Both the position numbers and the translations under genes were made by a program. A DNA stretch of 64,000 nt, taken from Clostridia bacterium. Its GTDB lineage: Bacteria; Bacillota; Clostridia; TANB77; CAG-508. Location: contig JAFWIH010000018.1 in assembly GCA_017533795.1 (NCBI GenBank), positions 9,105 to 73,104 of the forward strand. The letters are read 5' to 3'. Shown one piece after another: positions 1 through 64,000 of this stretch. Numbering within the stretch: position 1 is the stretch's first letter; each line of letters starts with the position of its first letter. The notes under the pieces were generated by a model. It was not told the DNA's origin and did no database searches. It saw only the letters and a program-made list of their open reading frames with translations.

Positions 1-459
1 TCTTATTCAGATGTTATGAAATCTCTTGTAAGTGGTGTAACAAGAATAGTAAAAATTGTATCATATGTACTGATAGGTTTTGTTGCAATTAGTTTAGTTG
101 TGTCATCAATAATGATTGCAATCATTACATATATTAGTGTTTTAGAAAGAACAAAAGAAATAGGAATTTTAAGAGCAATAGGAGCAAGCAAAAAAGACAT
201 AAAAAGAGTATTTAAAGCAGAGACAATTATTGAAGGAGCTATAGCAGGATTGCTTGGTGTTGGCATTACATTTTTATTAACTATTCCTATAAATATTATT
301 GTTGAAGCTTTTACACAAATAAAGAATATTGCTAAACTTCCATTTGGTAGTGCAACATTCTTGGTATTATTAAGTATTTTATTGAATGTTATAGCTGGAA
401 GCAAACCATCAAGTATGGCTGCAAAAAAAGACCCTGTGGAGGCACTTAGAACAGAGTAA
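1..459 (+). CDS. ABC transporter permease (FtsX/MacB type), C-terminal fragment; gene starts upstream of the window
   Basis: Open in frame 1 from base 1. YISVLERTKEIGILRAIGASKKDIKRVF...KDPVEALRTE is colinear with the C-terminus of the fused ATPase-permease at 27836..30991. Confidence 0.85.
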   Translation, partial: SYSDVMKSLVSGVTRIVKIVSYVLIGFVAISLVVSSIMIAIITYISVLERTKEIGILRAIGASKKDIKRVFKAETIIEGAIAGLLGVGITFLLTIPINIIVEAFTQIKNIAKLPFGSATFLVLLSILLNVIAGSKPSSMAAKKDPVEALRTE

Positions 460-482
460 GTATTATAGGTAAGGATATTATA

Positions 483-1091
483 ATGATTAATTTAGAAGAT
501 AATATAAAAAAAATAGTGGTGGTTGCATCCAACAACTACCACAAAATAAAAGAAATAAAGGAAATATTAACTGAATATACTATTGTTGCATTAAAAGATA
601 TTGGCTTTTCTGATGAAATTGAAGAAACTGGGACAACTTTTAAGGAAAATGCTTTAATAAAAGCAAATGCAATCCACACATATCTCAAAAAAAGTGGAAA
701 AGAATATTTAGTTTTGGCTGATGATAGTGGATTATGTGTTGATTCATTAGATGGAGCTCCAGGAGTGTATAGTGCAAGATATGCAGGAATACATGGAAAC
801 GAGCAAGCAAATCGTGATAAACTTTTAAAAGAATTAGAAGGAAAAGATAGAACTGCACATTTTAATTGTACTATTGCAATAATTTATCCAAATGGAGACA
901 GCAGAATATTTGAAGGAAAAACTTTTGGAAGAATTACTACAGAGGAACGAGGAAAAAAAGATTTTGGCTATGATTGCTTGTTCTATTCTAATGATTTGAA
1001 AAAAACTTTTGGAGAAGCAACAGAAAAAGAAAAAAACTCTGTATCACATAGAGCAAGAGCTCTAGAGAGAATAAAAAAAGAGTTATTATAG
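483..1091 (+). CDS. rdgB: dITP/XTP pyrophosphatase (RdgB/HAM1 family)
   Basis: 202 aa. Family signatures present: LADDSGLCVDSLDGAPGVYSARYAG, FGYDCLF, SVSHRARA. Confidence 0.9.
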   Translation: MINLEDNIKKIVVVASNNYHKIKEIKEILTEYTIVALKDIGFSDEIEETGTTFKENALIKANAIHTYLKKSGKEYLVLADDSGLCVDSLDGAPGVYSARYAGIHGNEQANRDKLLKELEGKDRTAHFNCTIAIIYPNGDSRIFEGKTFGRITTEERGKKDFGYDCLFYSNDLKKTFGEATEKEKNSVSHRARALERIKKELL

Positions 1092-1116
1092 ATTAAAAAG
1101 AAAGAAGTGATATTTT

Positions 1117-1875
1117 ATGGCTATAAAGCAAACAGCAGGAAGAAATAATTTAGGAAATTTTGCCCCTAAATTTGCGGAATTAAATGATGACGTTTTATTT
1201 GGAGAGGTATGGTCGAGAGAAGATAAACTTTCATTAAGAGATCGATCAATTGTAACAGTGTCTGTATTTATGGGAAAAGGATTAGTTACAGATGCGTTTA
1301 AACATCATATTCAAAATGCTAAAAATCATGGTGTAACACTTTCGGAAATGGTAGAAATTATAACACATGCTGCATTTTATAGTGGATGGCCAAATGCATG
1401 GGCAGCATTTGGTTTTGTAAAAGAGGCATATGCAGATGAAATTGCAGAGAATAATAAAGAAGCGGGAAACACACATGGTGGAATATTTGGCATGGGTGAA
1501 CCTAATGTAAACTATGCTCAGTATTTTATAGGAAATAGCTATCTTAAACCACTTACAAAACCAGAAGATTACTTAGGTATTGCAAATGTTACATTTGAAC
1601 CAGGATGCCGTAACAATTGGCACATACATCATGCTACTAAAGGTGGAGGCCAAGTACTAATATGCATTGAAGGAGAAGGAATATATCAAGAAGAAGGTAA
1701 AGAACCAAGATACTTAAAACCAGGAGATATTGTAGAAATTCCAGCAAATAAAAAGCATTGGCATGGAGCTACTAAAGATAGCTGGTTTAGTCATTTAGCA
1801 ATTGAATGTCCAGGAGAAAATTTATCAAATGAGTGGTGTGAACCAATATCAGATAAAGAATATTTCAAATTATAA
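1117..1875 (+). CDS. carboxymuconolactone decarboxylase-family domain fused to a cupin domain
   Basis: N-terminal half resembles CMD/AhpD-like proteins (FGEVWSRE..LSLRDRSIVTV, HAAFYSGWPNAW). C-terminal half has a cupin-like NWHIHH...GDIVEIPANKKHWHGA. Confidence 0.7.
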   Translation: MAIKQTAGRNNLGNFAPKFAELNDDVLFGEVWSREDKLSLRDRSIVTVSVFMGKGLVTDAFKHHIQNAKNHGVTLSEMVEIITHAAFYSGWPNAWAAFGFVKEAYADEIAENNKEAGNTHGGIFGMGEPNVNYAQYFIGNSYLKPLTKPEDYLGIANVTFEPGCRNNWHIHHATKGGGQVLICIEGEGIYQEEGKEPRYLKPGDIVEIPANKKHWHGATKDSWFSHLAIECPGENLSNEWCEPISDKEYFKL

Positions 1876-1889
1876 AAGGGAGCAATAAT

Positions 1890-2486
1890 ATGCGAATAGG
1901 TGTAGATATAGATGGAGTTTTAACAGATTTAGAACAATTTCAGTTAGATTATGGAAGTAAATTTGCCTATGAAATTGGGAAAAAAGAGATTATAAATGTT
2001 GATGGATATGAAATAAAAGATATCTTTAATATATCAAATGAAGAATATGATGTATTTTGGGATAAGTATTTTTTAGATTATGTAATAAATGAAAAACCAA
2101 GAAAGTTCGCAAATGAAATAACCAATAATCTACATAAAGAGGGGCATGAAATATATATTATAACAGCAAGATACTTCACGGAAAATGACAAAAAAAGAGT
2201 AGATAGCAGTATTAATGACATTATTTCAAATTGGCTTAACAAAAATAATATCTATTATGATAAAATTATATTTAGTCCTGAAGACAAAAGTGAGATATGC
2301 ATTAATAACAAAATTGAATTAATGATTGAAGATTCACCATATAACATAAATAGTTTATCTAAGGATATTCCAGTTATATGCTATAATGCTGTATACAATA
2401 AAAACTGTGAAGGTACTAATATATATAAATGTTATAGTTGGTATGACATATATGCTAAAATAAAACATATTAATAATAAGGAGTAA
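1890..2486 (+). CDS. HAD-superfamily 5'(3')-deoxyribonucleotidase-like (NT5C-type) protein
   Basis: N-terminal DIDGV (DxDxV) HAD motif and IITAR motif. Paralogous architecture to 50120..50725. Confidence 0.6.
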   Translation: MRIGVDIDGVLTDLEQFQLDYGSKFAYEIGKKEIINVDGYEIKDIFNISNEEYDVFWDKYFLDYVINEKPRKFANEITNNLHKEGHEIYIITARYFTENDKKRVDSSINDIISNWLNKNNIYYDKIIFSPEDKSEICINNKIELMIEDSPYNINSLSKDIPVICYNAVYNKNCEGTNIYKCYSWYDIYAKIKHINNKE

Positions 2487-2490
2487 AAAT

Positions 2491-4293
2491 ATGGCAAATA
2501 TAAATGATTACCTATCTTGGAGAGGTGATCTTGAAATTGATAAAAAAAATGAATTTAATGAAATTGATAGTATGATTTTAGCAAGGTTTTCATATTTGAT
2601 TTTTAATAGAATTCAAATGAATGAGGTAGAAACAATAGAGTCTATATCAAATAAAATGAAGGACTTTAATAATGAAGAATTTAGATTTAATGGAGATAAG
2701 GAACTAATTACAAAACTTGGAACATCTGAAAGATTTAAAAACATGAAAGTTACGGACTTTATAGAGAAAAGCGAAAAAGAAATAGAAAAACAATTTGGAG
2801 CAATAACTATTCACAATTCAGATGAAGAAATGTACATATCATATATTGGAACTGACAGTACTATTTATGGATGGAAAGAAGACTTTAACATGTCTTTTAT
2901 GGATTTTGTTCCATGCCAAATAGACGGAAAAAACTATTTTGAGAATATGGCACAGAAATATCCTAATAAAAAAATCAGAGTTGGAGGACATTCAAAAGGT
3001 GGAAATGTAGCTATTTATGCTGCAATTATGAGCCAAAAAGAATATCAAGATAGAATAATAAAGGTATATAATTATGATGGACCAGGATTTAACAGAAAAC
3101 TAGTTGAAAAGGTTAAAGATGAACCTATTATAAACAAAATAGAAACATATCTTCCACAAGACTCAGTTATAGGAAGAATAATGGAGCATAAAGAAAAATG
3201 TGAAGTTGTAGAAAGCATTGAAAAAGGAATTATGCAGCACGACATATATTCATGGCAAGTTTTAAAAGATGACTTAATAAAACTAGAAAGATTAACAGAT
3301 ACCAGCGAAGTAATAAATAAAACTTTAACTGATTGGCTTGAAAATACTACACCAGAACAAAGAAAAGCGTTTATGGATGGTGTGTTTGAACTATTTTATT
3401 CAACTAAAGCAAATACATTTGGAGAAATTTCTAAAAACTTATCTGCCAATATACGTATTATTTTTAAAACATACCAAAATATAACTGAAGAAGAGAAAAA
3501 GACAATTACAGAGATGTTAAAATTATTTGCAAAAGCTTATTTTTCTGTAGTAAAAGATGTACAATCAAACAAGTTTGAACTTATGAAAGAGCATTATATA
3601 AATGAAGGAAGAAAACTTTTATTAGATAGAAGAAAAAATAAAGGAGGAGCAACTTTGCAAGAAAATATTAGCTTAATAGCCCAAAGTGCGATTAGAATTA
3701 CTGATAAAAATGGAAAAATAATTTATTTTGATCCATTCAAACTAAAAAGGAATGATGAGGAAAAGGCAGATTTAATATTTATAACACATCCGCATTTTGA
3801 CCACTATTCACCAGAAGACATTGAACTAATAACAAAAGACTCAACCAAGATTGTAGGGCCAACAGAGCTAGAAGAAAAATTTTTAGAATTAGGGTTCAAA
3901 CAAGAGAATATTCTATTAGTTGAGCCTAATAAAAAGTATGAATTTGGAAGCATACAATTTGAAACAATTCCATCATACAATACAAACAAAAACTTTCATA
4001 AAAGAGAATATAATTGGGTTGGGTATATTGTAATAATAGATGAAAAAAGAGTATATGTAGCAGGAGACACAGACAATACGGAAGAAGCAAGACAAGTAAA
4101 GTGCGATATTGCAATGGTACCTATTGGTGGAACATATACAATGACCTGGGAAGAAGCGGTAGAGTTAATAAAGAAAATAAGCCCAAGTCTTGCAATACCA
4201 ATTCATTATAAAACAATAGTGGGAACTGAAGAAGATGCTGTTTCTTTTAAAGAAGCTTTACATAGAATCGTAGATGTAGATATTTTAATGTAA
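2491..4293 (+). CDS. fusion protein: Mbeg1-like/DUF2974 alpha/beta-hydrolase domain plus MBL-fold metallo-hydrolase domain
   Basis: 600 aa. N-terminal half has a GHSKGG nucleophile-elbow-like motif. C-terminal third has an HPHFDH (HxHxDH) metallo-beta-lactamase motif. Confidence 0.65.
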   Translation: MANINDYLSWRGDLEIDKKNEFNEIDSMILARFSYLIFNRIQMNEVETIESISNKMKDFNNEEFRFNGDKELITKLGTSERFKNMKVTDFIEKSEKEIEKQFGAITIHNSDEEMYISYIGTDSTIYGWKEDFNMSFMDFVPCQIDGKNYFENMAQKYPNKKIRVGGHSKGGNVAIYAAIMSQKEYQDRIIKVYNYDGPGFNRKLVEKVKDEPIINKIETYLPQDSVIGRIMEHKEKCEVVESIEKGIMQHDIYSWQVLKDDLIKLERLTDTSEVINKTLTDWLENTTPEQRKAFMDGVFELFYSTKANTFGEISKNLSANIRIIFKTYQNITEEEKKTITEMLKLFAKAYFSVVKDVQSNKFELMKEHYINEGRKLLLDRRKNKGGATLQENISLIAQSAIRITDKNGKIIYFDPFKLKRNDEEKADLIFITHPHFDHYSPEDIELITKDSTKIVGPTELEEKFLELGFKQENILLVEPNKKYEFGSIQFETIPSYNTNKNFHKREYNWVGYIVIIDEKRVYVAGDTDNTEEARQVKCDIAMVPIGGTYTMTWEEAVELIKKISPSLAIPIHYKTIVGTEEDAVSFKEALHRIVDVDILM

Positions 4294-4300
4294 TTCAAAA

Positions 4301-4329
4301 TTGTCAAAAGGGACGGATTATGATGACAA
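4301..4329 (+). repeat. 29-nt hairpin motif TTGTCA-AAAGGGACGGATTATGA-TGACAA (family member)
   Basis: 23/29 identical to 60808..60836 by position-by-position comparison. Lies 8 nt after the stop at 4293. Confidence 0.6.
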
Positions 4330-4347
4330 AGAATCGAGGAGAATATA

Positions 4348-5448
4348 ATGGAAAGAAATAAAAAAATAGTGCAAACAAGCATTTTAGGAATTGCTGTTAA
4401 TATAGTTTTAGTAGTATTTAAAGCAACCATAGGAATTATAGTAAATTCCATTGCAATTGTTTTGGATGCAGTTAACAACTTAAGTGATGCATTATCCTCA
4501 ATAATAACTATAATAGGAACAAAATTATCAGAAAAAGCGCCAGATAAAAAACATCCATATGGACATGGCCGAATTGAATACTTTACATCAATAATAATAG
4601 CAATATTAGTTTTAGCAGCAGGTGTAACTGCACTTAAAGAATCTGTAGAAAAGGTAATAAATCCTGAAACTGCAAATTACAGTATTGTATCACTTGTAAT
4701 TGTTGCTGTAGCAGTAATTGTAAAATTTTTCTTTGGAAGATATGTAAAAAGTATTGGTGAAAAACTTAATTCACAAAGCTTAGTGGCATCTGGAACAGAT
4801 GCATTTATGGATTCAATTTTATCATTATCAACACTGATAGCAGCAATTATAAGCTTAATATGGCATGTCAGTTTAGAAGGATATTTAGGAGTAATAATAG
4901 CAATTATTATCATAAAATCAAGCATAGATATCTTAAGAGAAACAATAACTATAATGATAGGAATAAGGGCAGATTCAGAGCTTACTAACAAATTAAAAGC
5001 AAGAATTATAAAATTTGATGAAGTACAAGGAGTATATGACCTTGATTTACATAGCTATGGCCCATCAAAGATAGTAGGATCAGTCCATATTCAAGTAAGG
5101 GATGATATGACAGCAAAAGAGATTCATAAGTTAACAAGAACAATAACTATGACCATATTGCAAGAATTTGGTATAATATTAACAATTGGAGTCTATGCAG
5201 CAAACGACAAAGGTGAGTTTGGAGAAATAAAGGAAACACTTGGAACTATTATAAAAGATTATAAAGAAATAATTCAAATGCACGGATTTTATGTTGATGA
5301 AGACACAAAAAATATATTCTTTGATTTAATTATAGATTTTAAAGCAGAAAAGCCAGATGAAATTCAACAAGAAGTAATAAAAAAGATAAAAGAAAAATAT
5401 CCACAATATGATTATAATGTAATTTTAGACCTAGATGTAAGTGATTAA
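4348..5448 (+). CDS. cation diffusion facilitator (CDF) family metal efflux transporter
   Basis: Six predicted TM helices, LSDALSS and HPYGHGRIEY motifs, C-terminal cytoplasmic domain. RBS gaggag lies 8 nt upstream. Confidence 0.9.
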   Translation: MERNKKIVQTSILGIAVNIVLVVFKATIGIIVNSIAIVLDAVNNLSDALSSIITIIGTKLSEKAPDKKHPYGHGRIEYFTSIIIAILVLAAGVTALKESVEKVINPETANYSIVSLVIVAVAVIVKFFFGRYVKSIGEKLNSQSLVASGTDAFMDSILSLSTLIAAIISLIWHVSLEGYLGVIIAIIIIKSSIDILRETITIMIGIRADSELTNKLKARIIKFDEVQGVYDLDLHSYGPSKIVGSVHIQVRDDMTAKEIHKLTRTITMTILQEFGIILTIGVYAANDKGEFGEIKETLGTIIKDYKEIIQMHGFYVDEDTKNIFFDLIIDFKAEKPDEIQQEVIKKIKEKYPQYDYNVILDLDVSD

Positions 5449-5468
5449 AGAAAGGAGGTATTCTAAAA

Positions 5469-6404
5469 ATGGAAAAGAAAGTATCAGTAGTAATACCAAT
5501 GTATTATGAAGAAAAAGTAGTACAGGAATGCTATAAACGAGTAAAAGAAAACCTTGTAAAAATTGAAAATTATGAAAATGAAATCATTTTTATTAATGAT
5601 GGAAGTAAAGACAAAACTTTAGAAATTTTAGAAAATATTGCAAAGCAAGATTCAAATGTAAAAATCATTTCTTTTTCAAGAAATTTTGGACATCAAGCGG
5701 CAGTAACTGCTGGGCTTCAGTATGTAACAGGTGATGCAATAGTAATTATTGATGCTGACCTTCAAGATCCACCAGAGTTAATTCCAGAAATGATAAAACT
5801 TTGGGAAGATGGTAATGAAGTAATTTATGGTAAAAGAAAATCAAGAGAAGGAGAAAGTGCATTCAAATTATTTACTGCAAAAATGTTTTATAAAACACTA
5901 AATGCACTTTCAGACGTAGAAATTCCTAAAGATACAGGAGACTTTAGATTAGTAGACAGAAAAGTAGTAGATACAATAAATTCTATGCCAGAACATAACA
6001 AATTTTTAAGAGGATTATTTAGCTGGGTAGGATACAAACAGATACCATTTGAATATGAAAGAAAAGAAAGATTTGCTGGAGAAACAAAATATCCACTAAA
6101 GAAAATGCTAAAACTAGCAGCGGATGGAATAATAAGCTTTTCAACTAAACCGTTGAAAATTTTAGGACTCCTTGGAATGTTTGCAATAATAGTTTCTGTG
6201 CTATTATTAATTTATGCTATTTTATCATATATATTAAAACTAAATCATCTATCAGCTGGTTGGACCTCAATAATGGTTGCTATTACTTTTTTTGCAGGAG
6301 TACAACTAACATCAATTTGGATTATATCAGAATATATAGGCAGAATATATGATGAAACAAAACAAAGGCCACAATTTATTATTGACAAAAAGATTAATTT
6401 GTAG
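5469..6404 (+). CDS. family 2 glycosyltransferase (polyprenyl-phosphate sugar transferase type)
   Basis: VSVVIPMYYEE, NDGSKD, IDADLQDPPE motifs and two C-terminal TM helices, typical of the ArnC/DPM1-like GT2 architecture. Confidence 0.85.
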   Translation: MEKKVSVVIPMYYEEKVVQECYKRVKENLVKIENYENEIIFINDGSKDKTLEILENIAKQDSNVKIISFSRNFGHQAAVTAGLQYVTGDAIVIIDADLQDPPELIPEMIKLWEDGNEVIYGKRKSREGESAFKLFTAKMFYKTLNALSDVEIPKDTGDFRLVDRKVVDTINSMPEHNKFLRGLFSWVGYKQIPFEYERKERFAGETKYPLKKMLKLAADGIISFSTKPLKILGLLGMFAIIVSVLLLIYAILSYILKLNHLSAGWTSIMVAITFFAGVQLTSIWIISEYIGRIYDETKQRPQFIIDKKINL

Positions 6405-6430
6405 TATTAAAAGAATAGGGAGGGATTATT

Positions 6431-7297
6431 ATGAAAAAATATGTGAAACTATTTTTGTGTTTAATAGTAGTAATAATGGTAACTAGTTTTATGACAATAT
6501 CAAAGGCTACAGTTGCAAAAGAAGATAATATTACAGATTTTTTAATAAATAATACAACTATTGACTTTGAAAATTTTAAAGAATCTGATGTTATAACACT
6601 AGTAGAAGAATTAACAAATGAATACTCTACGGAGGATTTAGCTGATATTTTAGAACAATATAGTAATGAATTAAACGACGAAGGTCTAGACGAAGAAACT
6701 CTTAATACTGTAACTCAAGTTTTACGTTCAACTGATACTAGTGACCTTAGAGAACTATTAAAAGAAATAGATTTAGATGAATTAAAAACAAGAATAGATG
6801 ACGGTGAAGAGTTTGGAGATATTATAGAAGATAGCATAAATAATATGCCAGCAGACCAATTAATAGGATTTACAGGAAAATTTTTATTAACCAATAAAGT
6901 TATTAAATCGGCAATAATTAAGTCAGCAATAACAACTTGTTTAATAACAGTATACATGATAGTTGTTAGATGGATAATTTATAAAAAAGCCGGAAAACAT
7001 GGATGGGCAGCACTTATTCCAATATATAAGGATGTAGTTTGGCTAAAAATTGCAGGACTAAGCCCATGGTTATTGTTATTATTCTTAATTCCTATTTTTG
7101 GATGGATAGCACTTGCAATAGTATTCATTGTTTCGAAGTTTAAAGTACCAGTTTCATTTGGACAAAGTGCATTATGGGGATTAGGATTATGGTTTATACC
7201 TATTGTGTTTGAATCTGTTGTAGCATTTTCTAAAGAGTTTGAATACATAGAAAAAGGTGATACAGAAAAGAACGAAGAAGAAATAGTTAACAATTAA
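6431..7297 (+). CDS. membrane protein: signal peptide, acidic region, C-terminal multi-TM domain (DUF5684-like)
   Basis: Hydrophobic N-terminus, D/E-rich middle. C-terminal IYKKAGKHGWAALIPIY...LLLLFLIPIFGWIALAIVFIV. Confidence 0.5.
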   Translation: MKKYVKLFLCLIVVIMVTSFMTISKATVAKEDNITDFLINNTTIDFENFKESDVITLVEELTNEYSTEDLADILEQYSNELNDEGLDEETLNTVTQVLRSTDTSDLRELLKEIDLDELKTRIDDGEEFGDIIEDSINNMPADQLIGFTGKFLLTNKVIKSAIIKSAITTCLITVYMIVVRWIIYKKAGKHGWAALIPIYKDVVWLKIAGLSPWLLLLFLIPIFGWIALAIVFIVSKFKVPVSFGQSALWGLGLWFIPIVFESVVAFSKEFEYIEKGDTEKNEEEIVNN

Positions 7298-7321
7298 CAC
7301 GAAAAAAAGTTTGCAAAACTA

Positions 7322-7350
7322 TTGACAAAAAAATGTTCGTACAATATAAT
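7322..7350 (+). promoter_or_regulatory. sigma-A type promoter of recN
   Basis: TTGACA (7322..7327), 17-nt spacer, TATAAT (7345..7350). Confidence 0.7.
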
Positions 7351-7363
7351 GTGTATGAACATT
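7332..7363. promoter_or_regulatory. palindromic operator-like site overlapping the recN -10 box
   Basis: AATGTTCGTACA - 8 nt - TGTATGAACATT. The arms match 11/12 as reverse complements. Confidence 0.5.
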
Positions 7364-7381
7364 TTTTTTGGTGGTGAGAAT

Positions 7382-9013
7382 ATGATAACGAATCTACATA
7401 TTAAAAATATTGGAATAATAGATGATATTGAAATAAACTTAAATAATGGATTAAACGTACTTACAGGAGAGACAGGTGCTGGTAAAACTTTAATAATAGA
7501 TTCTCTTAAAATTATTTCGGGAGATAGATTTTCTAAAGATATGATCAGAAAAGGAGAAACAAATTCTTTTGTTGAACTTTGTATGTATCAACCAGAGAGT
7601 AAGTTTGCTTTAGATGGAAATATTATAGTATCAAGAGAAATAAATACAAGTGGGAGAAACTTATGCAAGATTAATGGCAGATTAGTAACAGTTACAGAAC
7701 TTAAAGCTTTTATGTGTAATTTTATAGAAATACATGGGCAAAACGACAATCAACATTTGTTAGAAAATAATACACACATAAGCTATTTAGATAGTTTTAT
7801 AGGAGAAAAAATAATCAGTATAAGAGAAAAGTATAAAGAGTTATATTTTAAAAGAAAAAATATAATTAAAGAATTGCAAGAAAACTTCGGTGATGACAAA
7901 GAAAAACAAAGAAAACTAGATTTATTACAATATCAATTAAAAGAAATACAAGAAGCAAATTTAAATAAAAGTGAGGAAGAGAACCTAGAAGAAAAAAGAA
8001 AGATAGTATTAAATTCAGAAAAAATTGTTGACAATTTAAAAATAGCGGATGAAGCAATAGGAGAAAATAGCATAGATTATATAAGTGAAGCAATAAGAGC
8101 CCTAGAAAAACTAGAAGATATTGATAATAAATATGCAGATGCAAGTAATAGTTTAAAAAACATATATTATGAACTACAGGAAATATCAAGAGATATAAGT
8201 TCATACAAAGAAGATACTTTTTTTGATGAAGAAGAAAGAGAAAAAATTGAAAGTAGATTAAGTTTGATATATACATTAAAAAGAAAATATGGAAATAACA
8301 TAGAAGAAATATTAAAATACAAAGAAGAAGTAGAGCAAGAAATAGAGCATATAGAAAACATGGAAGAGCATAATAAAGAACTAAAAAGAAAATTAGCATT
8401 AATAGAATCAGAAATGATTAATTATGCAAAAAAAATAAATAAAATAAGGCTAGAATACGGAATTATTTTATCGGAAAAGATAAATAATGAACTTAAAGAT
8501 TTAGAAATGAAAAATGCAAGTATAAGTGTTAAAGTAGAGTATAACAATACAGAGTTTTATGAAACAGGAAAAGATTCTATAACATTTATGGTAAAAACAA
8601 ATATAGGGGAAGATGAGCATGAACTTTCTAAAATAGTATCAGGAGGAGAAATGTCAAGAATAATGCTAGCTATAAAAAAAGTTTTAGCTGATACAGACAA
8701 AATATCTGTATTAATATTTGATGAAATTGACACAGGGATAAGTGGAAAAGCTGCAAAAGTTGTAGCAGAAAAGTTAAAAATTATTTCTAAAACACATCAA
8801 GTATTATGTATTTCTCATTTAGCGGCGGCAACTGCTATGGCAGATTACAATTATTTTATTAGTAAAAGTGTTTTAAATAAAAGAACAAATACAAATGTAA
8901 AAATGTTAAATGAAGAAGAAGTATTAAATGAAATAGCACGAATATCAGCCGGAGAAATAAATGAGACTACTTTAAAATATGCAAGTGAATTGAGAAACAA
9001 AATTGCCTCATAA
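7382..9013 (+). CDS. recN: DNA repair protein RecN
   Basis: MITNLHIKNIGII...LTGETGAGKT Walker A, long coiled-coil middle, C-terminal SGGE signature and DEIDTGISG Walker B. ATG at 7382 has a ggtggtgag RBS. The upstream in-frame ATG at 7322 sits inside the promoter. Confidence 0.95.
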   Translation: MITNLHIKNIGIIDDIEINLNNGLNVLTGETGAGKTLIIDSLKIISGDRFSKDMIRKGETNSFVELCMYQPESKFALDGNIIVSREINTSGRNLCKINGRLVTVTELKAFMCNFIEIHGQNDNQHLLENNTHISYLDSFIGEKIISIREKYKELYFKRKNIIKELQENFGDDKEKQRKLDLLQYQLKEIQEANLNKSEEENLEEKRKIVLNSEKIVDNLKIADEAIGENSIDYISEAIRALEKLEDIDNKYADASNSLKNIYYELQEISRDISSYKEDTFFDEEEREKIESRLSLIYTLKRKYGNNIEEILKYKEEVEQEIEHIENMEEHNKELKRKLALIESEMINYAKKINKIRLEYGIILSEKINNELKDLEMKNASISVKVEYNNTEFYETGKDSITFMVKTNIGEDEHELSKIVSGGEMSRIMLAIKKVLADTDKISVLIFDEIDTGISGKAAKVVAEKLKIISKTHQVLCISHLAAATAMADYNYFISKSVLNKRTNTNVKMLNEEEVLNEIARISAGEINETTLKYASELRNKIAS

Positions 9014-9021
9014 ATTAGATT

Positions 9022-9058
9022 AAAAAAATCTCGATTTATTATCAAATCGAGATTTTTT
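9022..9058. terminator. bidirectional intrinsic terminator between recN and the VWA gene
   Basis: AAAAAATCTCGATTT / AAATCGAGATTTTTT stem with a 6-nt loop. A/T runs on both sides. Confidence 0.85.
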
Positions 9059-9064
9059 AGTTTG

Positions 9065-10453
9065 TTATTTATGAATTATATTATTAAGTTTAAACATTTT
9101 AATACCTGAGATACCAGCTGCACATGTTAATATTAATATAATTGTCATAATTGTAGTTGAACCAGCTTTTGGTAATATTGTATTAGAAGTTGTAGGGTCA
9201 TTGCTTGGTGTATTATCAGGTGTTTTAATTTGTGTAATTTTTACTTTAGGTGTATCATCAGAAGTTTTGTTTTTATTAGTTCCGTCAAAATCTTTATATG
9301 TAATGTCAATTTTTTCGTTAGTATCTAATACACGGTTTACTATATCTGAACTATAATTATCTTTTAATGTTAAAGTATATTGAACAGTTGCTGTCTCACC
9401 ACTTCCTAAATTATCTAATGACCATACAATTTTATTTTCTGAATCAATAGATTGTGAAATAGTACCCTTTGTTGGTTCAGAAACATATGCAAAATCAAAA
9501 TTATCAACAATTTCTTGTGGGAAATAGTCATTTATCTTAATATCTGTTATAGCTTGAGGCTTAGATAATAAGTCACTATAAATATCATTGTTTACTGTGT
9601 TTTCTATTTGAGAATCACTTATATAGTAAAATTTTCCAGCAGTAGGATTATCAGCTGTTCCAAAAACTTTTTCTATAATCTGCCCATATGTATAAGTAGA
9701 ACCAGTTGCTTCTGAATCTGCATTTGATATACCAGTTAGCATTGTTATTATGTTATAATTTTCTGCTAGTGATTGTAATGTGCTCTTAGTTTTGTTAATA
9801 ACACTATCTTTATATCCTTGATTTGTTTTTCCAAGGTCTAAAGCTACATTTGGAACACCATCAGTTAAAACAACGATATATTTATTTGTGTTTTCGTTTG
9901 AAAAATAGTTAGTAGCTAAAGTTAAACCTGAATCTAAGTCTGTTCTAATTCCTATTTTTTCTATATTATCAATAGCACTTAATAAATCAGATTCATTATT
10001 AGTTAACTCAGAAACTAATGATGCATCTTGAATAGTTCCTTCCAAATCTAGGTCTGGATTAGTAGAAAACTTAACTATTCCAATTTTAACATTATCACTA
10101 TTTGATAATAACTTTGTAACTAAAGCTTTAGCAGCACCAAAAACAAGTTCACCTCTTTGCTTACCTGTTGAAGTTTGTTCGTTCATACTATTAGAATCAT
10201 CAAGTACTAACATTACTTCTCCATTAGGCTTATCAACTATTGAATTATTTGTGATTTTTAATTGTATTGTTACTTGCCTTTTTTCTAAATCATAACTTAT
10301 CATTTTCTTTTCAAAATCACAATAGTCATTTATTTTTATTGTACAAACTTGATCGTCTACAACCTCAAATTTGTCTGTAGTAGCTGCAAATACAACAGAT
10401 GCAGTCATTACAATTAAGGTAATTAATGAAATTGCTAAAAATAATTTTTTCAT
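9065..10453 (-). CDS. cell-wall-anchored von Willebrand factor A (VWA) domain surface protein
   Basis: Signal peptide MKKLFLAISLITLIVMTASVVFA, MIDAS-like DDSNSM. C-terminal LPKAG plus hydrophobic stretch plus basic tail (sorting-signal architecture). Start at 10453 has an aaaggag RBS. Confidence 0.8.
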   Translation of the reverse strand: MKKLFLAISLITLIVMTASVVFAATTDKFEVVDDQVCTIKINDYCDFEKKMISYDLEKRQVTIQLKITNNSIVDKPNGEVMLVLDDSNSMNEQTSTGKQRGELVFGAAKALVTKLLSNSDNVKIGIVKFSTNPDLDLEGTIQDASLVSELTNNESDLLSAIDNIEKIGIRTDLDSGLTLATNYFSNENTNKYIVVLTDGVPNVALDLGKTNQGYKDSVINKTKSTLQSLAENYNIITMLTGISNADSEATGSTYTYGQIIEKVFGTADNPTAGKFYYISDSQIENTVNNDIYSDLLSKPQAITDIKINDYFPQEIVDNFDFAYVSEPTKGTISQSIDSENKIVWSLDNLGSGETATVQYTLTLKDNYSSDIVNRVLDTNEKIDITYKDFDGTNKNKTSDDTPKVKITQIKTPDNTPSNDPTTSNTILPKAGSTTIMTIILILTCAAGISGIKMFKLNNIIHK

Positions 10454-10589
10454 TTTAAAATCTCCTTTATTTAAACAAAAATCCATAAAAAATTATATCA
10501 TATTTCTAAATTTTTTTCAAGTAATTTAGTTTATATTATAGAAATATCTATACTAATGTGATATTATAAAACAAAAAGGAGAGGATTAT

Positions 10590-11237
10590 ATGACAAATAT
10601 ATGGGGAATAGTAGTATCATATTTATATATCTTTTTAGTAATAATTGGTGCAAAAATGTTTGAAAAACTTGGCAAAGAAGCTAGTAGAAAGTTTATACAC
10701 ATAATGCTTGGAAATTGGTGGATAATTGCAATCTTCTTTTTTAATAATGTAATTTGGGCTGCTTTTGTACCTGCTACATTTGTTATAATAAATTATATAT
10801 CATATAAAAAAAATATTATATCTGTTATGGAAAGAGAAGATAATGAAGAAGAAGGGTTGGGCACAGTTTATTATGCTATATCCTTACTGATTCTTTCTAT
10901 AGTCACATTTGGTGTAATAAATAAACCTGAAATGGGGATAGTTCCTGTTTTTGTTATGGCATATGCTGATGGCTTTGCTGCAGTTTTTGGACAAAAAATT
11001 AAAAGTAAACCAATTAAAATTGGAGAAAATACAAAATCTTTAGCAGGTTGTATAACTATGTTTATAGTTACTTTTATTATTACTTCTGCATTCTTGAGAT
11101 ATACAGGAGTACCATTATGGCCAGTATATGCTATTGTTATGAGTTTATTTGCAACAATAATAGAACTATTTTCAGTTAAAGGTTTAGATAATTTAACAGT
11201 ACCAATGGCTATGTATATAATGTTAGCTGTAATGTAA
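10590..11237 (+). CDS. polytopic membrane protein, phosphatidate cytidylyltransferase / dolichol-phytol kinase-like family
   Basis: 215 aa with about 6 TM helices. RKFIHI and AYADGFAAVFGQ motifs resemble CTP-dependent polyprenol kinase/CdsA-like proteins. Confidence 0.5.
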   Translation: MTNIWGIVVSYLYIFLVIIGAKMFEKLGKEASRKFIHIMLGNWWIIAIFFFNNVIWAAFVPATFVIINYISYKKNIISVMEREDNEEEGLGTVYYAISLLILSIVTFGVINKPEMGIVPVFVMAYADGFAAVFGQKIKSKPIKIGENTKSLAGCITMFIVTFIITSAFLRYTGVPLWPVYAIVMSLFATIIELFSVKGLDNLTVPMAMYIMLAVM

Positions 11238-11250
11238 GAAAGGAACATAA

Positions 11251-12054
11251 ATGAATAAGCAAGAGTATTTAAAACAATACAAAAATCAAGAGGATAAAGT
11301 ATTACTTAGTTTTATAATAGATAAAATAAAATTTGTTGAAACAAGAAATAGTATTGAAAGCACAAATTTTTTGAATTTATATCAAGTAAGTTTGGTAGAA
11401 AATTTTTTGAAAAAAATAAAATATAGTAATTACTCTTTTTGGGGTGGATATGAAATGGCTGAAAGAAAAGTTTTAATTTTATATCCAGAAAGATGTAACC
11501 AAATTATGCTTAATAAATATTTTTTAAAAATAATGAGCGTAATAAGAATAAAATTACCTGAAACAGAAAAGGGAAAATATAATCATAGAAACTATCTTGG
11601 CGGAATAATAAAAACAGGTTTAGATAGAGAAAAAATTGGTGATATACTTGTAAAAGATGATGGAGCAGATATTATAGCCCTTGAAGAAATCAAAGAGTAT
11701 TTAATACAAGAATTACCACTATTAAAGAGATTTGCTAATAGCCAAATTTCTTTACAATCTATTGAAGAACTAGATATAGTTATTCCAAAAATAGAAGAAA
11801 TAAAAATTATAATACCTTCATTAAGATTGGACAATTTTGTATCTGACCTTGCAAAAACGTCTAGAAATAAAGCTGTTGATTTTATAAAAAATGAGAGAGT
11901 CTTTGTTAATGGAAAACTTGAGACCAAAGTATCTAAACAGATAAAAATTGGAGACATAATTACAATTAGAGGAAAAGGTAGATTTGTAGTTAAAGAATTT
12001 TCAGGAAATACAAGAAGTGGGAGAACAATTGCTGTAATAGAAAAGTATGTATAA
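11251..12054 (+). CDS. ylmH: YlmH-like RNA-binding protein (S4 domain)
   Basis: 267 aa. C-terminal S4-like LRLDNFVSDLAKTSRNKAVDFIKNERVFVNGK. Confidence 0.75.
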   Translation: MNKQEYLKQYKNQEDKVLLSFIIDKIKFVETRNSIESTNFLNLYQVSLVENFLKKIKYSNYSFWGGYEMAERKVLILYPERCNQIMLNKYFLKIMSVIRIKLPETEKGKYNHRNYLGGIIKTGLDREKIGDILVKDDGADIIALEEIKEYLIQELPLLKRFANSQISLQSIEELDIVIPKIEEIKIIIPSLRLDNFVSDLAKTSRNKAVDFIKNERVFVNGKLETKVSKQIKIGDIITIRGKGRFVVKEFSGNTRSGRTIAVIEKYV

Positions 12055-12065
12055 TGGAGGAAAAG

Positions 12066-13796
12066 ATGAAAGAAAAACATAGTTTAGAAAATATTACAAA
12101 TTTAAAGCAATTATTTAATAAAACTGGTGAATGGTATTCTGATAGACCTGCATATAAACTTAGGGGCAAAGAAAAGGGAACATACAATATTATAACTCAC
12201 AAAGAATTTAGTGATGATATAAATGCATTAGGAACAGCTCTAATTGATTTAGGATTAAAAAATAAAAGAATAGCAGTTATAAGCGAAAATAGATATGAAT
12301 GGGGGATTGCTTACCTCTCTGTAGTTAATGGGGTTGGGGTGATTGTGCCTTTAGATAAATTACTGCCGGATAATGAAATAGAAAGTTTAATATTACGTTC
12401 AGAAGTAGAAGCAATTTTTTATTCTAGTAGTTATAATGGAGTAATGGAAAAAATACAAAGACAAGGTAATACTAATGTAAAGTATTTTATTTCTATGGAT
12501 TTAGAAAAAAGTACAGACAAAATTTATTCACAAAAAGAATTATTGAATCAAGGTAAAAAATTAATAGATAATGGGAATACGGAATATATAGATGCAAAAA
12601 TAGACGAAGAAAAAATGACAGTTATGCTTTTTACATCTGGAACTACAGATAAATCGAAGGCTGTAATGCTGTCACATAAAAATTTAATAACTAATATTAA
12701 AGATATAGCGTGGGCGTTTAATGTAAATGAGCATGATATGATTCTATCTTTTTTGCCATTACATCATGCATTTGAGTGCACAGTAGGTTTTTTACATATG
12801 CTAGCTAAAGGCGCTTGTATTGTATTTTGTGATGGGATAAGGCATATAGCAGACAATATGAAAGAATATAAAATTTCCGTAATGGTTTCTGTACCAATAC
12901 TATTTGAAACAATGTACAAAAAAATAATAAGAGGTATAGAAAAAAAAGGTAAATTAGAAAAAGTAAAAAAGGCTATAAAGATAAGCAATTTCTTACTGAA
13001 ATATGGTATAGATATTAGAAGAATATTATTTAGAGAAATCCATAAAAACTTAGGAGGAAATGTTAGAATACTTGTAGCAGGAGGAGCTGCACTAGATCCT
13101 GAGACAGAGAAGGGATTTAATGAACTTGGACTTAACTTATACCAAGGCTATGGTTTAACAGAAACATCACCTGTAGTTGCAGCTGAAAGTGAAAGAAAAG
13201 GAACAAAAAAATTAGGCTCAATTGGAAAAGCTTTTCCTTCTTTAAAGATAAAAATTAACGAACCAAATGAAGAAAAAATAGGAGAACTAATGGTAAAGGG
13301 ACCATCAGTTATGCTAGGATATTACAATAATGACGAAGCAAATAAAAATACAATAGAAAATGATGGATGGTTTCATACAGGAGATTTAGCTTTTATAGAT
13401 AAAGATGGTTTTATCTTTATCTCTGGTAGAGAAAAAAGTGCTATAGTATTGCAAAATGGAAAAAATGTCTTTCCTGAAGAACTTGAAGCTCTTATTGCTA
13501 AAATTGATGGAGTTAAAGAATCTTTGGTTTATGGAAAGCCAGACAAACGTGAGGGAAGAAAAGGTGACCTTAAAATTTGTGCTAAAATAGTGTATGATAA
13601 AGAAATAATCAGAAACAAGTATAATATAGAAAAAGAAAATGAAATATATAATTTTTTATGGGGAAATATAAAAAATGTTAATAAAAAAATGCCAGAATAT
13701 AAATACATAAAAGAGATTGTTATTACAGATAAAGCACTAATTAAAACTACAACAGCAAAGGTGAAAAGACAAGAGGAAATAAAAACTCTAGTATAA
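12066..13796 (+). CDS. AMP-dependent long-chain acyl-CoA synthetase (FadD-like), paralog 1
   Basis: LFTSGTTDKSKAVMLSH AMP-binding motif, GYGLTETSP, TGDL..DKDGF. ATG at 12066 lies 5 nt after GGAGG. An alternative ATG at 12054 overlaps the ylmH stop. Confidence 0.85.
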   Translation: MKEKHSLENITNLKQLFNKTGEWYSDRPAYKLRGKEKGTYNIITHKEFSDDINALGTALIDLGLKNKRIAVISENRYEWGIAYLSVVNGVGVIVPLDKLLPDNEIESLILRSEVEAIFYSSSYNGVMEKIQRQGNTNVKYFISMDLEKSTDKIYSQKELLNQGKKLIDNGNTEYIDAKIDEEKMTVMLFTSGTTDKSKAVMLSHKNLITNIKDIAWAFNVNEHDMILSFLPLHHAFECTVGFLHMLAKGACIVFCDGIRHIADNMKEYKISVMVSVPILFETMYKKIIRGIEKKGKLEKVKKAIKISNFLLKYGIDIRRILFREIHKNLGGNVRILVAGGAALDPETEKGFNELGLNLYQGYGLTETSPVVAAESERKGTKKLGSIGKAFPSLKIKINEPNEEKIGELMVKGPSVMLGYYNNDEANKNTIENDGWFHTGDLAFIDKDGFIFISGREKSAIVLQNGKNVFPEELEALIAKIDGVKESLVYGKPDKREGRKGDLKICAKIVYDKEIIRNKYNIEKENEIYNFLWGNIKNVNKKMPEYKYIKEIVITDKALIKTTTAKVKRQEEIKTLV

Positions 13797-13966
13797 AAAA
13801 TAAAAAATATGTAAAATAAACTTGACATTTGTCATAAAATTGTAATAAACTTGTAACAGAAATATAAAATTTAAAAATTGAAATCCTATTGTAGTTTTCC
13901 GTAAGTTGCAGTATAATAATTATGAAATACAAAAGCAAACACGTAGGAAAAGGAGGGAAGTTTACG

Positions 13967-14866
13967 ATGTGGTTGTTTAAAAGACAATCTGGCATAGTAA
14001 ACGTGAGAATGGTAATCACGGAAGAAAAAATATTATCAAATATTGACAAAGTACAAAAAATGATAAACCCAAATAGTAAGAAGCAAATAGTACAGTTAGA
14101 GGAAGATGGATATTTCAAGGATTTAATAGAATCTATAAAAACATATTTAATAGAATATCCTAAAAAGAAAAACTTCCCTAGTAGTGTATATAGAGCTGCT
14201 TACGGATTGGTAGAATATGCTACTAATCAATTTGAAGAAAATACTAAAAAAATAGAAGAATTAATTAGACGTAGAGAAGAAAATATTACATTAGCTGGAA
14301 AATTAAAATCTGTAATTGAAGTTGTAGAGAACAAGGATAAAAACTGGAAATCTGTTTTAAAAAATGCTGAGAAAGATTTTTCAGAAGATATAATAGATAC
14401 ATTAAATATAATAGCAAAATGCAAAACAAAAACATCTCAAAATTACCAAGATGCAATGAAATTACTTAATGCTAGAGTTAATAATTTGGAATCTAATTTA
14501 TATATTGAAATAGATATGGAAAGAATTGAAGATAGATCTAAAGCATTAAGTTATATTGGAATAGAGGTTGCAGATGCATTAAAATCTATTCCAGCACCAT
14601 TAGACGCATTTGAAGAAACACCAGTTGCAGAAGAAACAACATCTACAGTTACAACAGCTACAACTAAGTCAACTAATTCTATAATAGCAAACAATGTTGC
14701 AGAAGCAAAACAAGAATATATAGAAGATACAACATTTGAGGCAAAACCATCATTATGGCAAAGAGTTAAAAATACAAAATTGGTTAGAGCAATTAGCTAT
14801 GTTATGAAAATAAGAGTCAGAGTTGAATTACCTAATGCGTTGCCAGAAGGAAGAGGAGAAAATTAA
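13967..14866 (+). CDS. hypothetical protein
   Basis: ORF with a ggaggg RBS upstream of ATG 13967. No family recognised. Confidence 0.5.
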   Translation: MWLFKRQSGIVNVRMVITEEKILSNIDKVQKMINPNSKKQIVQLEEDGYFKDLIESIKTYLIEYPKKKNFPSSVYRAAYGLVEYATNQFEENTKKIEELIRRREENITLAGKLKSVIEVVENKDKNWKSVLKNAEKDFSEDIIDTLNIIAKCKTKTSQNYQDAMKLLNARVNNLESNLYIEIDMERIEDRSKALSYIGIEVADALKSIPAPLDAFEETPVAEETTSTVTTATTKSTNSIIANNVAEAKQEYIEDTTFEAKPSLWQRVKNTKLVRAISYVMKIRVRVELPNALPEGRGEN

Positions 14867-14883
14867 TAATATAATATATTAAT

Positions 14884-14917
14884 AATTTGAAGTTAGAAAA
14901 TTTTCTAACTTCAAATT
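14884..14917 (+). terminator. intrinsic terminator
   Basis: Perfect palindrome AATTTGAAGTTAGAAAA/TTTTCTAACTTCAAATT. Confidence 0.7.
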
Positions 14918-14942
14918 ATTTGAATAAAAAACAAAAAAAGTA

Positions 14943-14971
14943 TTGACAATAAGCCAAAATTGGTTTATACT
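14943..14971 (+). promoter_or_regulatory. promoter of the tRNA-CAT/tRNA-Tyr pair
   Basis: TTGACA (14943..14948), 17 nt, TATACT (14966..14971). Confidence 0.65.
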
Positions 14972-14993
14972 TTAAAATGCGTTTAGCAATGAT

Positions 14994-15070
14994 GCTCCCT
15001 TAGCTCAGTTGGTTAGAGCAACCGGCTCATAACCGGTAGGTCCAAGGTTCGAATCCTTGAGGGAGCACCA
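14994..15070 (+). tRNA. tRNA with CAT anticodon (elongator Met, or Ile2 if lysidinylated)
   Basis: Cloverleaf folded by hand: acceptor GCTCCCT/AGGGAGC, anticodon stem ACCGG/CCGGT, loop CTCATAA, T-arm GGTTCGAATCC, encoded CCA. The C4-C5-C6 acceptor resembles Ile2-type tRNAs. Confidence 0.9.
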
Positions 15071-15079
15071 ATTTTATAT

Positions 15080-15165
15080 GGGTAGGTGGCCGAGTGGCTA
15101 AAGGCGGCAGACTGTAAATCTGTTCTCATTTGAGTACGAAGGTTCGAATCCTTCCCTGCCCACCA
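15080..15165 (+). tRNA. tRNA-Tyr (GTA)
   Basis: Acceptor GGGTAGG/CCTGCCC, anticodon loop ACTGTAAATC context, long variable arm, GGTTCGAATCC T-loop, encoded CCA. Confidence 0.9.
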
Positions 15166-15167
15166 AT

Positions 15168-15199
15168 AAAGCACAATTAGTATGTGCTTTATTTTTTTT
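15168..15199 (+). terminator. intrinsic terminator after tRNA-Tyr
   Basis: AAAGCACA-attagta-TGTGCTTT followed by a T-run. Confidence 0.8.
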
Positions 15200-15232
15200 A
15201 TAAAGTACACAGTTTAGTAAAATTAACATAAA

Positions 15233-15261
15233 TTGACCATTAATATAGAATATGGTATAAT
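15233..15261 (+). promoter_or_regulatory. extended -10 promoter of the small foreign ORF 15318..15509
   Basis: TTGACC, 17 nt, TATAAT, with TG at 15253..15254 (TGGTATAAT). Confidence 0.65.
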
Positions 15262-15317
15262 ATATGTATAGACCAAATGGTGATCTATTGTGCTATAAGC
15301 ACAGAGAGGAGAAGACA

Positions 15318-15509
15318 ATGCCTAATGTCTTCATGGAGACGTTTAGGTCTCCGTTTGGGAAGGATACTCCCGAGCAAGCAGAGAAAGTGCTTAGCATCAT
15401 AAGGGAGAACCATCCTGCATCAAAGGGGTGGAGAGAGCTTGACGCTGGGGTTGAGCTCCACGATGATGGAAAGTGGTATGCTTGGCGCAAGCATGAGCAT
15501 TTCCGTTAG
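15318..15509 (+). CDS. hypothetical small protein (63 aa), compositionally foreign
   Basis: Own extended -10 promoter, gagaggag RBS 7 nt before the ATG, strong terminator. 97 G+C in 192 nt by hand count. No family recognised. Confidence 0.6.
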   Translation: MPNVFMETFRSPFGKDTPEQAEKVLSIIRENHPASKGWRELDAGVELHDDGKWYAWRKHEHFR

Positions 15510-15527
15510 ACCATCATTACCCACTCC

Positions 15528-15583
15528 GAAGAGAGCTCCTCATAGTCCAGTTTTTGGACTTTGAGGAGCTCTCTTCTTTTTTT
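15528..15583 (+). terminator. long GC-rich hairpin terminator of the foreign small ORF
   Basis: GAAGAGAGCTCCTCA..AGTCCA-gttttt-TGGACT..TGAGGAGCTCTCTTC followed by T7. Confidence 0.85.
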
Positions 15584-15678
15584 GTCTAATTTTTTTTATA
15601 TAGTAAAAAATTTAAAATTCTTAAGTTTTCTTTAAGGTTTAAAAACTAAAATAAAGAAAAACGAAAAGGAGAACAATT

Positions 15679-16683
15679 ATGAATAAAAAGCTTTTGAAAA
15701 AATTAGGAATTATAATATTTATTGCATTATTAATAATAGGAGCATTTCTTATTGGTAGAAAGTCCGGACTTATGACAGATACATCAACAACAACTACGAC
15801 AATAACTGAGGAGACAGTTACAAAAAGAACAATACAAAATGTGCTAAGTGCTTCTGGCGAAATATCTTCAAATAGTACAGAAAAAATCACATTAGATACA
15901 ACAAAATATTTTAAAGCGATGTGTGTTGAAGAAGATGATATTGTAAGTATAGGTGATAATATACTAGAATACACAGACGGAACATATTTAACAGCAACAT
16001 ATAATTTAGTAATAAGCAGTTATTCAGTACCAGAAACGGGAAGCAAATGTACATCAAGTAACTATATAGAAGTACAAACAACAGACGACCTGATAATGAC
16101 TATAAGCGTAAACGAAAATCAAATAAATGGTTTAAGTAATGGGCAAGAAGTTACAATAACACCAACTACCAATGAAACACTAAGCTATAAGGGAACTGTT
16201 ACCAAAATTGATTCTATAGGAACATATGCATCAAGTGGCACAACCTTTAATGTTTCAATATCATTTAAAAATGATGGAAACTTAAAACTAGGCATGTCAG
16301 CATCATGTGAAGTGGTCTTAGAAGAAGTAGCTGATGTTCTGACCGTTCCGATAGCTGCAGTTCAAACAGAAGATGACAAAAAATATGTAGTAATTGTAAA
16401 TGATGATGGTGATACAGAAAATGTAGAAATAACAACAGGACTATCTGATGATGATTATGTAGAAATAAAAACTGGCTTAGAAGAGGGGCAAATAGTACAG
16501 GTAGCAACAACTACTACAAAGAGCACGACAAGAAGCAAGAACAGTAACGGAGGAAGACAGAATGGAGAAAGAGAAAGTTCAAATTTGGGAGATTTTCCAG
16601 GAGGCTCTGGAAATATGCCAAGTGAAATGGGAGAACCACCATCAGAAAATAGTAGAAGCTCATCAGGTGAAAGCAAAGATTAG
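15679..16683 (+). CDS. efflux transporter periplasmic adaptor (HlyD/MFP family), membrane anchored
   Basis: N-terminal TM helix, lipoyl/beta-barrel-like core, Thr-rich linkers. Directly precedes MacB-like ATPase and permease genes. Confidence 0.75.
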
Positions 16684-16697
16684 AAGAGGTGATATAC

Positions 16698-17357
16698 ATG
16701 ATAAAACTTAAAAACATAAAAAAATCATTTGTTTTGGGAGAAGAAAAGGTAAAAGCATTAGATGATGTAAGTCTAGAAATAGAAAAGGGCGATTTTATTG
16801 CAATAATAGGACCATCAGGCTCTGGTAAATCAACGCTTATGAATATACTAGGACTTTTAGATGTACCAGATAGTGGCGAGTATTTATTTGACGAAAAAGA
16901 GGTTAGTAATTTATCCGACAATGATTTAGCAGAAATTAGAAATAAAAAAATTGGATTTGTATTTCAAAATTTTAATTTATTACCTAAAATGAATGCAATA
17001 GAAAATATACAAGTACCATTACTTTATAGAGGAATGACAGATAAAGAATCAAAAGATAGAGCATTAGAAGTTTTAAAAAAAGTTGGATTAAAGGGAAGAG
17101 AACAACATTTGCCTTCTCAATTATCAGGAGGACAACAACAAAGGGTTGCAATAGCAAGAGCTATAGCTGGTAATCCAGAAATAATACTTGCTGATGAACC
17201 AACCGGAGCTTTAGACTCTAAAACAAGTGAAGAAGTAATGGAGCAATTAAAAGAATTAAATGAAAAAGGGCAGACAATAATTCTAATAACACATGACATT
17301 AACGTTGCTAAAAAAGCAAAAAAAATAATAGAAATTTTAGACGGAAAACTAAAATAA
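16698..17357 (+). CDS. ABC transporter ATP-binding protein (MacB/LolD type)
   Basis: GPSGSGKST Walker [15 protein letters not shown] signature, [11 protein letters not shown] Walker B. Confidence 0.95.
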
Positions 17358-17362
17358 GTTTT

Positions 17363-17480
17363 CAACCAACAAGGTCAAGCAATGGGTCAACCAACGGGGA
17401 CGGGTTCGTTTTGGTTGGCTAAATTCAACCAAAATGAACCCGTCCCCGTTGGTTGACCCATTGCTTGACCTCGTTGGCTG
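17363..17480. repeat. 118-bp palindromic intergenic element (REP/MITE-like) between the ABC ATPase and permease genes
   Basis: 54-nt arms (17363..17416 and 17427..17480) match 51/54 as reverse complements. 10-nt centre. Confidence 0.85.
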
Positions 17481-17494
17481 AAAAGGAGGAAATT

Positions 17495-18665
17495 ATGACA
17501 GAGTTTTTAAATATTATAATAGTTTCATTAAAAAATATAATAAACAATAAGCTAAGATCAAGTTTAACAATGCTACGGCTTAGTGATAGGAATAGCTTCT
17601 GTTATTACTTTAGTTGGAATTGGAAATGGTACATCAAATGATGTGATGGGGCAAGTTCAATCGCTTGGAACTGATATCTTAACTTTATCTATTAGGTCAT
17701 CTGATTACACTTTAGATTACGAAAATATTAATGAAATAGAATCAATTCAAAATATTGAGACAGCAGTACCATATAAAACGGTTAGCAGTACAGTATCCAG
17801 AGGAAATACCATATCACAAAAATCTAATATTATAGCAACAACTGCTGATTATTTTGAAACAACCAATACAACTATAAGTGATGGTAGATTAATTACAAAT
17901 ATAGATATAGAAAATAGTAGCAAAGTATGTTTACTGGGAAGTGATATAGCTCAGACTTTGTTTAACCTTGCAAATCCTATAGGTCAAACAATAAAACTTA
18001 ATGGAGATAGTTATAAAGTAATAGGTATTTTAACGACTAAAGGAACTTCAATGGGAAATGATGTTGATAATACAATAATTATCCCATTTACAACTGCAAA
18101 ATATTTAGGAAGCGACACATCAATTAGCAATTTATATATAAAAGTAAACAATGAAGACAATATTGATCAAACTACAGAAATAATAGAAAATTATATGGAA
18201 AATTCAGCAGGAATTTCTGAGGATTATTATAGCGTATCTTCACAAGAATCAATGCTAGACGCAATGAATAACGTAAATTCTAGCTTTTCACTTTTACTTG
18301 GAGGAATAGCAAGTATATCTTTAATTGTAGGGGGAATAGGCGTTATGAATGTAATGCTAGTATCTGTTACAGAAAGAACTGGAGAGATAGGAATACGCAA
18401 GTCTTTAGGTGCTAAAAGAAAAGACATATTAGTACAATTTTTAATAGAAGCACTTATAATAAGCTTAATTGGAGGACTTTTGGGAGTGTTAATTGGAATA
18501 AGTTTTGGCGAATTTTTAGAACTATTTTCATATGATTTTAATCCAAGCACAGGGATTATAATATTGTCATTTTTTACAAGTGCTGCAATTGGATTAGTAT
18601 TTGGAATATTTCCAGCTTATAAAGCAGCTAAATTAAATCCAATAGATGCTTTGAGAACATTATAA
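17495..18665 (+). pseudogene. ABC transporter permease (FtsX/MacB type) interrupted by a +1 frameshift near 17576
   Basis: Frame A from ATG 17495 (aaggagg RBS) gives MTEFLNIIIVSLKNIINNKLRSSLTML, then runs to a stop at 17641. The expected continuation GLVIGIASVITLVGIGNG... is in the next frame from 17577 and stays open to 18665. Confidence 0.75.
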
Positions 18666-18678
18666 AGGAGTGATAAAA

Positions 18679-19638
18679 ATGAAAAAGATTTTACCAATAG
18701 TAATAGGATTAGTTTTAAGTTTAGCAGTTATTGTGCCATATTCATATTCTGGAAATGCAAGTAAACAATTCTTTACAGTATCGAAAGAAGAGGTAAAGCC
18801 GGGAGAAACATTAGAAATGACTATAGATTTAAACAAAATTTATTTTAATAAATTTAAAGTTACTTTTTCTTCGGATATTGATTTAAAAAAAGTATATGAA
18901 AATAATGATGAAATTGAATTAGAAACAGCTGACGATGAATTGATTATAAATATAAATAAAGAAGAATCAAGTATGGAACAAATTAAATTATACTATGATG
19001 TTTCTGCAGATGAGAAAACAGATATAACATATACAATTGCTGTAAATGTTGTTAATTCAGAAAATGAAGAAGAACAACTTGTATCAACATTAAGTGTAAA
19101 AGTTGTGGAAAATGATGAAAAAAAGGAAGATGAACAAAAAGAAGAAACACAGAAAGAAAATCATAACAATCAAGAAGACAAAAATAATAATTCCCAAATG
19201 AATGAAAACAAAACAGAACGTAGTTTAAATCAGATGAAAAATGTAGAAAGTATGTTATTAAGTGAAGAGTATTCTTCAGGTTCAAAAAAAGAAAACATTT
19301 CTACAAATGAAGCAAGTTCAACAAAGAGTAATATGAGCATAAATAATACACAAGAAACTGTAACATATAATGGTTCAGATAATAACTATTTAAGTAATTT
19401 GTTAGTAGAAGGCTATACATTAAATAAAACATTTAATAAGGAAAGTACAACATATTTTATAACAGTAGAAAGTAGTGTAACAAATGTAAACATTGATGCA
19501 ACATCAGAAGAAAGTAATGCTACTGTATGTGTATCAGGTGCGAACAATTTAAAAACAGGAACAAATAAAGTTTTAATATCTGTAACATCAGAAAGCGGTG
19601 AGGTTAGAACATACAGATTATATGTAACAAAAAAATAG
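18679..19638 (+). CDS. secreted protein with C-terminal cadherin-like beta-sandwich domain
   Basis: Signal peptide, Glu/Lys/Asn-rich linker. C-terminal YLSNLLVEGYTLNKTFNKESTTYFITV...TYRLYVTKK is typical of cadherin-like beta-sandwich repeats. Confidence 0.6.
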   Translation: MKKILPIVIGLVLSLAVIVPYSYSGNASKQFFTVSKEEVKPGETLEMTIDLNKIYFNKFKVTFSSDIDLKKVYENNDEIELETADDELIININKEESSMEQIKLYYDVSADEKTDITYTIAVNVVNSENEEEQLVSTLSVKVVENDEKKEDEQKEETQKENHNNQEDKNNNSQMNENKTERSLNQMKNVESMLLSEEYSSGSKKENISTNEASSTKSNMSINNTQETVTYNGSDNNYLSNLLVEGYTLNKTFNKESTTYFITVESSVTNVNIDATSEESNATVCVSGANNLKTGTNKVLISVTSESGEVRTYRLYVTKK

Positions 19639-19655
19639 AAAGGAGGCTACTTATA

Positions 19656-20270
19656 ATGAAAAAAATAGATTACAGAGTGATAATTATTGTAATTTTGATA
19701 GCAATTTTAGTAGGAATGATATTTTTAGTAACTAGAAGTGAAAGTAGTAATAATGCACAAACACAAAAGAATAACTATGATATTACTACAGAACAGTCAG
19801 TTACAGGTAGCATAACAGGAACATCAGAAATCACAACAGGACTAGAAGAAAACTTATCATTACATGCAACATACTATTTTAAAGAAATCTATGTAGAAGA
19901 AAACCAAAAAGTAACGGCAGGAGAAAACATATTACAATATACAAATGGTGAATATTTAGTAGCTCCTTATGATTGTGTAATAATAGAAATATCTGTACCA
20001 GAAACAAATTCTCAATGTACAAATAAACATTATATAACAATTTCAAGTACAAAAGTATTGCAAGCTAAAGTAAAGGTTAGCGAAGAAAAAATAGATTCAA
20101 TTGAAATAGGAGATGAGGCAACAGTTACAATAGAAGCGGTTGAAAAGGAGTATACTGCAAATGTAACCAATATAAGCAGTACAGCATCGAATGGATATTT
20201 TACTATAACTGTAGAATTTGAAAATGATGGAAACGTTTTACTTGGTATGACAGGAAAGGTGGAGATATAA
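19656..20270 (+). CDS. short membrane-anchored paralog of the efflux adaptor at 15679..16683
   Basis: Colinear similarity to the core of 15679..16683 (YFKEIYVEENQKV..ILQYTNGEYL..VPETNSQCT..FENDGNVLLGM), but it ends before the C-terminal part. Confidence 0.6.
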   Translation: MKKIDYRVIIIVILIAILVGMIFLVTRSESSNNAQTQKNNYDITTEQSVTGSITGTSEITTGLEENLSLHATYYFKEIYVEENQKVTAGENILQYTNGEYLVAPYDCVIIEISVPETNSQCTNKHYITISSTKVLQAKVKVSEEKIDSIEIGDEATVTIEAVEKEYTANVTNISSTASNGYFTITVEFENDGNVLLGMTGKVEI

Positions 20271-20295
20271 GAATAATACGTAACTATAAAAAACT

Positions 20296-20328
20296 AGGAA
20301 GTGATTAGTTGATAATTACTTCCTTTTA
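20296..20328 (+). terminator. intrinsic terminator after the efflux operon
   Basis: 12-bp stem AGGAAGTGATTA/TAATTACTTCCT (one G-T pair) followed by TTT. Confidence 0.65.
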
Positions 20329-20346
20329 TGATATGATTACATTTGT

Positions 20347-20377
20347 CAACCAAAACGAACCCGTCCCCGTTGGTTGA
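20347..20377. repeat. 31-nt partial copy of the 17363..17480 element
   Basis: 31/31 identical to the reverse complement of 17387..17417 and 30/31 to 17426..17456. Confidence 0.85.
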
Positions 20378-20409
20378 ATTTGGTTGAATATGAAATTGGA
20401 GTGATATTA

Positions 20410-22143
20410 TTGGAGACAAAAGCGTTGTATGAAGCTACAGAACGTAAGGATGTAAAAGAAATTGTTTACTTTATGGCAAAAGAGTATAACGAAAGCACAG
20501 CATTTGTTATAAAGCACAAAAATAATGGCAAGGTAGAATACGAAAATATTTCGTATAAAGGACTGTTAGAAGATATTAATGGACTTGGAACAGAATATTT
20601 TTCTATGGGGTTAAACAATAAAAGAATTGCTGTAATTGGTAAAAATAGATATGAATGGGTGTTAGCTCATTTAACAAACTTGCTTGGTGGAATAGTATCA
20701 GTTCCACTAGATAAAGATTTACCACTAGAAGAACTAGAAAGTTCTTTAATAAGAAGCAAAGCAGACGTAATAGTTTTTGATCCAAAATTACAAGAAAAAC
20801 TAGAAATAATAAAGAAAAATGGTAAAACAAACTTAACAGAATATATATGTATGGACAAAATCAATGGATACAAAAATATACCAGACTTAGTAAAGCAAGG
20901 CAAAGAAAAAGTAGAAAGTGGAGATACAAAGTATAAAGATTACGAAATAGATGAAAATGCTATGAACATATTACTATTTACATCTGGAACAACAGCAAAA
21001 TCGAAAGCAGTAATGTTGTCACATAGGAATATTGCGTCAAATGTCTATGCACTTCAATGTGTTGAAGACATCAGACCAACAGATACAAATATTGCATTTT
21101 TACCATTCCACCATATATTTGGCTCAACTTGTATAATCTGGACCTTAGCATGTGGCTTAAAAAATGTATTTCCAGATGGATTAAGATATATCAAACAAAA
21201 CTTAAATGAATATAAAGTAACAATATTTGTAGGTGTTCCACTTTTAGTTGAAAGCATTTATAAAACAATAATGAAAGAAGTAGACAAACAAGGTAAAACA
21301 AAAATGATAAAAATTGCAACAAAGGTAAGTAACTTTTTGTTAAAGTTCCATATTGACATTAGAAGAAAAGTATTTAAACAAATACTTGATGCATTAGGTG
21401 GAGAATTGAGATTTGTAGTATCTGGAGGTGCACCTGCAGATCCAGTAATCTCAAAAGGGTTTAATGACTTTGGAATAGAAACGGTACAAGGATATGGTCT
21501 AAGTGAAACATCGCCAGTTATTGCGGGGGAAGATAGAGAACACCTTCGCCCAGGTACAGTTGGAAGGCCAATGATAAATGATGAAATAAAAATTGTAGAT
21601 AAAGATGAAAATGGTATAGGTGAAGTAATTGTAAAAGGACCAAATGTAATGCTAGGCTACTACGAAATGCCAGAAGAAACCAATAAAGTTATAAAAGATG
21701 GCTGGTTTTATACAGGTGACTTAGGCTTTTTTGATGAAGATGGATACTTAACCCTTACAGGAAGAAGCAAAGACATGATTGTTCTTAAAAATGGTAAAAA
21801 AGTATTCCCAGAAGAAATTGAAACAATTGTAAGCAGAATAGATTTAGTAAATGAATGTATGGTGTTTGGAATGCCAGATAAAAAAGACAAGCGCAGCATA
21901 AAACTATCTATTAAGGTTGTTTATGATGAAGAAACAATACATGAAAAATATGCAGACAAGAGTGAAGATGAATTATATGATATTTTATGGAATGAAATAA
22001 AAGAAGTGAATAAACTATTTCCATCATACAAGCATATACAAAAATTAATTGTATCTCATACTGAATTAATAAAAACTACAACTAAGAAAGTAAAAAGACA
22101 AGAGGAAATGAAAGTTATAAAAAAAGAATTAGATAATAAATAA
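20410..22143 (+). CDS. AMP-dependent long-chain acyl-CoA synthetase (FadD-like), paralog 2
   Basis: LFTSGTTAKSKAVMLSH, GYGLSETSP, TGDLGFFDEDGY. Close paralog of 33335..35062. TTG start at 20410 lies 8 nt after GGAG and aligns with the paralog N-terminus. Confidence 0.85.
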   Translation: METKALYEATERKDVKEIVYFMAKEYNESTAFVIKHKNNGKVEYENISYKGLLEDINGLGTEYFSMGLNNKRIAVIGKNRYEWVLAHLTNLLGGIVSVPLDKDLPLEELESSLIRSKADVIVFDPKLQEKLEIIKKNGKTNLTEYICMDKINGYKNIPDLVKQGKEKVESGDTKYKDYEIDENAMNILLFTSGTTAKSKAVMLSHRNIASNVYALQCVEDIRPTDTNIAFLPFHHIFGSTCIIWTLACGLKNVFPDGLRYIKQNLNEYKVTIFVGVPLLVESIYKTIMKEVDKQGKTKMIKIATKVSNFLLKFHIDIRRKVFKQILDALGGELRFVVSGGAPADPVISKGFNDFGIETVQGYGLSETSPVIAGEDREHLRPGTVGRPMINDEIKIVDKDENGIGEVIVKGPNVMLGYYEMPEETNKVIKDGWFYTGDLGFFDEDGYLTLTGRSKDMIVLKNGKKVFPEEIETIVSRIDLVNECMVFGMPDKKDKRSIKLSIKVVYDEETIHEKYADKSEDELYDILWNEIKEVNKLFPSYKHIQKLIVSHTELIKTTTKKVKRQEEMKVIKKELDNK

Positions 22144-22160
22144 AATGTAAAGGAAATAAT

Positions 22161-22769
22161 ATGGAAATTGAAATAAAAGACTATTTTCAATATAATGCGG
22201 CCGTTACACTAACGATGTTTTTTATATCATTTATAGCAATTATACTAAATTTTTTTACAAGAGGATGGACTAATAAACACATATTTTCAACAGAAAGAGC
22301 ATCGCTACTAAATCCTATGACATATATAAGACTTTTTACACATGTACTAGGTCACGCAGATTGGGACCATTTTGCTAGCAACTACTTAAAGATTCTTTTA
22401 TTAGGTCCACTAATAGAAGAAAAATATGGTTCAATTAACTTTTTAATAATGATTTTAATTACTGCATTTGCAACAGGAATAGTAAATTACATTAAAGGTG
22501 GCACAAGACTTTTAGGAGCAAGTGATGTAGGATTTATGCTAATTGTACTTAGTGCATTTGTAAATATGACACAAAACAAAATACCAATAACTCTAGTACT
22601 AATCATTTTATTTTATATAGTTGAAGAAGTAAGAGACCTAAGAAAAAGAGATGGAATTGCACATTACGGACATTTAATTGGTGCAATTTGTGGAGGGATC
22701 TTCGGATTTATATGTGAAAATCAACAACTAACAGATATTTTATTAAATATAAAAAATAACATATTGTAA
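22161..22769 (+). CDS. rhomboid-family intramembrane serine protease (probable)
   Basis: Six TM helices. GASDVGF (GxSxxxF-like) and HYGHLIGAICGG motifs. Confidence 0.55.
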   Translation: MEIEIKDYFQYNAAVTLTMFFISFIAIILNFFTRGWTNKHIFSTERASLLNPMTYIRLFTHVLGHADWDHFASNYLKILLLGPLIEEKYGSINFLIMILITAFATGIVNYIKGGTRLLGASDVGFMLIVLSAFVNMTQNKIPITLVLIILFYIVEEVRDLRKRDGIAHYGHLIGAICGGIFGFICENQQLTDILLNIKNNIL

Positions 22770-22822
22770 AATCAAATTAATATAATATATTTAATGGAAA
22801 CTTTTTAATTTGGAGGTAAGGC

Positions 22823-23410
22823 ATGGATAACGAAAACTTAAAAAAACATAGTAAAGTATTGTGGAAGCCCGGTACAATTGAATACCCGTTACCAGCAGTT
22901 ATGGTAACATGTGGCGATATGGAAAACTCTAACATTATTACAGTTGCTTGGACTGGGGTAATATGCTCAGACCCTGCTATGGTTTATATTTCAGTCAGAC
23001 CAACAAGACATTCATATGAAATAATAAAACAAAGCAAAGAATTTGTAATAAACTTAACAACTGAAGATTTAGCCTATAAAACCGACTGGTGTGGAGTTAA
23101 ATCCGGAAAAGATATAGATAAATTTAAAGAGATGAATTTAACTAAACAAGAAGCAGAATTTGTAAAATGCCCAATGATTGCAGAAAGTCCAATATCAATA
23201 GAATGTCAGGTTGTAGGTGAAAACAATTTAGGAAGTCACACAATGTTTATGGCAAAAGTACTTGGAGTACACGCATCAAAAGAATATATAGATGAAAAAG
23301 GTGCTTTTGATATAAGTAAATGTAACTTAATGGCATATGCAAATGGTGGATATTATGCATTAGGGGATAAGCTGGGCACATTTGGCTACTCAGTAAGAAA
23401 GAAAAAATAG
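22823..23410 (+). CDS. flavin reductase-like FMN-binding domain protein
   Basis: Split-barrel flavin reductase-like sequence (PAVMVTCG..NIITVAWTG). Confidence 0.7.
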   Translation: MDNENLKKHSKVLWKPGTIEYPLPAVMVTCGDMENSNIITVAWTGVICSDPAMVYISVRPTRHSYEIIKQSKEFVINLTTEDLAYKTDWCGVKSGKDIDKFKEMNLTKQEAEFVKCPMIAESPISIECQVVGENNLGSHTMFMAKVLGVHASKEYIDEKGAFDISKCNLMAYANGGYYALGDKLGTFGYSVRKKK

Positions 23411-23423
23411 AGGAGATAAATGT

Positions 23424-23768
23424 ATGTATTATACATATATGATAAGATGTACAGATAATTCTTTATATACTGGAATGACAAACAATTTAAATAAAAGAAT
23501 GGAAGAACATTTTGGAAGAGAAAAAGAGGGAGCAAAATATACAAAGTCTCATCAAGCTAAAATGGTAGAAGCTGTATGGCAAAGTAAAGAAAAATCTTTA
23601 GCATGTAAATTAGAATATAGAATTAAGACTCTTAATAAGTCTGAAAAAGAAAGCTTAATTAAAGGAGAGAGACTAAAAAAATATTTTACCGGAAAAATTG
23701 ATTGTAGAAGATATACAATGATTAATCTTGAAAAAGAATTAAATAATAAATATAGAAAAAAGAAGTGA
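23424..23768 (+). CDS. GIY-YIG nuclease family protein (UPF0213/YhbQ-like)
   Basis: YTYMIRCTDNSLYTGMTNNLNKRMEEH matches the GIY..YIG..R..E pattern. Confidence 0.85.
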   Translation: MYYTYMIRCTDNSLYTGMTNNLNKRMEEHFGREKEGAKYTKSHQAKMVEAVWQSKEKSLACKLEYRIKTLNKSEKESLIKGERLKKYFTGKIDCRRYTMINLEKELNNKYRKKK

Positions 23769-23814
23769 TTTTGCTTCTTTTTTCTTGCTTTTTTATAATT
23801 TATATGGTATCATA

Positions 23815-23831
23815 TTGAAAATGATTTTCAA
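23815..23831. promoter_or_regulatory. Fur-family (Zur) box
   Basis: TTGAAAAT-G-ATTTTCAA is a perfect 8-1-8 palindrome. Its core TGAAAATNATTTTCA is one change per half-site from the 7-1-7 Fur consensus TGATAATNATTATCA. It lies between the -10-like TATCAT and the zur RBS. Confidence 0.7.
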
Positions 23832-23844
23832 TAAGAGGGAGAAT

Positions 23845-24270
23845 ATGAAAAAAGAAAGAAATACGGAACAAAAAGAAATGGTTTTAAAGTATTTAAAACA
23901 GCATAGTGATAAACATATAAGTATTAATCAAATATATGATGAACTAAATGATAAAGTTGGTAAAACAACCATTTATAGAATTATTAATCATTTAATAGAA
24001 AAAGGTACAGTTACAAAGATTCCACTAGAAAATGGACAAGGCTTTTGCTACAAATATAATTCTAAAAACGAAACATGTAACAAACATTATCATTTAATTT
24101 GTGAAAAATGTAACCATTTATATCATTTTAAAAGTGAAGAAGTAGAAAAGGTAAGTATAGAAGCAGAAAAAAATGAAAACTTTGAAATTGATAATAATAG
24201 GATAGTTTTTTATGGCATTTGTAAGGAATGCAAAAATAGTATAGAAGGGGCTAGGAATGATAAACAATAA
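23845..24270 (+). CDS. zur: Fur-family metalloregulator, probably Zur
   Basis: Winged-helix N-terminus, CEKCN and CKEC cysteine pairs. Heads a zinc ABC uptake operon and is preceded by a 7-1-7 Fur-type box. Confidence 0.8.
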   Translation: MKKERNTEQKEMVLKYLKQHSDKHISINQIYDELNDKVGKTTIYRIINHLIEKGTVTKIPLENGQGFCYKYNSKNETCNKHYHLICEKCNHLYHFKSEEVEKVSIEAEKNENFEIDNNRIVFYGICKECKNSIEGARNDKQ

Positions 24271-24285
24271 AGTGGAGGATAAATA

Positions 24286-25269
24286 ATGAATTTTAAAAAA
24301 ATAATTTTAATTATAATTTTACTTGCAATAATTGTAGGAGCAGGATTTTTTATGCTTAAAGGTAGAAGCAAAAAGCAAGAAGCGAATAATGATAAGATAA
24401 AAGTTGTATCAAGTAATTTTGCAAGCTATGACTTTTTAAGAGCAATAATAGGAGATAATGATAATGTTGAATTAACATTTTTGTTAGGCCCAGGAAAAGA
24501 TGCACATAGTTATGATCCAACAGCACAAGATTTAATTACCATACAAAATGCGGACATTTTTGTATATATAGGTGGAGAAATGGAAAAATGGTCGGACAAA
24601 GTTTTAGAGGCAGTAGGAGATAAAAAAAGTAAAATAATTTGTATAGCAGATGATATTGATACAATAGAAGAAAAAGAAGTAGATGGTGCAGAAGAAGAGG
24701 AAGAGCATGAGCATGAAGAAGAACATGAGGAAGGAGCATTTGATGAGCACATTTGGACTTCACCTAAAAATGCAATAAAAATGGTAGAAGTATTAGAAAA
24801 AACAATGGAAGAAATAGATAATAATAATGCTGAAAAGTATAAGAAAAATAGTGAAAAATATATAGCTGAAATTAAAAACATAGACAAACAAATACAAAAT
24901 ATTGTAGATAATAAAAAAAGATATAGATTAGTTTTTGGCGATAAAATGCCAATGCAATATTTTATAGATTACTACAATTTAAAAGTAAGTGCAGCATTTA
25001 ATGGATGTAGTACAGAAACAGAACCATCAGCAAGTACGATAGCATACTTAGAAAAAAAAGTAAAAGAAGAAAACATACCAGTTGTTTTATATGTAGAACT
25101 TAATCCAGGCAGAGTTGCTAAAACTATAGCAACTGAAGTAGGAAATGGATGTGAAGCAATGCAAATACAGGCATTACATAATATAACTTTAGATGATTTT
25201 AAAAATGGAGAAACATGGGTAAGTCTTATGACAAGAAATTTAGAAGTATTAAAAAAAGCTTTACAGTAA
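24286..25269 (+). CDS. znuA: metal (zinc) ABC transporter substrate-binding protein
   Basis: Cluster-9 SBP architecture with a His/Glu-rich loop (EEEEEHEHEEEHEEG) and DEHIW motif. Confidence 0.85.
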   Translation: MNFKKIILIIILLAIIVGAGFFMLKGRSKKQEANNDKIKVVSSNFASYDFLRAIIGDNDNVELTFLLGPGKDAHSYDPTAQDLITIQNADIFVYIGGEMEKWSDKVLEAVGDKKSKIICIADDIDTIEEKEVDGAEEEEEHEHEEEHEEGAFDEHIWTSPKNAIKMVEVLEKTMEEIDNNNAEKYKKNSEKYIAEIKNIDKQIQNIVDNKKRYRLVFGDKMPMQYFIDYYNLKVSAAFNGCSTETEPSASTIAYLEKKVKEENIPVVLYVELNPGRVAKTIATEVGNGCEAMQIQALHNITLDDFKNGETWVSLMTRNLEVLKKALQ

Positions 25270-25287
25270 TAACAAGGAGTGAAATAA

Positions 25288-25959
25288 ATGAATCTAATCC
25301 AAATAAAAGATGTTAGTTTTAATTATCCAACTAAAAAAGATACATTAAAGCATGTAAGTTTTGATGTAAAAAAAGGAACATTTACATGTATAGTTGGAGA
25401 AAACGGTTCAGGGAAAAGTACACTTTTAAAATGCATATTAAATTTAAATAAAGGGTACACAGGGGAAATAATAAAACCAGAAAGAATAGGATATTTACCT
25501 CAAAAAAACTTTATACAATCAAACTTTCCAGCTTCAATTGAAGAGGTTGTACTTTCAGGTACAATTGGAAACAATATAAAAAGCATATTCTATAAAAAGG
25601 AAGATAAAGAAACTGCAAAAAAAGTAATGAAGGAATTAGAAATATATGATATTAGAAAAACATGCTTTGCAGATTTGTCTGGAGGGCAGCAACAAAGAGT
25701 ACTAATTGCTAGAGCACTATGTGCAACAGATGAAATAATAATATTAGACGAGCCAACAAACGGATTAGATCCAAGTATTTCAATTCAGATTTACGAATTA
25801 CTAGATGCATTAAAGAATAATGATAACATTACAATTTTGATGGTATCACATGATATAGAAAGAGCTACTACATATGCAGATGAAGTAATAGAATTAGAAG
25901 ATGGAGAAATAAAATTTATAGGAACGCCTTCAAGTTTTAAACAAGGAGGTGCAAAATAA
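25288..25959 (+). CDS. znuC: metal ABC transporter ATP-binding protein
   Basis: GENGSGKST Walker [25 protein letters not shown]. Confidence 0.9.
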   Translation: MNLIQIKDVSFNYPTKKDTLKHVSFDVKKGTFTCIVGENGSGKSTLLKCILNLNKGYTGEIIKPERIGYLPQKNFIQSNFPASIEEVVLSGTIGNNIKSIFYKKEDKETAKKVMKELEIYDIRKTCFADLSGGQQQRVLIARALCATDEIIILDEPTNGLDPSISIQIYELLDALKNNDNITILMVSHDIERATTYADEVIELEDGEIKFIGTPSSFKQGGAK

Positions 25960-26780
25960 TGGTACAAACTTTAATTGAAATGATGTCACATGCATTTATA
26001 CAGAGGGCAATGCTTGTAGGAACTTTAGTAAGCTTATGCGCAGCATTACTTGGAGTAAGTTTAGTTTTAAAAAGATATAGCATGATAGGTGATGGACTAT
26101 CACATGTCGGATTTGGAGTTTTAACTGTTGCAACAGCGCTAGGAGTAAGCTCACCATTATATATTGCAATTCCAATTGTTACAATTACAGCAATAGTGCT
26201 TTTAAGAATAGGCAATAATAGTAAAATAAAAAGTGATAGTAGTATAGCATTAATTTCAAGTTCAGCATTGGCTATAGGTGTTGCAATAACATCAGTTACA
26301 ACAGGAATGAATACAGATGTATGTAATTTTATGTTTGGAAGCATATTAGCAATGAGCAAAGGTGACGTGGTTTTAAGTGTAGTAGTTAGTATAATTGTAG
26401 CACTATTGTTTATAATTTATTACAGAAAATTATTTACTGTTACATTTGATGAGGACTTTGCAAAAGCAAGTGGATTAAAAGCAGGAAGATACACAAATTT
26501 AATAGCTGTACTTACAGCATTGGTGATAGTTGTAGGTATGAGAATGATGGGTGTTATGCTAATAAGTAGTATTATTATTTTCCCAGCTCTAACTTCTATG
26601 CTTTTGTTTAAATCTTTTAAAAAAGTGATAATAAGTTCAGGAATAATTAGTGTACTATCTTTTTTAATAGGAATATATTTGTCATATTTATATAATATAA
26701 GTACAGGAGCAACTATAGTTATAGTTAACTTAGTTATATTTATTTTATTTTTTATAATCGACAAGATAATAAATGAATAG
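25959..26780 (+). CDS. znuB: metal ABC transporter permease
   Basis: Polytopic membrane protein of ZnuB/ABC-3 type. Overlaps the znuC stop (ATGA). Confidence 0.85.
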   Translation: MVQTLIEMMSHAFIQRAMLVGTLVSLCAALLGVSLVLKRYSMIGDGLSHVGFGVLTVATALGVSSPLYIAIPIVTITAIVLLRIGNNSKIKSDSSIALISSSALAIGVAITSVTTGMNTDVCNFMFGSILAMSKGDVVLSVVVSIIVALLFIIYYRKLFTVTFDEDFAKASGLKAGRYTNLIAVLTALVIVVGMRMMGVMLISSIIIFPALTSMLLFKSFKKVIISSGIISVLSFLIGIYLSYLYNISTGATIVIVNLVIFILFFIIDKIINE

Positions 26781-26790
26781 GAGATTACAT

Positions 26791-27276
26791 ATGAATAAAA
26801 AGAAAATTTTGATGGTAATGGCTTTAATTGCTTTTATAGCACTTATAACAGTTGGTGTATTTGCCATTAGCAATAAGGCATCAGAGACTGCAGAAAAATC
26901 ACAAGATATTGAAAAAAGTAGTGATGTTTTAGAAATAACAGATAATTATTTTATTGAACAAACTAACGACATTTTTTATAATACTGATGACTATATAGAT
27001 AAAACAATAAAAATAGAAGGCTTAATATATACATATGAAGACTATCAAGCGGAAAAAACATACTATGCTGTTGTAAGAAATACACCAGGCTGTTGTGGAA
27101 ATGATGGCTTAGCAGGTTTAGATATAAGATATGATGGAGAATACCCAGAAGAAGATACTTGGGTAGAAGTTATAGGAACAATAAAAACAGATGTAGTTTC
27201 AGGAGAAGAAATACCAGCAATACAAGTAACTTCAATTCAAGAAAAAGAGGAAGGCACAACATTTGTAACAAATTAA
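26791..27276 (+). CDS. membrane-anchored protein with a CCxxD motif (DUF1980 C-terminal-domain-like), last gene of the zinc operon
   Basis: One TM helix, then YYAVVRNTPGCCGNDGLAGLDIRY...TWVEVIGTI. ATG at 26791 lies 7 nt after AGGAG. Confidence 0.55.
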   Translation: MNKKKILMVMALIAFIALITVGVFAISNKASETAEKSQDIEKSSDVLEITDNYFIEQTNDIFYNTDDYIDKTIKIEGLIYTYEDYQAEKTYYAVVRNTPGCCGNDGLAGLDIRYDGEYPEEDTWVEVIGTIKTDVVSGEEIPAIQVTSIQEKEEGTTFVTN

Positions 27277-27284
27277 AAAAGATA

Positions 27285-27317
27285 AAGCAAGTAATTTATT
27301 GAAAATTACTTGCTTTT
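27285..27317 (+). terminator. intrinsic terminator after the zinc operon
   Basis: AAGCAAGTAATTT / AAATTACTTGCTT stem followed by TT. Confidence 0.7.
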
Positions 27318-27359
27318 ATGATATTATATATTGCGTAAAAAACGGAAAAGAGGCATAAA

Positions 27360-27785
27360 ATGAGTTATACATATGAAAGAAAAATAAATTATTATGAAAC
27401 AGATAGAATGGGAGTTGTACATCATTCAAATTATATAAGGTTTTTAGAAGAAGCAAGAAGTAGATGGATGGAAGAATTAAATATATCAATGGAATGGCTA
27501 GAAAAAGAAGGATATACAATACCAACAATAGAGGTTGATTGTAAATACAAATACCATGTAACAAGTGGCGATACAATTACAATAGAACCAAGGGTAACAG
27601 AGTTTAATGGTGTTAGAATGAAAGTAGAATATAAAGTAATAGACTTAAAGACAGGGAACAAGGTAATAGATGCCTGGACAAAACATTGCTTTACAGATAA
27701 TTGTTTAAAACCAGTAAACATGAAAAAGAAGAACGAGAAGATATATAAAATTTTTGAAAAGCTAAGAGAAGAATCAGAACATTAG
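27360..27785 (+). CDS. acyl-CoA thioesterase (4HBT/YbgC hot-dog fold)
   Basis: YYETDRMGVVHHSNYIRFLEEAR is the typical YbgC-like active-site region. Confidence 0.85.
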   Translation: MSYTYERKINYYETDRMGVVHHSNYIRFLEEARSRWMEELNISMEWLEKEGYTIPTIEVDCKYKYHVTSGDTITIEPRVTEFNGVRMKVEYKVIDLKTGNKVIDAWTKHCFTDNCLKPVNMKKKNEKIYKIFEKLREESEH

Positions 27786-27835
27786 AATTTACCTAGATTT
27801 ATAATTGCAAAATAATAATAGAAAGTGGTGCGAAG

Positions 27836-30800
27836 ATGCTAGAATTAAAAGACATAAAAAAAACATACGTATCAGGGGATGAAAAAGTAGAGGCTTTAAA
27901 GGGAATTAATTTAAAATTTAGAGAATCAGAATTTGTATCAATTTTAGGTGCGAGTGGTTGTGGTAAGACCACTTTATTAAACATTATAGGAGGATTAGAT
28001 AGGTACACATCTGGTGATTTAATAATAAATGGTAAGTCAACAAAAGACTTTAAAGATAGAGATTGGGATGCATATAGAAACTATAAAGTTGGCTTTGTAT
28101 TTCAAAGCTATAATTTAATAAGCCATCAAACAATTCTTTCAAATGTTGAACTTGCTTTAACAATAGGAGGAATATCTAAAAAGGAAAGAAAAGAAAGAGC
28201 AATAAAGGCATTAGAGGAAGTAGGTTTAAAAGAACAAATACACAAAAAACCAAATCAACTATCTGGTGGACAAATGCAAAGAGTTGCAATTGCAAGAGCT
28301 TTAGTTAATAATCCAGACATAATTTTAGCAGATGAACCAACAGGAGCATTAGACACAAAAACTAGTGTGCAAGTAATGGAAATTTTAAAGAAAATTTCAC
28401 AAGACAAATTAATTGTAATGGTTACACATAATCCAGATTTAGCAGAAAAATATTCAAGTAGAATAATAAGAATTTTAGACGGTAATATTACAGCAGATTC
28501 AAATCCTATTAATGAAGATGAAAAATTTGAGTACAAGCAGACAAATGAAATAGGAAAAACAAAAATGAAATTTTGGACTGCTTTTAGACTAAGTTTAAAC
28601 AACTTGCTTACCAAAAAAGGCAGGACAGTACTGGTTGCTTTTGCAGGCTCAATCGGGATAATAGGAATTGCTCTTGTCCAATCTGTCTCAAACGGATTTC
28701 AGGCATACGTAGATAAAATACAAGAAGATACTTTAACATCATATCCACTTACAATAATGCAAGAAAGTACCGATGTTGTAAGTGCGTTACTATCAATGGC
28801 AACTGAAGAAAAAGAAGAAAATGATTCAAATGAAATAAAAGAAGAACAGTATATATCTAAAATGCTAGATAGTTTAAGCACTAATGACCTAAAAAGTTTT
28901 AGAGATTATTATGAAGAACATTATAACGAAATAGAGCAAGATATTTCTTCAATAGATTATTCATATAGTGTGCAACCAATGATTTATACTGTTGATGCGA
29001 CCAAAAAACTTGCTAAAATAAATCCAAGTGATTTGTTTAGTTCATTTATGGGAGGCACTTCAAGTATTATGGGAGCTCAAGCATCTATTTTTGAGCAAAT
29101 GCTTGATGACAAAGAAAGCTTAAATGATTCATATGATGTTTTAGCTGGCAGATGGCCAGAAAATTATGATGAAATGATAATCTGTTTATCGGACAGAAAT
29201 AGCATATCAGACCTACTTGTATACTCTTTAGGACTAAGAAATACGGAGGAATTAACAGACATAGTTACAAAAATAATGAGTGGAGAACAGGTTGACTTAA
29301 AGAATGAACCAATGTCATTTTCATATGAAGATTTAATGAATGTAGAATTAAGATTATTAATGCCAACTGATTTATATAAATATAATGAAAGATATGATAT
29401 ATATGAAGACATGAGCAAAGATGATGCATACTTACAAGGACTATATGGCAATGCTGTAAAATTGAAAATTGTTGGTATAGTTACAGCAAAAGAAGGAGTA
29501 ACATCAGCAGCATTAGAACCTGGGGTATCATATACTGGCAAATTAATAGACTATATTATTGACTATTCATCTAAATCTACAATAGTAAAAAAACAACTAG
29601 AAAGTGATGAAGTAGATGTTATATCAGGCAAAAGATTTGACGCTAAGAAAAATGAGCTAGGTTTAAATTTTCAAGATTTAGTAAGCATTGATAGCAAAAA
29701 ACTTCAAAGTGCTTTTAATATAAATATAGACCAAAAATCAATAGAACAGCAAACAGCAGGATACATGACTGAAATATCAAATGCAATAACAACAGATATA
29801 GCACCTGCAAAACAAGCAATATTGAGTAACTTAAATGATTTTGCAAATGAAATGTTCAAAAGTATAAATGGAACAATAAGTATTTCTGAAATAGAAGAAT
29901 ACACCCAAAACTATTTAGAAAGTGCAGGACCTACGAATGCCTTGAATATACTTGAGGAACAGTATGTAGTACCAAAGGATGTATATAAAACTATGTATTC
30001 AGGTCTTTTAAAAGCATTATTACAGGTATATATAACAGGATATGTAGCAGTTGATCCATCACTTACAACAGACCCTGCCAATCCAACAGCAGCTGTAGTG
30101 GACAGTATGATTTCTCCTGTTATTACACAATATATAAATAGTGCAGCAATACAAGAAACTGCAAATAAAATGGCAAGTGGAATGACTGAGGCTGTTATGA
30201 AAAAAACTGTTTTAAGTAAAGTGGGTGAACTTACAGGAAGGCTTACACAAGAGTTTGCAAGTGCTTTTAATGTTGACCAAGAAAAAATAGCAAGTGCATT
30301 TCAGTTAAAAATAACTGAAGATGAAATAACAAGAATTGTTACTGCAATGATGACAGATAATGAGTCAAATGCAAAAACAAACCTAATTGCTCTAGGATAT
30401 CAAAACAAGGAAGAACCAACATATATATCATTTTACTTTAATAGTTTTGATGGAAAAGAACATTTTATAGATTTTATAAATAAATATAATGAAAAACAAG
30501 AAGCTGATGGTAATGAGGACAAAGTAATTAATTTTACAGACACAACAGGAATACTAATGGGTTCTGTAAAAACAATTGTAAATGCTGTAACATATGTACT
30601 GATTGCATTTATATCAATTTCACTTGTTGTTTCATCAATAATGATAGGAATAATAACATATATTTCTGTATATGAAAGAACAAAGGAAATAGGAATACTA
30701 AGAGCAATTGGAGCTTCAAAGCATAACATATCTTCAATATTTAATGCGGAAACATTTATAATTGGTTTGCTTTCTGGATTATTTGGAATAGGAGTTACAT

Positions 30801-30991
30801 ATGCGGTAATTCCAATAATAAATAAGGTATTACATGTATTTACAGGCAATATTCCACTTAATGCAACATTTTATCCACAAAATGCTGTAATTTTGGTAAT
30901 ACTTAGTGTGATTCTTACTTTAATTGGAGGACTAATTCCAGCAAGAGCAGCATCTAAAAAGGATCCAGTTATTGCATTAAGAACAGAATAG
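27836..30991 (+). CDS. fused ABC transporter ATP-binding protein / FtsX-type permease with a large extracytoplasmic domain
   Basis: 1051 aa. N-terminal [35 protein letters not shown]-terminal FtsX domain (ERTKEIGILRAIGASK...DPVIALRTE). Confidence 0.9.
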   Translation: MLELKDIKKTYVSGDEKVEALKGINLKFRESEFVSILGASGCGKTTLLNIIGGLDRYTSGDLIINGKSTKDFKDRDWDAYRNYKVGFVFQSYNLISHQTILSNVELALTIGGISKKERKERAIKALEEVGLKEQIHKKPNQLSGGQMQRVAIARALVNNPDIILADEPTGALDTKTSVQVMEILKKISQDKLIVMVTHNPDLAEKYSSRIIRILDGNITADSNPINEDEKFEYKQTNEIGKTKMKFWTAFRLSLNNLLTKKGRTVLVAFAGSIGIIGIALVQSVSNGFQAYVDKIQEDTLTSYPLTIMQESTDVVSALLSMATEEKEENDSNEIKEEQYISKMLDSLSTNDLKSFRDYYEEHYNEIEQDISSIDYSYSVQPMIYTVDATKKLAKINPSDLFSSFMGGTSSIMGAQASIFEQMLDDKESLNDSYDVLAGRWPENYDEMIICLSDRNSISDLLVYSLGLRNTEELTDIVTKIMSGEQVDLKNEPMSFSYEDLMNVELRLLMPTDLYKYNERYDIYEDMSKDDAYLQGLYGNAVKLKIVGIVTAKEGVTSAALEPGVSYTGKLIDYIIDYSSKSTIVKKQLESDEVDVISGKRFDAKKNELGLNFQDLVSIDSKKLQSAFNINIDQKSIEQQTAGYMTEISNAITTDIAPAKQAILSNLNDFANEMFKSINGTISISEIEEYTQNYLESAGPTNALNILEEQYVVPKDVYKTMYSGLLKALLQVYITGYVAVDPSLTTDPANPTAAVVDSMISPVITQYINSAAIQETANKMASGMTEAVMKKTVLSKVGELTGRLTQEFASAFNVDQEKIASAFQLKITEDEITRIVTAMMTDNESNAKTNLIALGYQNKEEPTYISFYFNSFDGKEHFIDFINKYNEKQEADGNEDKVINFTDTTGILMGSVKTIVNAVTYVLIAFISISLVVSSIMIGIITYISVYERTKEIGILRAIGASKHNISSIFNAETFIIGLLSGLFGIGVTYAVIPIINKVLHVFTGNIPLNATFYPQNAVILVILSVILTLIGGLIPARAASKKDPVIALRTE

Positions 30992-31000
30992 TGGTATAAT
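30972..31000 (+). promoter_or_regulatory. extended -10 promoter of ORF 31050..31364
   Basis: TTGCAT (inside the last codons of the ABC gene), 17 nt, TATAAT with an upstream TG (GTGGTATAAT). Confidence 0.6.
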
Positions 31001-31049
31001 ATAGTTATGTACTGTAGGAAGCCAGATTCAACAAAGGAGGAAACGCACC

Positions 31050-31364
31050 ATGAATACACTGGCTAACGGTCTTGGAAGAGCTTCTAAAGAGCTAATTCTC
31101 GGCGCAGACGAGGAGATCCTCGAAGGGGTTCGTGACTACTTTGCTCAAAAGGGGCAGAAAGTCGTCTTCGTATATGAAGATGATTGCCTCAAGGAGGACT
31201 GTGACGTCGTCATCTACCAGATTGACTGGGAGAAGGCGTCAGTGTATCTTTCTCCATTCAAGGCAGATGACTACTGTCCCAACGTAGTCATTGCACTTAA
31301 CTGCCTTTCGGCAGAGCAGGTTATTGATCAGATTTGTGGATTTTTGGAGGCGATTAACTTCTAA
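31050..31364 (+). CDS. hypothetical acidic protein (104 aa), compositionally foreign
   Basis: Extended -10 promoter at 30972..31000, aaaggagg RBS, hairpin terminator. 48 G+C in the first 100 nt by hand count. No family recognised. Confidence 0.6.
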   Translation: MNTLANGLGRASKELILGADEEILEGVRDYFAQKGQKVVFVYEDDCLKEDCDVVIYQIDWEKASVYLSPFKADDYCPNVVIALNCLSAEQVIDQICGFLEAINF

Positions 31365-31388
31365 ATAAAAGTACTTTCCAAGACCAAA

Positions 31389-31440
31389 AGAGTAGCTCTT
31401 AGTATGGTTTAATAACCTGCTTCGAGCTACTCTGTTTTAT
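31389..31440 (+). terminator. hairpin terminator of ORF 31050..31364 with a 25-nt loop
   Basis: AGAGTAGCTC (31389..31398) / GAGCTACTCT (31424..31433), then GTTTTAT. Confidence 0.6.
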
Positions 31441-31452
31441 ATATTAACTAAT

Positions 31453-31504
31453 AAAAAAGTAGCATCGCTTGAGTTAGGTTATTAAACCATACTAAAGCGA
31501 TGCT
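31453..31504 (-). terminator. hairpin terminator of the TMK-like gene with a 24-nt loop
   Basis: AGCATCGCTT (31461..31470) / AAGCGATGCT (31495..31504). T-run on the minus strand (plus-strand AAAAAA at 31454..31459). Confidence 0.6.
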
Positions 31505-31527
31505 TTTTGGTAGTTCTGGACTATGAG

Positions 31528-32211
31528 CTAGAACTCAATGGCATTAAGCCAGAGCTTTGCCTGCTCATAGGTGCCCTCAATTGACATCCAGGTTGTGTCA
31601 ATGAGGAAGTTCTTGCAGCCCTGGAAGGCAGCAAGATCTGGGTTGCCGGCAAACAGTTCGTTAAAACCACGACGGGTTTCAAGTTCCTGAGTATGAATGT
31701 ACTCAGGATACTCGAACTTGTCTGCATCAGGGTCGTCCTTAATCCTGTCATAAGCGACAGGAGAAGCACATACCAGGTGGATCATTGCATCACACTTCGG
31801 AAGCAATTGAACCTGGTTCAGCTGAGCAATTTCTGCATAGCTGAATCCCTGCACAGCTCCATGGACGAAGCTGTCAAACCAACCACGCTGGCTGATAACC
31901 AAATCGTACTCGTCAAGCCACTCTTCCAGCTGGGCTGCGAAGATGTGGTTGTCGAGAGCGAAGAGGAGCCTGTCCGAATAGCTCAGCTTGAGCTTCGGAA
32001 GCACCTCAACACCAAGGTGCTTGTCATACGGCAGATGTGCCGTCTTGACCTTAAGCCCCTGTGCACGGTAGTACTCTGCCAAAGACTCAACCAAGTGAGT
32101 CTTTCCAGACCCATCGAGACCAGTTACTACTAGCCACTTACCCTTACTCATGTTGACCTCCTTGTCATCAAGGGCGATATTCATAAAACTACCATTAGCC
32201 AGATTCTTCAT
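31528..32211 (-). CDS. divergent thymidylate-kinase-like P-loop protein, compositionally foreign
   Basis: TGLDGSGKTH P-loop. SDRLLFALDNHIFAAQLEEWL..YDLVISQRGWFDSFVHGAVQG parallels the TMK LLFAADR...DRY..S..AYQ region, but with the DRY and TREPGG positions substituted. Two candidate starts each have an SD: 32211 (MKNLANG, homologous to the start of the convergent gene) and 32151 (MSKGKW). Confidence 0.65.
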   Translation of the reverse strand: MKNLANGSFMNIALDDKEVNMSKGKWLVVTGLDGSGKTHLVESLAEYYRAQGLKVKTAHLPYDKHLGVEVLPKLKLSYSDRLLFALDNHIFAAQLEEWLDEYDLVISQRGWFDSFVHGAVQGFSYAEIAQLNQVQLLPKCDAMIHLVCASPVAYDRIKDDPDADKFEYPEYIHTQELETRRGFNELFAGNPDLAAFQGCKNFLIDTTWMSIEGTYEQAKLWLNAIEF

Positions 32212-32265
32212 GATGTCTCCTTTCATGCTGCGTTTATACTGGCTTGCAAAACATTGCATACTATA

Positions 32266-32294
32266 ATTATACCACAAAATTATGTAAATGTAAA
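32266..32294 (-). promoter_or_regulatory. extended -10 promoter of the TMK-like gene
   Basis: Minus strand: TTTACA, 17 nt, TATAAT, preceded by GTGG (GTGGTATAAT). This is identical to the 10-mer at 30991..31000. Confidence 0.6.
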
Positions 32295-32368
32295 ATTACA
32301 CATTGGTTTATAAGTCTTGAAAATCAATAAAAAAATATATATAATATAAAAAAAGTGGGAGGTATATT

Positions 32369-33244
32369 ATGATAGATTTACATATGCATACATCTTATTC
32401 AGATGGAACAGATTCATTAACAGAAATACTACAAAACTGTGAAAAAAAACAATTATCTGTAATATCTATTACAGATCATAACAATTGTGATGCTTATTTT
32501 GAAATGGAGAAATTAAAAATTTCTGATTATTATTCTGGGAAAATAATACCTGGAATTGAGCTAAATACAAAAGCAGATGGTGTCCCAATTGAAATATTAG
32601 GATACAACATAAATTACAAAATAATGAATGAACTTGCAAAAGAAGTGTATCTTTCACCAGATAAAAGAAATGAATTAGAATTTGAAAGGTTAGTAAAAAA
32701 ATGTAAAGATTATGGCATTGTTTTAGATGAAGATGTATTAGAACAATTTGATAAAAATGATTTTGCTTCAGTTGCAATTCATAAAAGTATAACAAATCAT
32801 CTAGAGAATAAAGCCAAAATAAATGAAAGATCATGGAATAGTAGTAGAGATTTTTATAGAGATTATATGTCAAATCCAAATACTCCATTATATGTTGAAA
32901 TGGAAGATTTGGTTCCAGATTTAGATACTGCTATAAATATAGTAAAAAAAGCAGGAGGACTAGTGTTTATACCACATATCTATGAGTATAGAGACAACAC
33001 TCCAAAAGTATTAGAGTATATTTTAAATAATGGAAGACTAGATGGAATAGAATGTTATTATACAACATTTACAGAAGAACAACATGAGTATATTTTAAAT
33101 TTGACAAAAGGAAAAAATCTATATATTTCTGGTGGCTCAGATTATCATGGAAAAAGAAAACCAGATACCGATCTAGGCATTGGACATGGAAATTTAAATA
33201 TTCCAAAAGAAATACAGGAACCATGGGCAAAGTATATAAATTAA
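32369..33244 (+). CDS. PHP-domain phosphoesterase
   Basis: MIDLHMHTSYSDGT N-terminal PHP motif. GGSDYHG near the C-terminus. Confidence 0.85.
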   Translation: MIDLHMHTSYSDGTDSLTEILQNCEKKQLSVISITDHNNCDAYFEMEKLKISDYYSGKIIPGIELNTKADGVPIEILGYNINYKIMNELAKEVYLSPDKRNELEFERLVKKCKDYGIVLDEDVLEQFDKNDFASVAIHKSITNHLENKAKINERSWNSSRDFYRDYMSNPNTPLYVEMEDLVPDLDTAINIVKKAGGLVFIPHIYEYRDNTPKVLEYILNNGRLDGIECYYTTFTEEQHEYILNLTKGKNLYISGGSDYHGKRKPDTDLGIGHGNLNIPKEIQEPWAKYIN

Positions 33245-33334
33245 CAGAAAAAATAAAAACTGACCACTGAGTATAATGACTTTTTTTTACTTAAAGTATA
33301 TAATATGGAAAAAAGTTAAGGAGCATGTGGAATA

Positions 33335-35062
33335 ATGAAAAAGGTTAAAGAGCTTGAGGCTATAGAATTTAATAATATTAAAGAAATTATTTATAATTCT
33401 GCAAAAAAATATAACGAAAAAACAGCATTTATAATAAAGAATAAAAAAGGAAAAGAAATAAGTTACACTAATGTAAGTTATATGGATTTTTTAGATGACG
33501 TAAATAATTATGGTACAGGACTATATGCTATGGGACTAAAAGGAAAGAGAATTGCTATAGTTGGAAAGAATAGATATGAATGGGTTTTATCATATATAAG
33601 CAATATGCTAGGTAGAATAGTATCTGTTCCACTTGATAAAGACCTACAATTAGAAGAATTAGAAAATTCATTAGTAAGAAGTAAAGCAGATGCAATAGTT
33701 TTTGATCCTAAATTGCTTAAAGAAGTAGAGCAAATAAAACAAAATAATAAAACTCAAATTAAAGAGTATATCTGCATGGATAGCATAGAAGGATATAAAA
33801 ATGTACATGAAATAAAAGAACAAGGAAAAGAAAAATTAAAACAGGGATATACAGATTTTAAAGATTGTAAAATAGATGAAAAAGAAATGAGTATATTATT
33901 GTTTACGTCTGGAACAACCTCAAAATCAAAAGCAGTAATGTTATGTCAAAAAAATATTGCGTCAAATATTTATGCAATGCAATGTGTAGAGGATGTAAGA
34001 AGCACTGATACTAATATGGCTTTTTTACCATTACATCATATTTTTGGTTCTGTTGGGTTATTAATGATGTTAGCCTGTGGAGTAACTACAGCATTTCCTG
34101 ATGGCTTAAGATATGTAAAGCAAAATATGCAAGAGTATAAGGTATCTATTTTTGTGGTAGTTCCATTATTAACAGAAGCTATTTATAAAGCAGTATTAAA
34201 AGAGATAGACAGACAAGGAAAAACAAAATTAATTAATGTTGTTATAAAAGTTAGTAATTTATTAAGGAAGTTACATATAGACATTAGAAGAAAACTATTC
34301 AAGCAAGTGCTAGAAGGACTAGGAGGAGAATTACGACTAATAATATCTGGCGGGGCTGCTGCAGATCCGGAAGTAATAAAAGGGTTTAGTAACTTTGGAG
34401 TAGAAACTGTTCAAGGGTACGGATTAAGTGAAACAGGTCCTGTTATTGCTGCAGAAAATTACTTTTATCAAAGACCAGGCTCAGTTGGCAAAACATTAAA
34501 AAATGTTAAAGTAGAAATAGCAAATAAAGATGAAAAAGGTATTGGAGAAATAAAAGTAAAAGGCCCTAATATAATGCTTGGGTACTATGAGATGGAAGAC
34601 TTAACAAAGGAGTCAATACGTGATGGCTGGTTTTATACTGGGGACTTAGGATATTTTGATAACGAAGGATTTTTATTTATTTCAGGAAGGAATAAAAACT
34701 TAATTGTTTTAAAAAATGGCAAAAAAGTATTTCCAGAAGAATTAGAAACTCTTATAAATAGATTGGAACTAGTTAGTGAATGTATGGTTTTTGGAATGCC
34801 AAACGAAAATGATAAAAATGATGTAAAACTTTCGGTAAAAGTAGTATATGATGACGAAATTATTAAGGAAAAATATAGCAAAAATAGTGATGATGAATTA
34901 TATGATGCACTATGGAACGAAATAAAAGAAATAAATGCAACATTTCCAAGATATAAACATGTTAAGAATTTAATTGTATCACATGAAGAACTAATTAAAA
35001 CAACAACTAAAAAAGTTAAAAGATTTGAAGAATTAGAAAGAATCCTAAAGACAAGTAAATAG
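33335..35062 (+). CDS. AMP-dependent long-chain acyl-CoA synthetase (FadD-like), paralog 3
   Basis: LFTSGTTSKSKAVMLC, GYGLSETGP, TGDLGYFDNEGF. Colinear with 20410..22143. Confidence 0.85.
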   Translation: MKKVKELEAIEFNNIKEIIYNSAKKYNEKTAFIIKNKKGKEISYTNVSYMDFLDDVNNYGTGLYAMGLKGKRIAIVGKNRYEWVLSYISNMLGRIVSVPLDKDLQLEELENSLVRSKADAIVFDPKLLKEVEQIKQNNKTQIKEYICMDSIEGYKNVHEIKEQGKEKLKQGYTDFKDCKIDEKEMSILLFTSGTTSKSKAVMLCQKNIASNIYAMQCVEDVRSTDTNMAFLPLHHIFGSVGLLMMLACGVTTAFPDGLRYVKQNMQEYKVSIFVVVPLLTEAIYKAVLKEIDRQGKTKLINVVIKVSNLLRKLHIDIRRKLFKQVLEGLGGELRLIISGGAAADPEVIKGFSNFGVETVQGYGLSETGPVIAAENYFYQRPGSVGKTLKNVKVEIANKDEKGIGEIKVKGPNIMLGYYEMEDLTKESIRDGWFYTGDLGYFDNEGFLFISGRNKNLIVLKNGKKVFPEELETLINRLELVSECMVFGMPNENDKNDVKLSVKVVYDDEIIKEKYSKNSDDELYDALWNEIKEINATFPRYKHVKNLIVSHEELIKTTTKKVKRFEELERILKTSK

Positions 35063-35101
35063 TTTTATGCTATAATGGTGGCGAAAGGTTGGTATGCCAC
35101 T

Positions 35102-35671
35102 ATGAATAAAACAAAAAGAAGAATTTTTAGTACAGCTATAAAACTATTTGCAGAAAAAGGGTTTGACAATGCTGGAATAGAAGAAATAACAGCAGTAGCA
35201 GGTGTTGCAAAAGGGTCATTATATTATCATTTTGAAACGAAAGAAGAGCTTTTTGATTTGTTACTTGAAGAGGGATTAAAACTTTTAAAAAATAGTATAG
35301 AAATAAAATTTAAATCTTGTGAAAATGCACTAGATAAATTAAAAGCAATAATTATGATTCAAATAAAATCAATTATTCGTTATACAGACTTTGTAACCGT
35401 AGTTATAAATAATATTATAGGTGAAACAGCTAGAACCAAAAAATGTCAAAAAGCAATGGAAGAATATGTTGAAATAATAAAAGATGTTATAGATGAAGGC
35501 ATAAAAGAAGATATTTTTTATGAGGGAGATACTCTTGGAATAGCTTATGGAATATTAGGAGTAAACTTTTCAAGTATGCTATACAGAATAAAAAAGGAAG
35601 GTAATGTAACACCAGAACAAATATATAAAAGTTATATAGAAATAGTAATTAGAGGTATAACTAAAGTATAA
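35102..35671 (+). CDS. TetR/AcrR family transcriptional regulator
   Basis: RRIFSTAIKLFAEKGFDNAGIEEITAVAGVAKGSLYYHF is a canonical TetR HTH. Confidence 0.9.
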   Translation: MNKTKRRIFSTAIKLFAEKGFDNAGIEEITAVAGVAKGSLYYHFETKEELFDLLLEEGLKLLKNSIEIKFKSCENALDKLKAIIMIQIKSIIRYTDFVTVVINNIIGETARTKKCQKAMEEYVEIIKDVIDEGIKEDIFYEGDTLGIAYGILGVNFSSMLYRIKKEGNVTPEQIYKSYIEIVIRGITKV

Positions 35672-35701
35672 TCTGGAAATATTTAACTAGGGGTAATTAA
35701 A

Positions 35702-36376
35702 ATGAAAAGGATTAAACTCTGCGACAGAGTAATGCCAACATACACAAAGGGCGAAGAAATATTTAATATGGTATCGCATATAATTGGGGGAGCTTTGGGA
35801 ATAGCTGCAACTGCATTATGTGTTATCTTTGCTTCTGTTCATCATAATGTATATGGGATTATATCTGGAGCAGTTTATGGAGTAACTGTTATTTTATTAT
35901 ATACAATGTCAAGTATATATCATGGGTTAAAAGCCAATACCACATCCAAAAAAGTGTTTCAAGTAATAGACCACTGCACAATATTTATACTAATTGCAGG
36001 TTCATATACACCATTTGCATTATGTACAATTAGAGAGTATAATACAGCTCTTGGATGGACGTTATTTGGCATTATATGGGGGTTAGCTTGTATTGGAATA
36101 GCTTTAAATTCTATAGACTTAAAAAGATACAAGGTATTTTCAATGATATGCTATTTAGCAATGGGATGGTGCATTGTAATAAAAATAAAATTAATTCTTG
36201 AACTTTTAGGAATGACTGGATTTTTACTATTATTATCAGGTGGAATAGTCTATACAATTGGAGCAATTTTTTATGGACTTGGAAAGAAATACAAATATAT
36301 GCATTCAGTATTTCATGTATTAATAATAATCGCAAGCAGTTTACAATTTTTTAGTATTTTACTATATGTAATGTAA
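35702..36376 (+). CDS. hemolysin III / PAQR family membrane protein
   Basis: Seven TM helices. SSIYH, DH..IF and HVFHV motifs. Confidence 0.85.
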   Translation: MKRIKLCDRVMPTYTKGEEIFNMVSHIIGGALGIAATALCVIFASVHHNVYGIISGAVYGVTVILLYTMSSIYHGLKANTTSKKVFQVIDHCTIFILIAGSYTPFALCTIREYNTALGWTLFGIIWGLACIGIALNSIDLKRYKVFSMICYLAMGWCIVIKIKLILELLGMTGFLLLLSGGIVYTIGAIFYGLGKKYKYMHSVFHVLIIIASSLQFFSILLYVM

Positions 36377-36392
36377 AAAGGGAGGAAAAAAG

Positions 36393-37250
36393 ATGACTCA
36401 AGCAGATAAACATTTTATTGAAACATGTAAAAGAATTTTAAATGAAGGCTATTCTTCAGAAGGTACAGGAGTTAGAACTAGATGGGAAGATGGAAAAGAA
36501 GCAAATTATATTTCTGTATTTGGAGTACAAAACGTATACGATGTAGAAAAAGAATTTCCAATGATTACACTTAGAAACAATAGTAAAACTGTAATTAGAG
36601 CAATTGACGAAATTCTATGGATTTGGCAAAAAAAATCAAATAAAGTTAGTGATTTGAATTCACATATATGGGACCAATGGGCAGGGCAAGATGGGACAAT
36701 AGGAAAAGCATATGGATATCAATTTGCAAAGAAATATGACTTTAAAACAAAAGATGGAATAAAAAAGATGGACCAAGTTGATTATGTTTTGTATTTATTA
36801 AAAAATGATCCTGCAAGCAGAAGAATACTTACAAACTTATTCAACCATGAAGAATTAAAAGATATGAATTTGGAACCATGTGCATATGGTACACAGTGGT
36901 CGGTAAAAGAAGGAAAACTACATCTTATACTAAATCAACGTTCACAAGATATGTTAGCTGCAAATGGATGGAACACGATGCAGTATGCAGCTTTACTTTG
37001 TATGTTTGCTCAAGTTTGTGGGCTTAAAGCTGGCACATTAGTACATAATATTGGAGATTGTCATATATACGATAGACATGTTCCACTAATAAAAAAACTG
37101 ATTGAAGCAGAACCTGTAGATTGCAACCCAAAACTAATAATTAATAATCCAACAAAGAACTTTTACGATTTTAATGTTGAAGATTTTGAAATAAAAGATT
37201 ACAATTATAATAAGGAAATAAAACTTGGAAAAATACCAGTTGCAATTTAA
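36393..37250 (+). CDS. thyA: thymidylate synthase (B. subtilis ThyA-like type)
   Basis: SRRILTNLFN, LEPCAYGTQWSVKEGKLHLILNQRSQDM, HIYDRH motifs. Confidence 0.9.
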   Translation: MTQADKHFIETCKRILNEGYSSEGTGVRTRWEDGKEANYISVFGVQNVYDVEKEFPMITLRNNSKTVIRAIDEILWIWQKKSNKVSDLNSHIWDQWAGQDGTIGKAYGYQFAKKYDFKTKDGIKKMDQVDYVLYLLKNDPASRRILTNLFNHEELKDMNLEPCAYGTQWSVKEGKLHLILNQRSQDMLAANGWNTMQYAALLCMFAQVCGLKAGTLVHNIGDCHIYDRHVPLIKKLIEAEPVDCNPKLIINNPTKNFYDFNVEDFEIKDYNYNKEIKLGKIPVAI

Positions 37251-37278
37251 AAAATATATAATGCAAGGAGTAAAATAT

Positions 37279-37764
37279 ATGTTAAGTATAATTGTAGCAA
37301 AAGCAAAAAACAATATAATAGGAAAAGATAATAACTTAATTTGGCATTTGCCGGAAGACTTAAAAAGATTTAAACAAATTACAACAGGACATACAATAAT
37401 AATGGGAAGAAAAACATTTGAATCTTTAGGTAGAGTGCTACCTAATAGGTTTCATGTTGTTTTGTGCAATGATATGAAAATGGATGTAAATAATGAAAAT
37501 GTAGAAGTTCTAGAAGATATATCTATGCTAGATAAATACATAAACAGCAAAGAAGAAAGCTTTGTAATAGGCGGAGCAACTATGTATAAACTTTTAATGC
37601 CTTATTGTACAAAAATGTATATAACAGAGATTGAAAAAGATTTTGAGGGAGATGTCTCATTTCCAGAAATAGATAAAAATATTTGGAAAGAAGTCAGTAG
37701 GGAAAAAGGCCCAAAAGATGGCATAAATGATTTTAATTATGAATATGTAGTATATGAAAAATAA
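37279..37764 (+). CDS. folA: dihydrofolate reductase
   Basis: IIGKDNNLIWHLPEDLKRFKQITTGHTIIMGRKTFESLG. ATG at 37279 follows a caaggag RBS. Confidence 0.9.
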   Translation: MLSIIVAKAKNNIIGKDNNLIWHLPEDLKRFKQITTGHTIIMGRKTFESLGRVLPNRFHVVLCNDMKMDVNNENVEVLEDISMLDKYINSKEESFVIGGATMYKLLMPYCTKMYITEIEKDFEGDVSFPEIDKNIWKEVSREKGPKDGINDFNYEYVVYEK

Positions 37765-37770
37765 AAAAGT

Positions 37771-37794
37771 GGAGCTCCATATTATAGGAGCTCC
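37771..37794. terminator. bidirectional hairpin between folA and the foreign ORF 37802..38068
   Basis: GGAGCTCC-atattata-GGAGCTCC, flanked by AAAAAAGT on the left and TTTCCCTTT on the right. Confidence 0.65.
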
Positions 37795-37801
37795 TTTCCC
37801 T

Positions 37802-38068
37802 TTATAGAGAGAATTCGATGAGCTTTGACTCACCAGCCAAGCTCCCATAAGGATAAAACCTTGTGTAGGCGGTATCCACACTTTCACCTACCTTGTTAAA
37901 CCATACGGAATTGAACTTTCCTTCAATTCCCTTGAGATAGTACTCAGTGTGGGATGAGTACTCTTTTATGATGGCAACCTCATAGAGGCAGCCCTTTCTC
38001 AAGACAGAGGGACTACTAAAACTACCATAGTAGCTTCCAGTCCCTCCATTATAGCGAACAATAATCAT
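37802..38068 (-). CDS. hypothetical small protein (88 aa), compositionally foreign
   Basis: agaaagga RBS 5 nt before the ATG. Shares the GGAGCTCC hairpin terminator with folA. 42 G+C per 100 nt by hand count (37861..37960). No family recognised. Confidence 0.55.
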   Translation of the reverse strand: MIIVRYNGGTGSYYGSFSSPSVLRKGCLYEVAIIKEYSSHTEYYLKGIEGKFNSVWFNKVGESVDTAYTRFYPYGSLAGESKLIEFSL

Positions 38069-38160
38069 GATGTTCCTTTCTCTTCTATTGAGGGATTATA
38101 CAGAATGACAATATGCCATTCATATATATATTATAACACAAATTAACATAAAACTCAATT

Positions 38161-40527
38161 TTACTTCAAATCAACAACAGTAACTCCCATTTCACCTTCA
38201 CCAAAAGTTCCAATTCTATATGATTTAACATGAGGATGATTTTTTAGAAATGCATGAATTGCGGTTCTTAGTTTACCAGTACCTTTTCCATGAACAATTC
38301 GTACAGTTTGTAATTTTGATAGTAAGCAATCATCCAAGAATTTATCAACAATAGGTAAAGCTTCATCAACATTTAAACCTATTACATTAATTTCAGGACT
38401 TATGTTTTTAGATTTAGATATTTTAGTATATGAATTAGGAATTACAGATTTTTTACTAGAAGCTTTTTTAGCTTTTTCTAAATATTTAATATTAATATTA
38501 GTTTTTATACTACCAATTTGAACTTGTACTTCATTTGATTTTGTCAAATTAGAAACAATAGTTCCTTCCTTATCTAAAGTTGTAATATATACCGGAAGAT
38601 TTATTTTGATATCTTCAGGCTTAAGAGCATTTATACTTTCTTTAACATTATTATTTAATAATGCTTGAGATTTTATATCAGAATTTAATTTATTTCTTAG
38701 GTTATTTAATTCTGAAATATTTTTAGAGGATTTTGACACTTCTTTCATATTACTTATTATTTCTGTAGCTTCATCTTTGGCTTCAAGCAATATATTTCTT
38801 GCTTTAATTTTAGCATTATTTATTAATTCTTTTTCTTGCATTAATAAATTTGAATTATCTTTTTCTAATTGCTTACGTAAAAGAGTAACTTGACTAAGAT
38901 TTTTTTCTATTTCTTCTTTTTCTTTTTCAATTTTAATTTTATCATCATAAATACTTTTTAAAATTTCTTCAAAATTTACATCTTGTGAAGAAAGCATCAA
39001 GGACGCTCTATCTATTATCTCTTGAGGTAAACCTAATTTTTTACTTATTTCAAAGGCATTGCTCTTTCCGGGAATGCCAACCAAAAGCCTATATGTTGGT
39101 TGCATAGTATTAGTATCAAATTCAACACTTGCATTTTCAAAACTATCAGTTACTAATGCATATTTTTTAAGTTCTTGATAATGTGTTGTAGATACAGTAA
39201 GACAACCAATATTTTTAATATGCTCTAAGATACTAATTGCAAGGTTTGCACCTTCTAAAGGATCTGTTCCAGATCCAAGTTCATCAATTAGTACAAGACT
39301 ATCAGCTGTTATATTTTTTAATATGTTTATAATATTTAGCATATGAGAAGAAAAAGTACTCAATGAGTTTTCTATGCTTTGATTATCTCCAATGTCAGCA
39401 TATACATTGTCAAATACATAAATTGAAGAATTATTATCTGCAGGAATATTTAATCCACTACAAGCCATACATGTAAGTAATCCTATGGTTTTTAAACATA
39501 CAGTTTTTCCACCAGTATTAGGACCTGTAATAAGCAGTGTAGAGTAGGTAGTGCCTAAATCAACAGAAATAGGTACCACTATATCTGCGTCAATTAGTGG
39601 ATGGCGTGCATTTATTAAATTAATTCTTTTTGTATTTTCAATTTTAGGAGTAATTCCATTAATTGCTTTTGAAAAAAGAGCCTTAGCAAAAATAAAGTCA
39701 AGGGTTCCAATAACTTCATAATCAACTTTTAATTCATTAATATAGGGAATAAACAAGGTAGACAATTCTTGTAATATTTTTTCTATTTCTATGCTTTCAT
39801 CTATTTTAAGATTATTAATTTTATTATTAGTTTCAAAAATAGAAATAGGTTCAATAAATACTGTAGAACCACTACTTGAGACATCATGTACAAATCCTTT
39901 TACCATACTTCTGTATTCTTCTTTTACTGGAATAACATATCTGTCATTTCTAATTGTTACTATTGATTCTTGTATGTACTTAGAATGACTTGAAGAATGA
40001 ATAAAGTTTGTTAATGTATTTTTTATATCTTCTTCTAATTTTTGCTTATTTCTTCGAATATTGTTTAAATTCTTTGAAGCATTGTCAGCGATTGTGTTTT
40101 CGTCAATAATACAATGCTTAACTTTTTCAATAATAGAGGCATTTGTATATAAATTATCAAAATACCTTTCAATAGAAGCAAAATCTTCTTTATGTATATC
40201 ATCTTGATAAAAATATTTTTTTATGTCGTTAGCCTGACTTAAGACATTGGTTAAATCTAAAATACCTTTAATACTTATTGCACCAAAACTGTCCAGCATT
40301 TTTAAATATGCATCTACATCTGGTAAATCTGATATTGGTGCAGTCCCAAATCGAGAAATTAAGTTACATGCTTGCAATGTTTGATCGAGGCTGAGTTTAA
40401 CTTTTTCAGAATCTGAAGACGGCAATAAACTTGTTGCAATGCTTTTACCATAATATGTTTTACAGTGTGATGACAATTTTTCTAATATCTTATTAAATTC
40501 TAATTTTTCTAAATATTCTTGTTTCAT
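38161..40527 (-). CDS. mutS2: endonuclease MutS2 (MutS domain V plus C-terminal Smr)
   Basis: 788 aa. ITGPNTGGKT Walker A, DELGSGTDP, C-terminal Smr (VRIVHGKGTGKLR). Confidence 0.95.
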   Translation of the reverse strand: MKQEYLEKLEFNKILEKLSSHCKTYYGKSIATSLLPSSDSEKVKLSLDQTLQACNLISRFGTAPISDLPDVDAYLKMLDSFGAISIKGILDLTNVLSQANDIKKYFYQDDIHKEDFASIERYFDNLYTNASIIEKVKHCIIDENTIADNASKNLNNIRRNKQKLEEDIKNTLTNFIHSSSHSKYIQESIVTIRNDRYVIPVKEEYRSMVKGFVHDVSSSGSTVFIEPISIFETNNKINNLKIDESIEIEKILQELSTLFIPYINELKVDYEVIGTLDFIFAKALFSKAINGITPKIENTKRINLINARHPLIDADIVVPISVDLGTTYSTLLITGPNTGGKTVCLKTIGLLTCMACSGLNIPADNNSSIYVFDNVYADIGDNQSIENSLSTFSSHMLNIINILKNITADSLVLIDELGSGTDPLEGANLAISILEHIKNIGCLTVSTTHYQELKKYALVTDSFENASVEFDTNTMQPTYRLLVGIPGKSNAFEISKKLGLPQEIIDRASLMLSSQDVNFEEILKSIYDDKIKIEKEKEEIEKNLSQVTLLRKQLEKDNSNLLMQEKELINNAKIKARNILLEAKDEATEIISNMKEVSKSSKNISELNNLRNKLNSDIKSQALLNNNVKESINALKPEDIKINLPVYITTLDKEGTIVSNLTKSNEVQVQIGSIKTNINIKYLEKAKKASSKKSVIPNSYTKISKSKNISPEINVIGLNVDEALPIVDKFLDDCLLSKLQTVRIVHGKGTGKLRTAIHAFLKNHPHVKSYRIGTFGEGEMGVTVVDLK

Positions 40528-40624
40528 AGTATTCTCCTATAATAGATTTATATTTATTATGCCACGAATTTCAAAATTTGTATAGACATTTATTTAAAAA
40601 TGTGCTAATATAATACATGTATTT

Positions 40625-40707
40625 GCCCGAGTGGCGGAACTGGCAGACGCACACGACTCAAAATCGTGCGGGAAACCATGGGGGTTCGAGTCCCCCCTTG
40701 GGCACCA
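40625..40707 (+). tRNA. tRNA-Leu (CAA)
   Basis: Acceptor GCCCGAG/CTTGGGC, anticodon stem CACGA/TCGTG with loop CTCAAAA, long variable arm, GGTTCGAGTCC T-loop, encoded CCA. Confidence 0.9.
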
Positions 40708-40723
40708 AGAGGTTGTGAATTAT

Positions 40724-41332
40724 ATGTTAGTAAGTGAAGTAAAACCAATAGGTAAGGTTGGAAAAAACTTATTGAAAAATAAAGATGCTGAAGAAATAAT
40801 AAAAACAATTATAGAAAAGCCAATGCAAAAAGCATGCATTGAATGCAAAGAAAAAAATATTGAAACATCAATGAGTAGTGCAAACAAAAATAACATTGTA
40901 AAAAAGAACAAAACTAGAATAACTAAAAAAGATGTTATAAAAAAACTTGAACAAAATAAAACTCAAACATTTTTAGAAGCGGGAAAAGGATATGCTTGGT
41001 TAATGTTAAACTACAATACATTGTCAGATGAAAATAGAAAAGTATTATTTTCATTAGAAGAAACTTTAGGAGAAGATAGTATTTGGTTTGTAAAGTCATG
41101 TTATATAGAAACTATGAATAAATTAAGAAAAACTTTTAAATTAAAACCACTTGTAGAAAAGTTTGATGATATGTATGCAGATAAGTTCAAAGAAAAACAG
41201 CTAGTGCTTATGTATAATAATAAATATCCAAGAAGAAGCATTTTTATAAGAATGCCAATTGATGATGCTACAACAGTTAAAGATGTTGAAACGTATTTTG
41301 ATGAAATTATTAAAAAACTAAAAGTACAGTAG
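40724..41332 (+). CDS. hypothetical protein
   Basis: ATG at 40724 is preceded by agagg. The longer ORF in the track overlaps tRNA-Leu and was trimmed. No family recognised. Confidence 0.5.
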   Translation: MLVSEVKPIGKVGKNLLKNKDAEEIIKTIIEKPMQKACIECKEKNIETSMSSANKNNIVKKNKTRITKKDVIKKLEQNKTQTFLEAGKGYAWLMLNYNTLSDENRKVLFSLEETLGEDSIWFVKSCYIETMNKLRKTFKLKPLVEKFDDMYADKFKEKQLVLMYNNKYPRRSIFIRMPIDDATTVKDVETYFDEIIKKLKVQ

Positions 41333-41443
41333 AATAAAAAAGATAAAGATGAAAAGAGTCTTTATCTTTTTTAGTTCTAATGCTCAGTTAAAACACATAT
41401 AATAATAATCGGACAGAATATTGTGAAAAGTTTGTGAATTCTA

Positions 41444-41470
41444 TTGACATTTATATCAAATGGGTATAAA
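41444..41470 (+). promoter_or_regulatory. probable groESL promoter
   Basis: TTGACA (41444..41449) and TATAAA (41465..41470). The spacer is only 15 nt, so the exact -10 is uncertain. Confidence 0.45.
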
Positions 41471-41473
41471 TTA

Positions 41474-41500
41474 TTAGCAGTCAAAGATAAAGAGTGCTAA
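41474..41500. promoter_or_regulatory. CIRCE element (HrcA operator)
   Basis: TTAGCAGTC-N9-GAGTGCTAA against the consensus TTAGCACTC-N9-GAGTGCTAA. Located 25 nt upstream of groES. Confidence 0.9.
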
Positions 41501-41518
41501 TAAATCTAAAGGAGGTAA

Positions 41519-41806
<288 letters not shown>

Positions 41807-41859
41807 ATTTTTTAATTTATTACTGTTGTTAATATATAAATAATAAAAGTAGGAGGTAA

Positions 41860-43503
<1,644 letters not shown>

Positions 43504-43520
43504 ACCAATTAAGTCTAAGA

Positions 43521-43552
43521 AAAGCAGGTAGTGTTAGCTACCTGCTTTATTT
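43521..43552 (+). terminator. intrinsic terminator after groEL
   Basis: AAAGCAGGTAG / CTACCTGCTTT stem with a 6-nt loop. Confidence 0.8.
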
Positions 43553-43643
43553 AGACTACTTATGTACTAATTACCATTGTTGCCTAACTCTCTAAATAGA
43601 GAAAATTGATACATACTTTAATCATAAAAAACAAGGAAAGAAA

Positions 43644-43672
43644 TTGACATAATAAGTTTAGGATGATATAAT
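43644..43672 (+). promoter_or_regulatory. pheST promoter
   Basis: TTGACA, 17 nt, TATAAT with a TG extension (TGATATAAT). Confidence 0.7.
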
Positions 43673-43818
43673 GCTGACATACTTCTTATCATATAGGTTT
43701 GTAGTTCAAACCTATAGAACATATATGTTTCTACATAAAGGAAAGGATGGTGAAGTGGGAAAAGTAATCTTCTGCTTTTTTAGTTCAGCTATCGTCTTAA
43801 TAGAAGGGAACAAACAGC

Positions 43819-44826
43819 ATGGATGAAGAGCTGCTTGAATTGAAGAAGCAAGCACTGCAAGAAATTGCAAATGCACAGGATTCTTCAGAAATTGTACAGA
43901 TTAAAAGTAAGTATTTGGGAAAGAGAAGTCAGATTTCCAGAGTAATGTCTTCACTCAAGAATTATTCAATAGAAGAGAGAAGAACACTTGGTCAGATATG
44001 CAACACAATCAAGAATGAGATTGTGGAAGCATTGAAGGCTAAAAACAATCAACTTATATCTGAAACAAGCTATAGCATTGATATTACGATGCCAGTTGAT
44101 GAAGATAGAGGTAGCTTGTCTCCTATTACAATTGTAGGAAACGAGGTATGCGAAATCCTTGAAAAAATGGGGTTCGCGATTGTCTCTGGACCTGAGATTG
44201 AGGATGAGTATCATAACTTTGATGCACTTAACATCCCATCTACACATCCTGCACGCGATATGCAGGATACATATTGGCTTGGTTCACACAAACTGCTAAG
44301 AACTCATACTTCTCCATGTCAAGTTAGGGCAATGGAAAAGTATGGAGCTCCACTCAGGATAGCTGCTCCTGGACGCTGCTTCAGGAATGAGGATATAGAT
44401 GCAAGTCATGAAAACACATTCTTCCAACTGGAAGGAATGTGTATTGATAAAAACATATCTATTCCTAACCTGATTTATGTTATGAAGTCAATCTTGAGTG
44501 AGATTTTTGATCAAGAGGTTCAGGTAAGATTACGTCCGGGTTACTTCCCATTTGTTGAGCCTGGATTCGAATTGGATATTAAGTGCTTGATATGTGAAGG
44601 AGCAGGATGCTCAACATGTAAGGGGAGTGGCTGGATAGAACTTTGCCCATGTGGAATGATTCATCCAAATGTGCTTAGAATCAATAACATTGATCCTAAT
44701 GAATACTCTGGATTTGCATTTGGCATTGGTCTTACAAGACTAGCCATGATGAAATATCACATAAATGATATTCGAGTATTCAATACATGCAACTTGGAGG
44801 AATTGGAACAGTTCGGTATCGTATAG
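43819..44826 (+). CDS. pheS: phenylalanine--tRNA ligase alpha subunit
   Basis: HPARDMQDTYW, LRTHTSPCQVR, FRNEDIDASH, class II motif 3 region GFAFGIGLTRLAM. Confidence 0.93.
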   Translation: MDEELLELKKQALQEIANAQDSSEIVQIKSKYLGKRSQISRVMSSLKNYSIEERRTLGQICNTIKNEIVEALKAKNNQLISETSYSIDITMPVDEDRGSLSPITIVGNEVCEILEKMGFAIVSGPEIEDEYHNFDALNIPSTHPARDMQDTYWLGSHKLLRTHTSPCQVRAMEKYGAPLRIAAPGRCFRNEDIDASHENTFFQLEGMCIDKNISIPNLIYVMKSILSEIFDQEVQVRLRPGYFPFVEPGFELDIKCLICEGAGCSTCKGSGWIELCPCGMIHPNVLRINNIDPNEYSGFAFGIGLTRLAMMKYHINDIRVFNTCNLEELEQFGIV

Positions 44827-44840
44827 AGAGGAACGAATCT

Positions 44841-47168
44841 ATGCTGATTTCGTGTAACTTGCTGAAAAGTTACCTTTCCTCTGATACGCTAATTGACTGG
44901 CTGGGAATATGGGAACTTTTTACCATATCATCTGCAGAAGTCGAGAGAGTTGAAGAGAAAGGTAAAAACACTTCAGGTGTAATTGTGGCAAAAGTAACCA
45001 ATGTTGCAAAAAACACACCAGATGTAAGGTTGAATCTGCTAACTGTAGACATTGGAAACAGAGAGATACAAATTATCACATCTGCTACCAATGCATATAT
45101 TGGCATGATTACAGCATGTTGCCCAGAAAATGGTATGGTCAATGGCAAAAGAATTACAAAGCTAGAAATCCTAGGAATCATGAGTGAAGGTGTGTGTGTA
45201 TCTGAAAAAGATCTGGGAATATCTCAGGAACACACATTGATGATTGACCTGCCAAAAGAATACATGGTCGGTAGGGATATAAAGGAATATATCAATCTTG
45301 ATGATATAATTGTCGAGATTGATAACAAATCTTTAACCAACCGTCCAGATCTTTGGGGACATTACGGCATTGCTAGAGAAATTGCAGCAATCACCGGAGC
45401 AAAACTTAATAAGCTTGTAGACCCAATTATTAAGGATACTGAGGATTCAGTTAAAACTCTTACTGCTACTGTACACAGTGATGCTGTGAACAGATATGCA
45501 GCAATAAAGGTTTCAGGACTGAATCAAAAATTGGTAGACCTTAATATGAAACTAATGATGCACTACTGTGGATATGAATGCTCCACATTGTCTGATTTGG
45601 TTTCAACATATACTACTCTAGAGTATGGATTGCCAGTTGTTGTTGTCAATGATGATGGAATAGAGAATATCTCTATTAAAATGCATCAAGATAATGAGCA
45701 AAATTGCATTGAACTAAATTCAGACAATTTAGTTGTATATGCAAATGGCAATCCCATCGAAGTAGCTGGAGTCTGTGTGCTTGAGAGTTCAGTTGCAACC
45801 GCTGATTGTAGTTCCATTCTAATTGAAGTTGCTAATTATGATGCGACTACTATTAGAAAAAGCTCTATTTCTCTACACAATCGAAACGACATGAGCATTA
45901 GGCACGAAAAAAGTCTTGACCCGGAAATGGTGCTGACATCATTGTATAGGTGTCTGCAGATTTTACAGACTTTGTGCCCATCAGCATGTGTTTCTTCTAA
46001 CCTTGTTGATGTTTATAAAAACAAGCAAAAGCAAAGGGTGATCACTCTTTCTAAGAAGAAACTTTCAAGTTACCTTGGGTTCAACATGGATGATTCCATG
46101 GTTGTGAGCATTCTCAACTCACTAGACATGGATGTTATAGTTGAACAAGATGCGTATGTCGTTACAATTCCAACATATCGAGCAACAAAAGATATTGAAC
46201 AAGACGCTGATGTAATAGAGGAAATTTCCAGAATTTATGGCTATGATAATTTCGAGCCACAGCCACTGGAATTGCAACTTGATACCATGCGCCATGCAAC
46301 ATCTGAGTACTCTATTGAATATAAGGTTAAGGAAGTACTTGCTTCTAAGTATAACCTTCATGAGGTTCATTCCTATATTTGGTATGACGATGATTTCTTG
46401 AAGAGCATCGGAGCAGATAAGTCTGATTGCATGGCAATCGTAAATAAGACTTCTAACCGTTATATTAGGGATGAACTAGGAATGTCTGTGCTAGCTTCAA
46501 CCATTTACAATGCAAGGAAATACTCAAGGTATGGAGTTTTCGAAATTGGTACTATATACAATTCCAATATTCCAAAGAAACAGCTTTGTATACTTCTTTG
46601 TGATTCGGCAAAGATGGTTGGAGAAACCTATCAACATGTGAAGAATATCGTATATGGACTAATTAGGAATCTGACAAATGAGAGTGTCACATTCTTGAAG
46701 GCTGATGCTATTAATTCATATATGGATAATGCTAATGTGTTAAATATCTATATTAATGAATTGTGCATTGGTCAGATTGGAATTGTTATTCCAAGTATTA
46801 CAAATAGGTATGCTAAGACGGCAGCAGTAGTTATGGCAGTAATTGATTTCGAGAAATATCTTGAAATTGATGTTACTAGCTATGATTATCAGAAACCGCC
46901 AAAGTATCCTGTAGTTACTTTGGACTATACAATTTCATTGAAAAAGAATGAGAACTATCAGATGTTGGAAAACTGGCTTTCTAATTATTCTTCTCCATTA
47001 CTCAAATCATACAATTTGATTGATAGTTACGATAATGGACAGAAAAGGAAGCTAACAATTAGGTTCAAGATTTCTCACAGTGATAGGACATTGCGTTCAG
47101 AAGAGATTAGGGGGTTCGCGGAAGAGTTGCTTTCCTACCTCGGACGTCAGTTCGAAGTAGAAACATAA
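44841..47168 (+). CDS. pheT: phenylalanine--tRNA ligase beta subunit
   Basis: N-terminal tRNA-binding domain, NRPDLWGHYGIAREIAA, B5 region, C-terminal FDX-ACB-like domain. ATG at 44841 follows an agagagg RBS. Confidence 0.9.
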   Translation: MLISCNLLKSYLSSDTLIDWLGIWELFTISSAEVERVEEKGKNTSGVIVAKVTNVAKNTPDVRLNLLTVDIGNREIQIITSATNAYIGMITACCPENGMVNGKRITKLEILGIMSEGVCVSEKDLGISQEHTLMIDLPKEYMVGRDIKEYINLDDIIVEIDNKSLTNRPDLWGHYGIAREIAAITGAKLNKLVDPIIKDTEDSVKTLTATVHSDAVNRYAAIKVSGLNQKLVDLNMKLMMHYCGYECSTLSDLVSTYTTLEYGLPVVVVNDDGIENISIKMHQDNEQNCIELNSDNLVVYANGNPIEVAGVCVLESSVATADCSSILIEVANYDATTIRKSSISLHNRNDMSIRHEKSLDPEMVLTSLYRCLQILQTLCPSACVSSNLVDVYKNKQKQRVITLSKKKLSSYLGFNMDDSMVVSILNSLDMDVIVEQDAYVVTIPTYRATKDIEQDADVIEEISRIYGYDNFEPQPLELQLDTMRHATSEYSIEYKVKEVLASKYNLHEVHSYIWYDDDFLKSIGADKSDCMAIVNKTSNRYIRDELGMSVLASTIYNARKYSRYGVFEIGTIYNSNIPKKQLCILLCDSAKMVGETYQHVKNIVYGLIRNLTNESVTFLKADAINSYMDNANVLNIYINELCIGQIGIVIPSITNRYAKTAAVVMAVIDFEKYLEIDVTSYDYQKPPKYPVVTLDYTISLKKNENYQMLENWLSNYSSPLLKSYNLIDSYDNGQKRKLTIRFKISHSDRTLRSEEIRGFAEELLSYLGRQFEVET

Positions 47169-47199
47169 TTATTGGTCTTTCTAGTTGAAAGGTTATAAT

Positions 47200-47241
47200 A
47201 GAAGCTAGGATGAAATTTTTCATCTTAGCTTCTTATTTTTT
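47200..47241 (+). terminator. intrinsic terminator after pheT
   Basis: GAAGCTAGGATGA / TCATCTTAGCTTC (one G-T pair) followed by TATTTTTTT. Confidence 0.85.
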
Positions 47242-47330
47242 TGAAAATTTACTTTACAATTTATAATTCTGTGATATACTATCTGCAAAATATTTTGAGA
47301 TTATATGCTTGTAATAGTAAAGGAGAAAAT

Positions 47331-48593
47331 ATGAAATCAAATTTTTTATTTATATGGGCTGATAGTGGCTTATCAACAAAATCAAATCATGTAAATGCAC
47401 CATATCATTTTATACACTTAGGTGAAGTAGTTGATTATATAACAAAAAAATTGAAACAAAAGATAGATATTTTAGACATAGAAGCAGAGCAAACCGAATT
47501 TCAAGATATAATAACAAAAATAATTCAAAATCAATATGAAGCTATTGCTTTTTATACAAATACAGAAAACTTACAAAACACAATAAAGCTTCAAGAATAT
47601 ATAAAAGAGATTTTACCAAATTGTAAGACTATTGCTTATGGTGAAATGCCAATATATTTACCAAAGTTTTTTAAAAAAACACAGTTTAATGCTATTGTAG
47701 CAAGGGAATGTGACCAAGAAGTAGCAATATATGACTTTTTTATGTATAGTATAGATCAAAAAAAAGAAGAAGATATGAGAGGAGTTCTTTTAATAAAAGA
47801 CAAACAACTTGTACAATGTAAAAAAGGAGAACTAATTGAAGCAAATGAATGGGGATTTACAAATATATCAGACGTTCCTGTTGAAGAATACTTTAAGATG
47901 GAAAAAAAGAAACAGGTAGTATTAACAATTGCAAGAGGATGCCCATTTAATTGTCCATATTGTAATGCAGTTCTATACTATGGAAAAAAAGAGAGAAGAA
48001 GACCTGTAGAAGATATTATAAAATACATAAATAGTTCTGACTATAAATATTATAAATTTTTTGCTCCAGATTTTACTCTAAATGAAGAAAAAGCAGCTGA
48101 ATTGTGTAATGCAATACTGAATAATCCAAAAAGAATTAAATGGTCATGTACTACTAGACCAGATTTATTAGAAAATGAAGACTTAATAAAAGTTATGGCA
48201 AAATCTGGATGCTACAAAATAGCGATAGGCATAGAATCTATTGAAAAACATGACCTAGAAAGTATCAATAAAAGATATAATCAAGAAGTTATTATAAAAG
48301 GTATACAATTACTAAAAAAATATAATATACAATATAAAGCTTTAGTCATGTTTGGAGTACCAAATCAAACAAAAGAAAATATAAAATATACACTAGATTT
48401 TTTAAATAAGTATGATGTCAATATTAGACCAACAGCTTATACACCATTTTATGAGATGAATCATAATATGAACACAGAACAAATAGCAAAATATGACAAA
48501 AGAACTTATTATGAAGGAATACCAAAGCTAAGTTATGCAGATTTTTTAAAACTTATATATGATACAAATAATTACAAAAATATATTAAAATAA
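47331..48593 (+). CDS. radical SAM protein with N-terminal B12-binding-like (Rossmann) domain
   Basis: CPFNCPYC (CxxxCxxC) cluster motif about 225 residues from the N-terminus, after a flavodoxin-like domain. aaaggag RBS. Confidence 0.8.
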   Translation: MKSNFLFIWADSGLSTKSNHVNAPYHFIHLGEVVDYITKKLKQKIDILDIEAEQTEFQDIITKIIQNQYEAIAFYTNTENLQNTIKLQEYIKEILPNCKTIAYGEMPIYLPKFFKKTQFNAIVARECDQEVAIYDFFMYSIDQKKEEDMRGVLLIKDKQLVQCKKGELIEANEWGFTNISDVPVEEYFKMEKKKQVVLTIARGCPFNCPYCNAVLYYGKKERRRPVEDIIKYINSSDYKYYKFFAPDFTLNEEKAAELCNAILNNPKRIKWSCTTRPDLLENEDLIKVMAKSGCYKIAIGIESIEKHDLESINKRYNQEVIIKGIQLLKKYNIQYKALVMFGVPNQTKENIKYTLDFLNKYDVNIRPTAYTPFYEMNHNMNTEQIAKYDKRTYYEGIPKLSYADFLKLIYDTNNYKNILK

Positions 48594-48605
48594 GGACTGA
48601 TAATT

Positions 48606-49571
48606 ATGTATTCCAATCTAGTTGAGCTAATTGATAATACTATACAAAATGAGACTCCGGAAGCTGTGTTATTTTCAGGTGGGGTAGACAGCTCAGCCGT
48701 ATTGTTTCATGCACATAAATATAACCCAAATGTTATGGGAATTACAGTAGGAGTGAAGGGAGAAGAAAGCTCAGATGTTATTTACAGTAGAAATGTTGCT
48801 AAAGAGTTAGGCATAAAAAATCACCATGTTTTTTATGTTGAACCAGAACGTGTTGAAGATTTTGTTGAAACATCTGTTAAAATCTTAAAATCATTCAATC
48901 CAGAATGGATAAGTTCTACGACAACACTTCTTTTAGGTACGATGTATGCAAAAAAGGAAGGACTGCAAAGTATTTCGAGTGGAGAAGGTGCAGATGATTT
49001 ATTTGGAAGTTTTCCTTTTTTTAGAAATTGGAAAGACAGTAATGAATCTTTAGATAGAGCTATTAGAGATAGATTGAATGAAATAATTGTTATGTCAAAT
49101 GTTATTGCGGAAAGTATGAATATGATATATATAGCACCATTTCAAGACGAAAAGGTGAAAAAAGAGGTATTATCAATTCCAATAGAAGAAAGAATGAGAA
49201 AAACTGAGATTGTTCAGACAAAATATCCATTGCGAAAAGCATATGAGGGGATTTTACCCAATATAAGTATAACTAGACCGCAAACTATGGCTTTTACTGG
49301 ATCTGGAATATATGATGTAATAAAAAGTATAGGAAATAATATAAAAGATGACGAATATGAACGAGCTTGTAGGGAGATTTTCAAATTTAGAAATAAATTT
49401 GAGTATGCGTTGTTTAAAAAATATTGTAAATATTATGATTTTGAGCAACTAGAGAATGGCGGATGCATACATTGTGGAAGCGATATGAAAGGAAATAAGA
49501 TAAATTGCAGAGTTTGTGCTACACTGCAAAGAGATGGAAAGGAATTAAAATTTGATGGGGATGAAAGATAA
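48606..49571 (+). CDS. asparagine-synthase-like PP-loop ATP pyrophosphatase lacking a glutaminase domain, with C-terminal zinc ribbon
   Basis: LFSGGVDSSAV PP-loop, SGEGADDLFGSFPFF (AsnB-type). C-terminal CIHCG...CRVC. Confidence 0.7.
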   Translation: MYSNLVELIDNTIQNETPEAVLFSGGVDSSAVLFHAHKYNPNVMGITVGVKGEESSDVIYSRNVAKELGIKNHHVFYVEPERVEDFVETSVKILKSFNPEWISSTTTLLLGTMYAKKEGLQSISSGEGADDLFGSFPFFRNWKDSNESLDRAIRDRLNEIIVMSNVIAESMNMIYIAPFQDEKVKKEVLSIPIEERMRKTEIVQTKYPLRKAYEGILPNISITRPQTMAFTGSGIYDVIKSIGNNIKDDEYERACREIFKFRNKFEYALFKKYCKYYDFEQLENGGCIHCGSDMKGNKINCRVCATLQRDGKELKFDGDER

Positions 49572-50127
49572 AAAGAAATCTTATATCCAAGGAGCAGAGA
49601 GTATTGTTATACATAATAACAATGTATTGTTGGGAATGCAAAAACAAAAAAGATGGTATACACTACAAAATGAGGAACAAGCAGCTATAATAAAAACAAT
49701 AGGTGGAAAAGTAGAAGATGTTGATGAAAAAAACACCAAGAAAACAATAATAAGAGAATTTTTTGAAGAAGTTAAAGGTATAGAGAAAAAGAATCTAATA
49801 ATAAATAATAATCCTGTTTTTACAAAAAGTATTCAAATGAATCAAATAAACCCATATGAATCTGAAACAAAATTACGCATGAATGCAGATTTTTATGTTT
49901 TAGAAATAATAAATACAAATAGTATATTACCAAATGATTTACCTGCGCTATTAGAAATACCTATAAAAGAATTTATAAAAATACAATTCACACATCAAAT
50001 TACATTACATTCTGTAGAAAAATACTTAATAAGGAATAGTAGGTATAGTATAAAGTTCCCAAAATATTGTGCTTTTATGATACCTGACGAAGTAAAAGAA
50101 TATTTAAAAAATATGACAAATGATTAA
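49552..50127 (+). CDS. Nudix-like hydrolase (degenerate Nudix box)
   Basis: GGKVEDVDEKNTKKTIIREFFEEVKG approximates Gx5Ex7REUxEExGU with a 2-residue insertion. Overlaps the upstream stop. The exact start (TTG 49552, ATG 49555 or 49564) is uncertain. Confidence 0.45.
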   Translation: MMGMKDKKKSYIQGAESIVIHNNNVLLGMQKQKRWYTLQNEEQAAIIKTIGGKVEDVDEKNTKKTIIREFFEEVKGIEKKNLIINNNPVFTKSIQMNQINPYESETKLRMNADFYVLEIINTNSILPNDLPALLEIPIKEFIKIQFTHQITLHSVEKYLIRNSRYSIKFPKYCAFMIPDEVKEYLKNMTND

Positions 50128-50725
50128 GGAGATGTTAAAAATAAAAAGGATTGCTTTCGATTTTGATGGAGTAATAGCAGCTACAGATAAGGAAAAAAGA
50201 AAATGGCTAAAAGAGAAAAATATATTTATAAGTAGTACAGACAAAACTTGCTTTTATAAAGAATTAAGGGATACTTTCGAATATGATGAAATAGATAAAA
50301 TGTATAAAGAGATGTCAAAAAGTATATTTACACAACAAACTATGGATAAGACTGAACCAGTAAAAGGGGCTATAAGTGCAATAAAAAAGCTATCTGAACA
50401 ATATGAAATATACATAATTACTGCCAGACCAAACGAAATGTTAGAATGGGTAAAGAATTGGCTTAATAAATATGAGATAAAAAATAAAGTCGATAAAGTG
50501 ATTTCAGCTTCAAATAAAGACAAACAAGATATATGCCTAAAAAATAATATTTTTTGTTTATGTGATGACGACATTAGACATGTTTGTGAAGATAAGATTA
50601 ATACTAGGATTTTATTTGGTACCAACTCAAAAGAACAGAATTACAGCAATCTTATAGTAACAAATTCATGGAACGAAATAGAAAAAATATTAAATCTCCC
50701 AAAATTTGAATATAAAAGGAAATAA
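50120..50725 (+). CDS. HAD-superfamily 5'(3')-deoxyribonucleotidase-like (NT5C-type) protein
   Basis: IAFDFDGVIA (DxDxV), IYIITARP, CDDD motifs. Overlaps the upstream stop. Similar architecture to 1890..2486. Confidence 0.6.
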   Translation: MIKEMLKIKRIAFDFDGVIAATDKEKRKWLKEKNIFISSTDKTCFYKELRDTFEYDEIDKMYKEMSKSIFTQQTMDKTEPVKGAISAIKKLSEQYEIYIITARPNEMLEWVKNWLNKYEIKNKVDKVISASNKDKQDICLKNNIFCLCDDDIRHVCEDKINTRILFGTNSKEQNYSNLIVTNSWNEIEKILNLPKFEYKRK

Positions 50726-50734
50726 GAAGTGTAT

Positions 50735-50768
50735 AAAAATTGCCCTAATAGGGCAATTTTTATTTTTA
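50735..50768 (+). terminator. intrinsic terminator after the radical SAM operon
   Basis: AAAAATTGCCC-taata-GGGCAATTTTT. Confidence 0.85.
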
Positions 50769-50853
50769 TATTTACTTTTCAGTAAAAACATGATATATTT
50801 AGGGCAGAATAATAACCCAATAAAATAATATTATTCAAAGAGGAGGTTTTATT

Positions 50854-52005
50854 ATGGGATTTATTAAAGCATTTGCAGGAGCAATCGGAGGAACATTTGC
50901 AGATCAATGGAAAGACTTTATTATGCCAATGACAGGTGTACCAGGTACAGCTGCATTATTTCCAGCTGTAGCACAGGGACAAAACGCTGGTCGTGGAGAA
51001 AATACAAAAGGCTCTACTAATATTATTTCTAATGGAAGCAAAATAGTAGTACCAGAAGGAACAGCATTAGTTACATTACAAGAAGGAGCAATTACAGGAA
51101 TGATTGCTGAACCAGGAGGATATACATTTTCATCAGAAGATCCTAATGCACAATCAATATTTGCTGGAGATGGAATTGTTTCATCATTAATTAAACAATC
51201 ATGGGAAAGATTTAAATTTGGAGGACAACCAGGTTCTCAACAGATGGCCATATATGTAAATTTAAAAGAAATTCCTAATAACCGTTTTGGAACACAATCA
51301 GAAATTTATTGGGATGATGCATACTTAGGTGCACAAGTTGGTGCAGTTACAAGAGGTACATACACATTAAAAATAACAGACCCAATTCTATTTATAAAGA
51401 ATTTTGTTCCAGTTGACTATATTACAGGGGGAGAAGTTTTCGACTTTGCCGATATGGACAATGACGCTGCAGCTCAACTATTTAATGAAGTTGTCAGCAG
51501 TTTAGCGGGAGCATTTTCAAATTATACAAACGACCCAAGCAAGGGAAACCGTATTAATAAAATACAAGGAGACCAAGTAGGATTTGCTCAATCTCTTTCA
51601 CAAGCCGTTGAAGATGGCTATCAATGGAAAACTGATAGAGGCCTTGAAATTGTTAAAGTTGCAATTCAAGCAATTGAATATGATGAAGATACAAAACAAT
51701 TATTAAGTGATGTAAAGAAAGCAGATGCCTTAGGTGGAGCACGTGGAAATTCATTTATGCAACAAGCAGCAGCACGTGGATTCCAAGCAGCAGGTGAAAA
51801 TGGAGGAGGAGCAGCAGGCATGGCATTCATGGGAATGGGAATGAACGCAGTAGGAGGTGCTATGGGAGGACTTCAACAACCAACTGGACAACAAACTGCA
51901 CCAGACCCAATGGAAGAACTTGCAAAATACAAAAAAATGCTTGATGAAGGATTAATAACACAAGAGGATTATGATGCAAAAAAGAAACAATTATTGGGGG
52001 TATAA
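50854..52005 (+). CDS. SPFH/virion-core-like domain protein with C-terminal SHOCT motif (YdjI-like)
   Basis: MGFIKAFAGAIGGTFADQWKDF N-terminus is typical of YdjI-like SPFH proteins. Gly/Met/Ala-rich linker. LAKYKKMLDEGLITQEDYDAKKKQLLG is SHOCT-like. Confidence 0.7.
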   Translation: MGFIKAFAGAIGGTFADQWKDFIMPMTGVPGTAALFPAVAQGQNAGRGENTKGSTNIISNGSKIVVPEGTALVTLQEGAITGMIAEPGGYTFSSEDPNAQSIFAGDGIVSSLIKQSWERFKFGGQPGSQQMAIYVNLKEIPNNRFGTQSEIYWDDAYLGAQVGAVTRGTYTLKITDPILFIKNFVPVDYITGGEVFDFADMDNDAAAQLFNEVVSSLAGAFSNYTNDPSKGNRINKIQGDQVGFAQSLSQAVEDGYQWKTDRGLEIVKVAIQAIEYDEDTKQLLSDVKKADALGGARGNSFMQQAAARGFQAAGENGGGAAGMAFMGMGMNAVGGAMGGLQQPTGQQTAPDPMEELAKYKKMLDEGLITQEDYDAKKKQLLGV

Positions 52006-52008
52006 CCT

Positions 52009-53499
52009 ATGGATGAAAATGAAGTAAATGATCTTCAAGACGAAGAACAACCACTTCAAGAAAAAAACGATGAAGTAAAAATAGTGCAAACAGATACTGA
52101 TGCAAAGGATGGACAAACTAAATGTCCTAAATGTGGTGCAACAGATATTTCTTTAAATGCAAAAACTGGAAAATTAAGATGTAATTTTTGTAGACATGAA
52201 TTTGAACCAGAAAAGTTTGATAGTATGGAAACAGATATAAACAATTTACAAGGTGAAGTTTATGGCTCTGGAACGCAAGACATAGCACAGGATGCAGAAG
52301 ATATAATTACTCTAAAATGTAGTAGCTGTGGAGCAGAAGTTGTAATAGATACTAAAAATTCTACACAAGCAAGATGCCATTGGTGTAGAAATACTTTGTC
52401 AATAAACTCACAAATACCAAATGGTGCTGTACCAGATGTAGTTTTACCTTTTAAGCTTACTAAACAGGAAGCTAGAGAGTCTATAGAAAAATTTGTTGGC
52501 AAAAGAAAATTTTTTGCACATCCAAAATTCAGAATGGAATTCACTACAGAAAACATTATGGGAGCATACTTCCCATATATGGTTGTAGACATGAATGCTC
52601 ATGCAGATCTTAAAGGAGAAGGAGAGCATGAAGTAAGGAGATACACAGTTGGAGATGAAGACCATAAAGAAACTTATTATGATGCTGACCTTTATGAAGT
52701 AGAACGTGAATTTGACTTAACATTTGAAGGCTTAACAGTTGAATCTAGTTTAGATAAATTGGATAATAGTAATAAAAACAAGACAAATAACATTATTAAT
52801 TCTATTATGCCATTTGACACAGAAAATTGTGTTAAGTGGGACTCGAACTATTTAAGTGGATATACATCAGAAAAGCGTGATACAAATATAGAACAACTAA
52901 AACCTATTGTAGAAGAACAGGCAAAAGATATAGCAAGATTTGCCGCAAATGATTCACTTGAATTCTATGACCGTGGTGTACGTTGGGACAATGAAAGCCT
53001 AGACATAAAAGGTCAACAATGGAAATCAGCATATCTGCCAGTTTGGTTATATAGCTACTTACAGAAAAAAGGTGATAGAGATATTTTGCACTATGTAGCA
53101 GTTAATGCTAGAACTAAAGAAACAATGGGTAGTGTACCAATCCACATGCCTAAACTTATAGGTGTCTCAGCATTAATTGAAGTATTATGTTTTGTAGCAG
53201 CATTATTCTTAAGTAGTTCTAGTAGTTCAGATTCAGATTCTAACTACTGGTGGTTATTGCTTTTAGGTGGAATAATCTACTATATTGTAATGTATAATAG
53301 ATATCGTAATTCAGGAGCAAGACATGCTCATGAAAGTGAGACTAAAAAGAATGTAACAAACCTTAGAAAAGTAGATAATTTAATTAAAAGAAGAAAAAGA
53401 CTTAGAAACTCTAGCATGGAAGGTGCAAATAACCATTCAGTTAGAGGCGGAAATGCTAAAAAAGGAATGATAGATAATTTGAAAGATATAGCTAAATAA
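52009..53499 (+). CDS. double zinc-ribbon (TFIIB-type) membrane protein (YdjG-like)
   Basis: CPKCG..CNFC and CSSCG..CHWC ribbons, large middle domain, two C-terminal TM helices, basic tail. Confidence 0.6.
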   Translation: MDENEVNDLQDEEQPLQEKNDEVKIVQTDTDAKDGQTKCPKCGATDISLNAKTGKLRCNFCRHEFEPEKFDSMETDINNLQGEVYGSGTQDIAQDAEDIITLKCSSCGAEVVIDTKNSTQARCHWCRNTLSINSQIPNGAVPDVVLPFKLTKQEARESIEKFVGKRKFFAHPKFRMEFTTENIMGAYFPYMVVDMNAHADLKGEGEHEVRRYTVGDEDHKETYYDADLYEVEREFDLTFEGLTVESSLDKLDNSNKNKTNNIINSIMPFDTENCVKWDSNYLSGYTSEKRDTNIEQLKPIVEEQAKDIARFAANDSLEFYDRGVRWDNESLDIKGQQWKSAYLPVWLYSYLQKKGDRDILHYVAVNARTKETMGSVPIHMPKLIGVSALIEVLCFVAALFLSSSSSSDSDSNYWWLLLLGGIIYYIVMYNRYRNSGARHAHESETKKNVTNLRKVDNLIKRRKRLRNSSMEGANNHSVRGGNAKKGMIDNLKDIAK

Positions 53500-53507
53500 A
53501 AATTGAC

Positions 53508-53547
53508 GAAAGAGACGGACCTGCCCCAAGACAGGTTCGTTTCTTTT
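53508..53547. terminator. bidirectional terminator between the zinc-ribbon gene and the HTH gene
   Basis: GAAAGAGACGGACCTG / CAGGTTCGTTTCTTTT with G-T pairs and an 8-nt loop. Confidence 0.7.
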
Positions 53548-53555
53548 AACTAGAT

Positions 53556-54650
53556 TTATTCCTCAACAGAAATAACAAAATTCTCAATTGCATCACGTAA
53601 AACCGGATGCTGTATCATAAAACGAATCTCTGGACTTTTATTCTTTTTTACCATAACCCATTTATCTTCACAAATTGTAAAACTTATATTTTTAAAAGCT
53701 TTATTAAGATGCTTATTTTCTAGTTCAACTATTTTATAGTTATTATTTTTTTCTTTTTCAATAAATTTTTCAAACTCTTCAAAATTTTCCTTTGTATAAA
53801 TTTTCATAAGTGGCAATGCTTGTGATAATAAATCATTTGAAAGACTTTTATAAAAACTAAGCTCATCTTTTTTGCTTGTTAAATAATACTTTGCTTTATT
53901 ATGATATTTACTTAATCCTTCTCCAGCAAGCGCACAAACTTCAGAACAATATAGCGTATGATTAAATATATTTGCTGTAGGGCTTTCAAAATAATAAGGC
54001 GATATTTGACCTGTCATATAAATAGGTATAAAACTCTCTAAACCAAGCATTAATTCATTAAAAGGTCTATCTAAATTATGTATCATATTTAAATGCAAAC
54101 CCTTTTTTAAAGAGCATGCAATGGCAAACATCCACTTCTTACCAAAATCAATATCTTCGGCCATATCTTGCATAGGCATGTCATTATACATGAATATTGG
54201 CTTTTTCGTTTTTGAAAGGACAGTGTGTTTAAAAAAATCTAATTCGCCTTCACGCATTTGTTCAATACCATAATAATTTTTAGACGATTTTATTTGAAAT
54301 GGCATGGTTGGTACTTTTATTTCATCAAATTTTATAGTTTTTATATATTCTTCTAAATTAAACTCATCTAATTTAGACAAAAAGCTATTAACAGAATCAG
54401 AAGATAAAGAATCTTCTTCTTTATAGAAAAACCATTCTTGCAATTCATTATAATATGAATCATCATCTTGTATCTCATCAAAGTCTAAACTAATTAAATC
54501 AGCTACAATTTGTTTGAATTTAATATCTGAGTAGTTATTAATAACATAAGAACATACTGAATCTACAAATTCTCCAATATTTGAAGGCTTCCTCTGGTCA
54601 GAGCATATACGTGATATATAAGATGCATCAAAACCAAGTGACTTAGCCAT
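53556..54650 (-). CDS. HTH-type regulator-like protein, apparently 5'-truncated
   Basis: Begins MAKSLGFDASYISRICSDQRKPS. This looks like helices 2-3 of an XRE-type HTH without helix 1. No SD upstream. The in-frame upstream extension overlaps the opposing ORF. Confidence 0.5.
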   Translation of the reverse strand: MAKSLGFDASYISRICSDQRKPSNIGEFVDSVCSYVINNYSDIKFKQIVADLISLDFDEIQDDDSYYNELQEWFFYKEEDSLSSDSVNSFLSKLDEFNLEEYIKTIKFDEIKVPTMPFQIKSSKNYYGIEQMREGELDFFKHTVLSKTKKPIFMYNDMPMQDMAEDIDFGKKWMFAIACSLKKGLHLNMIHNLDRPFNELMLGLESFIPIYMTGQISPYYFESPTANIFNHTLYCSEVCALAGEGLSKYHNKAKYYLTSKKDELSFYKSLSNDLLSQALPLMKIYTKENFEEFEKFIEKEKNNNYKIVELENKHLNKAFKNISFTICEDKWVMVKKNKSPEIRFMIQHPVLRDAIENFVISVEE

Positions 54651-54657
54651 TTTTGAT

Positions 54658-56583
54658 ATGTTTATATTAAGCAATGTAACATTTAATGATACAATGGGTG
54701 AAGTTATATTAAATAATAATTTCCATACGCAAGAGGGAACAATGTTTTCAGAAACATTACCTAATGCAGGATATACTGATAATAACAAAACAAATAAAAT
54801 TCATGTAGTTACTTCATATGGAGAAAATGCTGCAAGTAAAGTTAATATAAATGGTGAAGAATATGAGTACGATGCAAATGGATATGATGTTGCAGGTTCA
54901 AGTACATATACAATAGTAGTAACAGGTGATTCTAGCGTAGTAACACCTAAAACAGTAATTTGGGCTAACCCAGATTATATTCCGGAAGATGAGGATGATG
55001 CTGAATGGGTAGCAGATTTTACAATAAATCATGGATATGCAAAAGCAATAGCAGTATATGATGATCAAAATCAATTACTAGATCCGAGTGAATATACAAA
55101 TGGAGAAAGTGATGAGTTTGGACTAAAAGATGGCTTGGGATGGGTTGGTATATATCCAGGTTCAAGAGTAATATTTGAATTTGAGCCAGAATACGGATAC
55201 CAATTAACTGATATAAAAATAAATGATGAACAAATTGATAACCCAACAGAAACACCAAACCAATATGAATTTACTATGATAGATGGAAGCGGAAATATTC
55301 ATTTTTCAGCAAACTTTGAGCCAACAGAAAACACACAGATAATTGGCACAGACGCATCTATATCAGATATGAATTATACATTAGAAGATGGAACTTTAGA
55401 TTCAGGTACAGCAGTACTTTCAATAGATAAAGTAACAGAATTAAGTAATGAGCAAAAACAAGGATTTGCAGATGTTGCAGGCTCAGACTATGAAGTTTCA
55501 ACATACTTAGATGTTGATTTAACACAAGTATGGTTTAAAGGAATAAATGCTGAATTTGGTGAAGATGGATATTCAGAAAATGATGTATGGACAAATGAAA
55601 TATATGATTTAGGTGATAAAAAGGCTACTATAACAATAACTTTAGATGAAGGCATTACACCTGATGATGTAGTAATATTGCATGAAATACATGATGACGA
55701 AGGAAACGTTACAGGTTATGAAAAGGTTACAATAATAAATAAACAACAAGATGCAAATGGAATTTGGACAGTAACATTTGAAACATCAAAATTTTCAAAT
55801 TATGCTATAGCAGAAAAGAAAGAAGATACACCTGAAAATTATACAGTTACATTTAACACAGATGGTGGAACAGAAATTGAAGCTCAAGAAGTAGCAAGTG
55901 GTACTACTGCTACAAAACCGGAAGACCCAACAAAAGATGGTTACACATTTGACGGATGGTATGCTGATGATACTTTTGCAGTAGAATTTGATTTTGAATC
56001 AAGTATTACTCAAGATACAACAATCTATGCAAAATGGGAAGAAATATCTAATACTGATACAGATACTGAATTTGAATATGCAATAGTTGAAGGTGAAAAT
56101 CAAACAGTAGAGGCTGAAGAGGGAGAAGACTTAATAGTAAAAGCTAATGGTAGTGTAGATAAATTTGTAAAACTATTAGTTGATGGAGAAGAAGTTGACC
56201 CAGAAAACTATACAATAACTTCTGGAAGTACAATTGCAAGTCTTTCAAGTAGTTTCTTAAATACTTTATCATCTGGAAATCATATATTAACATTTGTGTA
56301 TACAGATGGTCAAGCTCAAACAAACTTTAGAATTGCAAGTACAAATAATCCAACACAAGGAAATACATCAGGAGAAGCAACAGATGGCTCAGCAGGAACT
56401 TCAACAGAAGAAACAACAAGCACTACTGCTAAAAGCTCAGAAGAAACATCATCAACAAAAACATCAAATCCAAAAACAGGAGACAATATTTATAAATATG
56501 TTACAATGTTTTCAATTGCAACAGTTGGGTTAATGCTAACTAAAAAAAATAAAAAAATAATAAGAAATAAAGGAAAACATTAA
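54658..56583 (+). pseudogene. sortase-anchored surface protein (Listeria-Bacteroides repeat, NPKTG sorting signal), 5'-truncated: no signal peptide or RBS
   Basis: YTVTFNTDGGTEIEAQEVASGTTATKPEDPTKDGYTFDGWY repeat. C-terminal NPKTG plus hydrophobic stretch plus KKNKK. The frame is open from 54622 with no plausible secretion signal. Confidence 0.5.
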
Positions 56584-56653
56584 AACATATGATATAATAA
56601 ATGGGCTAGAGAAATTTTTCTAGTCCATTTATTAATAGAAGAGGGTAAATTAA

Positions 56654-57463
56654 ATGAGTACAAATAAAACTGAAGAAGCAAAACATGAAAAAAAGAGAGA
56701 GAAAAAGAAGAAAAACTATTTTACATTTACACTTATACAACTAATACTAGTAATAATTATGATATATTCAGGAACAAAAATATATGAGTGGTATAAAGAC
56801 AATAATAAAAATAGTGGATTAATAGAAGAATTAAAAGAAAGTGTAATAACTGATGAATTTAGCAACGAGGATATGATAGACTTTAAATCTTTAAAAGAAA
56901 AAAATTCAGACACTGTTGCATGGATTAAAGTAGAAGGAACAGATATAGACTATCCTGTAGTTCAAACAAATAATAATGATTATTATTTAAACCATAGCTT
57001 TGATAAATCCATAAATGGAGCTGGTTGGGTATTTGCAGACTATAAGAATAAATTTGATGGAACAGATAAAAATATAGTTATTTATGGACATAATCGTAGA
57101 GATGGTAGTATGTTTAGTAGTTTGAAAAATATTTTGAAAACTGAATGGTATAATAATGAAAACAATAGATATATAGAATTGTTTACAGAACAAGAGAATT
57201 TAAAGTATGAAGTATTATCAGTATATCAAAACGAAAAAGAAGATTATTACATTAAAACAGATTTTTTTGAAAATGAATTTGATAGATTTTTATTAACAGT
57301 AAAAAATAGAAGCATTAAAAATTTTAATGTAGATGTTAACGAAAATGACTCAATACTTACACTTTCAACATGTGCAAATGACAATAAATATAGAGTAGTG
57401 TTACATGCAAAAAAAATAAAAGAAGAAGTTAGCAATAAAGGAGAAAAAAATGGCAACAAGTAA
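56654..57463 (+). CDS. srtB: class B sortase
   Basis: TM anchor, NNNDYYLNHSFD, IYGHNRRDGSMFSSL (His), LTLSTC (Cys), RVVLHA (Arg). Confidence 0.9.
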   Translation: MSTNKTEEAKHEKKREKKKKNYFTFTLIQLILVIIMIYSGTKIYEWYKDNNKNSGLIEELKESVITDEFSNEDMIDFKSLKEKNSDTVAWIKVEGTDIDYPVVQTNNNDYYLNHSFDKSINGAGWVFADYKNKFDGTDKNIVIYGHNRRDGSMFSSLKNILKTEWYNNENNRYIELFTEQENLKYEVLSVYQNEKEDYYIKTDFFENEFDRFLLTVKNRSIKNFNVDVNENDSILTLSTCANDNKYRVVLHAKKIKEEVSNKGEKNGNK

Positions 57464-57848
57464 ACATGGAAAAAATACACACAGTAGAGGAAGAAAAAGA
57501 AATGAAAAATTTAACAGTGCTAAAAAAATAATTATATTTATAGTTTTAATTCTGACAATTGTTATTGCAGTTGATGTGTTAATAAATATGCGTAAAGACA
57601 AACTGTTTGGTTCATGGACAACGGATGGAATAACAATATATAAATTTAATGGTAAAGGCCAAGGATATTTAGTAACAACACTTTCAAGATATGAGTTTAA
57701 TTATAAAATAAAGAAAAATGAATTATATATAGACTTTTTAAGTGATAAAGCAAAAGATGCAAACTATGAGTTTTCAATAGATGAAGACAAATTAGTTGTG
57801 GATGGAATTGATGAGACAACAGGTAGCTACACAATGACAAGAAAATGA
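57450..57848 (+). CDS. membrane-anchored small protein (lipocalin-like/DUF5640-like)
   Basis: Basic N-terminus, one TM helix, then LFGSWTTDG...YKFNGKG..YEF. Overlaps the srtB stop. Confidence 0.5.
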   Translation: MATSKHGKNTHSRGRKRNEKFNSAKKIIIFIVLILTIVIAVDVLINMRKDKLFGSWTTDGITIYKFNGKGQGYLVTTLSRYEFNYKIKKNELYIDFLSDKAKDANYEFSIDEDKLVVDGIDETTGSYTMTRK

Positions 57849-58131
57849 AAAAATTGCCAAAGGGATGGAGGGAAATGACAGCACAAGCAAAAGCAACCAT
57901 GTTCCAAAATAAATTGTCAACTGTTCATTCATTGCGAATATAAATTGTAATATAAAAAATGGAGCCTCTTTCACTTAGTCCTCGCTTCGCTCGACGCGAA
58001 CATTACTCCATTTTTTATAAACAATTTCTAATTCTCATTCAATCAAGCGTTGACAATTTATTTTGGAACATGGTTGCTTTTGCTTGTGCTGTCATTTCCC
58101 TCCGTCCCTTTGGCAATTTTTTCATTTTCTT
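57839..58131. repeat. 293-bp near-perfect palindrome: 83-nt inverted arms around a 127-nt partly palindromic spacer
   Basis: Arms 57839..57921 and 58049..58131 match 82/83 as reverse complements (checked by hand). The single difference is T57866 against G58104. Confidence 0.9.
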
Positions 58132-58141
58132 CTAAATCTTA

Positions 58142-58170
58142 TTGACAAATTATTATATTTAATAGATAAT
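58142..58170 (+). promoter_or_regulatory. probable glgP promoter
   Basis: TTGACA, 17 nt, GATAAT. Immediately downstream of the large palindrome. Confidence 0.55.
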
Positions 58171-58225
58171 AGAGAATGAAATACTAATGGAAAAATGTTT
58201 TTAAATTACTAAGGAGGAGTACGAA

Positions 58226-60790
58226 ATGTACGTATTTAATAAGATTACAGTAAATCCACAATTACCAAAAAGAATTAATAGATTATCAGAAATTTCAAAC
58301 AATTTATGGTGGTCATGGAATACAGAATTTTTACAATTATTTAAAACAATAGATTTAGATTTATGGGAAGAATCACAAAAAAATCCCGTGAAATTCTTAA
58401 AACATGTGTCACAAGAAAGACTTGAAATGGCAGCAAATAACCCTACGTTTTTAAGAGAATACGATAAAAATGTAGTAAACTTTGACAACTACATGAATAG
58501 TAAAAACACATGGTTTAGTCAAAAATATCCAGATAACAAACAAGATTTAATTGCATATTTTTCAGCAGAATATGGTTTAGACCAAACAATCCCAATCTAT
58601 TCAGGAGGGTTAGGGATTCTTTCTGGTGACCATTTGAAATCAGCAAGTGACTTAGGTTTACCATTCGTTGCAGTTGGTTTAATGTATAAACATGGATATT
58701 TTAGGCAAAGAATAAATAGTGAAGGTAACCAAGAAGCTGAATATAGAGAATTAAATATTGCAGATATGCCAATAACTCCTGTAAAAAATGAAAATGGAGA
58801 AGATTTAATAATATATATTAAATTCCCAAAAAGAAGAATTTATTTAAAGGTTTGGCAAATAAAAGTAGGAAGAGTAACACTATATTTGCTTGATTCTGAC
58901 ATAGAAAAAAACAATGAAGAAGATAGAGATACTACGTTAAAGCTATATGGTGGAGACCAAGAAATGAGAATAAGACAAGAGATAATTCTTGGAATGGGAG
59001 GAACAAATTTACTAAAAACATTAGGATTAAATCCTAGCATATATCATATGAACGAAGGACATTCAGCATTTTTATTACTAGAATTAATTAAAGATACTAT
59101 AAGAGAAAAAGAAGTATCTTTTGACGTTGCAAAAGATATAGTCAGTTCAAAAACAGTATTTACAACACATACACCAGTTCCAGCAGGAGTAGATATATTC
59201 CCAGTTTCTTTAGTTGAAAAATATTTTAAAGACTTTTGGCCACGCTTAGCATTAGATAGAGAAGATTTTTTAAGATTAGGTATGAAACCAACTGAAGAAC
59301 TAGAACCTGGATTTAACATGGGAATTCTTGCATTAAAAATTGCAGGAAAGAAAAATGGAGTAAGCAGATTACATGGTGCAGTATCAAGAGAATTGTTTGG
59401 AGATATTTGGCCAAACATTTCTAAAAATGAAGCACCAATTACATATGTTACAAATGGTATACATACATGCTCATGGCTTGCACAAAGTTTAAAAGAATTA
59501 TACAACAAATATTTAATGCCATATTGGCAAGATAATATTTATAATGACGATGTATGGGCTAAAATTAAAAACATTCCAAATAATGAATTATGGGAAACTC
59601 ATCAACATAGAAAAGAGAAATTAATTGAAGTAATTAAGGAAAACACTACTGAAAGATTAAGAAGAGCTGGAGTAAGTTATGAGGAAATTAATAGTATTAC
59701 TTCAAAACTTGACCCAAATGCATTAATGATAGGTTTTGCAAGAAGATTTGCTACATATAAAAGAGCAACACTAATATTTAAAGATTTAGAAAGAATAACA
59801 CAAATACTTAACAATAGCAGTAAACCAGTTCAACTTGTTTTTGCAGGTAAGGCACATCCAGCTGATATTTATGGACAAGAACTAATTAGAAATATCCATG
59901 AAATATCTATGATGCCACAGTTTAAAGGAAAGATATTCTTACTTGAAAATTATAATATAGAAATGTCAAGATATTTGGTAAGTGGAGTTGATGTATGGCT
60001 AAATACACCACGTAGACCAATGGAAGCATCTGGAACAAGTGGTCAAAAAGCATCTGTAAATGGAGTTGTAAACTTTAGCGTTTTAGATGGATGGTGGGCA
60101 GAAGGCTATACTCAAACTAATGGATGGACAATTGGTACACATGCTGAGTATAATTCATATGAAGAGCAAGATCAAGCTGATAGTGAAAGTTTATATGCTA
60201 CACTTGAGCATAAAATAATTCCTGCATACTATGATAGAGATGAAAATGGTATTTCGAATAGATGGATGGAAGTAATGAAAAACTCTATTATGACCACTGG
60301 TGGTAGATACAGTACATCTAGAATGGTTGTAGACTATACAAACAATCTATACATGCCACTTTGCAGAATAAATAAAAAATATTATAGCAATATAGATGAA
60401 GTTGCAGGATTTAACAATTGGAAAAATGAATTATTTACTAATTGGAAAGACATAAAAATAGCACAAATAAACAATTTAGACAATATAACAATGGATGCAG
60501 GTAATAACATAGAGGTTGCTTGTGAAGTAACTCTACCCAATATTGATGTAAATAATGTTGCTGTAGAAGCATATTACGGTAAGATACATGAAAATGGTGT
60601 AATTGAAGATGTAAGTACGATACCAATGACACTAGACAAACAAGATGAAGAAACCAAAAAATACTGCTATAAAGCAAAAATAGAGCTTACAACAGGCGGA
60701 GAATACGGATATACATTTAGAGTTATGCCAAAACATGAGATGCTGTTAAATAGTGCAAATTTAAACCTGGTAAAATGGGTAACTGAATAA
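58226..60790 (+). CDS. glgP: alpha-glucan (glycogen/maltodextrin) phosphorylase, GT35
   Basis: 854 aa. YFSAEYGL, GGLGILSGDHLKSASDLG, NEGHSAF, TNGIH, PMEASGTSGQKA (PLP-lysine region). Confidence 0.92.
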   Translation: MYVFNKITVNPQLPKRINRLSEISNNLWWSWNTEFLQLFKTIDLDLWEESQKNPVKFLKHVSQERLEMAANNPTFLREYDKNVVNFDNYMNSKNTWFSQKYPDNKQDLIAYFSAEYGLDQTIPIYSGGLGILSGDHLKSASDLGLPFVAVGLMYKHGYFRQRINSEGNQEAEYRELNIADMPITPVKNENGEDLIIYIKFPKRRIYLKVWQIKVGRVTLYLLDSDIEKNNEEDRDTTLKLYGGDQEMRIRQEIILGMGGTNLLKTLGLNPSIYHMNEGHSAFLLLELIKDTIREKEVSFDVAKDIVSSKTVFTTHTPVPAGVDIFPVSLVEKYFKDFWPRLALDREDFLRLGMKPTEELEPGFNMGILALKIAGKKNGVSRLHGAVSRELFGDIWPNISKNEAPITYVTNGIHTCSWLAQSLKELYNKYLMPYWQDNIYNDDVWAKIKNIPNNELWETHQHRKEKLIEVIKENTTERLRRAGVSYEEINSITSKLDPNALMIGFARRFATYKRATLIFKDLERITQILNNSSKPVQLVFAGKAHPADIYGQELIRNIHEISMMPQFKGKIFLLENYNIEMSRYLVSGVDVWLNTPRRPMEASGTSGQKASVNGVVNFSVLDGWWAEGYTQTNGWTIGTHAEYNSYEEQDQADSESLYATLEHKIIPAYYDRDENGISNRWMEVMKNSIMTTGGRYSTSRMVVDYTNNLYMPLCRINKKYYSNIDEVAGFNNWKNELFTNWKDIKIAQINNLDNITMDAGNNIEVACEVTLPNIDVNNVAVEAYYGKIHENGVIEDVSTIPMTLDKQDEETKKYCYKAKIELTTGGEYGYTFRVMPKHEMLLNSANLNLVKWVTE

Positions 60791-60875
60791 AGGTTGTCAG
60801 AGAGAGGTTGTCAAAGGGGACGTAGTAAATTGACAACCTCTCTTCTGACAACCTCCCTCTGACAACCTTTGACAG
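60789..60875. repeat. nested inverted-repeat cluster built from GGTTGTCA / TGACAACC units between glgP and tmcAL
   Basis: Two forward GGTTGTCA and three reverse TGACAACC copies. Inner 13-bp stem 60802..60814 / 60830..60842. Outer 13-bp stem 60789..60801 / 60858..60870. Confidence 0.8.
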
Positions 60876-60877
60876 CT

Positions 60878-62110
60878 TTAAATTGAAATTATTTTTTTGG
60901 TATAATCCAAATTGCTTCTAGATTCACCTGTATATCCAAGTGTATATATATTCGTAGCTAAAATATCCTTTTCAAGCATACGTAATAAATTCTTATCAGG
61001 ACATTCCTTCAAGAATTTTTTCACAGAGGAAACAAACTCTATTCTTGGGTTAGCATCAACTATTTGAGAGATTAATTGTTTACCTTTTTCATTGAATCCT
61101 AAAATTCTAGCATATGGTGTTATTTTTTTAGAAAGCACCATGTCTTTTTTTGTTACATCTAACAAGATGTAAAGCAAAATCCTCTGTATTCGAGTTTCAG
61201 TATATCTTTTAGAGCTAACAATTTTTATTAAATCTGAAATGTTGTTGCATGAGTCAGCAGCTTTTTTTATTAAATTTTCTAAGCCTTCAGATACATCCTG
61301 AAATTCGCATAGTTCTTTTGCATCCATCATTCTAATAGAGTAAATAATTTCTTTTTCATATGAAGATAAGCTATTTAAAGCATGGCCATGATTTATACAT
61401 TGCTTTAAAATTGAATATGAACTTGCTGGCATAAGATTTTCTACATTAAAAGTTTCATCTTCATTGACCAAATTTCGTATTGCTGTAGCACTTGCAATGT
61501 TATCAGAAAAATCAATATCATTATGACCAGAACTTGTTCTTTCTATTGAAATTGGCTGCATTCTACTTTTATTTTTTTTCAAAGCTTTTAAATATTCAAT
61601 TCCTAAAATATTATTAGGTGAAGAAAGTACATTTAAATATTTACGTATATCATTTAAATACATCATTAAGGCGTTTTCACGAGCTTTAGGGTATGATATA
61701 CCTTTCTTTAATTCAGCCGAAAGTAAAGTTTTATACTGTCTTGGCTCTTTATAGAGTACTTCTGCAAAATCATTTAAAATATTAATATCTGCTGTTTCAG
61801 CTCCAAAAGAAAGTACATCAACAATTCTTAGAGAGTCTAAAAGTCTAATTGCTCCATCTGCAAAATTTTCAGCACTAGAAGTCGCATACAAAGTGGGTAA
61901 CTCTAGTACTAAATCAACTCCATTTAAAAGAGCAGCTTCAGCTTTAGACCATTTGTCTACCATAGAAGGCTCACCTCTTTGAGTAAAATTGCCACCAATT
62001 ACAGCAACGCAAAAATCAGCCGAAGCTATTTGCTTTGACTTTAATAAATGATATAGATGTCCGTTGTGAAATGGATTATATTCTGCAACAATTCCTAAGA
62101 CTTTACTCAC
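60878..62110 (-). CDS. tmcAL: tRNA(Met) cytidine acetate ligase (YlbM/UPF0348 nucleotidyltransferase)
   Basis: GIVAEYNPFHNGHLYHL HIGH-like N-terminus. About 410 aa, as is typical of TmcAL. Confidence 0.8.
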   Translation of the reverse strand: MSKVLGIVAEYNPFHNGHLYHLLKSKQIASADFCVAVIGGNFTQRGEPSMVDKWSKAEAALLNGVDLVLELPTLYATSSAENFADGAIRLLDSLRIVDVLSFGAETADINILNDFAEVLYKEPRQYKTLLSAELKKGISYPKARENALMMYLNDIRKYLNVLSSPNNILGIEYLKALKKNKSRMQPISIERTSSGHNDIDFSDNIASATAIRNLVNEDETFNVENLMPASSYSILKQCINHGHALNSLSSYEKEIIYSIRMMDAKELCEFQDVSEGLENLIKKAADSCNNISDLIKIVSSKRYTETRIQRILLYILLDVTKKDMVLSKKITPYARILGFNEKGKQLISQIVDANPRIEFVSSVKKFLKECPDKNLLRMLEKDILATNIYTLGYTGESRSNLDYTKKIISI

Positions 62111-62210
62111 AGTTTGCCTCCTTGTAATAAAAATTCTTTTATGATATTATATCAGTAAATTAAGGTTTTTGCAATGTTATGTTGAATGGTTGCATAGAAA
62201 GGAGACTAAA

Positions 62211-62651
62211 ATGGAGAAAGTTGTAATATATACAGATGGAGCTTGCTCTGGTAACCCAGGGCCTGGAGGATGGGGAACAGTGCTAATGTATAAGGATGAA
62301 AAAAAGGAAATATCAGGAGGAAGTATTGATACTACTAATAATATAATGGAACTTACTGCAGTAGTTGAAGGATTGAAAATGCTTAAATATCCATGTGAAG
62401 TTGAATTATATAGTGATAGTGCATATATAGTAAATGCTTTTAATCAGGGATGGATTTACAACTGGAAAAAGAAAAATTGGAAAACAGCTGATGGCAAAGA
62501 AGTAAAAAATAAAGAAATATGGCAGGAATTATATGAGCTTACTAATATTCACAAAGTTACTTTTAATAAAGTAAAAGGCCATAGTGATAATGAGTACAAC
62601 AATAGATGTGACGAGCTTGCAAGAAATGCAATACCTGAAGTAAAAAGATAA
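62211..62651 (+). CDS. rnhA: ribonuclease HI
   Basis: [48 protein letters not shown]. aaaggag RBS. Confidence 0.92.
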
Positions 62652-62746
62652 TATTACATTTATATTACAAATCTTAAAATTTGTTGAAAAAAGTAGTAAG
62701 ATGACATATAATTAATTTGTAAAATAGTGAACATAGGAGGTAGAAT

Positions 62747-63547
62747 ATGGAAACGTTTGCTGAATATATTCTAGGTGAAACAAATCTAGTTTCAAAAGTG
62801 GAAATTGCCTACTATTTATCAAAAAAAACAGGTATTTATTTTGATAAATCAGTATTATTCAAAACAGAAATAGCAAGACAATTTATAGAGTACATGAAGC
62901 TAGATGTTGATGAAAATATGTTACTTACAGCCAGCCTTTTATGTAATTGTAAAAAAGTAAATAATGCTCAAAAAATTGGAAAATTACAAACTTATGCAAT
63001 GGAAGGAGCTCTTTATTTAAGAGAACTTGGATTTGATAAAAGGTTTTGCAAAATATGTGAAGAAGTAAACAGATACAGTGAAAGCAATCCAAGGGAAAGA
63101 GAAAGCGATATATTGGAATTAGTAGACCAATTCGGAGGTATGCTATTGAATAGACCAGAAAGAATTGGATTACAAACGGAAGAAGCTATTGTATTATTGC
63201 AACATAGAAATTTAAAAGACGTATATAATAGATATTTACATACTTTTGTAGAATTTGTTAGTGAAATGGATGGAATAGAAATAGGTGAAGCAGGTAGAAC
63301 AACGACTTTTAAAAGATTAGTAAAAATTTTTAATGAAACTCCGGATGTGAAAGAATTTATAAAAAATATAGCATATGACTATGCACCTAAGGTAGACACA
63401 TTAGTTGCTCACCACAGAGCTGGAACATCAAATAATATGTTTGGAATGCAAACTCATAATCCAAATAGAGCGCTGTTTAGTGAAGAAACAACAAAAAAAA
63501 TAATGGGACATATGGATAAATTAAATGCAAACTCAAACGAGGAGTAA
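62747..63547 (+). CDS. hypothetical protein
   Basis: ataggagg RBS. 266 aa. No family recognised. Confidence 0.5.
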   Translation: METFAEYILGETNLVSKVEIAYYLSKKTGIYFDKSVLFKTEIARQFIEYMKLDVDENMLLTASLLCNCKKVNNAQKIGKLQTYAMEGALYLRELGFDKRFCKICEEVNRYSESNPRERESDILELVDQFGGMLLNRPERIGLQTEEAIVLLQHRNLKDVYNRYLHTFVEFVSEMDGIEIGEAGRTTTFKRLVKIFNETPDVKEFIKNIAYDYAPKVDTLVAHHRAGTSNNMFGMQTHNPNRALFSEETTKKIMGHMDKLNANSNEE

Positions 63548-63580
63548 TCCTCGTTTTTGTAATGATAATGGAGGTAAAAA

Positions 63581-64000
63581 ATGTACGAAGTATTTGCAGA
63601 TTTACATGTTCACATAGGAAGAAGTGAAAATGGAAAACCAATTAAAATTACTGCAGCTAAATCTTTAAATTTTGCAAATATTGCAAAAGAATGTGCAAAT
63701 AGAAAGGGAATAAGTATTGTAGGAATTATAGATTGTGCTTCACCATATGTTATAGAAGATATAGAGAACTTTTTAAAATCTGGTGATGCATATGAACTTA
63801 AAGATGGAGGTATTATTTATAAGGACAAAGTATGTATATTACTTGGCAGTGAAGTTGAGACCTCTGAGATAGGCAGAAATGGTAAAAGTGGTGCTGCTCA
63901 TAATGTTTGCTTTTTCCCGTTTTTAGAAGATATAAAGGGATTCTCAAAAGAAATGAGTACACATATAAAAAACATTACGCTAAGTACACAAAGGTCAAAT
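63581..64000 (+). CDS. endonuclease Q-like (TIGR00375/PHP-related) protein, N-terminal fragment running off the window
   Basis: Translated by hand: MYEVFADLHVHIGRSENGKPIKITAAKSLNF...GIIDCASPYV...LLGSEVE...AAHNVCFFP...LSTQRSN. Open to base 64000. ggaggt RBS. Confidence 0.6.
   Translation, partial: MYEVFADLHVHIGRSENGKPIKITAAKSLNFANIAKECANRKGISIVGIIDCASPYVIEDIENFLKSGDAYELKDGGIIYKDKVCILLGSEVETSEIGRNGKSGAAHNVCFFPFLEDIKGFSKEMSTHIKNITLSTQRSN

What the first reader, a model, noticed from the sequence alone, without database searches (positions are those of the whole stretch)
30991..32294. Mirrored twin-cassette island: two convergent foreign genes wrapped in homologous promoter/5'UTR/start-codon shells and homologous terminators
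Seen (read by hand on both strands): the left end is GTGGTATAATATAGTTATGTACTGTAGGAAGCCAGATTCAACAAAGGAGGAAACGCACCATGAATACACTGGCTAACGGT. The reverse complement of the right end is GTGGTATAATTATAGTATGCAATGTTTTGCAAGCCAGTATAAACGCAGCATGAAAGGAGACATCATGAAGAATCTGGCTAATGGT.
Shared elements are an identical 10-mer GTGGTATAAT, ATAGT..ATG, AAGCCAG (31019..31025 and 32239..32245), AAAGGAG, and the first 21 coding nt (17/21 identical, giving MNTLANG against MKNLANG). So the 1.3-kb island has diverged terminal inverted repeats of about 80 bp that are at the same time expression signals.
In the centre, the two terminators carry the same 18-nt loop (next finding). The cargo differs: a 104-aa acidic protein with several Cys, and a P-loop protein with thymidylate-kinase-like TGLDGSGKTH and LLFALD...ISQRG regions in which the canonical DRY and TREPGG positions are replaced.
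G+C is 48-53 per 100 nt against 25-27 for the host. The island begins exactly at the stop codon of the ABC gene (30991).
Inference: a duplicated or inverted cassette scaffold carrying a two-gene module. Because the two transcripts converge and share a loop, they may regulate each other. The module could be a kinase plus a partner or inhibitor, or a novel nucleotide-targeting accessory or defence-type pair.
Basis: partly seen in the sequence, partly recalled or inferred. Interest (0 to 1): 0.75.

Follow-up and report, generated by a model that had tools for sequence, protein, structure and literature searches.

The report
Duplicated kinase gene with armoured mRNAs
The "mirrored island" is a resident thymidylate-kinase-like gene lying tail-to-tail with a shrunken copy of itself, and both copies keep an unusual G+C-rich, very tightly folded messenger RNA whose two ends pair with each other, which is rare in bacteria and has no known explanation.

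Summary
The two ends of 30991-32294 align far better than any other upstream region in the window, the two terminators share a hairpin tip, and G+C is 0.47-0.54 against 0.25-0.31.

The island is not foreign, not mobile, and does not carry unrelated cargo.
- The 228-aa gene is a Tmk-fold kinase. It sits next to a PHP (RNase AM-like) gene in 35 of 36 low-GC Clostridia species.
- The 104-aa gene is a truncated paralogue of that kinase without a P-loop.
- The "shells" are therefore what remains of an inverted duplication of a whole transcription unit. They are kept because they encode mRNA structure.

The mRNA structure has four parts:
- a 5' hairpin around the ribosome site;
- a covarying helix of about 6-20 bp (6-15 pairs in the whole-mRNA folds) between about codons 5-16 and the 3'UTR, found in 11 of 11 cassettes;
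- a terminator with a conserved tip;
- a coding region much more folded than codon-permuted versions (z about -2.4 to -8.2).

GC3 of about 0.5 persists although synonymous sites are saturated. Kinase homologues outside this clade show neither feature. The physiological purpose is unknown. I infer a nuclease-resistant mRNA whose use is gated by translation.

The parts
30972..31000 (+). Promoter of the small gene. It has a weak -35-like TTGCAT (30972-30977) inside the last codons of the ABC gene, a 17-nt spacer, and an extended -10 TGgTATAAT (30992-31000).
   Evidence: Read from the sequence. The extended -10 is conserved in all homologous cassettes. The -35 did not pass the simple consensus scan.
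31011..31070 (+). 5' hairpin P1 of the small-gene mRNA. AGCCAG (31020-31025) pairs with CUGGCU (31059-31064, codons 4-5). An outer extension pairs ACUGU (31011-31015) with ACGGU (31066-31070). SD AAAGGAGG (31033-31040) and AUG (31050-31052) lie in the loop.
   Evidence: 93% of cells are paired across 11 cassettes, against 18-43% when partners are slid. Three pairs show changes on both sides. AGCCGG in L017 and L225 keeps pairing through G.U. P1 is present in the whole-mRNA MFE.
31050..31364 (+). Small gene, 104 aa. It is a truncated paralogue of the neighbouring kinase that lacks the P-loop, the NMP-binding helices and the LID. It keeps the leader, strand 1, helix 1, strands 2-3 and the C-terminal strand and helix.
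   Evidence: hhalign finds three collinear segments with E 5.6e-6, 6.2e-4 and 0.1. With the shared leader trimmed, E is 1e-4 and 2.5e-4. BLASTP within L014 gives E 0.002. GC3 is 0.52.
31067..31084 (+). 5' arm of the long-range helix P2 of the small-gene mRNA (codons 6-12).
   Evidence: RNAduplex with the 3'UTR gives -19.6 kcal/mol. No other CDS window and 0 of 500 shuffles do as well. The helix is in the global MFE with pair probability 1.00.
31368..31386 (+). 3' arm of P2 of the small-gene mRNA, in the 3'UTR between the stop codon and the terminator. It contains TTCCAAGACC.
   Evidence: (I14). The arms covary between lineages.
31390..31438 (+). Intrinsic terminator T1 of the small gene. The stem is GAGTAGCTC / GAGCTACTC, the conserved tip is UAUGGUUUAAUAACCU, and a U-tract follows.
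   Evidence: The stems differ from those in L001 while the tip is identical.
31451..31503 (-). Intrinsic terminator T2 of the kinase gene. The stem is AGCATCGCT / AGCGATGCT, with the same tip as T1.
   Evidence: (I1, I5).
31507..31527 (-). 3' arm of P2 of the kinase mRNA, in the 3'UTR. It contains AACUACCA.
   Evidence: The arms are compensatory relative to the small gene: GGUAGUU/AACUACC here against GGUCUUGG/CCAAGACC there.
31528..32214 (-). Tmk-fold P-loop kinase gene, 228 aa from MKNLANG. Gene callers also use an in-frame ATG five codons upstream (at 32226). A second ribosome site with an ATG at 32152-32154 starts the canonical 208-aa kinase.
   Evidence: Pfam PF02223 scores 37.5 bits against a cut-off of 27. 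The AF2 model has pLDDT 89, and all top 50 PDB fold matches are thymidylate kinases. GC3 is 0.58. The CDS has z = -8.2 against synonymous-codon permutation.
32180..32195 (-). 5' arm of P2 of the kinase mRNA (codons 7-12).
32197..32244 (-). 5' hairpin P1 of the kinase mRNA. AGCCAG (32239-32244 on + as CTGGCT) pairs with CUGGCU (32197-32202 on + as AGCCAG). An inner hairpin CAUGA/UCAUG holds SD1 in its loop and pairs AUG1.
32266..32294 (-). Kinase promoter: TTTACA, 17-nt spacer, TATAAT, with a TG extension.
   Evidence: Consensus scan, 11 of 12 matches with TG present.
32369..33244 (+). PHP-domain gene of the RNase AM / 3',5'-bisphosphate phosphatase type. It is the conserved neighbour of the kinase and has host-like composition (GC3 0.12).
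   Evidence: Pfam PHP. NCBIfam gives full-length matches to RNase RNM and nucleoside bisphosphate phosphatase, both below their curated cut-offs. It is adjacent to the kinase in 35 of 36 Clostridia loci.

Best explanation
The island is a resident two-gene paralogous module, not an insertion.

**Origin.** An ancestral transcription unit encoded a divergent thymidylate-kinase-fold NMP kinase, which is the conserved partner of an RNase AM-like PHP gene. That unit was duplicated in inverted, tail-to-tail orientation, including promoter, 5'UTR, leader codons, coding region, 3'UTR and terminator. One copy then lost its P-loop, its NMP-binding helices and its LID, and became a fast-evolving 104-aa protein. 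The 'shells' look alike because they are paralogous and because they are under selection as RNA.

**mRNA architecture.** Each mRNA starts about 5-10 nt before a hairpin (P1) that presents SD1 and AUG1 in its loop. About codons 5-16 pair with the whole 3'UTR just before the terminator (P2), which closes the mRNA into a loop. The coding region is kept G+C-rich and far more folded than its codon content requires.

**Inferred mechanism.** This is not shown. I infer a compact mRNA that resists single-strand-specific and end-dependent RNases. Its translation from the first ribosome site must open P1 and P2, so stability and expression are coupled. Both paralogues inherit the same control.

**The small protein.** It most likely acts as a pseudo-enzyme partner or regulator of the kinase. 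This too is inferred.
For: **Shown**
- Shell and terminator homology: z = 13.9 and 12.1.
- Paralogy of the two proteins, including both termini.
- Tmk fold of the kinase.
- Same site and same architecture in diverged lineages.
- The small gene is present in some lineages and absent in others, while the kinase stays.
- PHP is adjacent in 35 of 36 species.

**RNA structure (predicted from sequence)**
- P2 duplexes of -12 to -25 kcal/mol lie at about the same CDS position in 11 of 11 cassettes. They beat all other CDS windows in 8 of 11, and shuffles reach them at p <= 0.024.
- The P2 arms covary: GGUCUUGGAA/UUCCAAGACC, AGUCUUGGAA/UUCCAAGACU, GGUAGUUUUG/CAAAACUACC, GUCUUGAU/AUCAAGAU and GAUGGGAAU/AUUCCCAUC.
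- P2 is in the global MFE of all 11 mRNAs with pair probability 0.87-1.00.
- P1 is 93% paired, with G.U and compensatory changes.
- Whole-mRNA z-scores are -7.3 and -8.7.

**Coding-region folding and composition**
- Against synonymous-codon permutation, the close-clade kinases have z = -3.8 to -8.2 and the small genes -2.4 to -7.8. Neighbouring host genes have -0.4 to -2.4.
- Kinases from 22 distant low-GC Clostridia species have z from -0.9 to -9.4, and 21 of the 22 are at -2.5 or below.
- Bacilli, archaeal and high-GC homologues have z = -1.3 to +1.4.
- The sense strand is more stable than the antisense strand in 10 of 10 cases and usually has more G.U pairs.
- GC3 is 0.43-0.58 against 0.12-0.20. 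dS is about 0.9-1.5 for the closest pairs and above 2 or incalculable for the rest.
Against: - There are no expression data. Transcript ends, folding in vivo, half-lives and translation starts are all predictions.
- Apart from P1, P2 and the terminators, the coding-region structure is not conserved helix by helix (alifold SCI 0.22, z = -1.4). The selection, if real, is for folding in general, which is unusual and has no demonstrated function.
- The antisense strand also has strongly negative z-scores, so a DNA-level cause is not fully excluded.
- The predicted structure of the small protein is weak: only one of five models is confident, and it has no significant fold match. The structure therefore does not independently confirm paralogy.
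- An HMM of the small family did not reach kinases at library-wide significance.
- Identity patterns of the flanking genes are mosaic, so some recombination at this locus has occurred.
Confidence: 0.6

Rival explanations
1. The island is a horizontally acquired or mobile cassette scaffold with terminal inverted repeats. It carries two unrelated foreign genes that form a kinase-inhibitor or defence pair.
For: G+C is far above the host level. The ends are inverted repeats. The left boundary falls exactly at the ABC stop codon. The small gene is present in some close relatives and absent in others.
Against: - The kinase is syntenic with PHP in 35 of 36 species.
- The pair sits at the same site in lineages whose island genes have saturated dS.
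- The two proteins are paralogues.
- No close homologue occurs in any mid- or high-GC genome among the 80 best loci.
- The shell pattern occurs with no other cargo.
- No integrase or transposase lies within 5 kb, and there are no flanking direct repeats.
- PADLOC gives only generic P-loop hits.
- Foreign origin does not explain z-scores of -5 to -9 under synonymous permutation.
Confidence: 0.05
2. A toxin-antitoxin-like module. The P-loop kinase would be a zeta-like toxin and the small acidic paralogue its inhibitor. The closed, very stable mRNAs would play the role that the fold-back structure plays in hok-type (type I) toxin mRNAs.
For: - A kinase lies beside a small acidic protein.
- Closing the mRNA by pairing its 5' and 3' ends, together with extreme folding, is the hallmark of hok-like toxin mRNAs (own knowledge; structure).
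- A second kinase paralogue in L028 gives a weak Zeta_toxin hit, E 0.008.
Against: - The kinase exists without the small gene in at least 30 species and in close relatives. It is always paired with PHP instead.
- The window protein has no Zeta_toxin hit.
- The fold matches are all Tmk.
- No antisense RNA gene is evident. The small gene evolves fast.
Confidence: 0.1
3. A DNA-level process rather than RNA selection. One version is GC-biased gene conversion or frequent recombinational exchange at this locus, which would keep G+C high. The other is that the inverted repeats flanking each coding region are recombination (inversion) sites.
For: - Flank identities are mosaic: window versus L001 is 90% for ABC but 77% for the AMP-binding gene, and the kinase tree disagrees with the flanks.
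- The antisense strand also folds better than permuted controls.
- The inverted repeats do bracket the coding regions.
Against: - Neither the G+C excess nor the folding excess is seen in the neighbouring genes.
- Biased conversion does not predict an excess of folding under codon permutation.
- The sense strand is more stable than the antisense strand in 10 of 10 cases, with more G.U pairs.
- P1 and P2 use G.U pairs and bulges.
- No recombinase gene is nearby.
Confidence: 0.1

Closest known systems
Bacillus subtilis hbs mRNA: a 14-bp 5'/3'-UTR interaction that modulates RNase Y cleavage and couples stability to translation initiation (Braun, Durand and Condon 2017, PMC5737220)
   Same: Both are in Firmicutes. 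In both, a long-range helix joins the start and the end of one mRNA, the 5' region is structured, the Shine-Dalgarno is strong, and the proposed role is protection from RNases linked to initiating ribosomes.
   Different: - Here the 5' arm lies in about codons 5-16, not in the 5'UTR.
- The helix can reach about 20 bp.
- The whole coding region is also G+C-rich and hyper-folded.
- The architecture is shared by two paralogous genes.
- Nothing has been tested experimentally.
Staphylococcus aureus icaR mRNA: the 3'UTR pairs with the Shine-Dalgarno region, blocking initiation and creating an RNase III substrate (Ruiz de los Mozos et al. 2013, PMC3868564)
   Same: Intramolecular 5'-3' pairing acts as a post-transcriptional control element in a low-GC Gram-positive bacterium.
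   Different: In icaR the 3'UTR is long and targets the SD itself. Here the 3'UTR is 17-38 nt, the SD stays in a loop, and the target is the early coding region.
hok/Sok-type (type I toxin) mRNAs, with fold-back inhibition between the 3' end and the 5' translational activator (own knowledge)
   Same: The full-length mRNA is closed by end-to-end pairing, is highly folded and is metabolically stable. Translation requires opening of the closure.
   Different: The products here are a 228-aa kinase and a 104-aa soluble protein, not a small membrane toxin. No antisense RNA is known, and no processing step is known.
Thymidylate kinase (Tmk; PF02223, TIGR00041)
   Same: The P-loop GLDGSGKT, the overall fold (TM 0.7-0.83 on the target chains) and a LID-like R-x-x-D...DKFE segment all match.
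   Different: - Identity is only 13-23%.
- The score is below the TIGR00041 equivalog cut-off.
- The DR(Y/F) motif is replaced by QRG.
- The family has its own invariant motifs, DRLLFALDN and DDPDADKFE.
- It is always next to a PHP gene.
- The substrate is unknown.
Pseudoenzyme paralogues made by tandem or inverted duplication
   Same: A catalytically dead copy that keeps the structural core is retained next to its active parent.
   Different: The copy has lost more than half of the protein while keeping the parent's entire expression and mRNA-structure apparatus.

Membership tests
Thymidylate kinase (Tmk) | Walker A P-loop G-x-x-x-x-G-K-[ST] after strand 1 | tested here: met
   GLDGSGKT is invariant across 37 homologues.
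Thymidylate kinase (Tmk) | Pfam PF02223 above its gathering score | tested here: met
   37.5 bits against 27.
Thymidylate kinase (Tmk) | NCBIfam TIGR00041 equivalog cut-off (true dTMP kinase) | tested here: not met
   45 bits against a cut-off of 83.25.
Thymidylate kinase (Tmk) | DR(Y/F/H) motif at the end of strand 3 | tested here: not met
   The aligned position reads (S/T)QRG(W/F). The Arg is kept and the Asp is replaced by Gln.
Thymidylate kinase (Tmk) | Tmk three-dimensional fold | tested here: met
   AF2 model with pLDDT 89. All top 50 PDB matches are Tmk, with E down to 1e-10 and TM 0.7-0.83.
Thymidylate kinase (Tmk) | dTMP phosphorylation activity, or being the genome's only tmk | not testable with these tools
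   Only 64 kb of the genome is available and no assay is possible.
mRNAs with 5'/3' end pairing (hbs, icaR type) | [quoted passage not shown] | tested here: met
   Found in 11 of 11 cassettes, with shuffles at p <= 0.024. It is the best site in the whole CDS in 8 of 11. It is in the global MFE with probability 0.87-1.0.
mRNAs with 5'/3' end pairing (hbs, icaR type) | Covariation that keeps the pairing | tested here: met
   At least five different arm sequences each have matching partners.
mRNAs with 5'/3' end pairing (hbs, icaR type) | Effect on RNase cleavage, half-life or translation | not testable with these tools
   This needs experiments.
Type I toxin mRNAs (hok-like) | Small hydrophobic toxin peptide and a cis-antisense RNA | tested here: not met
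   The products are 228 and 104 aa and soluble. No Rfam hit reaches significance.
Zeta/epsilon toxin-antitoxin | Zeta_toxin domain and an obligatory antitoxin partner | tested here: not met
   The window protein has no PF06414 hit. The kinase occurs without the small gene.
Mobile gene cassette or TIR element | The same ends around different cargos, a recombinase, target-site duplication, and empty sites | tested here: not met
   The shell pattern occurs only with this pair. There are no mobility genes and no flanking direct repeats. No relative lacks the kinase at this locus.
Known anti-phage defence systems (PADLOC) | Significant match of either protein to a defence-system model | tested here: not met
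   The small protein has no hit. The kinase has only P-loop-local hits with E >= 1e-4.
Rfam RNA families (riboswitch, leader) | Match of the 5'UTR or terminator to a curated family | tested here: not met
   Only sub-threshold miRNA-like hairpin hits on the terminator pair.

The most novel reading that the evidence does not exclude
A clade of AT-rich, uncultured gut Clostridia keeps a small set of genes as 'armoured' mRNAs. The set in this window includes the kinase, its mini-paralogue, and at least two other orphan cassettes at 15.3 kb and 37.9 kb.

In these genes selection on synonymous sites holds G+C near 50%. It also arranges codons so that the whole message folds into a compact particle, closed at its ends in the kinase clade. 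Such an mRNA would survive conditions that destroy ordinary A+U-rich mRNAs, such as ribotoxins, abortive-infection RNases, or dormancy and germination.

In this reading the Tmk-like kinase and the RNase AM-like PHP enzyme form a pathway in which a kinase enables RNA decay or nucleotide recycling. That would explain why this gene in particular must remain expressible when RNA is being degraded.
Probability: 0.2. Interest if true: 0.85.

Novelty: new variant of a known kind. Interest (0 to 1): 0.68.

Why it matters
G+C-rich islands in A+T-rich genomes are routinely read as horizontal transfer. Here a GC3 of about 0.5, against 0.15 for the host, is kept in an orthologous, syntenic gene across dozens of species. 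This holds although synonymous sites have turned over. It comes with a folding excess that survives codon-preserving permutation and is absent from homologues in other phyla.

That points to selection on whole-mRNA structure strong enough to override a genome's mutational bias. Such selection is debated in bacteria, and this locus would make it directly testable.

The locus also provides:
- a natural, covariation-supported case of 5'-3' closure of an mRNA, in two paralogues;
- a clean example of a pseudo-enzyme born with its parent's full regulatory apparatus;
- an uncharacterised kinase family tightly linked to RNase AM-like PHP enzymes.

Tried and rejected
1. Riboswitch or known RNA family in the shells. 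Rfam gave only sub-threshold hairpin hits.
2. Defence system. PADLOC found nothing meaningful. PHROGs gave only a 'thymidylate kinase' match.
3. Loose shell pattern AAGCCAG...ATG...CTGGCTAA in GTDB genomes. It returned about 119 unrelated chance hits, so the scan was wasted. A stricter pattern found only the known MAG and nothing in JGI metagenomes.
4. Small-protein relatives in JGI metagenomes: none. In GTDB genomes, one species only.
5. Structure of the small protein. Only one of five AF2 models was confident, and Foldseek gave no hit with E < 0.001, only weak thioredoxin/GST-like similarities. This neither confirms nor refutes the kinase-core origin.
6. HMM of the small family against 1.84 billion representatives. 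It found only 8 family clusters plus one marginal hit (E 4e-5) to a 28-residue stretch of an unrelated 3,267-aa protein, and no kinase reached significance.
7. Conserved coding-region helices. alifold on the codon alignment gave SCI 0.22 and z = -1.4, so I dropped the idea of a specific conserved CDS fold.
8. 5'-3' closure in distant kinase homologues. There is no consistent signal, so closure is specific to the leader-bearing subclade.
9. Literature search for the kinase-PHP pair found nothing relevant.
11. The simple terminator scan reports no terminator. The hairpins have bulged stems and loops outside its limits. Whole-mRNA folds show them clearly.
12. The 88-aa protein of the 37.9-kb cassette is nearly an orphan, with one homologue.


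Full report
**1. Checking the observation**

The sequence at 30991-32294 is as described.
- GTGGTATAAT opens both ends.
- AAGCCAG lies at 31019-31025 and 32239-32245.
- CTGGCTAA follows both start codons.
- The ABC gene's stop codon (30989-30991) overlaps the first base of the left shell.

The similarity is far beyond chance.
- The left shell aligned to the reverse complement of the right shell scores 71. The maximum over 76 alignments, each shell against 38 other upstream regions of the window, is 34, and z = 13.9 against shuffles.
- The two terminators share TTAGTATGGTTTAATAACCT exactly, with z = 12.1.
- G+C is 0.47-0.54 inside and 0.25-0.31 outside.
- Identical junctions occur in many independent assemblies, so this is not an assembly artefact.

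**2. The genes**

The minus-strand gene (31528-32214) encodes a P-loop protein.
- It passes the Pfam thymidylate-kinase threshold but not NCBI's dTMP-kinase equivalog cut-off.
- Its AlphaFold model is confident (pLDDT 89), and all 50 best PDB fold matches are thymidylate kinases.
- It has more than 200 homologues with their own invariant motifs: GLDGSGKT, DRLLFALDN, QRGxxDSFVHG and DDPDADKFE.

The plus-strand gene (31050-31364) encodes a 104-aa protein with no family match. Its family is very narrow, with 8 clusters at 50% identity among 1.84 billion representatives.

**3. The island is not foreign**

The pair sits between the same ABC/FtsX and PHP genes in two lineages, L001 and L014. There the kinase is only 67-69% identical to the window's, and the small protein 68% (L001) and 43% (L014). 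In a third lineage, L017, the kinase again lies beside PHP and the small gene tail-to-tail with it. However, an A+T-rich 148-aa gene separates the two, and several further genes lie between the small gene and the ABC gene.

In close relatives the small gene is absent while the kinase remains next to PHP (L223 and L225).

Among species-level genomes, 35 of 36 low-GC Clostridia loci have a PHP homologue directly beside the kinase, usually upstream on the same strand. None of the Bacilli, archaeal or high-GC loci do.

The PHP protein matches RNase AM (RNase RNM) and 3',5'-bisphosphate phosphatase models over its full length, though below their cut-offs.

There are no mobility genes and no flanking direct repeats.

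**4. The two 'cargos' are paralogues**

- BLASTP within one genome (L014) aligns the small protein to the kinase. It shows a 4-residue gap exactly at the P-loop (GAD----EE against GLDGSGKTH) and a 32-residue gap at the NMP-binding helices.
- Profile-profile comparison finds three collinear segments: N-terminus (E 5.6e-6), strand 3 (E 0.1) and C-terminus (E 6.2e-4). The C-termini match end to end: LSxEQ..DQ...FLEAINF against MSIEGTYEQAKLWLNAIEF.
- A broader small-protein alignment gives 87.6% probability.
- With the shared leader trimmed off, E is still 1e-4 and 2.5e-4.

The predicted secondary-structure order of the small protein fits the kinase core stripped of its substrate-binding parts: strand, helix, four strands, helix. 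However, the small model is weak and has no significant fold match.

The mirror symmetry therefore reflects an inverted duplication of the entire transcription unit, followed by reduction of one copy. A second, full-length duplicate exists in another lineage (L028).

**5. What the shells encode**

I compared 11 cassettes from seven lineages. Five features recur.

(a) An extended -10 promoter.

(b) Hairpin P1. AGCCAG pairs with CUGGCU (codons 4-5), with an outer extension, and encloses SD1 and AUG1.
- 93% of cells are paired, against 18-43% when partners are slid.
- Two lineages have A-to-G changes that keep pairing as G.U, and three outer pairs show compensatory changes.
- The invariant rare Leu codon CTG argues for an RNA constraint rather than a peptide constraint.

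(c) Long-range helix P2. It joins CDS nucleotides from about +13-23 to about +28-48 with the whole 3'UTR just before the terminator.
- Duplex energies are -12 to -25 kcal/mol.
- It is the best site in the entire CDS in 8 of 11 cassettes, and shuffles reach it at p <= 0.024 in all.
- The arms differ between cassettes but always match their partner.
- In unconstrained folds of the complete 440-860-nt mRNAs, P2 is present in all 11 with pair probability 0.87-1.00, and P1 in 10 of 11.

(d) A terminator whose stem sequences vary while the tip (A)GGUUUAAUAACCU is largely conserved. The reason for the conserved tip is unexplained.

(e) A second ribosome site in the kinase mRNAs, about 60 nt downstream and in frame. 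It starts the canonical kinase as found in distant homologues. The roughly 20-residue N-terminal extension is predicted to be disordered.

**6. Composition and whole-message folding**

- GC3 is 0.45-0.58 in the kinase and 0.43-0.56 in the small gene, against 0.12-0.20 in the flanking genes.
- In the island genes dS is about 0.9-1.5 for the closest pairs and above 2 or incalculable for the rest. Composition is therefore maintained while individual synonymous sites change.
- Of 36 low-GC Clostridia species, 32 show a kinase G+C excess of 0.07-0.21 and four show 0.06 or less. Bacilli, archaeal and high-GC homologues show none.
- None of the 80 loci kept carries a close homologue in a mid- or high-GC genome, which argues against repeated import.

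The complete mRNAs fold with z = -7.3 and -8.7 against dinucleotide shuffles.

Under permutation of synonymous codons (same protein, same codon usage), the z-scores are:

| Set | z |
|---|---|
| Close-clade kinases | -3.8 to -8.2 |
| Small genes | -2.4 to -7.8 |
| Neighbouring host genes | -0.4 to -2.4 |
| Kinases in 22 distant low-GC Clostridia species | -0.9 to -9.4 (21 of 22 at -2.5 or below) |
| Bacilli homologues | +0.5, +0.9 |
| Ten high-GC or archaeal homologues | -1.3 to +1.4 |

The sense strand is more stable than the antisense strand in 10 of 10 cases and usually has more G.U pairs.

The pattern of helices inside the CDS is not conserved (SCI 0.22). The 5'-3' closure is confined to the leader-bearing subclade.

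**7. Mechanism**

The following points are shown from sequence and comparative data:
- duplication and paralogy;
- conserved synteny;
- the P1 and P2 complementarity and covariation, with whole-mRNA folds that place both;
- the folding excess and the persistent composition.

What follows is inferred. The architecture gives a compact mRNA with both ends locked in helices. That should hinder 5'-end-dependent and single-strand-specific RNases of Firmicutes. Ribosomes starting at the first site must open P1 and P2, so stability and translation would be coupled.

The nearest experimentally studied cases are the B. subtilis hbs 5'/3'-UTR interaction (PMC5737220) and the S. aureus icaR interaction (PMC3868564). 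The hok-type fold-back (own knowledge) is a further analogue.

The function of the kinase-PHP pair is unknown. RNase AM-type PHP enzymes act on 5'-phosphorylated substrates (own knowledge). A pathway in which a kinase feeds a 5'-phosphate-dependent phosphoesterase is therefore plausible but untested. The small paralogue is most simply a pseudo-enzyme partner or regulator.

**8. Rivals**

- A mobile foreign cassette is contradicted by the synteny, the paralogy, the absence of other cargos and the codon-permutation result.
- A zeta/epsilon-like toxin-antitoxin pair is contradicted by the kinase occurring alone in most species.
- DNA-level explanations (biased gene conversion, invertible segments) are weakened in four ways. 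Neither the G+C excess nor the folding excess extends to the neighbouring genes. The sense strand is favoured. G.U pairs are used. No recombinase is present. The mosaic flank identities and the negative antisense z-scores keep a small probability alive.

**9. A wider pattern**

A survey of all 62 ORFs in the window shows that the island is not unique.
- Two further self-contained, G+C-rich, hyper-folded small genes exist, each with its own extended -10 promoter and terminator. They are at 15230-15585 (transcript z = -8.5) and 37755-38150 (CDS z = -8.3).
- A PheS/PheT-sized gene pair is intermediate.

The remaining ORFs have GC3 of about 0.11-0.24 and a median z of -0.7, apart from one tRNA-overlapping artefact and one 58-aa ORF. 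The island thus appears to belong to a genome-wide class of 'armoured' mRNAs whose biology is unknown.

**10. Verdict**

The interpretation as a foreign twin cassette with different cargo is not supported. The duplication itself is ordinary evolution. The inherited mRNA architecture and the clade-wide, selection-maintained G+C-rich hyper-folding are unusual and worth experimental follow-up.

Noticed in passing
window 15230-15585 (+); ORF 15318-15509: Another self-contained G+C-rich cassette lies directly after two tRNA genes (14994-15162). Its promoter is TTGACC-17-TGgTATAAT. It has a 63-aa ORF with no family match, a strong terminator, and GC3 of 0.54. The whole transcript folds with z = -8.5.
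   Followed up: partly
window 37755-38150 (-); ORF 37802-38068: A third G+C-rich cassette. Its promoter is TTGAGT-17-TGtTATAAT and it has its own terminator. The 88-aa protein is nearly an orphan, with one homologue at 54% identity. GC3 is 0.47 and the CDS has z = -8.3 under synonymous-codon permutation.
   Followed up: partly
window 43819-44826 and 44787-47168 (+): Two adjacent genes of 335 and 793 aa, sizes typical of PheS and PheT (identity not checked). They have intermediate GC3 (0.33-0.34) and a folding excess (z = -3.9 and -5.4), unlike the remaining ORFs.
   Followed up: no
L028 4131-4769 (+): A second, full-length, G+C-rich Tmk-like paralogue lies 1.2 kb downstream of the first in another Clostridia MAG. 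Duplication of this gene has therefore happened more than once.
   Followed up: no
L020 2872-3891 (-) and L033 1881-2894 (-): A 337-339-aa HIT-domain protein with weak CwfJ-C-like matches is transcribed divergently from the PHP gene. It is also G+C-rich (0.39, against 0.30 for the locus as a whole). A PF01663 phosphodiesterase gene is nearby in several loci. Together these suggest a nucleotide- or RNA-end-processing neighbourhood.
   Followed up: partly
L017 5773-6219 (-): In the sheep-jejunum MAG RGIG5831, an A+T-rich 148-aa gene sits between the two terminators of the kinase and the small gene. The two cassettes are therefore separable units.
   Followed up: no
window 27836-35062 compared with L001 and L223: Flanking genes give conflicting relationships. 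ABC is 90% identical between the window and L001, while the AMP-binding gene is 77%. The AMP-binding gene is 88% identical between L001 and L223. The kinase groups the window with L223 (82%). This suggests recombination breakpoints near the island.
   Followed up: no
window 31399-31419 and 31475-31495; L001, L223 and L225 terminators: The terminator tip (A)GGUUUAAUAACCU is conserved across lineages while the stems are completely replaced. It persists even where only one terminator is present (L223). I found no function for it.
   Followed up: partly
window 31693-32133 (+): A 146-aa ORF runs antisense inside the kinase gene. Similar antisense ORFs occur in many homologues. They are most likely a by-product of G+C-rich sequence with few stop codons.
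   Followed up: no
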